NCBI GenBank assembly: GCA_031425655.1
Contig: JANPJS010000177.1
Span: 1 to 29,035, forward strand
Origin: Abditibacteriaceae bacterium
GTDB taxonomy: Bacteria; Armatimonadota; Abditibacteriia; Abditibacteriales; Abditibacteriaceae
Length of the DNA: 29,035 nt
Reading direction: 5' to 3'
Notes under the pieces: generated by a model
Database searches by the model: none
What the model was told of the DNA's origin: nothing
The model's input: only the letters and a program-made list of their open reading frames with translations
Translations under genes and position numbers: made by a program
Shown: positions 1 to 29,035 of the stretch, piece after piece
How the letters are laid out: each line of letters starts with the position of its first letter
Position numbering within the stretch: position 1 is the first letter of the stretch

Positions 1-27
1 CAAAAACGGGTGCCCTTTGGGCGGATC

Positions 28-63
28 AATCCGTGTAGGCGCAGCCTCCGTGTTCCATTAAAA
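28..63. repeat. Right arm of an inverted-repeat element related to the one at 26563-26684 (left arm not seen, near window edge)
   Basis: CTCCGTGTTCCATTAAAA (46-63) is identical to 26668-26685. It is preceded by TCCGTGT-AGGCGCAGC here versus TCCGCGT-AGCGAAG there. Confidence 0.6.
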
Positions 64-75
64 ATCTTAATTCTA

Positions 76-238
76 ACCCAAGTTGCTACTTATGGAGTGC
101 GGCGACTTGTCGCCGCTTTTAAGAGCCGACTTGTGGGCATAACCCGTCTGTTTTGGAGGTTTTACGCCGACAAGTCGGCTCGAAACGGCGCGAACAAGTT
201 CGCGCACTCCAAATTGCCGCATAGGTAGCAACTTGGGT
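76..238. mobile_element. MITE-like element with 8-bp target-site duplication, carrying nested REP-like doublets
   Basis: Terminal IRs ACCCAAGTTGCTACTTATG (76-94) / CATAGGTAGCAACTTGGGT (220-238), 18/19 match. Flanking direct repeat TAATTCTA at 68-75 and 239-246. Inner inverted pairs at 93-119/183-211 and 123-142/162-181. Confidence 0.8.
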
Positions 239-263
239 TAATTCTATACATTTAGGTGTTCTT

Positions 264-2273
264 ATGGACAACACGATTTCTCCGCCGGCCCAAACAGAAC
301 AAGGCCCGTTGCCGCTGCTTGTCGGCATCACCGGGCACCGCGATTTGCGCTCGCAAGATGTCGCGGGCCTCGAAGAAGGCGTGCGCGGCGTGCTGCGCGA
401 GTTGCGAGCGCGCTACCCTTACACGCCGCTCATGATATTGTCGCCGTTGGGCGAAGGCGCCGACCGATTAGTGGCGCGCGTGGGACTTTCCGAAGGCGCA
501 CGGCTGTGCGTGCCGCTGCCGATGTCGCAATCGTGCTATGAAGACGAATTTGAAAACGATGCCTCGCGCGCCGAATTCGCGGCGCTTTTGGCGCAAGCCG
601 CGCAGGTTTTTACGCTGCCGTGGATGGATGGAAACACGCCGGAATGCTGCGAAGACTCCGGCCCGTCGGGGCCGCGATTGGCCGCGCAATACGCGCAAAT
701 GGGCGCTTACATCGCGCGCCACAGTCAGGTTTTTCTGGCGCTTTGGGATGGCGACGATTCGCAGCGACTCCTCGGCGGCACCGCGCAAACCGTGCGTTTT
801 CGCCTCGAAGGCGCGCCGCCACCGTTCGGGCCGTCGCAGAATCTTCTCGACGCCGCCGACAATGGCGCGGTGTATCATTTCGTCACGCCGCGCCAATCGC
901 ATCCTCTGCCTCAAGCCGAGCCGATTTCGCGTCACGATCTGCTGCCGGCGGGCTTCGATGTTGCGGCCCGCGACCGCGCTTTGGAGCGTTTCGATCAATT
1001 CAACCGCGATGCCCTGACCGAGCCGGCCAAAACCCAGCGCGACACCAGCATCGGCTGGCTGATTCCTGAAAAGGAACGAGAATCGGACGCTTTGCCGCTT
1101 CAAAATCTGCGCGAAGTTTTGCAAACCTACGGCTTGGCCGACGCGCTGGCGATTTATTTTCAACGCTGCATGACTAAGACTTTAGAGCGCGTTTTTAGCT
1201 TGGTTTTAGTCGCCGCGCTTTGCTTCAACTTGTTCCACTCGCTTCCGCACGGCGACCATGGCGCAGGGCATGGCACCGGTGCGCATGGCGAAGCGCATGG
1301 CGCGGCAACCCAGTCGGGCGATTCGCACGGCGCCAAAGCAAGCGATTCGCACGCAGTTCAATCACACGCGCCAGATTCGCACGCGCCGCCTGCCGCGAAG
1401 GACACGCACGCGAAGGACACGCACGCGGCACCTATCGCTGAAGCGGAAATCAGCGGCGGATGGAATTTGGCCTCAGTGCCGTGGTTTTTGTGGCTTTATT
1501 TGCTCTTCGTCGTGGTGAACGTGGCCTTGCACCGGCGAGCGGAGCGGCAAGAATTTCAAAACAAATATCAGGATTACCGGGCGTTGGCCGAAGGAATGCG
1601 CGTGCAGATATTCTGGCGTCTGGCGGCGTTGCGCGAAGAGGCGGCGGATCACTATTTGGGCAAGCAGCGCAGTGAACTGGACTGGATTCGCAACGCTCTG
1701 CGCACGATTCACGTTCTGGCCACGCGGGAAACGGAAGACGGGCAGGGCAGCAAGCGCCTGGAGCATCTCGCCTTTGTGCGCCGCCAATGGGTTCAGGAGC
1801 AGAAGAATTACTTCGTCCGCAAAACGCACCGCGAACTCGAAGAATTGGAACGCTGCGAAAAGCAAATCAACACGCTTTTGGCGCTTAGCGTGGGTTTGAG
1901 CATTGCTTTGGCGCTTGTGCTGGCTTTGCCTATTTTTGTGCCGTGGGCGCCGCTGCAAAACATCAAATCCCTGATCGAACTGCCGTTACCGCACGCCGTC
2001 GTGATGATTTTTATCGTGATGCTGGCCGTGAGCGCCGGTCTGCTGCACGGCTACAATCAACAGACGGCGCGTTCCGAACACGCCAAGCGCTACGGGCGCA
2101 TGGCGCAGCTTTTCGACAACGCCGATATGCACCTTGAACGCTTTTTAGCAGCGAATCAAATGGATCGCATTGAGGAACTGCTGCGCGAATTGGGCAAAGA
2201 AGCCTTAGCCGAAAACGGCGATTGGGTTCTCTTGCACCGCGAACGCCCGCTTCAAGTGCCTCACGCCGGGTAG
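264..2273 (+). CDS. SLOG (YspA/DUF1273-like) nucleotide-binding domain fused to two 2-TM SLATT/DUF4231-like modules, with a His-rich loop
   Basis: 669-aa ORF. N-terminal VGITGHR...SPLGEGAD...ALWDG...GGTAQTV motifs are typical of SLOG domains. Two pairs of hydrophobic helices are followed by YRALAE and ENGDW motifs. Confidence 0.7.
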   Translation: MDNTISPPAQTEQGPLPLLVGITGHRDLRSQDVAGLEEGVRGVLRELRARYPYTPLMILSPLGEGADRLVARVGLSEGARLCVPLPMSQSCYEDEFENDASRAEFAALLAQAAQVFTLPWMDGNTPECCEDSGPSGPRLAAQYAQMGAYIARHSQVFLALWDGDDSQRLLGGTAQTVRFRLEGAPPPFGPSQNLLDAADNGAVYHFVTPRQSHPLPQAEPISRHDLLPAGFDVAARDRALERFDQFNRDALTEPAKTQRDTSIGWLIPEKERESDALPLQNLREVLQTYGLADALAIYFQRCMTKTLERVFSLVLVAALCFNLFHSLPHGDHGAGHGTGAHGEAHGAATQSGDSHGAKASDSHAVQSHAPDSHAPPAAKDTHAKDTHAAPIAEAEISGGWNLASVPWFLWLYLLFVVVNVALHRRAERQEFQNKYQDYRALAEGMRVQIFWRLAALREEAADHYLGKQRSELDWIRNALRTIHVLATRETEDGQGSKRLEHLAFVRRQWVQEQKNYFVRKTHRELEELERCEKQINTLLALSVGLSIALALVLALPIFVPWAPLQNIKSLIELPLPHAVVMIFIVMLAVSAGLLHGYNQQTARSEHAKRYGRMAQLFDNADMHLERFLAANQMDRIEELLRELGKEALAENGDWVLLHRERPLQVPHAG

Positions 2274-2323
2274 AGTTTTAGTGGCCGCGAGAGGTGGATG
2301 GAAGCGGAAAAACATAGAGTTTG

Positions 2324-2510
2324 AGCGGGGCTGACGCCTAATGGCATTAAGGTAAGCGATGGGAAAACATAGCTTCCCTCCCACCGGGAGGGATTGAGGG
2401 AGGGCAAGACGGCGGCAAAGCCGCCGTCAACCCCCACCTAACCTCCCCCGTAGGGGAGGAACTGCGCCACTGAACGCCTTAACTTAATGCCATTGGGCGG
2501 TAGCCCCGCT
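2324..2510. mobile_element. Nested palindromic element: IS4-like terminal repeats around a REP-like doublet, inside outer inverted arms
   Basis: TAATGGCATTAAGGTAAG (2339-2356) / CTTAACTTAATGCCATTG (2478-2495), 16/18. Outer arms 2324-2338 / 2496-2510, 13/15. Inner CCCTCCC..GGGAGGG units at 2374-2405 and 2431-2461, with hairpin 2408-2428. Lies between convergent genes. Confidence 0.7.
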
Positions 2511-2548
2511 TTGAGGCTGCAAGGTGCGACTGCTTGTCCCATGTCCTC

Positions 2549-4834
2549 TTATCGAAAGGGAATATTGGGAATTGGGATAGCATTGCGGATTTTCGATTTG
2601 ACCTCGCTGGCCGGGTCCATCCAACGTGTCACTGCGCTGGGCAGAAAATCCACCAGCCGGGTGCGCAACCCGACATGGCCTAAGAGGCGCATCGCGCGCG
2701 ATAGGTCGGGAGAGATTTCGGTTCCGTCGGCTTCGTAGCCTTTGGCGGCGTTCTCCTGAGCTTGTTTATCGCCGCCGGCTTTTTGCGATTCCTGACGATG
2801 CAGCGCAGCTAATGCGAGATTCGCCGCGGCCACTTCGTCTTTGTCGCTGGCCGCGCCGCGATTGGCGTTGGCCAGTTCATACTGGCGCATCGCGCTGTCG
2901 CTGTCGCCCAGCAGGTGATAGCAAAACGCCAGTTCCAGATGCGCTTCGTAAAAATCCGGGCGCAGTTTCAGGGCGTCCTTCTGCGCGGTGATGGCGCGCT
3001 GCAATTCGGGCTTGCGCGCTTCTTCGTCCTTCAAAATCGCGTAAATGCGACGGCCATAACCTAATCCGTTATGATTGGCGGCATCACCCGGAGCCAGCAA
3101 AACCGCCATTCCAAACTCCATTTGTGCTTCGTTTTGGCGGTCGCCTCCGTTATCGGCTGCGATTAAGGCGAAACCGCGCGCTAAGTGTGCTTCGGCGGAT
3201 TTTTTGTCCAATTTTAGCGCCTGATCCGCCGCATTCAGCGCCAGTGTCGCGTTGGCGTCAACCGGGGATTTCGCCGGAGTTTTCGGCTTCTTTTTCTTAA
3301 ATAATCCGCCTAAACCGCCGCTCTTTTTCGGCTCCTCGGACGCGGCTTCAGGCGCCTCCTCGGACGCGGCGTTGTTTTCGACCAAAGCGGTGTAAGCGCG
3401 CGACAGCAAACTGTAACTGTGTGCGCTGGGCACTTGAGCGACCAATTCGGCTAAAGTGGCGGCGGCCTCGCTTTTCGCGCCACGCAGCCGCTGCAAATTC
3501 GCCAGACGCTCCGCAGCCGGCGCGAACTTTGGAGCCGCTTCGCGCACCATGTTGTAGCCCGCCATCGCAATTTCCCAATCGCCGTGCGCTTCGGCGCTTA
3601 TCGCGCGCTGATAAGTTTCTGCACTTGGCGCGTCCAACTGCGGCCCGGCGTTTTGTCCGCCCGGCTTCAAGCGCAGCGCGAACTGCACCTGATAGCCGCC
3701 CAACGACTTTATCGTGCGCTCCTCGGTTTCGTAGCCCGGCGCTTCGACGCGCACGCGGCATTCGCCGTCGGGCAGATTGCCGTTCACCGGCGAGGCGCCG
3801 ATTAATTTGCCGTTGATACTAACCTGTGCGCCTTCGGGAATCGTCGTGACGAGGAGTTTGGGCGTGTCCAAATCAACCGGCGTTTGCCCGACCTGGCGTT
3901 TGACTTTCATCAGCATGACGGGCTGTAAATCAGCGGTTAGCGGCGGCGCGACTAAAGAAACGACTTCGGGCGTTTGGGTGACGATTTCGTCCTCGTCGTC
4001 GGCGGTAGAGAGTTTCGCGCCACGCGCTGCGCCGAATGTTTTGCCGGCCCACTCGCCGACTTTTTGGCGCGTATAAGTGGCCAAGCGATTCATATAAACC
4101 GCGCCGTCGGCTTGTTCGGGCACCGGCCCGGCCCGCAAGCCTTCCAAAACCCAGTAAGTGAAAATGCCGTGCTTGAGATTGGCGTCTTCGTAAGCGCGCT
4201 GGCCAATCGAGCAAGCATAAAAGGTGACAACCGAGGCCGGTTTCTGATTATTTTGCGGCGTGATTTGCAGACCGCGACCTAAAACGTCGCTCATCTGGTT
4301 GGGTTTAAGACCGCGCCCCGGCGTCGGGTCTTCGCGGCAGGCATCCACGAACAAAATGAATTCTGCAGCCGGAAGTTGGCCTAATTTATCGGAAAATTCA
4401 CGGAGCGACAGCGCCGAATCGCTCAGCGCTTGCGAAGTCAGGCCGCTTACGTCGGTCGTGAGAAAATAGCCTTTGGCATCCGCGCCGACGCCTTTGGTGA
4501 CGCCGTGCCCCGCCAAAAAAATAATCACGCGGTCGCCGGGCTTGACGTTGGCTTTGAGCAATTCGTCGAAGGCGCTTGATATGCCGTCGCGGGTCGCTGC
4601 TTCGTCGGTCAGCAGCCGAACGTGATCTTTGGGCACCGCGCCGATTTGCGTGTCCGTCAAAGCGTCCCGAAAACTGGTGGCATCGGCGGCGGGAAAGCGC
4701 AGCGATGAAATAAGCTGCTCGTTTTGATACTTGCCGACACCGACCAGCAACGCCCAAGTCTCCGCCGCGCGAACACTTTGCGCGGCGCCCAATAACCCAA
4801 CAGCGAGGAAAAACCTAACGATTTTGGTTGTCAT
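2549..4834 (-). CDS. Secreted caspase-family (peptidase C14) protein with PEGA domain and TPRs
   Basis: Signal peptide (..AQSVRA), WALLVGVGKY, catalytic dyad FLAGHG / FVDACR, HGIFTYWVLEGL. PEGA-like VTTIPEGAQVSINGK..G segment. C-terminal helical TPR-like repeats. Confidence 0.9.
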   Translation of the reverse strand: MTTKIVRFFLAVGLLGAAQSVRAAETWALLVGVGKYQNEQLISSLRFPAADATSFRDALTDTQIGAVPKDHVRLLTDEAATRDGISSAFDELLKANVKPGDRVIIFLAGHGVTKGVGADAKGYFLTTDVSGLTSQALSDSALSLREFSDKLGQLPAAEFILFVDACREDPTPGRGLKPNQMSDVLGRGLQITPQNNQKPASVVTFYACSIGQRAYEDANLKHGIFTYWVLEGLRAGPVPEQADGAVYMNRLATYTRQKVGEWAGKTFGAARGAKLSTADDEDEIVTQTPEVVSLVAPPLTADLQPVMLMKVKRQVGQTPVDLDTPKLLVTTIPEGAQVSINGKLIGASPVNGNLPDGECRVRVEAPGYETEERTIKSLGGYQVQFALRLKPGGQNAGPQLDAPSAETYQRAISAEAHGDWEIAMAGYNMVREAAPKFAPAAERLANLQRLRGAKSEAAATLAELVAQVPSAHSYSLLSRAYTALVENNAASEEAPEAASEEPKKSGGLGGLFKKKKPKTPAKSPVDANATLALNAADQALKLDKKSAEAHLARGFALIAADNGGDRQNEAQMEFGMAVLLAPGDAANHNGLGYGRRIYAILKDEEARKPELQRAITAQKDALKLRPDFYEAHLELAFCYHLLGDSDSAMRQYELANANRGAASDKDEVAAANLALAALHRQESQKAGGDKQAQENAAKGYEADGTEISPDLSRAMRLLGHVGLRTRLVDFLPSAVTRWMDPASEVKSKIRNAIPIPNIPFR

Positions 4835-5038
4835 AATAAGTTGCAGTATAAGCCGTTCTTCGAACCCTGCGATTAAGAATAAACGCCCGCGAAATCGCTG
4901 TATACAGCACGACTGTTAGCGTGTTTCAGTTTGAGGTTACGATTATTCGGAAATGCTGAATTTTTCACTCACCTTACGCGGTGGGGTTATGATAGGCGCA
5001 GCCATTAGCCTGCGAATCACGGGAAGGCAAAGGAGTTG

Positions 5039-5202
5039 TGTCATTCTGAGAGGGTGTAAACAAAGTCTAAAAAGGTGTCATTTCGACCGAAGCGAGGCAC
5101 GAGCGCAGTGGAGAAATCTTGTCATCGCCTCGAAAAAAGATGTCTCGACTTCGCTCGACATGACACTCATTCAGACTTTGTTTACACCCTCTCAGAATGA
5201 CA
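5039..5202. mobile_element. Nested palindromic element: perfect 30-bp IR (REP arm plus IS1182-like end) around a TGTCAT..ATGACA REP-like doublet
   Basis: TGTCATTCTGAGAGGGTGTAAACAAAGTCT (5039-5068) is the exact reverse complement of 5173-5202. Inner GTGTCATTTCGACCGAAG...CTTCGCTCGACATGACAC spans 5075-5166. Confidence 0.8.
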
Positions 5203-5310
5203 GCGCTTCTTGAATTTGCCTGCCTAACACACTCCACTGCGTAAGGCGAATTTCAATTTAATAGTTGCTCTGTCGCTGCGCGCGGCGTTGATGCAGGTGA
5301 TGAGATTTCG

Positions 5311-5640
5311 ATGGTAAAATTAGGTGAGATGACTATTGATGAAGTTACTCAAAAGATTGAAAAGGAAATAAACGGTCAGTGGTTGCTCTCCAACGCTCAT
5401 GGTGTTGATTTGCGTCGGTGCCTTGTCAATCCCATTAAGAAAACATACCAAGACATAGCAAGCGACGATTCGATAGAACTTTGGCTCATTCTTGAGGAAA
5501 ATCCAGAAACTCACTCTGGTTACAAAATTGTCATGGACGAAGAAACCGGAGATTTTGGATTAGCAATCATAAGCGACAAAAACGAAGATATTTTTATTGG
5601 ATTCTACGGCACCTTCCTCGAAACATTAGAAGCTATGTAA
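5311..5640 (+). CDS. Small acidic hypothetical protein (accessory, AT-richer than neighbours); alternative start at 5329
   Basis: 109-aa ORF in an otherwise empty gap, protein-like composition, followed by a bidirectional terminator. AGGTGAG precedes the ATG at 5329. Confidence 0.75.
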   Translation: MVKLGEMTIDEVTQKIEKEINGQWLLSNAHGVDLRRCLVNPIKKTYQDIASDDSIELWLILEENPETHSGYKIVMDEETGDFGLAIISDKNEDIFIGFYGTFLETLEAM

Positions 5641-5715
5641 CCACACGACGAGAGAACATGAACGTCAGTGCGGCGATTCAAGCATCTCAAAGCGGATTCT
5701 ACTTAACAAAGACAC

Positions 5716-5751
5716 AAAAAGCGCCGCTTCGATGAAGAAGCGGCGCTTTTT
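5716..5751. terminator. Bidirectional intrinsic terminator
   Basis: AAAAA-GCGCCGCTTC-gatgaa-GAAGCGGCGC-TTTTT between convergent genes. Confidence 0.9.
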
Positions 5752-5762
5752 GGTGTCTGGCT

Positions 5763-6263
5763 TTAAAATGACGGGTTGTAATAGCCCATTTCGCGGAGGC
5801 CACGCTCTGCACGCTCGGCGTCGGGCGTGTTGGGCGAAAGGGCGATAACCCATTTAAAGGCGCTGCACGCTTCGATTTTGTTACCGAGTTTTTGATAGCC
5901 GGCGCCCATCCAAGTGTAAGCGCGCGAGTAAGTCGGGTAGGCGTCGTTGGCGATTTTGCATAAGGCGACAGTGCTGTTGTAATCGCCGCGCTCGAAGGCT
6001 GATGCGGCTTGCTTCACCAGTTCAACGGCGCGCTGGCGCGATTGCTCCCGATAGTCATCGCCACTGATCGTGGTGCTGGGGCGCGGAACCACGCGCGGCG
6101 CGACTTTCTTTGGCGCTTTGCGCGGCGCGGCTTTGCGCGGTGCGACTTTGCGTTTGATGACGACGCGACGTTTGGTGCGCGCCTCCGCTGTCGGAGCGTC
6201 GAAAACGGCACTGCTTAAAATCACGGTAAAAACCGCACAGCGAATAAAACGAGGCCAAATCAT
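5763..6263 (-). CDS. Exported TPR protein with Lys/Arg-rich low-complexity N-terminal region
   Basis: Signal peptide (..APTAEA), APRK-like repeats, and TPR-like helices (AYTWMGAGYQKLGNKIEACSAFKWVIALSP). Confidence 0.85.
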   Translation of the reverse strand: MIWPRFIRCAVFTVILSSAVFDAPTAEARTKRRVVIKRKVAPRKAAPRKAPKKVAPRVVPRPSTTISGDDYREQSRQRAVELVKQAASAFERGDYNSTVALCKIANDAYPTYSRAYTWMGAGYQKLGNKIEACSAFKWVIALSPNTPDAERAERGLREMGYYNPSF

Positions 6264-6283
6264 GCTTGCAAATCTCCGGTTAT

Positions 6284-7897
6284 TTATGGTGGCAGTGGCG
6301 CTTCTCCGCCGCCGCGCTGCGTTTGGTGCGCCGGTTGAGGACGCGATATTCGCACGATTGTTTTGCGCGGCATCGCTCTTTTCGGCTGCGGGCGCCGCAC
6401 AAATCGAGGCTTAGCACGCTTTACCTGCGGTGCAACACGCCGCGCGACGGGACGCCGCGCTGGTTTGAGCACCTTTTTCGCCGTTCTGACACGCTTCGTT
6501 TTGATTGGAGATTTCGCAATTGGCTGAGGCTGCGCTGACACGACCGGCTTCGCACTTGGTTTGGCCGCGATTCCGCGCGGCGCGGCTGTGACGGTTGGTT
6601 TTGGTGCCGGCGTTGCTTCCATCGGCGATATAACCGCTTTTGTCGGTTGCGGCGCGATTATCGGTGTGCGGTTTTCAATTGGCGGTTGGCGAAGAGACCA
6701 GACCGCGAAAGCGCCGATTAATAATCCTGCGAAACCTGCGAGCAGGGATGTGGGGCGCGTCACGGCGCGCACAATCGCGGCAGGAATTGGGGCTTCGAAG
6801 GCGGCGGTGATTTGTCTTCTTTCGCCCGAATGCGTGCGGCGATTGGAAGCGTTGTTCAGCGTTGAGGCCTTGCTCGGCGCGCTCATTCCAGCGATAGTGC
6901 CGCGCCGCCGCGCTTCGCTGAGCGGGCCGTTGACCGGCTCGGATTCCTCAATGGGCACTGCCTCCAAAGCTTGCAGAAAAGCGGCGCACGAGGCATAACG
7001 CTCGTCGGGATTTTTCGCCAGAGCTTTATGAATCGCGTTGCAGACGCCAATCGGCACATCGTCGCGGCAGTGTTCGAGCGACATCGGCGGCTCGTTCATC
7101 TGCTTCATCAAGACGGAAATGCGACTGACGCCGTCGCCGGCTGTAAACGGCGGATGGCCGCACAGCATTTCATAAGCGACGATACCAAGCGAATACACGT
7201 CGGTGCGCTGATCTACCGCCGCGCCGCTGCCCGATTGCTCCGGCGACATATATTCCGGCGTGCCGACGATCATGCCGCTGCGCGTTAAGCGCGTGTGGCC
7301 GTTGTCCTCGCCGGCGCGCGAAATGCCGAAATCTACGACTCTGGAATGCCAGCCCTTGTCGGTGCTTTGCAGCAAAATGTTGGCGGGTTTCACATCGCGG
7401 TGAACCACGCCATTCGCGTGCGCATAATCGAGGGCGCTGCCGATTTGCCGCAGAATCGTCAAGGCGTCGTCGAAAGACAACGGCCCGCGCGCGATTAAAG
7501 CCGCCAAATCGCTGCCGTCCACGAATTCCATCGCAAAATAATGCAAAATGGATTTTTCGTCGCTGACATTGTGAATGGCGACGATGTGCGGATGATGCAA
7601 TCCCGCCGCGGTGCGCGCTTCGGCTAACAAGCGATGCAAAAAGTCGGCTTCCGGCCCGCGCGAAGCTTGATAACGCGGGATTTTCAGCGCCTCGAAGCGA
7701 TGCAAGCCGGTGTGCCAGACTTTGTAAACCGCCGCCATGCCGCCGTCGCCGATATGTTCGCGGACTTCGTAAGGCCCGATGCGGCTGCCCTCTTCCAAAG
7801 GCGCGGCGATTTCGATTTGTCCGGCGGGACGCGGCGTGTGATTTGGGTCGAACGCCATTGTCGAGCCGTCATCGGGCGCATGAATAGAGTCGCTCAT
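6284..7897 (-). CDS. Hanks-type Ser/Thr protein kinase, single TM, Pro/Lys/Arg-rich C-terminal tail
   Basis: IGDGGMAAVY, ALK, HRDVKPAN, DFG, GTPEYMSPEQ, DVYSLG. TM segment LLAGFAGLLIGAFAVWSL. Confidence 0.95.
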   Translation of the reverse strand: MSDSIHAPDDGSTMAFDPNHTPRPAGQIEIAAPLEEGSRIGPYEVREHIGDGGMAAVYKVWHTGLHRFEALKIPRYQASRGPEADFLHRLLAEARTAAGLHHPHIVAIHNVSDEKSILHYFAMEFVDGSDLAALIARGPLSFDDALTILRQIGSALDYAHANGVVHRDVKPANILLQSTDKGWHSRVVDFGISRAGEDNGHTRLTRSGMIVGTPEYMSPEQSGSGAAVDQRTDVYSLGIVAYEMLCGHPPFTAGDGVSRISVLMKQMNEPPMSLEHCRDDVPIGVCNAIHKALAKNPDERYASCAAFLQALEAVPIEESEPVNGPLSEARRRGTIAGMSAPSKASTLNNASNRRTHSGERRQITAAFEAPIPAAIVRAVTRPTSLLAGFAGLLIGAFAVWSLRQPPIENRTPIIAPQPTKAVISPMEATPAPKPTVTAAPRGIAAKPSAKPVVSAQPQPIAKSPIKTKRVRTAKKVLKPARRPVARRVAPQVKRAKPRFVRRPQPKRAMPRKTIVRISRPQPAHQTQRGGGEAPLPP

Positions 7898-9471
7898 GAT
7901 TCTTTGATGCTCAGCAAGCGAAAGGCCGGCAGCGAACCTTCGTGCTTGGTTTCAATCGTTGCCGGCTCCACTTCGACTTGTTTCCATACCCATTGATAAA
8001 CCTGCGGGCTGAGCAGAATTTTGCCGCCCGCCGCGCAATCGCCGTAGCGCGTGGCGCGATTGACCGCTTCGCCGATGATGGTGTAGGAAACCTGATCAAC
8101 CGCGCCGATATTGCCGTGCAGCACCTCGCCGCAATGCACGCCGATGCCGATTTGACAGGTCGCTTTGCCTTTGGCGGCCCGTGCGCGATTCGATTTTTCC
8201 ATCTCTGTCTGCATATCTAAGGCCGCGCGCAGGGCGTTGAGATGCTGATCTGGGTCGGCCTTTGGGCTGCCGTAAACCGCCAAAATCGCGTCGCCGATAT
8301 ATTTATCAATCGTGCCGTTGTGCGCCAGAATAATCGGCGTGAGACGGTTGAAATAATCGTTGAGCAACTCCACAACGTCTACGGGCTTCATGTCTTTCGT
8401 CAGGATGGTAAAACCGCGAATATCCAAGCACAAAATCGTGACTTCGCTGCGTTCGCCGCTGAGTTGGGTTGTGCCATGCGCCAAAAGTTGCTCGGCGATT
8501 TGCGGTGAAAACTGGCGCAGCAATTTCGCCTTGATGGACGATTCGCGCCGCAATTCTTCCTGCAACTGCTGATTAGCAAGAGCAAGACCCAAAAAATGCG
8601 ATGCCGTCATCAGCAAACGCAAATCGTTGGAGGTGAAAACCTCGCTTTCAATCGGGTTATCAACGCACATCACGCCGAGTGGCGTGCCCTGCCACATCAG
8701 CGGCGCATACATGGCGCATTCGACCTGATAGCGCGCCAGACTGCTGCCGTCGTTGCCGCTGCTGGCGTTTTTCCAAATGAAACCGGTTCCGTTTTGCATG
8801 GCCCGGCGCGCTAAAGTCTCGCTGACGACCGGCCCCTGCGCCGAACTAAAGGCTTTGAGCAGCATGGTGTCGCTTTCTCGGCCATGCAAAAGCAGTGCGC
8901 CGCGCGTGGCTCCGGGAATCATTTCCACCAAGCGATTGACCATCTGCTGCAATACGTCGTCGAGCTGCGTGGCGTTGCCGCACTGCAGAATCAGGTCGAA
9001 AAGCAGCCCCAATCGGCTCATAATGTCGGCGGAGGCGGCCTGCAACAACTCGCCGCTCTGCGCTTGGCTGAGAGCCAATTCCGAGGCGACTTCGCCGCCC
9101 AGTTCAGAGATGGATAACATTTGCGCGGCGGGACGCAGGGACGAAATCGCCGATGGCGTGGTAGCGAAATCAATTTGCAGCACAGTTTCGCCGATTTGAA
9201 CGCGGTCGCCGGACTTGATTTCGCACGCTCCGCCGCCTTTGATTTCGCGCCCGTTGAGCAGCGTGCCGTGCGTGCTGCCCATATCTTCAATCCAGTAGCG
9301 CCGCTCATCGTCCTGCCACAAGCGCGCGTGCGAGCGCGAAACCGTATTATCGGGGCTAAGATCAAGGTCGGGGCCGGTTGTGGCGCCGGGTGGCCGCCGC
9401 CCGATGGAGACTTCCTTGACCGCGCGGTCGAAGACGTTTAATTGCCCGTGAAAAGAATAGGAAATTCGCAT
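7894..9471 (-). CDS. FHA-GAF-class III adenylate cyclase
   Basis: FHA (IGR..VSRSHA..DMGSTHGT), GAF (AMYAPL..GVMCVDN..FTSNDLRLL), cyclase (LDIRGFT, DKYIGDA, YTIIGEAVNRATR). The stop overlaps the kinase ATG (ATGA). Confidence 0.95.
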   Translation of the reverse strand: MRISYSFHGQLNVFDRAVKEVSIGRRPPGATTGPDLDLSPDNTVSRSHARLWQDDERRYWIEDMGSTHGTLLNGREIKGGGACEIKSGDRVQIGETVLQIDFATTPSAISSLRPAAQMLSISELGGEVASELALSQAQSGELLQAASADIMSRLGLLFDLILQCGNATQLDDVLQQMVNRLVEMIPGATRGALLLHGRESDTMLLKAFSSAQGPVVSETLARRAMQNGTGFIWKNASSGNDGSSLARYQVECAMYAPLMWQGTPLGVMCVDNPIESEVFTSNDLRLLMTASHFLGLALANQQLQEELRRESSIKAKLLRQFSPQIAEQLLAHGTTQLSGERSEVTILCLDIRGFTILTKDMKPVDVVELLNDYFNRLTPIILAHNGTIDKYIGDAILAVYGSPKADPDQHLNALRAALDMQTEMEKSNRARAAKGKATCQIGIGVHCGEVLHGNIGAVDQVSYTIIGEAVNRATRYGDCAAGGKILLSPQVYQWVWKQVEVEPATIETKHEGSLPAFRLLSIKES

Positions 9472-9590
9472 GGCGCTACAACATCAGCCGCTTTAAATCT
9501 TATCCCAACTTAGCTTGCTGCTCTGAGATGAGTTCAATGCGGATTTTAGTCTTTGTCTTTGTGCAGTGCTGTGATTAAATATCGGGCATC

Positions 9591-9851
9591 ATGGCTTCAA
9601 AAATCCGAATCGCAGATGCCGGGAATGTGTTAATTCCGGCTTATTTGACGTTGAAACAGAAAGGGTTTGTCGTTCGTTGGGACAAGTCAACTGATTCCGA
9701 ACAAGAATATTGGTATGCAGAAGATGCAACGCGAGAGTTTATTGCTGACGGTCCCGTAGCTTTATTGGGTCTCATAGCGATGCACGAAATACGAGGCGAC
9801 GACTGGGAAGCCAATGATGACGAAATCCAAGAATTTCTTGAGAAATATTGA
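9591..9851 (+). CDS. Small acidic hypothetical protein (accessory)
   Basis: 86-aa ATG ORF filling the gap between two minus-strand genes, AT-richer than neighbours. Confidence 0.75.
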   Translation: MASKIRIADAGNVLIPAYLTLKQKGFVVRWDKSTDSEQEYWYAEDATREFIADGPVALLGLIAMHEIRGDDWEANDDEIQEFLEKY

Positions 9852-9858
9852 ATTCGCG

Positions 9859-10800
9859 CTACGCTGGTTTGACCGCTTCGCTTTTGAGCTTTTGCGCGCG
9901 GGGACGCAAAAAGTAGTTGGCGTTGACGCCGGCTAAAGCGCCCTGATGCACCGCGCTGGCGACTTGCTGAGCCGGCAAATTGGTGACATCGCCCGCCGCG
10001 AAAACGCCGGGAATGTTGGTGTGCTGCTCCACGTCCACTTTGATACAACCGGCGTCGGCCAGCTCAACTCCAAGCCGCGCCGCTAATTGGCTGTTGGGCA
10101 CTTGGCCCAGCGCGCTGAATATGCAATCGAGTTCGAGACAAGTGCCGTTCTCCAGCCAGATAGTCTCTAATTGCCCGCCTTTGCCGCGCACTTTGGCGAT
10201 GGCGCTTTGATGCAATTCGATCTCGCCATCGCGCAGTTGCGCTTGCTTTTCCAGTGAAATGCTCAATTCATCCGAAGCGCACAAAAACGTGACGTGCGGC
10301 GTGAAATCGAGCAGTTGCAAAGCGGTAGTCGCGGCGGCGTCGCTGTTGCCAAGCACCACGACGCGCTTTTCAATGATGCGAAAACCATCGCAGTGAATAC
10401 ACCAGAAAAGCGACTTGCCGACATAGCGTTTGGCATTGTCGAAAGGCGGCCATACGTCGGTCACGCCGGTTGCGAAAATAAGTGTGCGCGTGCGTCGTTT
10501 GCCGCCGCTGTCCAATTCGATTTCAAAAAGGCCGTCGTCCAGACGAGTGATTTCGCGTGCATCGCCGGCTGTGATCTCAACTCCAAAACGCTCGGCCTGC
10601 AATCGTCCGCGCCGCACTAATTCGCCCGAACGGATGCCTTTAGGAAAACCAAAATAATTGTCGTTGTGCTGATTCCAGACTGTGCGGCCCTGTGCGGCAT
10701 CTAAAACTAAAACTGAACGCAACGCGCGCCCCAGATAAATGCTCGCCGACAAACCCGCCGGGCCGCCGCCAATGATGATCGAATCGTAAATCGTAGTCAC
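9859..10800 (-). CDS. Thioredoxin reductase-like NAD(P)/FAD-dependent oxidoreductase
   Basis: IIIGGGPAG, IFATG, CIHC redox motif, TNIPGVFAAGD. GTG start at 10800 was chosen over TTG 10815 because GAGGAG lies upstream. Confidence 0.9.
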   Translation of the reverse strand: MTTIYDSIIIGGGPAGLSASIYLGRALRSVLVLDAAQGRTVWNQHNDNYFGFPKGIRSGELVRRGRLQAERFGVEITAGDAREITRLDDGLFEIELDSGGKRRTRTLIFATGVTDVWPPFDNAKRYVGKSLFWCIHCDGFRIIEKRVVVLGNSDAAATTALQLLDFTPHVTFLCASDELSISLEKQAQLRDGEIELHQSAIAKVRGKGGQLETIWLENGTCLELDCIFSALGQVPNSQLAARLGVELADAGCIKVDVEQHTNIPGVFAAGDVTNLPAQQVASAVHQGALAGVNANYFLRPRAQKLKSEAVKPA

Positions 10801-10987
10801 AAAACGTCTCCTCAAACCGCGCTTCGAAAATTGCGAAGATTTTGAAACCGTCGCAAGTCGCGCGCCGCCGAATGTGTGAAAGGTTTCAGTGTGACATTAG
10901 ACGTTTTGCGTAAGTCCATCCAGAAAGCGCTTGCCGCGGCCACGCGAGGCGCGAAATCGAGATAAAAGTTGTCAAGGAGAGTTTTTT

Positions 10988-11605
10988 CTAAACGCGATAA
11001 CGACAGTTGCGAAGCGTCGCCAGCATTTTTCGCACAGCGCGGGCGCGATGGCTGACGAGGGCTTTGACTTCGGACGGCACTTCTGCCATCGTTTGGCCAA
11101 GCCATTCGGCAGGTGCGCCGGTCGCGGGCGTGATTTCAAAAATCGGATCGTAGCCAAAGCCGTTAGCGCCGCGCGGCGCGAGGTTGATTTGGCCGTCGCA
11201 AGTTGCCTCGGTTTCGAGAACGGTGCCGGTTGGCGAAGCGATGCAAATCGCACAGCGATAACGCGCACCTCGCTCCGTATTCGGCACGTTTTTTAAGCGG
11301 TCGAGCAAAGCCTGTGTGCGTTCAGTGTCTGTGCCTTCGACCCAACGTGCGCTATAAACGCCGGGCGCGCCGCCCAAAAAATCCACTTCGATGCCCGAAT
11401 CGTCGCTCAGAGCCGCCAAACCCGTCGCGCGGGCGCAAAATTCGGCCTTCAAGCGTGCGTTTTCGGCCATCGTCGCGCCGGTTTCTTCGGGCAATTCCAC
11501 GTCGGGAAAGTCACGCAGCGAAACCACTTCAAGCGGCGCTTCGGCTAACAAGGCAGCCAGTTCGTGAATTTTATGAGCGTTGGCGGTAGCGAGGAGAAGT
11601 TTCAT
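10988..11605 (-). CDS. rdgB: Non-canonical purine NTP pyrophosphatase (RdgB/HAM1)
   Basis: LATANAHK, ENARLKA, DDSG, APGVYSAR, GFGYDPIF, SHR. Canonical position downstream of rph. Confidence 0.95.
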   Translation of the reverse strand: MKLLLATANAHKIHELAALLAEAPLEVVSLRDFPDVELPEETGATMAENARLKAEFCARATGLAALSDDSGIEVDFLGGAPGVYSARWVEGTDTERTQALLDRLKNVPNTERGARYRCAICIASPTGTVLETEATCDGQINLAPRGANGFGYDPIFEITPATGAPAEWLGQTMAEVPSEVKALVSHRARAVRKMLATLRNCRYRV

Positions 11606-11608
11606 ATT

Positions 11609-11720
11609 AGTCGGCAGGAGGCAGTTGGCAGTCGGCGGACAAAGGCGTGCGGGAAATTATGATTTTTTCTGCCAAGTCTTGCGTTCGATCCTGCCGACCG
11701 CCGACTGCCTCCTGCCGACT
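11609..11720. repeat. Inverted heptamer-repeat element filling the rph-rdgB gap
   Basis: AGTCGGC-AGGAGGC-AGTTGGC-AGTCGGC (11609-11636) pairs with GCCGACC-GCCGACT-GCCTCCT-GCCGACT (11693-11720), 26/28. Confidence 0.85.
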
Positions 11721-11723
11721 GAA

Positions 11724-12452
11724 TCAAGGCCAAATATCTTTCACGGCTTCCTGCTGCAATTTCGTCAATTCGCCGATGCCGATTTGCGCTAAAGTGACCA
11801 AACGACCCAATTCTTCAACCGAAAACGTCGCGCCTTCGCCAGAAGCTTGCACTTCGATGAGCCTGCCTGTCGCCGTCATCACTACGTTCATGTCTACCGA
11901 AGCGCGCGAATCTTCGGCGTAGCGCAAATCGAGTAATTCACGTTCATTTACAATTCCGACCGAAACCGCTGCGACTTGCTCGGTTAGAGGCCAAGCGCGC
12001 AGAATGCCATCGTTTTTGAGCTTGGACAACGCTTCGCAGAGCGCGACCCACGCGCCGGTGATGGCCGCAGTGCGCGTGCCGCCGTCGGCCTGCAAGACAT
12101 CGCAGTCAATGGTGATAGTGCGCTCGCCAAGCGTTTTCATGTTGATGGCGGCGCGCAGACTGCGGCCGATGAGGCGCTGGATTTCAATAGTGCGCCCGTC
12201 GGGTTTGCCGCGCGTGGCGTCGCGCTGATTGCGCTTGCCGGTCGCGCGCGGCAGCATTCCGTATTCCGCCGTCAGCCAGCCGGTGCCCGAATTACGCAGC
12301 CACGCCGGCACGTTGGAATCAATACTGGCCGTGCAAAGCACTTTGGTGTCGCCGAATTCGACTAAACACGAGCCTTCGGCATATTTGGCCCAGCCGCGCG
12401 TTAAGCGCACCGGACGCAGCGCGTCGGGCGCGCGATTATCGGGACGAGACAT
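11724..12452 (-). CDS. rph: Ribonuclease PH
   Basis: [63 protein letters not shown]. Confidence 0.98.
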
Positions 12453-12462
12453 GAAAACTCCG

Positions 12463-13284
12463 TTATTTTCGCGTTGCTGTTTTGACGGCGCTTACTGGAT
12501 ACCATTCCAGCAATCGCACTTGAATTTTCGTGCCTTTGAGCGCCGCTTCAAACCGCTGCGGATTGTCGTTGGCTTTGTCGAATGGATAACGGTAATGATA
12601 AGGAATGGCGATTTTCGGTTTGAAAGCCTTCGCGCCTTGTGCGGCTTCCTGCGGCGTCATGGAGAACGGCAAATTCATCGGCAAAAACGCCAAGTCAATC
12701 TCCCTCAACTTCTTCATTTCGGGCGTGACTTCGGTATCGCCCGCGATGTAAATGCGCTTTCCGCCCAGCGTGAGAATGTAGCCGTTGCCGCGCCCTTTGG
12801 TGTGAAACTTCGCGCCCGGCTTAGGGCCGCGCACGAGGTTATACATCGGCACCGCTTCGAGACTGAAAAGACGAGCGGATTTCCGCTGGCCGTTGGCGAT
12901 TGGAACGCATTTTTCATACAAATCGGTGCCGTATAACTCCGACTTGCCTTTAACTCTCGACAGCATTTCGGTAGCCGCTGCCTTTGGCAAGAAGATGAGC
13001 GAGCCACTTTTGCGTATCTTGGAGATCGCCGGCACATCCAGATGATCGGGATGAATATCGGTAATTAAAACAACGTCGGCTTTTTTGGCGCGCGAGTAAT
13101 CGCCCATTGAAAACGGGTCAACGTGAATCACCAGACCGCGATATTCGATTTGCATCGAAGCGTGCAAAATCGGCGTGATGCGAATTGCGCCGCCTTCTGC
13201 GGCAATCGTCGTCGAAGACGGTGCGGCGTGCGCGCACACAGACAAAGCGCAGAGGACGCTTAAAATGGCCAGCAGTTTTTTCAT
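12463..13284 (-). CDS. Exported MBL-fold metallo-hydrolase
   Basis: Signal peptide, IHVDP, TDIHPDH (HxHxDH variant), YIAGDT, IPYHY. Confidence 0.9.
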
Positions 13285-13305
13285 AGTTGAGTCTCCTATT
13301 TCACT

Positions 13306-13791
13306 TCACGCCAAAGCGTTTTTTACCTCGCTGAGCGAAATGGTAGGAGCATCGCCCTCTTCATTTTTTGCCCCGCGCAGTTGCAGCAGGTCTTCGGCAA
13401 TCTCTATTTCACGATTACGTCGTCTTGTCTCCACTGCTTTTTGCGCTGCGGCTTTTGAATCGCGGTTTTTAACTGCTTTCTGCGCCGCTATACGCAATCC
13501 CTCTGTGCCTTTTGTTATTACTGCTTTCTGAGGTGCATCCTTAATTCGCAACTTCCAATTTACGTCTCTTCGCTCATCCCGCATCAGCTTGATGACATCA
13601 GTAGGAATCAATCCAATGTCATGCATTTTGTGACAATTGGGACAAAGGATAGCCAAGTTGCTTAAATCGTTGTTGCTGCGATTCTGGTCAAGATGTGCGA
13701 CCTCCAAAATTTCTGAAATCCCAAAGCCGCAATAAACGCAAATCTTGGGATAATGCTCAAGTGCCAGCTTCCGATAAGCTATGCCTGCCAT
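13306..13791 (-). CDS. HNH endonuclease with basic helical repeats
   Basis: CVYCG..LEVAHLD.NRSNN..SNLAILCPNCH..HD. Three (A/P)QKAV repeats. GGAGA RBS. AT-richer than core genes. Confidence 0.9.
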   Translation of the reverse strand: MAGIAYRKLALEHYPKICVYCGFGISEILEVAHLDQNRSNNDLSNLAILCPNCHKMHDIGLIPTDVIKLMRDERRDVNWKLRIKDAPQKAVITKGTEGLRIAAQKAVKNRDSKAAAQKAVETRRRNREIEIAEDLLQLRGAKNEEGDAPTISLSEVKNALA

Positions 13792-13815
13792 TTATAATCT
13801 CCTTTCACTTGCACA

Positions 13816-13942
13816 TCACTCATTCACTTTCAGAATGCTGAGAAACGCTTCCTGCGGGATTTCGACGTTTCCGACTTGCTTCATGCGCTTTTTGCCTTCT
13901 TTTTGTTTTTCGAGCAGCTTGTGCTTGCGCGAAATGTCGCCG
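13816..13942 (-). pseudogene. lepA: Duplicated 3'-terminal 127 bp of lepA (att-like direct repeat)
   Basis: 122/127 identical to 15410-15536. Encodes [41 protein letters not shown]. No lepA homology beyond 13942. Confidence 0.95.
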
Positions 13943-13943
13943 T

Positions 13944-14390
13944 TTATTGCGGGAAATACGCCCAGCGCGCCAATCGTGCCAGATATTGTTTCAGCTTTTT
14001 GAAATGCTTTTCGTCTTTTGCCGCGAATTCCGGCGTGGCACAAATCAGAGCATGGGCGGGATTATCGGGCAGTGTCGAATGTTCGTAAATAGGATCGGGC
14101 ACCACGTCAATAGCACGATAAGCGTCCTGTCCATTGTGGCAGGGAACATCATGGATAGCCCGCACTTCGTCGGTAAGAAGCTCTACCACGACGTCCGTTT
14201 GATCCAACAAAGTGTATCGCGGATTATTTTCGCAGAAATGGGCGCGATCAACGGAAATCTTTTTGCTGCGGTCGGAAAAGGCTTGGGAACTGGGTAGTTT
14301 GCGGCCCTGACCATCGCGCTCGTCTCGAAAATTTTCCGGCAAATTTCGCACACGACGATAGAGCCATTCGTCGCCTTGGACTTTTTCCAT
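13944..14390 (-). CDS. Hypothetical protein, possible ADP-ribosyltransferase-fold toxin
   Basis: 148 aa from ATG 14390, 5 nt after the upstream stop, with GAGG upstream. Pattern LYRR..SSQAF.D..ISVD..DVVPDP..NPAHALI. The function call is tentative. Confidence 0.7.
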
Positions 14391-14395
14391 GCGCC

Positions 14396-14953
14396 TTAAT
14401 CCTCGCCAAACATCCACTGCCACATTGCAAGGCGTTCGTTCGTAGTGTTGGCGCTCCCGTCGCCCATTTCTGCGGGGCCGCCCATGCCATTGTCTTGAAT
14501 GTAGTCCATGCCCTCAGGTGAAACGTATACGGTAAGGCTTTTGGGAGCCTGCCACCATTCCAGCACAACCTCGCCCTCTTCGCTGGCAGAAATATGCGGC
14601 TCGTGCCAAACCCAACCTCGATTCCAAACTTCGTCGGACATCATTTGTGTCCAACTAACAGCCTTCAAGAGGGCTGTCGGCATAGGTGCCGCTGCGTCAT
14701 GCCCGTTCCAGTTTTCGCCAAGCCGACGCAACGCGACAATGCTTCCGAGAGTGCGTGCCAAAAGCGTCGCCTGCTTATTTCGCCCGGCTGCGATTCCCTG
14801 GGTCAGAAGCCGCAAACCTGCCATGGACAGAAATTGCTTCTGGCGATTATGGGTAATTTTTAGCACAACGTGGTCGGGCACACGAGTGACTTTCACGCGT
14901 CCGCCACTGGCCCAACGGTCAATAGCCTGCTTGTCCAGCGTAAAAGTGCTCAT
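14396..14953 (-). CDS. Hypothetical protein (NW[N/D]G..A..P motif family), possible antitoxin/partner
   Basis: 185 aa; ATGA overlap with the upstream gene. Motif ENWNGHDAAAP..PHISASEEGEVVLEW..LTVYV. Confidence 0.75.
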   Translation of the reverse strand: MSTFTLDKQAIDRWASGGRVKVTRVPDHVVLKITHNRQKQFLSMAGLRLLTQGIAAGRNKQATLLARTLGSIVALRRLGENWNGHDAAAPMPTALLKAVSWTQMMSDEVWNRGWVWHEPHISASEEGEVVLEWWQAPKSLTVYVSPEGMDYIQDNGMGGPAEMGDGSANTTNERLAMWQWMFGED

Positions 14954-15387
14954 AATTGCTCACCTTCAAAATCACCTACGGAGAAACCATCCACCGTTTC
15001 AATGCGACCACGCCACCAGTCGATTGAAAAATTGGTGTTACTTGCGTAGATCATGACATCTTTGAGGTGAATCATGCGCGGTGGCACATGGCTCTGTTTG
15101 CTTTGTTCCAACTCAGAGGCAATCGGTTCCAGAAATTGGCGCTTGAGTTGTTCTTTTTCTATCGAGTCACCCACATAAATTAGATCGGCCATAGCCTCGA
15201 AATACGCCAAAAGTCCGACCACCTGACCCGTAATAACTGCCCCGCCAACTGTTAAAATGATCGGCAGGTCAGTATCCGAATGCCTGTTAGCAGCTTCAAC
15301 CAAATCCTGCAGAAAGCCATCACAGACAATTGGCTCCTCGCTGCGTTTTTCAGGTGGCATGGCCTCCGCTGTTTTGGTTTCTTCCAT
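14950..15387 (-). CDS. GvpU-like small protein
   Basis: 145 aa, strong RBS AAGGAGG. DGFLQDLV..IILTVGGAVITGQVV..YF..IHLKDV..WWRGRIETVDGFSVG resembles the GvpU family pattern (recalled, not searched). Confidence 0.7.
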   Translation of the reverse strand: MEETKTAEAMPPEKRSEEPIVCDGFLQDLVEAANRHSDTDLPIILTVGGAVITGQVVGLLAYFEAMADLIYVGDSIEKEQLKRQFLEPIASELEQSKQSHVPPRMIHLKDVMIYASNTNFSIDWWRGRIETVDGFSVGDFEGEQL

Positions 15388-15409
15388 TGATTTCCTCCTT
15401 GCTCAGTAT

Positions 15410-17212
15410 TCACTCATTCACTTTCAGAATGCTGAGAAACGCTTCCTGCGGGATTTCGACGTTGCCGACTTGCTTCATGCGCTTTTTGCCTTCTTTTTGC
15501 TTTTCGAGCAACTTGCGCTTGCGCGAAATATCGCCGCCGTAGCATTTGGCGGTCACGTCTTTTCGCATCGCTGACAGGTTGGCCGAAGCGATGATTTTGG
15601 CGCCGATGGCGGCTTGAATGCGAATCTGGAAAAGCTGGCGCGTCAGCAATTCTTTCATTTTGTCGCAGATGATTTTGCTGCGCCCGTAAGCCTGATCGCG
15701 GTGGCAAATAAAGCTGAGCGCGTCCACGATTTCGTTGTTGATGAGAATGTCCACTTTCACAAGGGGCGACTGCTGAAAATCGGTTAACTCATAATCCATC
15801 GAAGCGTAACCGCGCGTGCGACTTTTCAGGCTGTCGAAGAAGTCCATAATCATCTCCGACAGCGGCAGCAAATAGGTGATGGTCACACGCCCGCCGGTCG
15901 AAGAAAATTCCATGTTTTTGTAGATGCCGCGTCGCTCTTCGGACAGTTCGAGGCAGGCGCCGACGTAATCGGGCGGCACGATGATGGTGGTAATCACCAT
16001 CGGCTCTTCGACGCGCTCAGTTTCGTGCGGAAGAGGCATTTTTGCCGGGTTGTCAATCTCGAAAACCTCGCCCGTCACGCGCGTGACGCGATAAATCACA
16101 CTCGGCGCCGTCGCAATGAGCGACAAATTGTATTCACGTTCCAGCCGCTCTTGCACGATGTCCATGTGCAAAAGTCCGAGAAATCCGCAGCGAAAACCAA
16201 AGCCCAGAGCCGGTGAAGAATCAGCCTGATATGTCAGAGAAGCGTCGTTGAGGCGCAGTTTGTCCAAAGCGTCGCGCAAATCCGTAAATTCGTCGGAATT
16301 AATGGGATAAAGGCCGCAAAAGACCATCGGTTTCGGCTCACGATAGCCGCCCAAAGCTTCGCTTGCCTGCCGCGCTGTTTCAGTCACGGTATCGCCGATG
16401 CGAACGTCGGCCACGTCTTTAATGCCCGCGATAATGTAGCCGGTTTCGCCCGCCGCGAGTTCTTTGGCGACGGTCATTTTCGGGCGAAAAACGCCGAGTT
16501 CGGTCAATTCCGCCTTCATGCCGCTGCCCATAAACGTCACGGATTGGCCCGCCTTGAGCGTGCCTTCCATGATGCGAACGTAGACGATAACGCCGCGATA
16601 AGCATCGTAAGTCGAGTCGAAAATCAAGGCTTTGAGTGGCGCACTCCGGTCGCCTTTGGGCGGTGGAATGCGCTCGACGATGGCTTCGAGCAAATCCGGC
16701 ACGCCTTCGCCGGTTTTGCCGCTCACGGTCATCGCACCGTCGGCGGGCAGGCCGACAATTTCTTCGACTTCGATGAGAACGCGCGCCGGATCGGAGTTGG
16801 GCAAATCAATTTTGTTGAGAACCGGAATGATTTCCAAGTCGCCCATGATCGCCAAATGCGCGTTGGCGACGGTTTGCGCTTCGACGCCCTGTGAGGCATC
16901 CACGACGAGCAGCGCGCCTTCGCAAGCGGCAAGGGCGCGCGAAACTTCGTAGGAAAAATCAACGTGGCCGGGCGTGTCAATCAGGTTGAGAATGTATTGC
17001 TGACCGTCGCGCGCGGTGTAATCGAGGCGCACGGCGCTGGCTTTGATGGTGATGCCGCGCTCGCGCTCCAAGTCCATCGAGTCGAGCATTTGCTCTTTCA
17101 TGTCGCGGTCGGCGACGGCGCTGGTCAGTTGAAGAATCCGGTCGGCGAGAGTGCTTTTACCGTGATCAATGTGGGCGATTATCGAAAAATTGCGTATTTG
17201 CTGTTGTTGCAC
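15410..17212 (-). CDS. lepA: Elongation factor 4 (LepA)
   Basis: [69 protein letters not shown] start, 600 aa. Confidence 0.99.
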
Positions 17213-17255
17213 AATCGGAGTTTAATTGAATCTTGCGCGAAGACGCTTTTTCGTT

Positions 17256-17374
17256 TTTGTCTCACGCAAAGACGCCAAGGCGCCAAGATTAAGTTTTCAG
17301 GAAAGGCTTGGTTGAAAATACTTTAATGCTCTTGGCGCTCTTCTTTGCGACTTGGCGTCTTTGCGTGAGACAAA
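17256..17374. repeat. Inverted-repeat element with CGC(A/C)AAG sub-repeats upstream of lepA
   Basis: TTTGTCTCACGCAAAGACGCCAAG (17256-17279) is the perfect reverse complement of 17351-17374. AT-rich imperfect inner stem. Confidence 0.85.
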
Positions 17375-17380
17375 TCTGAG

Positions 17381-18124
17381 TTAATCCTTGCGGATTTTCA
17401 GCGCGATATTGTAGGAGAGTTTGCCAAACGGCGTGTGGAAATCCCACGCGCGCAATGTGCGCAACGCGCGGTAATCCTGCCAGTAAGAGCGCTTTTTGGA
17501 AAAGGCGTCGGAGATGTTTTCGACAGCGTAGAGCAGGGGATAAAGCATCAAACCGCCGAAATAAACCTGCTCGACTTGCCAGCCGTCGCCGAGAAGTTGG
17601 CGCAAATGCGCTTCGGTATAATGGCGATGCACGTCGTAGCGAAAATTCTCGTAAAACCTGCCGCCGCCGGGCTTGGGAATGTGCAGGCGCCGAATCGTGT
17701 CGAAAACGCGGTTAGTGACGTTATCGGGGTCGAGGAAGGCGAAAAGACCTTTGTGCGGCGTTGAAAGCAGCAGCGTGCCGCCGGGTTTAAGCACGCGATG
17801 AATCTCGCGCAGCGTGGCGCGGTCGTCGCGTGTGTGTTCCAAAACTTCGGTGCAGACGACGGACGCGAAAAATTCGTCGTCGAAAGGCAAAAGTTCGCCT
17901 TCGGCTTGGACGAAATTGACGTGGGGAAACTCGCGCCTCGCCCATTCGAGATTGCCTTCGTGATGGTCAATGCCGTAAGCAGGCGCGGCTTTTTTGGCCA
18001 GATGCTGCGTGAAAATGCCGTTGCCGCAGCCGACATCCAACACCGGCCCGCCTTCGGGCAGCCAATCGTAGAGCAAAGCGTAGCGATCCATCAATCGCTC
18101 GCGGTAAGTGACGGGAGTAGACAT
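17381..18124 (-). CDS. Class I SAM-dependent methyltransferase
   Basis: VLDVGCGNG, GID, LPFDDEFF..V..EVLEH, RVLKPGG. Confidence 0.93.
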   Translation of the reverse strand: MSTPVTYRERLMDRYALLYDWLPEGGPVLDVGCGNGIFTQHLAKKAAPAYGIDHHEGNLEWARREFPHVNFVQAEGELLPFDDEFFASVVCTEVLEHTRDDRATLREIHRVLKPGGTLLLSTPHKGLFAFLDPDNVTNRVFDTIRRLHIPKPGGGRFYENFRYDVHRHYTEAHLRQLLGDGWQVEQVYFGGLMLYPLLYAVENISDAFSKKRSYWQDYRALRTLRAWDFHTPFGKLSYNIALKIRKD

Positions 18125-18133
18125 GGTTACATG

Positions 18134-18171
18134 AAAAAGGAGGTGGAAATCCTGAGATTTCCACCTCCTTT
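18134..18171 (-). terminator. Intrinsic terminator-like hairpin after the prepilin genes
   Basis: 16-bp stem AAAGGAGGTGGAAATC / GATTTCCACCTCCTTT, 4-nt loop, T5 tract on the minus strand, 13 nt past the stop at 18185. Confidence 0.75.
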
Positions 18172-18184
18172 CAATTTTTGACGC

Positions 18185-19045
18185 TTAAGGAGCGGCGCAA
18201 CTGCCAAAGGGGCCGGTATTTGAACCGGCAGAAACCGGCTTGTGGACATTGAAGCCTTTAGCGGCATCGGAATTGAACTTCTTATCCCAGAAGCGAGGCT
18301 GCGAAGTCATGTCAACTTTGATGTCGGTCGCGGTGGGCGGTGCGCTATTGACCTTGATAGGCAATTTGGCAACAGGATAGAACTTTACATGACCATCGGC
18401 CAGCAACAGATTGCCGCCGCCATTGTGAAGTTCGGTGAGTGCGTCGGTGGAGGTGAACGACGTGCCCGGAGCGGAAGTAAAGAAGAATCCATCGTTGGCT
18501 TTTTCTTCGTCCACCAGCAAAATAATGTTTGCCGAATCAGTCGAGCCGATGGCCGAGTCTTTGATGCCGGCCAGTGCGCAGTTCATGGAATAAGTTGAAC
18601 CGGCCAAGTCTCCATCCTCGGTGGAAGGACAAATGTAGATTTGTGTGCTTTTGATGTAGGGATAAAGCGCACCCTTATCCACTTGAGCGACGATGCTGGT
18701 GAGGGTGTAGGGAGCAGCGGTCGTGCGCATTCCGTCGGTGACACCGTTGGCGCTACCGTTAATCCAGTGGCCACTACTTTCCGTGACATTAGTAGTGTTA
18801 GTCCACTTCTGAAATTGACCTGCGCCGGGGTAGCCCCGGTCGTAATCGGCTGAGTATTGCTGAAACCCCAAGCCCAATTGCTTCATGTTGTTCATGCAGC
18901 TCGTCTTCTTCGCGTTTTCGCGCGCCCGACTAAATGACGGGAAAAGAATAGCTGATAGCAACGCTATGATCGCTATGACGACCAAAAGCTCAATCAGCGT
19001 GAAGCCGCGTTTTTTCGTGTGAGTGTTTGAATAACGGTTCATCAT
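18185..19045 (-). CDS. Prepilin-type N-terminal cleavage/methylation protein with H-X9-DG motif (DUF1559-like)
   Basis: [52 protein letters not shown]. The start was moved from 19132 to ATG 19045 to give a normal short basic leader. Confidence 0.92.
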
Positions 19046-19178
19046 GTCTTTGTCTTGAAACCTATCCTGTTTTTGAAGCGCAGCGCGTGGAACGTCGCGC
19101 GTCGTTGTTCTGTAAACAGACAGGTAGGCCATCAGAAAGTTGCGTGTTGCACATTATGCGCGCGGCCCTGGAATGGAC

Positions 19179-20042
19179 TTACGGCGCCACGCATGAACCG
19201 AATCCTGTGCTGGTGAAATAGCCGATGGGAGGCGCCGGAGGAACCGCGGGCGGCGTATTATTGAAAGGCAAATCCCAGAAACGCGGTGCGCCCGTAGTGC
19301 GGTTTTTGATGGCAGTGTTGCTCTGGCTCAGAGGATAGGATGTATAGGTATAAGCGCGCACATGGCCGTCGGCAAATAGAATGTTGCCCGAATTGAGGTG
19401 ATATTGCGCCATTGCGTCGGTCGAACCTGAAGGCGTAGGTGCGACCGGATTATCAATGTAAAAGAAGCCGTCGTTGCCGTAGGCTTCATCCACCAGCAGA
19501 TTGATGTCGGTGGCGTTTTTCATGCGCGAACGGTTGCTCATGCCTGCAATGGCGCAGTTCATCGAATACGATAAATTCTTGTCGTCCGCTCCGTAAGGGT
19601 CGGACGGGCAAACGTAAGTTTTGGCGCTTTTGACGTAAGGATAGAGCGCACCGCCTTGCACGTCGGCGACATGGGCGGTGCGCTCATCGGGTCTTGAAAC
19701 CAGAAAAAGAGCGCCGTCGGCACCGTCTGCGGGCATGGTGGCCGTGCCATTAGTGCCCTTGACCCAGTGCCCGCCGCTGCCCCATTTCTGAAACTGCCCG
19801 GCGCCGGGATAGCGGCTGTCGGCATCGGCCAGATATTGCTGAAAAGCCAAGCCCATTTGCTTCAAATTGTTCAGGCAAACGGTGCGCTGCCCGCCTTGTT
19901 TGACGCGATCAAGCACGGGAAAAAGCAGCGCGGCCAATAGCGCGATAACGCCGATGACGACGAGCAATTCGGCCAGAGTAAAGCCGAAACGCGAGGCGCG
20001 GCGGCCTGAAATGGGCAATTCGGGAAGATTTTGAAAACGCAT
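19179..20042 (-). CDS. Prepilin-type N-terminal cleavage/methylation protein with H-X9-DG motif (paralog of 18185-19045)
   Basis: FG|FTLAELLVVIGVIALLAALLFP, CLNNLKQMGL, HLNSGNILFADGHV. Confidence 0.92.
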   Translation of the reverse strand: MRFQNLPELPISGRRASRFGFTLAELLVVIGVIALLAALLFPVLDRVKQGGQRTVCLNNLKQMGLAFQQYLADADSRYPGAGQFQKWGSGGHWVKGTNGTATMPADGADGALFLVSRPDERTAHVADVQGGALYPYVKSAKTYVCPSDPYGADDKNLSYSMNCAIAGMSNRSRMKNATDINLLVDEAYGNDGFFYIDNPVAPTPSGSTDAMAQYHLNSGNILFADGHVRAYTYTSYPLSQSNTAIKNRTTGAPRFWDLPFNNTPPAVPPAPPIGYFTSTGFGSCVAP

Positions 20043-20150
20043 AAGGGTTCCTCGTGCGACAATTTATTACGGAGACAAATGAGGATCAATTTATAGTTGT
20101 AATGTTCATTTTACCCGGCAATCGCGCGATTAAACACTGGCGCGCTTTAA

Positions 20151-20368
20151 GAAGCTGTTTGGGAATAGCCATTAATCCTGAGTTGAGTCGCTCTTCAAGA
20201 GGATGCGGAGCTTCGCTTTCCTGCCCGGAGGGCACCCGAAACGGCTTTGAAGGCGCGGTTTTACAGAAAAAATCAGCGAAAACCCGCGCACAACGTCCGC
20301 GAAGCGAAGCTCCGCGCCCTATTGAAAGTGGCTCAACTCAGAATTAATGGCTATTCTCAGACCGCTTC
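20151..20368. mobile_element. MITE-like element with IS5-family-like ends, TAA target duplication and inner REP-like pair
   Basis: Terminal arms match 36/42 (GAAGCTGTTTGGGAATAGCC... / ...GGCTATTCTCAGACCGCTTC). TAA at 20148-20150 and 20369-20371. Inner perfect 14-bp pair at 20205-20218 / 20302-20315. Confidence 0.75.
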
Positions 20369-20408
20369 TAAGGGCGCAACGCAGGAGGCGGGAGCCGCGC
20401 GGCGTGCT

Positions 20409-20417
20409 TGATATAAT
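20409..20417 (+). promoter_or_regulatory. Extended -10 promoter (TGnTATAAT) for the rib operon
   Basis: TGATATAAT, a perfect consensus, 33 nt upstream of ATG 20451. Confidence 0.65.
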
Positions 20418-20450
20418 AGGTTGAGGCGTTCTCGGTTACTTTTTCGTGTC

Positions 20451-20918
20451 ATGGCTCCTCATCTGCCCCGTGTGATTTTCGCAACGCTGTGCGTCTTGGG
20501 CGCGTTGGCGATTGTCATTGTCGCGCTGCTCGAAATCGTGCGCGCGCGTCGGGGCGAAAGCCTGTTGGCGCCGTGGCATCTGCGTTTGCGTTTGATATCG
20601 GGCCTGATCTGGATTATTGCTCTGATTTCGCTGGCGATGGCGGTCACGGTGCAATGGCCGCCGCCTTACGCGACCGACAATCAGAAATTGCAGTTTCTGG
20701 CTTTAGTCAACGGTGTAATCATGCTGATGGCGCTGGGACTTTTGTTGGCCGGCGGCGATTATTGGGTTTTCTGGCGCAAGCGCCAGCGCATCGAAACCGC
20801 ACAGACCATTCGCTTCGCCGAGGAACTACGCGCCATGGCCGAAAGCGAAAGCGCGCGTTTGCGCGCCGAAAAGCGAGCGCAAAGCAACGGCACGCCGCCG
20901 AATTCTTCCCATGAGTGA
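20451..20918 (+). CDS. Hypothetical 3-TM membrane protein, first gene of the rib operon
   Basis: Three hydrophobic helices plus a charged tail. Overlaps ribD by 8 nt. ATG 20451 is preferred to TTG 20421, which is only 3 nt from the -10 box. Confidence 0.8.
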   Translation: MAPHLPRVIFATLCVLGALAIVIVALLEIVRARRGESLLAPWHLRLRLISGLIWIIALISLAMAVTVQWPPPYATDNQKLQFLALVNGVIMLMALGLLLAGGDYWVFWRKRQRIETAQTIRFAEELRAMAESESARLRAEKRAQSNGTPPNSSHE

Positions 20919-22062
20919 AAACACGCGCGACCTTGACGAAAAGTGGATGCGCGCGGCGATGCAGTGGTCGAAACGCGGCTTAGGCTGGACTTCACCGCGT
21001 CCCTCGGTCGGCTGCGTGTTGGTCAAAGACGGGCGCGTCATCGGCGGCGCGCACACGCAGCCGGGACACGGCAATCCGCACGCGGAAATCGGCGCTCTGA
21101 GCGCAGCGCGCGAAGCCGGCCACGAGACAGGCGGCGCGACGGCTTATGTGACGTTAGAGCCGTGCTGTCACTTCGGCACTACGCCGCCTTGCACACAGGC
21201 GCTGATTTCGGCGGGAATTGCGCGTGTTGTCTGCGGCGTGCTTGACCCAAATCCCGCCGTTAACGGGCACGGAATTAAGCAACTGCGCGCGGCGGGCATC
21301 GAAGTGCGCGCGAATTTCATGGCGATGGACTGCGCTCGCCTGCACGAGCAGTTTTTGGTGCATATTACGCAAAACCGGCCTTTTGTCACGCTGAAAAGCG
21401 CGGTTTCCTTAGATGGAAAAATCGCCGGGCCGAATGGCGAATCGAAGTGGATTACCGGCGAGGCATCGCGTCGTCGCGCGCATCAAATGCGCCACGAACA
21501 CGATGCGATTATCATCGGCATCGGCACTGCGTTAGCCGACGATCCGGCGCTGACGGTTCGTCTCGAAGGCAACTGGAAACAACCGGCGCGCGTCGTGCTG
21601 GATTCGCAGGCGCGTTTGCCGCTCGATTCGCAACTGGTGAAAAGCGCCGCGCAGTCGCCACTTTTCGTCGCCGTAAGCAAAAATGCGCCCGCCGAGCGCG
21701 TAGAGATGTTGGAAAATGCCGGCGCGCAAATACTGTGTTTGGAAGCGCCGGACGGCAAAATCGCGATTCCCGAACTGCTTTCGGCGCTTTACGCGCTGGA
21801 AATTTGCAGCGTGATGATCGAAGGCGGCGCGATGGCGGCGGGCGCGTTTTTAAGCGCTAATTTGGTTGACAAAGCGGCGTTTTTCGTGGCGCCACTGCTG
21901 GTCGGGCAGGGAATTTCGGCTCTGGGCGATTTCGCCGTTGCCAATTTTGAGGCCGCGCCGCGCCTGTGTGACGCGCAAACCGAGACGCACGGCGACGACG
22001 TGCTAATAACGGGCTACTTGAACGATTTGGTAACAAGGTTTGGTTCATGTTCAGCGGATTAG
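20911..22062 (+). CDS. ribD: Bifunctional pyrimidine deaminase/reductase RibD
   Basis: HAE, YVTLEPCCHFGTTPPC, KSAVSLDGKIA, SKWITG, DDPALTVR, IEGG. Confidence 0.98.
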   Translation: MSENTRDLDEKWMRAAMQWSKRGLGWTSPRPSVGCVLVKDGRVIGGAHTQPGHGNPHAEIGALSAAREAGHETGGATAYVTLEPCCHFGTTPPCTQALISAGIARVVCGVLDPNPAVNGHGIKQLRAAGIEVRANFMAMDCARLHEQFLVHITQNRPFVTLKSAVSLDGKIAGPNGESKWITGEASRRRAHQMRHEHDAIIIGIGTALADDPALTVRLEGNWKQPARVVLDSQARLPLDSQLVKSAAQSPLFVAVSKNAPAERVEMLENAGAQILCLEAPDGKIAIPELLSALYALEICSVMIEGGAMAAGAFLSANLVDKAAFFVAPLLVGQGISALGDFAVANFEAAPRLCDAQTETHGDDVLITGYLNDLVTRFGSCSAD

Positions 22063-22658
22063 TCGAGCGAATCGGCACGATTGAAGAAATCACGGCGCAT
22101 GGCGACGCGCGGCGAGTTGTGATTGGCGTAGCCGACGAGGATTATTTGCGCGAGGCACAAATCGGCGAAAGCATCGCCGTCAACGGTTGTTGCCTGACCG
22201 CGACTGAACTTGGCGCGCGGCATTTTGTGGCCGAGGCCATTGAAGAAACCATGCGCCGCACCACGCTGGGATTGAAAAGCGCCGGCTCGCAAGTCAATCT
22301 CGAACGCGCATTGCGCGCCGATGCACGATTGGGCGGGCATATTGTGCAAGGCCATGTTGACGGCGTGGCGAGTTGCGTTTTGTCGCGCGAAGAAGGCGAA
22401 GGCTGGTGGGTTTCGTTCGAGCCGCCCTCGGATTTGATGAAATACGTTGTGGAAAAAGGCTCGATTTGCGTGGACGGCGTTTCACTGACCGTCGCCAACG
22501 TCGCATACAGCCGTTTCAGCGTTGCCCTGATTCCGCACACGCGCGCCGTGACAACCGCCGGAGAATGGCAGCCCGGCGCGCAAGTCAACATCGAAGCCGA
22601 TATTTTAGCCAAACACGTCGAACGATTATTGCAATGGACAGCATCCAGTGAAAAGTGA
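22047..22658 (+). CDS. ribE: Riboflavin synthase (alpha chain)
   Basis: MFSGLVE, SIAVNGCCLT, VNLERAL, GGHIVQGHVDG, KGSICVDGVSLTV, LIPHT. Confidence 0.98.
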   Translation: MFSGLVERIGTIEEITAHGDARRVVIGVADEDYLREAQIGESIAVNGCCLTATELGARHFVAEAIEETMRRTTLGLKSAGSQVNLERALRADARLGGHIVQGHVDGVASCVLSREEGEGWWVSFEPPSDLMKYVVEKGSICVDGVSLTVANVAYSRFSVALIPHTRAVTTAGEWQPGAQVNIEADILAKHVERLLQWTASSEK

Positions 22659-22726
22659 TGAGTGAAAAGTGAAAAGTAACGGCTTCCGGCGCACTACTTT
22701 TCACTTTTTACTCATCACTTTTCACT
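22647..22726. repeat. Inverted heptamer-repeat element (AGTGAAA)n/(TTTCACT)n at the ribE-ribBA junction
   Basis: 22647-22678 pairs with 22695-22726, 31/32. Supplies the ribE stop codon. Confidence 0.9.
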
Positions 22727-22735
22727 TTTTTCACC

Positions 22736-24010
22736 ATGTTTTCAACGATTGAAGAAGCACTGAAAGACTTTCGCAACGGCAAATTCGTGCTGGTGGCGGA
22801 CGACGAAACGCGCGAAAACGAGGGCGACCTGATTATGGCCGCGCAGTTTGTAGACGCCAAAGCCGTCAATTTTTTGGCGCGTGAGGCGCGTGGTTTGGTC
22901 TGCGTGCCGATGGAAGGCAAGCGCCTTGATGAATTGCAACTCGGCCCGATGGCGCACTCGAACACCGACCGTCATGGCACGGCTTATACGATGAGCGTGG
23001 ACGCCAGTGTCGGCACCACGACCGGCATTTCCGCCGCCGACCGTGCGCGGGCCGTGCAAGCCCTGATTGACCCGCAAACGCGGCCTCTCGATCTGATGCG
23101 CCCCGGCCATACTTTTCCGCTGCGCGCCCGTGAAGGCGGCGTTTTAGTGCGTGCCGGACATACCGAAGCCGCTGTGGATTTGTGCCGCTTGGCCGGACTT
23201 TATCCCGCCGCCGTGATTTGCGAAGTGCTCAACGAAGCGGGCGATTCGGCGAATTTAGACGAGCTTCAAGTGATGGCCGAACAGCACGACATCAAGATCA
23301 TCACGATTGAAGAACTCATTCGCTATCGCCGCATGAACGAAAAATTGGTGCGGCGCGTGGCCGAAACCAAACTGCCGACGCAATGGGGCGAATTTCGCGT
23401 CGTGGCCTACGAAAGCGAACTCGACGGCACGCCGTATTTAGCTTTAGTCAAAGGCGAAGTTCATCCCGAAGAGCCGATTTTGGTGCGCGTCCATTCCGGT
23501 TGTCTGACCGGCGATGTGTTGGGTTCGCTGCGCTGCGATTGCGGCGATCAACTGCATGGCGCTTTGCAGCGCATCGCCGAAGCAGGCAGCGGCGTGTTGC
23601 TTTACATCGCGCAGCACGAAGGACGCGGCATCGGCATTCTCAATAAGCTGCGCGCCTATGAATTGCAAGACAAAGGCGCCGACACGGTTCAAGCGAATCA
23701 CGCGCTGGGTTTTGGCGCCGATTTGCGCGAATATGGCACCGGCGCGCAGGTTCTCACCGATTTAGGCGTGCGGAAAATGCGCCTGATGACGAACAATCCG
23801 GCCAAGCGCGTCGGCATGGAAGCGCACGGTTTGCACATCGTCGAGCGAGTGCCACTGTCGCCGCCGCCACACGAGCATAATCAAAGTTATCTCGACACCA
23901 AACGCGACAAAATGGGGCATTTGTTAGCGGACGGCAGTATGCAGGAGGCAGACGGCGGGAACCAACACCCAACACCCAACACCCAACACCCAAAGGACAG
24001 CAATGATTAA
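22736..24010 (+). CDS. ribBA: Bifunctional DHBP synthase / GTP cyclohydrolase II
   Basis: [57 protein letters not shown]. Confidence 0.98.
23929..23993 (+). repeat. Two unlike heptamer tracts inside the ribBA 3' end
   Basis: GGACGGC-AGTATGC-AGGAGGC-AGACGGC (23929-23956), then (CCAACAC)x4 plus CCAA (23962-23993). Confidence 0.8.
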
Positions 24011-24470
24011 ACACGAAGGCGAATGGCGCGCGGGAAATCTGAAAGTCGGCATCGTGGTGGCGCGTTTCAACGAACTGATTACGAATCGTCTGCTCGAAGG
24101 CGCTGTGGAAACGTGGCGGCGCATCGGCGGCAGCGAAACTTCGCTCGAAGTGGCGTTCGTGCCCGGCGCTTTTGAACTGCCGCTCGTCGCCAAAACGATG
24201 GCCGCCAGTGGTCGCTTCGATGCCGTGATCTGCTTAGGCGCCGTCATCAAAGGCGCAACGGATCACTACGATTACGTTTGCGGCCAAACCGCGTCCGGCG
24301 TGATGCAGGCCGGACTCTCCACCAACGTCCCGGTCATCTTCGGCGTGCTGACGACCGACACCATCGAACAAGCACTTGAACGCGCCGGCACCAAAGCCGG
24401 CAACAAAGGCGCCGACGCCATTTTAGCCGCCGTCGAAACCGCGAATTTGCTGGCGAAATTGGGCGAGTAG
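24003..24470 (+). CDS. ribH: 6,7-dimethyl-8-ribityllumazine synthase
   Basis: [53 protein letters not shown]. Confidence 0.98.
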
Positions 24471-24493
24471 CGTCTGTCACGTTTGGAAACGTC

Positions 24494-25618
24494 ATGAGCG
24501 ATTTTGAAGTTTTTTCCTGGCGCCCGGAACACCTGACCGTCGGCGAACTCACAAAAGTGATGCAAAGTCGTGGGTGGGAGATTCGCTGCCTCCATAACCC
24601 AAACAAGTCGCAGCCTAGTGATAGCAGTGTCCGAACAAGCCAGTTTTTATTGAGAGATGAAGATGTGATTCCTGTAGGACAATCGCAAGTTTATGGCTGG
24701 AAGTCGTCTCATCGACGTTCTCAACAACTGGCGAGGGACTTTCCTTCAACAACACATTCGATCTTAACCTGGCTTGCGAGTTATGAAGTCCCTCTTGTGC
24801 AAGCTCTGTTGTATTACTCTCCCCTTAACCGGCGCGAGGAAACATGGATCATTGCTCGTGGGCAGCAGTATTTAGAGGCCTGGCGACGGGCGCAGTGGAG
24901 TTTTGCTGTTTCCAATATACATCACGGCCTCCATGCGAAGTTAAACGCAGAATTCAGCCAGATTTTATCGCTGGCTCTTCTCGAACTGGGGCATGGCCTG
25001 CATGATGACGACCTAAAAGGTGAATTCATCATTCACACAAGCGAGGGTGCAAGAACCTTTAATTCCCTTGATCCCGATGAAGAGCGTAAACATTTGGAGC
25101 CTGTTCCCGAAGACACTACCGATTACATGGCCGAAGCCCGCGCGTTCTACGCTGAATTTGTCGAACCCTATTATGGGCAACCCGAAGGAGCAAGCGAGGA
25201 AGAAATCAATGCATTCGAGCAAAAGATTGGTTTCCGTTTGCCACTGGCTTACAAACAGTTTCTGCGTTGGATGGGCAAGAAAGCTAAAGGAATGAGTTTG
25301 GAACGGAGCAGCCTCGGATTAAAATTGCTTTGTCGCTTCAATCTTGATTTTGACTGGCAATTAAAACATCGTGATCCCACTTTGTGGGGTGGTGCGGGAA
25401 GATTAACCTTCATGATGGATGGAGAAGCCTGTGACGAGGCGTGGATCATCTTGCCCAGGGAAAACGAGAATCCACCCGTTTATTATGCTTATGATTACGA
25501 TCCCGATGATGAAAACATTGGCACTCGTAAGGTTTTCGATTCTTTTTCCAATTACCTCATGAATGGATTTAAGTGGGATTACGAAGCCGCTTTAATATAC
25601 AAGAAACCTAGGTTGTGA
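24494..25618 (+). CDS. Protein with C-terminal SMI1/KNR4 (SUKH) domain and unknown N-terminal region
   Basis: GASEEEINAFEQKIGFRLPLAYKQFL..G, NPPVY, FDSFSNYL. AT-richer than the rib genes. Confidence 0.8.
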   Translation: MSDFEVFSWRPEHLTVGELTKVMQSRGWEIRCLHNPNKSQPSDSSVRTSQFLLRDEDVIPVGQSQVYGWKSSHRRSQQLARDFPSTTHSILTWLASYEVPLVQALLYYSPLNRREETWIIARGQQYLEAWRRAQWSFAVSNIHHGLHAKLNAEFSQILSLALLELGHGLHDDDLKGEFIIHTSEGARTFNSLDPDEERKHLEPVPEDTTDYMAEARAFYAEFVEPYYGQPEGASEEEINAFEQKIGFRLPLAYKQFLRWMGKKAKGMSLERSSLGLKLLCRFNLDFDWQLKHRDPTLWGGAGRLTFMMDGEACDEAWIILPRENENPPVYYAYDYDPDDENIGTRKVFDSFSNYLMNGFKWDYEAALIYKKPRL

Positions 25619-25643
25619 CCTGACTACTTGATCCTTTCCTGTT

Positions 25644-26552
25644 ATGAAACACATTTTACCCTTAGGGTTTTTGCTATCCGCCGTTTTGTCCGCCGCGCCG
25701 TCGCACGCTGCCGAAGGCGACGCGCTGTTTGCCAAAGATAATCTCGTCGCGTGGTGCATTGTGCCGTTCGATGGCAAAAAGCGCGGGCCGGAAGAGCGCG
25801 CGGCCATGCTCGAAAAGCTGGGCATTCACAAATTCGTTTACGATTATCGCGCCGAGCATATTCCCACTTTCGACGCCGAAGTTGAGGCGCTCAAGCGGCA
25901 TAATATCGAGCTTGTGGGTTGGTGGTTTCCGACCACGATTAACGCCGAAGCGAAGCTGATTTTAGAGGTCATCAAGCGTCATAATCTGACGAAATGCGAC
26001 TTGTGGGTGATGGGTGGCGGCGCTCCGACGAAAACGCCCGAAGAGCAAACGCAGCGCGTGGAAACCGAAGCGGCGCGTCTTAAACCCATCGCGCAGGAAG
26101 CGGCGAAACTGGGCGTGCGCGTTGGGCTTTATAATCACGGCGCGTGGTTTGGCGAGCCGGAAAACCAGATTCAGATCATCGAGCGCCTGAAAAAAGACGG
26201 CATTGCCAACGTCGGCATCGTTTACAATTTGCATCACGGGCACGAACACATGGCGCGTTTTGCTCAACTCTTGCAGGCCATGAAGCCGTATTTGTTGTGC
26301 GTGAACGTGAACGGCATGGCCAAAGACGGCGGCAAAACTAAAATTATGCCTGTCGGCGCGGGCGACGACGATTTAAAGTGGCTTAAAACTATCCGTGACA
26401 GCGGCTATTCCGGCCCTATTGGAATCCTCAATCACACCGACGAAGATGCCGAAGCACGCTTGCAGGATAATCTCGACGGGCTGGCGTGGCTAAAAAATCA
26501 ACTCGACGGCACGCCTGCTGCGCCGCGTCCGCTTTGGCGCTCATTCAAATAA
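25644..26552 (+). CDS. Exported sugar phosphate isomerase/epimerase-like TIM-barrel protein
   Basis: Signal peptide (..APSHA), GLYNHG, GIVYNLHHGH, VNVNG, PVGAG, GYSGPIGI. Confidence 0.8.
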   Translation: MKHILPLGFLLSAVLSAAPSHAAEGDALFAKDNLVAWCIVPFDGKKRGPEERAAMLEKLGIHKFVYDYRAEHIPTFDAEVEALKRHNIELVGWWFPTTINAEAKLILEVIKRHNLTKCDLWVMGGGAPTKTPEEQTQRVETEAARLKPIAQEAAKLGVRVGLYNHGAWFGEPENQIQIIERLKKDGIANVGIVYNLHHGHEHMARFAQLLQAMKPYLLCVNVNGMAKDGGKTKIMPVGAGDDDLKWLKTIRDSGYSGPIGILNHTDEDAEARLQDNLDGLAWLKNQLDGTPAAPRPLWRSFK

Positions 26553-26562
26553 ACCTGAGGTG

Positions 26563-26684
26563 TTTAATGGAACACGGAGCTTCGCTACGCGGACTGCGTG
26601 CGCGGATTTGCGCCGTTCAATCCAAAGGAAAATCCGCGTCAATCTGTGCCGTTTCCGCGTAGCGAAGCTCCGTGTTCCATTAAA
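26563..26684. repeat. Perfect 31-bp inverted-repeat element between convergent genes
   Basis: TTTAATGGAACACGGAGCTTCGCTACGCGGA (26563-26593) / 26654-26684. Inner CGCGGATTT/AAATCCGCG. Overlaps the stop of the M60 gene. Confidence 0.9.
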
Positions 26685-28896
26685 AGCCAGTCGGCATCCA
26701 CGATGACAAATCTTTAATCGAATCGCGCGCCGCAACACTGGTCGGAACGCCCCATTTCTCGAAGAAAGGGCCGAGGTTTTTGCCCGCCGCGCGCGAAAAA
26801 CGCACCAGCCATTGATCGCGCTTTGCGTCGTCGGTTTTTGGGCGCTCGCTTTCTTTCAGGCCGCGATATTCGGTGAAGACTTTCTTGAAAACGTCCCAGC
26901 CGAAGGCGTCCTGCAACTGCACATACATTTGCAAAAACAGAAACGGATTGCCTTGCAAATCGGAGAATTTGCGGCCTCCGGCGACGTATTTATCCCACTC
27001 CTTTTTCACACTTTCAGGCCGCAACGCCGGATGCGCTAAATTTCGCTCTTTGCCGATAACTTTTTCCCAGACATAAAGCGCAAACAGGTTGCAAGTCACT
27101 TCGCCGGTGCCGCCAAACGTCCAGTCGCCGATTTGGTGGTTGTGCCCGAATTCGTGCCAGTGGCCCCACGAATTTTTGCGAAGGGCTTCGGCGTCTACGG
27201 AGGCTTTTTCGACATCAAGCCACGTCATCACCGGATAGCCGGAGTGCATATAGCCGGCGGAAATCTGCTGGTCGGCCACGATGCGTTCGGGGCGTGTGCG
27301 CTGTTGCGGAATCGTCGCTAAATCGGCGATGGCGTCCAGTGCTTTGACATATAATTCGGCGACTTCGCGCGGGTTTTCCAGATCACGAATCGCGCGCGAT
27401 GGAACCGTCACGATCACGCGATTGGTTTCGATTTCCGCCCACGGGCCGGGCAGCCAGCGCAGGCGATTTTTCCAATCCGCGTCGTCGGTCTGGCCCAAAA
27501 CGTAGCGCGGCGCTTCGTGCGCTCCGGCAATCGTTATGCTGACTGTGGCCGCTTTGCTGTTGCGCGGCACCGTAATATAAATCAAGCCGCCAAACGGATT
27601 AGCAACGGTGGTTTCACTCGTTTTGAGAGGCCAGGCGCGCGAAATTTCCGGCGCACGCTGCCACGAATCGAGATTCCATAAATGGTCGGTATGACAGCCG
27701 ATCCGCACGCCGAGTCCGGCTTTTTCGCTTCCGGCGGGCAGCGTAATCTTGATTTTCGCGCCGGGCGCCGCGTAAAGCCCCGTCGAATGCCAATCGGGAA
27801 TATGGGTGTTGATATTCAAATTTTGCGTGACGCTTTTGGCGTTGGGCGGCACGTCGCCGGGAAAAATTGCGCCGGCGGGATGCGGCTTGATTTGGTCAGG
27901 CGACAGCGTTTTTCCAATAACGGTTTGCAGCGTTAAAAGCAGGCGCGCGTTGGCGTCTTCGATCTTGATCGGGCGGCGCGCAAGCGGCACCACGTCGCCA
28001 CTCGCGCCGGAAACCAAAGCGCGCAAACGCGGCATGACAACTTCGTCGCTCTGGGGCAGGCTTTGCGCTAAGGCGCTCAGTGTCGCCGAAGCTTGAGCAG
28101 CGTCCGCGGACGACAGCGTTTTGCTGTTATTCAAATGCGCCGTGATCGCTTCCAAAGCGCGTGTGCCATTGGTCAACGCACTGATGGGCATCGCCAGGAA
28201 TCCGTCTTTGCCGGTGCGGTCAAGCGTCGCGGTTGTCCACACGATTCCGTAAGGCGTCAACAGTTTGTTGCCCGCGAAATCGCGCGTAATGTCTTGCTCC
28301 TCGTTGAGCATGGCCCAACCCCAGCCTGTCGCAGCGGTAATGAGGCCGCCGCCGCGCTCCAAAAACGCGCGCAATGGCGCGACATCTGCGTCGCGCAAAT
28401 CGTGCGCGTTGGCGATTAAAACGTCCACGTTTTCTAAGGCGCCGATGCGCGCGGCTTGCGCGTTTACGCCGTTTTGTTGCAGCCATTTAAGCGTGGCTTC
28501 GCGTCCGACGACGCCGACTTTCGGGCCACCGGCCCAGCGCAGAGCATTCAGCATCAACTTCGTGGTATCGGCTTTTTCGAGATTCTCCGGCGACAAATAG
28601 CCGTCGTGCCCAAAAGCGATGATGCGACCTTTTCCCGCCTGCGCCGCGACCATGACCGGCGCCTGCACGTTTTTGCCGCTGTTACCCGCGACGACGGCAA
28701 AGGCCGCGTTGCCAAAAAACGCGACCACGCCGGGCAGTCCGGGCGCCGCGATTTCTTTCACGCCGTCGAGAAGCGATGCAACATCGGGCGAAGGCGCCAC
28801 GATTGCGTCGGCTGCGTGTGCGCTATTGTTTGTTGGCACGCCGAAAAGAGTCACTGCAACGCATAAAATGAGCCAATTTCGCATGGTTACCTTCAT
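26680..28896 (-). CDS. Exported M60-family (enhancin/TCAF-like) zinc metallopeptidase; alternative start at 28884
   Basis: Signal peptide, WHSTGLYA.PG, NPFGGLIY, PWAE, MHSGYP, WGHWHEFGHN...EVTCN (HExxH-x-E). Confidence 0.93.
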   Translation of the reverse strand: MKVTMRNWLILCVAVTLFGVPTNNSAHAADAIVAPSPDVASLLDGVKEIAAPGLPGVVAFFGNAAFAVVAGNSGKNVQAPVMVAAQAGKGRIIAFGHDGYLSPENLEKADTTKLMLNALRWAGGPKVGVVGREATLKWLQQNGVNAQAARIGALENVDVLIANAHDLRDADVAPLRAFLERGGGLITAATGWGWAMLNEEQDITRDFAGNKLLTPYGIVWTTATLDRTGKDGFLAMPISALTNGTRALEAITAHLNNSKTLSSADAAQASATLSALAQSLPQSDEVVMPRLRALVSGASGDVVPLARRPIKIEDANARLLLTLQTVIGKTLSPDQIKPHPAGAIFPGDVPPNAKSVTQNLNINTHIPDWHSTGLYAAPGAKIKITLPAGSEKAGLGVRIGCHTDHLWNLDSWQRAPEISRAWPLKTSETTVANPFGGLIYITVPRNSKAATVSITIAGAHEAPRYVLGQTDDADWKNRLRWLPGPWAEIETNRVIVTVPSRAIRDLENPREVAELYVKALDAIADLATIPQQRTRPERIVADQQISAGYMHSGYPVMTWLDVEKASVDAEALRKNSWGHWHEFGHNHQIGDWTFGGTGEVTCNLFALYVWEKVIGKERNLAHPALRPESVKKEWDKYVAGGRKFSDLQGNPFLFLQMYVQLQDAFGWDVFKKVFTEYRGLKESERPKTDDAKRDQWLVRFSRAAGKNLGPFFEKWGVPTSVAARDSIKDLSSWMPTGF

Positions 28897-29035
28897 AATT
28901 TGGTAAGGCTATTTCAAAAGTCAAAAATGGGACTCTCAAGCGCCTGCGGCGGCCCCCCCACCCCCCACCAAACGGGGGGGGGGGGGGGGCGGGCCACACG
29001 GAGTTTAAAACCCCAAAAAAACAAAAAAAACGCCC

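Follow-up and report, generated by a model that had tools for sequence, protein, structure and literature searches.

The window, by which we mean the whole 29,035-nucleotide stretch of Abditibacteriaceae DNA analysed here, contains an intact lepA gene followed by three small open reading frames, a second copy of the end of lepA, an HNH endonuclease gene and a gene of the metallo-beta-lactamase (MBL) fold (Table 1). The end of lepA and its orphan copy form a 127-nt direct repeat with 96% identity and a start-to-start distance of 1594 nt, in which five positions are mismatched; the identity begins at GGCGA(T/C) within the KCYGGD codons and ends at the TGA stop codon. The insert between the two tails measures 1467 nt and holds no recombinase. 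ORF A starts 22 nt past the lepA stop, ORF B overlaps ORF A by 4 nt, and ORF C stops 1 nt short of the orphan tail, beyond whose stop codon the HNH gene starts after 24 nt. A preliminary description of this DNA had reported the repeat and its spacing, the break within the KCYGGD codons, the three co-oriented genes with their spacings and the HNH gene beyond them, and all of these observations are borne out by the alignment of the tails and the list of open reading frames.

Table 1. Features of the lepA locus in the window, in order of position.
Feature	Positions	Strand	Family match or remark
MBL-fold gene, conserved downstream neighbour of lepA in relatives	12463..13284	-	Pfam Lactamase_B_3
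HNH endonuclease gene, 161 aa, accessory, no tail copy behind it	13306..13791	-	Pfam HNH
Orphan lepA tail (repeat copy 2), 41 codons and stop, out of frame with ORF C	13816..13942	-	
ORF C, 148 aa, candidate toxin, ADP-ribosyltransferase-like fold	13944..14390	-	Alternative GTG start at 14423
ORF B, 185 aa, candidate antitoxin/immunity partner of ORF C	14396..14953	-	
ORF A, 145 aa, GvpU-like protein	14950..15387	-	NCBIfam GvpU, PF28078
Spacer of 22 nt from lepA stop to ORF A start, AGGAGG-like ribosome-binding site	15388..15409	-	
Resident lepA tail (repeat copy 1), last 41 codons and stop of functional lepA	15410..15536	-	
lepA (EF4), intact, 600 aa	15410..17212	-	Pfam GTP_EFTU, GTP_EFTU_D2, EFG_C, LepA_C

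The window genome is a metagenome-type assembly of 327 contigs. Exactly two copies of the lepA tail occur in its whole 5.98 Mb (E 4e-61 and 4e-54), and the repeat is thus neither a chance resemblance nor a dispersed repeat. The orphan copy matches positions 69–107 of Pfam LepA_C (E 1.9e-16). Translation of orphan tails as fusions was considered and rejected, as the orphan tail of the window and ORF C are in different frames; because of this difference in frame, and because older orphan tails have many non-synonymous changes together with one stop codon, long-term selection on an orphan-tail peptide is also rejected. A possible further tail in degraded form beyond the HNH gene was discarded: only 21 nt remain there before the next gene, and a 24-nt, 71% match within the HNH gene is not collinear with a stop codon and is taken as chance.

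An uninterrupted target is seen in G008, a genome of the same family and another genus, hence not conspecific, in which lepA has a single tail and adjoins the MBL-fold gene. One other open reading frame lies between these two genes in the relative G002, and the HNH gene is missing from the corresponding place in both genomes.

Cargo of the lepA Locus

The protein of ORF A resembles GvpU, with an NCBIfam match (E 1e-18, 67.8 bits) that lies under the cut-off of 70, a precomputed PF28078 assignment, and nearest Atlas clusters that are GvpU-like with a score of 0.93. For ORF B no family match was obtained in the four libraries searched, and neither ORF B nor ORF C gave anything usable from Pfam, PADLOC, PHROGs or NCBIfam. 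Family-library searches of the three cargo proteins found no methylase or nuclease family.

ORFs B and C nevertheless recur together. ORF C has 87 relatives, all without a Pfam family, and in a search of related loci based on a 10-row alignment a relative of ORF B was found directly upstream of a relative of ORF C in 14 of 19 loci, in several phyla; two of the five loci lacking this adjacency are at a contig edge. The relatives of ORF B share a conserved C-terminal domain of about 110 aa. In some of them the N-terminal segment looks AbrB-like by eye.

The AlphaFold2 model of ORF C has a pLDDT of 95.3. Foldseek found no match for it in the PDB at E up to 0.001, and the best match in a VIA structure search was a KptA/Tpt1-type chain (Z 8.5, rmsd 2.7 Å over 86 residues), a value of Z close to the tool's stated noise limit near 8. 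The next matches, with Z of 4–6.6, include Tse2, Tpt1, Scabin, TreX and DarT, and nearly all the top rows belong to one fold, that of the ADP-ribosyltransferases (ART). Residues L10, Y11, R12, F38, S46, V47, D48, R77, N110, H113 and A114 are invariant among the relatives. ORF C is probably a toxin with an ADP-ribosyltransferase-like fold.

A modelled complex of the two proteins reached an ipSAE of 0.81 against 0.00 for the best control, with at least 90% of contacts agreeing between runs and a partner pLDDT of at least 83; 116 of 157 solved complexes and 2 of 215 mismatched pairs score as high, counts that apply only roughly here, since the model was built from our own alignments. ORF B is therefore predicted to bind ORF C and to cover its conserved face, and the two genes probably constitute a widespread module of toxin and antidote that belongs to no known family. 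Known type II toxin–antitoxin (TA) modules with ART-fold toxins (DarT–DarG, ParT–ParS, RES–Xre) are, like the B–C pair, small two-gene modules, and by its model ORF C would share the fold of their toxins; in the pair described here the partner is encoded upstream and predicted to lie over the conserved face of the toxin, and neither protein matches a Pfam, NCBIfam or PADLOC family in sequence.

ORF C was detected in none of three same-genus genomes and in 2 of 40 relatives. The proposal that cargo and lepA tail travel as one fixed mobile unit is contradicted by the B–C pairs found elsewhere, because none of the 19 loci has a lepA tail. The suggestion that the cargo is expressed from the lepA transcript fares better: the gap separating lepA from ORF A has no terminator-like site, no promoter-like site precedes ORF A, and transcription of the cargo by read-through from lepA is plausible.

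Recurrence at lepA and at Other Genes

Of 400 further genomes from the phylum, 12 have extra lepA tails on the downstream side of the gene, and these duplications are spread over six families. The layout of lepA, cargo, tail and further cargo thus recurs with variable cargo, as had been anticipated; two genomes have two extra tails each, and G358 and G074 carry arrays of cassettes separated by lepA tails. Two other expectations failed, in that a duplicated lepA tail is found in none of 40 relatives from its genus or family, and the extra tails do not begin at one GGD position, their starts ranging over lepA residues 528–575. All 10 orphans that share a contig with lepA lie downstream of it on the same strand, and the cargo of all 10 loci includes TA or restriction-modification (RM) families, some of them weak matches. 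RM cargo is found at lepA in G139, G305, G147 and G073, with both R and M genes between the tails in the first three. These three genomes, of one to three contigs, also show the lepA–cargo–tail layout, and G305 is closed in one contig. No literature on lepA as an insertion site was found by title or abstract.

The window genome itself contains 19 tail duplications at 18 genes (SecA, GlnA, RF-1 and others), with glmS as a further orphan-tail case beyond these, and hence the site is not specific to lepA. A control for the mirrored arrangement in this genome gave 0 cases against the 19 downstream on the same strand. In the closed relative G305 the same scar is present at an ATP-synthase alpha/beta gene, where the cargo is of PIN and PemK-like (MazF-like) type. 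The density of tail duplications is about 3 per Mb in the window genome, while a relative has 1 to 2 in 1.2 Mb.

Many of the cassettes are compact, the cargo starting 2–25 nt past the tail stop and ending a few nt from the next tail, and the G+C content of the cargo is mostly lower than that of the resident gene; opposite-strand open reading frames occur in 4 to 5 of 18 intervals. RM cargo lies at three non-lepA genes of the window genome, and non-addictive cargo is represented by a Calx-beta surface protein, pilin-like genes and a UDG-like gene. One RM type, combining NotI and a D12 methylase, is flanked by lepA tails in genus g58 and by tails of a LarA-like gene in the window genome, which would require a fresh capture event for each target gene. 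Orphan tails far from their gene were also sought, but the 103 pairs obtained across the genome, chiefly dispersed repeat families and IS ends, contained no clear cassette carrying the tail of one gene to another gene. Homing driven by the HNH gene was rejected as a general cause, because such a gene is at or beside the cargo for only 2 of the 18 tail-duplicated genes of the window genome.

Differences Between Tails and the Proposed Route of Entry

The codon differences between resident and orphan tails are mostly synonymous. Without the doubtful C277, the pairs of the window genome show 76 synonymous and 26 non-synonymous codon differences, and the non-synonymous share of 26/102 is far below the 59% expected for a duplication in place with a decaying orphan (P 5e-12). 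All 11 gapless lepA pairs pooled give 58 against 40 (P 2e-4), the lepA pair of G139 gives 10 against 0, and the window pair, which has no power alone, gives 4 against 1 (P 0.09). Because of this excess of synonymous differences the tails are best read as two functional alleles from close relatives, and not as a decayed in-place duplication, a reading that is carried by the pooled pairs.

A true long duplication of the target in place, for instance by staggered breaks and fill-in perhaps provoked by the cargo, with subsequent divergence of the copies, is the strongest competitor, and we regard it as unlikely. It would account for the derived states that the window tails share relative to same-genus lepA, and for the fact that neither tail is as similar to any relative as it is to the other; each tail has in addition its own derived changes, which also fit duplication in place. 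In three g58 genomes the closest sequence to the orphan tail is the lepA tail of its own genome (92.7, 98.7 and 95.3%), all other species being more distant, RM systems are common cargo, and a published class of insertions, as outlined in its source, has the same anatomy (PMC2853133). Against it stand the non-synonymous shares just given, in particular 26 of 102 in the window genome and 0 of 10 in G139, and the fact that most cargo TA toxins do not cut DNA, which makes a cargo-driven mechanism unlikely to be general. At the five differing sites of the window pair, the three same-genus genomes agree with the orphan at two and with the resident at three, a split that fits either copy as the native tail.

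The reading that we consider probable is that the cassette was added when DNA of a close relative underwent homologous recombination within the conserved 3' end of lepA, and that addictive cargo is retained. It corresponds to one of the two options of the preliminary description and is the better supported of them. Incoming DNA from a closely related strain would contain a lepA end followed by cargo, and two routes can be envisaged: a circle of tail and cargo would enter by a single RecA-type crossover with Campbell topology, or a linear piece would be joined by homology on one side and by an illegitimate joint on the other. Both would produce the order gene–tail–cargo–tail with no need for an integrase, and the resulting tail–cargo–tail unit could pass to any relative with a similar enough lepA end. 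RecA recombination depends steeply on sequence identity, and donors among close relatives, as the tail comparisons suggest, would fit this dependence. The pattern expected of additive recombination, namely orphan ends that keep the conserved sequence and lie downstream on the same strand, is seen in 19 pairs against 0 in the mirrored arrangement.

An insertion of this kind may be lost again by recombination between its two tails, and insertions that persist would therefore be enriched for addictive cargo (TA, RM). In the window, the putative toxin of ORF C would be the addictive cargo, restrained by ORF B. No donor was seen, and neither a 1594-nt circle nor an empty-site joint was found among the assembled contigs of the best-matching run and of three other runs, a search of low power since these contigs break in the tails. 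Compact cassettes with tight joints are not predicted by random illegitimate joints unless selection is added, and the first tail–cargo junction of each cassette is not accounted for by the proposed route. The separate captures needed for the RM type with NotI and D12 methylase, the non-addictive cargo and the opposite-strand open reading frames also count against it. ComEC and DprA are present in the window genome and carry little information, because matches also occur in most control genomes.

Recombinases, Junctions and Remaining Explanations

The cassette had been described as free of an integrase, and indeed no tyrosine or serine recombinase match was found on the contig of the window. 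The same is true of 43 cargo and flanking proteins of lepA loci in 11 genomes with extra tails (the island of G271 being incomplete and possibly large), and of 64 proteins of 17 other tail loci in the window genome. This genome has six tyrosine and six serine recombinase matches; the six PF00589 matches lie on contigs other than that of the window or 22 kb from other tail loci, and one recombinase match lies 4.6 kb beyond the C70 orphan tail. Junction k-mers held none in common beyond shuffled controls, and the idea of a common recombination-site sequence at the junctions consequently finds no support. There is no inverted repeat at or beside the window tails, and what follows the cassette is a lepA coding fragment, not an attC site. 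The comparison with an integron thus stands as far as the look of an array is concerned and fails for the machinery, there being neither an IntI-type recombinase with attI on the contig of the window nor an attC-like repeat at the tails.

We find it very unlikely that gene-sized cassettes are captured exactly at housekeeping stop codons by a dedicated, hitherto unrecognised process without attC or a nearby integrase, in which the tail would be the handle of a trans-acting machine. The polarity of 19 against 0, the density of about 3 per Mb, the tight junctions at both ends and the occurrence of one RM type behind two genes are features that favour such a process.

An integrase that inserts an element at a gene's 3' end restores the gene and leaves a duplicate, and CIMEs are integrase-less derivatives of such elements. 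Site-specific integration, whether as a CIME-like remnant or by a trans-acting integrase with its core site in the lepA tail, is in our estimate highly improbable. Foreign DNA between direct repeats of a gene end is what Campbell integration by an integrase typically leaves, the repeats corresponding to attL and attR and being 127 nt long here; the tail-separated arrays of G358 and G074 and the recombinases of the window genome, including that beyond the C70 tail, also speak for it. Neither a cognate integrase nor a fixed att core, as a CIME or other integrative element would have, was found. The proteins scanned at the 10 same-contig lepA loci and in the G271 flanks include no integrase, the variable tail starts, lacking a common motif or inverted repeats, argue against a core site, and at least 19 target genes in one genome are more than the available recombinases.

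An assembly artefact, in which a separate circle with a lepA tail was threaded into the chromosome, is barely credible: the assembly is fragmented and of metagenome type, and independent contigs of a run with 93% of sampled words break in both tails, none spanning a whole tail, but the cargo has a depth of 12.7 against 11.6–12.2 in the flanks, the two tails are not one collapsed repeat because they differ at five positions, and the same layout exists in the genomes of one to three contigs, as well as at another gene in closed G305.

Relation to Known Systems and Significance

Cassette addition by homologous recombination, as proposed here, does not amount to a novel class of mobile element, and it has relatives in the literature. 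As outlined by Furuta, Abe and Kobayashi in 2010, RM insertions with long target duplication are small inserts without mobility genes, flanked by direct duplications of 30 to more than 400 bp that often overlap the 3' end of a gene, and a cycle of entry, amplification via the repeats and release was proposed with the mechanism left open (PMC2853133). By that outline, the window insert belongs with this class in being smaller than 20 kb, in lacking mobility genes and in having a duplication longer than 30 bp. It differs in that its cargo has no R and M genes, the cargo in the present cases being mostly TA modules and unknown genes, in that the same gene end is repeatedly targeted in six families and in arrays, and in that the copies are allele-like, which suggests that the tail arrived as part of the incoming DNA and was not copied on the spot.

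In rhs loci, C-terminal displacement is ascribed to recombination of the RecA type that passes through circular intermediates (Jackson et al. 2009, PMC2935791), and the displacement of T6SS effector–immunity genes is attributed to homology-facilitated illegitimate recombination (Kirchberger et al. 2017, PMC5361080). The parallel, as far as these accounts describe it, is close: a conserved stretch provides the homology, a new 3' end is added together with its neighbours, the previous end is left further downstream, silent and orphaned, and repeated rounds yield arrays, with no integrase and with limitation to close relatives (PMC2935791, PMC5361080). In those systems, however, the ends are variable toxin tips and the orphans different toxins, whereas here the end is the unvarying tail of a housekeeping gene, the protein is unchanged and only the downstream cargo is new (PMC2935791, PMC5361080).

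CIMEs and integrons share with the present loci the direct repeats of a gene end, the intact gene, and compact, mostly co-oriented, promoter-less arrays read, at the present loci probably, from an upstream promoter. The loci described here differ in having no integrase in or beside the examples, no attC-like repeat, no fixed crossover site and many target genes.

Most small defence, TA and RM islets are without an integrase, and their mode of entry is seldom visible; duplicated gene ends may serve as scars that record the route. With about 20 scars in the window genome and cases at lepA, whose end is strongly conserved, in six families, these loci offer material for measuring gene gain by one-sided recombination, and they would allow a test of whether addictive cargo protects insertions that are otherwise unstable.

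Duplication of the lepA Tail

The last 127 nt of lepA, the gene for EF4, recur in the window as a direct repeat with 96% identity and a start-to-start distance of 1594 nt. One copy is the 3' end of lepA itself, while the other is an orphan tail, that is, a copy of a gene's 3' end downstream of the intact gene, and aligns to the final 39 positions of LepA_C (E 1.9e-16). In the alignment, identity between the two tails extends from inside the KCYGGD codons to the stop codon, and the sequences 3' of the two stops are unrelated to each other. These are the only tail copies in the whole 5.98-Mb assembly. Between the tails are ORFs A, B and C, all on the minus strand and encoding 145, 185 and 148–159 aa, and an HNH gene starts 24 nt beyond the second tail. 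The preliminary description had noted a duplicated lepA tail around three ORFs, which is hereby confirmed, and the ORF spacings given there match those measured. The window shows no terminator-like site in the lepA-ORF A gap, nor any promoter-like site ahead of ORF A; neither kind of site is more frequent in the window than in shuffled sequence. The window belongs to a fragmented assembly, the junctions of the lepA cassette are known from assembled contigs, and all conclusions are computational. Elsewhere in the window, an inverted repeat occupies the gap between a methyltransferase gene and the lepA start, and a pair of adjacent paralogous genes resembles, by eye, the DUF1559-type gene named by Pfam in the cargo on contig C46 of the same genome.

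Features of the window and of compared loci (G, genome; C, contig; L, fetched locus; G000, the window's own genome)
Feature	Location	Strand	Description
lepA	15410-17212	minus	600 aa, all EF4 domains
Resident lepA tail	15410-15536	minus	Repeat copy, lepA 3' end
Orphan lepA tail	13816-13942		Repeat copy
ORF A	14950-15387	minus	
ORF B	14396-14953	minus	
ORF C	13944-14390 (alternative start 14423)	minus	
HNH gene	13306-13791	minus	
B-C module	13944-14953; loci L024-L042		Conserved two-gene module, several phyla, no known family
Inverted repeat	17256-17288 / 17342-17374		33 nt, 94% complementary, 53 nt between arms
Paralogous gene pair	18185-19132, 19179-20042		Prepilin-type N-terminal signal
Other G000 tail pairs (18)	C29, C34, C45, C46, C66, C70, C102, C108, C141, C235 (two places), C242, C244, C267, C269, C277, C306; loci L073-L089		
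glmS locus	G000 C143:45381-49082, outside the window		590-aa ORF 34 nt behind glmS
Dispersed repeat	e.g. G000 C298:5270-5332		About 60 nt, more than 30 copies across contigs
Other small repeat families	G000 C28:22723, C34:49008, C310:5478, C318:34556		
lepA region of G271	L020 (G271:C14) 2871-6634		lepA, then 331-aa ORF, then 877-aa CHAT-domain protein
Orphan lepA tail of G139	L009 ~5300-5465	minus	Own ATG directly after methylase stop codon

The lepA 3' Region in Relatives

No second lepA tail was present in the 40 relatives examined, of which three belong to the same genus and 21 more to the same family. An MBL-fold gene lies directly 3' of lepA in genome G008, one 277-aa ORF separates the two genes in G002, and the region behind lepA is rearranged in G003. 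Among 400 other genomes, an even sample of the phylum, 12 matched the 41-residue lepA tail at more than one place, and these fall in five families, none of them the window's own. In ten of the 12, the extra tail shares the strand of lepA and lies 0.7–5.8 kb downstream of it, with two extra tails each in G358 and G074; in G223, both matches are at contig ends. In G271, the extra tail lies near the end of a separate contig, in an orientation fitting one larger island, which suggests a size of at least 9 kb. The extra tails begin at lepA residues 528 to 575, and similarity ends at the stop codon in every case. The orphan of G139 is a 54-codon open frame that is almost wholly LepA C-terminus.

The cargo at lepA, for which several of the family matches are weak, includes restriction-modification genes (an N6_N4 methylase and its 337-aa partner, NotI together with a D12-class methylase, and an Eco57I-type enzyme) and genes of toxin-antitoxin type (PIN, PemK/MazF with a ParD-like partner, DUF433 with DUF5615, ParE, HepT, and HEPN/AbiV-like with a small partner), as well as a T5orf172-helicase protein and some proteins without a family. 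No integrase or transposase family was detected among the 43 proteins scanned at these loci. In g58, a genus of the phylum for which 24 genomes were searched at the DNA level, the lepA-folK interval is empty in two genomes, and the non-empty intervals hold the same few cassettes in an order that varies by genome (loci L043–L072), namely a small-protein and HEPN-like pair, NotI with a D12 methylase, and a second restriction-modification system. Six genomes of this genus carry extra lepA tails, and in three the orphan tails are closest to the lepA tail of their own genome.

Tail Duplications at Other Genes

The genome of the window was compared with itself, and local direct repeats were retained if one copy was the terminal part of an ORF at least 200 aa long and its counterpart was an orphan ending at an in-frame stop. 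An intact gene upstream with an orphan downstream was found for 19 of 236 local direct repeats, versus none of the 236 for the mirrored order, which served as control. The 19 pairs, a density of about 3 per Mb, occur at 18 genes, one of which (on C70) has two orphans; the pair on C277 is doubtful. In the 18 pairs other than that of lepA, the end of a long ORF recurs 0.5–6.3 kb downstream. Besides lepA, the resident genes include those for SecA, glutamine synthetase, RF-1, HflX, a pyruvate-carboxylase-like protein, carbamoyl-phosphate synthase and an Mrp/NUBPL ATPase, as well as two DUF1501 genes. Even glmS, picked as a control gene, has an orphan tail: the last ~18 residues of the ORF behind it are an orphan glmS C-terminus fused in frame, a duplication that the megablast screen had missed. 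When 1.2 Mb of a closed genome (G305) were scanned likewise, 27 local repeats emerged, with two tail-type pairs and one control pair. In the clear tail-type pair, 107 nt from the end of an ATP-synthase alpha/beta gene recur with 92.5% identity at a distance of 2.6 kb, with PIN and PemK-like genes between the copies; the other pair, a doubtful one, consists of 45 nt that recur with 100% identity at a distance of 15 kb.

Among the cargo genes in the window's genome are DUF3368/PIN, a methylase accompanied by a partner, NotI together with a D12 methylase, a type III-like pair of Mod and Res, HNH plus a small partner, and a UDG-like gene; many of the cargo proteins have no family, and some genes are clearly non-addictive. 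No recombinase family was detected among the 64 proteins scanned at its tail loci; the six tyrosine and six serine recombinase matches of the genome lie away from these loci, the nearest being 4.6 kb beyond one orphan. Cassettes are often compact: the cargo starts 2–25 nt after the tail stop, sometimes overlapping it, and stops within a few nt of the next tail. Not all follow this pattern, with gaps of up to 336 nt. Opposite-strand ORFs occur in 4 to 5 of 18 intervals, and the G+C content of the cargo is mostly below that of the resident gene. No common k-mer rose above shuffled controls in five junction windows. The genome also contains small repeat families (see table), and ends of 137–140 nt with 100% identity are found at many contig ends, probably representing an insertion sequence.

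Divergence between Tail Copies

Among the pairs of the window's genome, that on C277 excepted, 76 of the differing codons are synonymous and 26 non-synonymous. The non-synonymous share of 25% contrasts with ~59% expected for in-place duplication with a freely decaying orphan (P 5e-12). The lepA pair of the window, with four synonymous differences versus one (P 0.09), is too small for a test; its two tails have derived states in common relative to lepA of the same genus. The 11 gapless lepA pairs, pooled with G325 left out because of an indel, give 58 synonymous versus 40 non-synonymous differences (P 2e-4). A split into young and old pairs, made post hoc with the data already seen, separates those with a strong synonymous excess (G139, 10/0; G305, 5/0; G147, 3/0; G160, 10/3; G358, 13/5) from decayed ones (G074, 5/17 and 1/4; G073, 2/5; G208, 3/3; G393, 2/2 and a stop codon). 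On the whole, these comparisons identify the two tails as alleles of a functioning gene that stem from very close relatives, with decay of the orphans setting in later.

A Putative Toxin-Antitoxin-like Pair in the Cargo

ORF A is GvpU-like (NCBIfam 67.8 bits, just under the cut-off) and is assigned to the precomputed Pfam family PF28078 (atlas score 0.93). The family of ORF C numbers at least 87 small proteins and has no Pfam family; its invariant residues include R12, S46, D48 and H113. ORF C was found in two of the 40 related genomes and not found in the three of the same genus. AlphaFold2 models it with confidence (pLDDT 95.3). Foldseek found nothing with this model, and a structural comparison with 48,161 representative chains gave ADP-ribosyltransferase-fold proteins almost exclusively, the best being a KptA/Tpt1-type chain (Z 8.5), ahead of Tse2, Tpt1, a HopF-type effector, Scabin, TreX and DarT. 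An ADP-ribosyltransferase-like fold is thus predicted for ORF C.

ORF B, without a known family, has a relative directly upstream of the ORF C relative in 14 of 19 loci, which come from Armatimonadota, Chloroflexota, Myxococcota, Planctomycetota and one betaproteobacterium; lepA is not nearby at any of the 19, nor is a relative of ORF A present. The ORF B relatives share a C-terminal domain of ~110 residues and have variable N-termini. A complex model of residues 66–185 of ORF B with ORF C reached an ipSAE of 0.81 (median of three runs), compared with 0.00 for the best control, a mark met by 116 of 157 solved complexes and two of 215 mismatched pairs in a calibration that is only rough, the analyst's own alignments being the input. 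At least 90% of contacts agree among the runs, the partner pLDDT is at least 83, and the modelled interface covers conserved N-terminal motifs of ORF C. ORF B is therefore predicted to bind ORF C, and we read the two as a candidate toxin-antitoxin-like pair of a new family.

Possible Route of Insertion

The preliminary description proposed an integron-like capture of cassettes anchored at lepA. The lack of integrases and transposases among the proteins scanned agrees with part of that reading, while the same scars at many other genes, the varying tail starts and the lack of a common junction k-mer speak against it. The anatomy of the duplicated tails fits the addition of DNA via homologous recombination within the conserved end of a gene. 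What entered would be a circle carrying this end together with the genes downstream of it in the donor, or else a linear piece homologous on just one side. This recombination route is favored because the targets are many, recombinases and motifs were not found, the tails are allele-like and the donors appear close. The topology matches that put forward for C-terminal displacement at rhs loci (PMC2935791) and for arrays of T6SS effector-immunity genes (PMC5361080), and gene-tail cassettes look like the 'insertion with long target duplication' of restriction-modification systems (PMC2853133). Direct repeats are prone to deletion, so an excess of addictive cargo is to be expected in the insertions that survive, and the cargo lists fit this. 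The lepA cassette is an event of an already known kind, well documented by its recurrence, and the B-C module, a by-product of the analysis, is worth testing at the bench.
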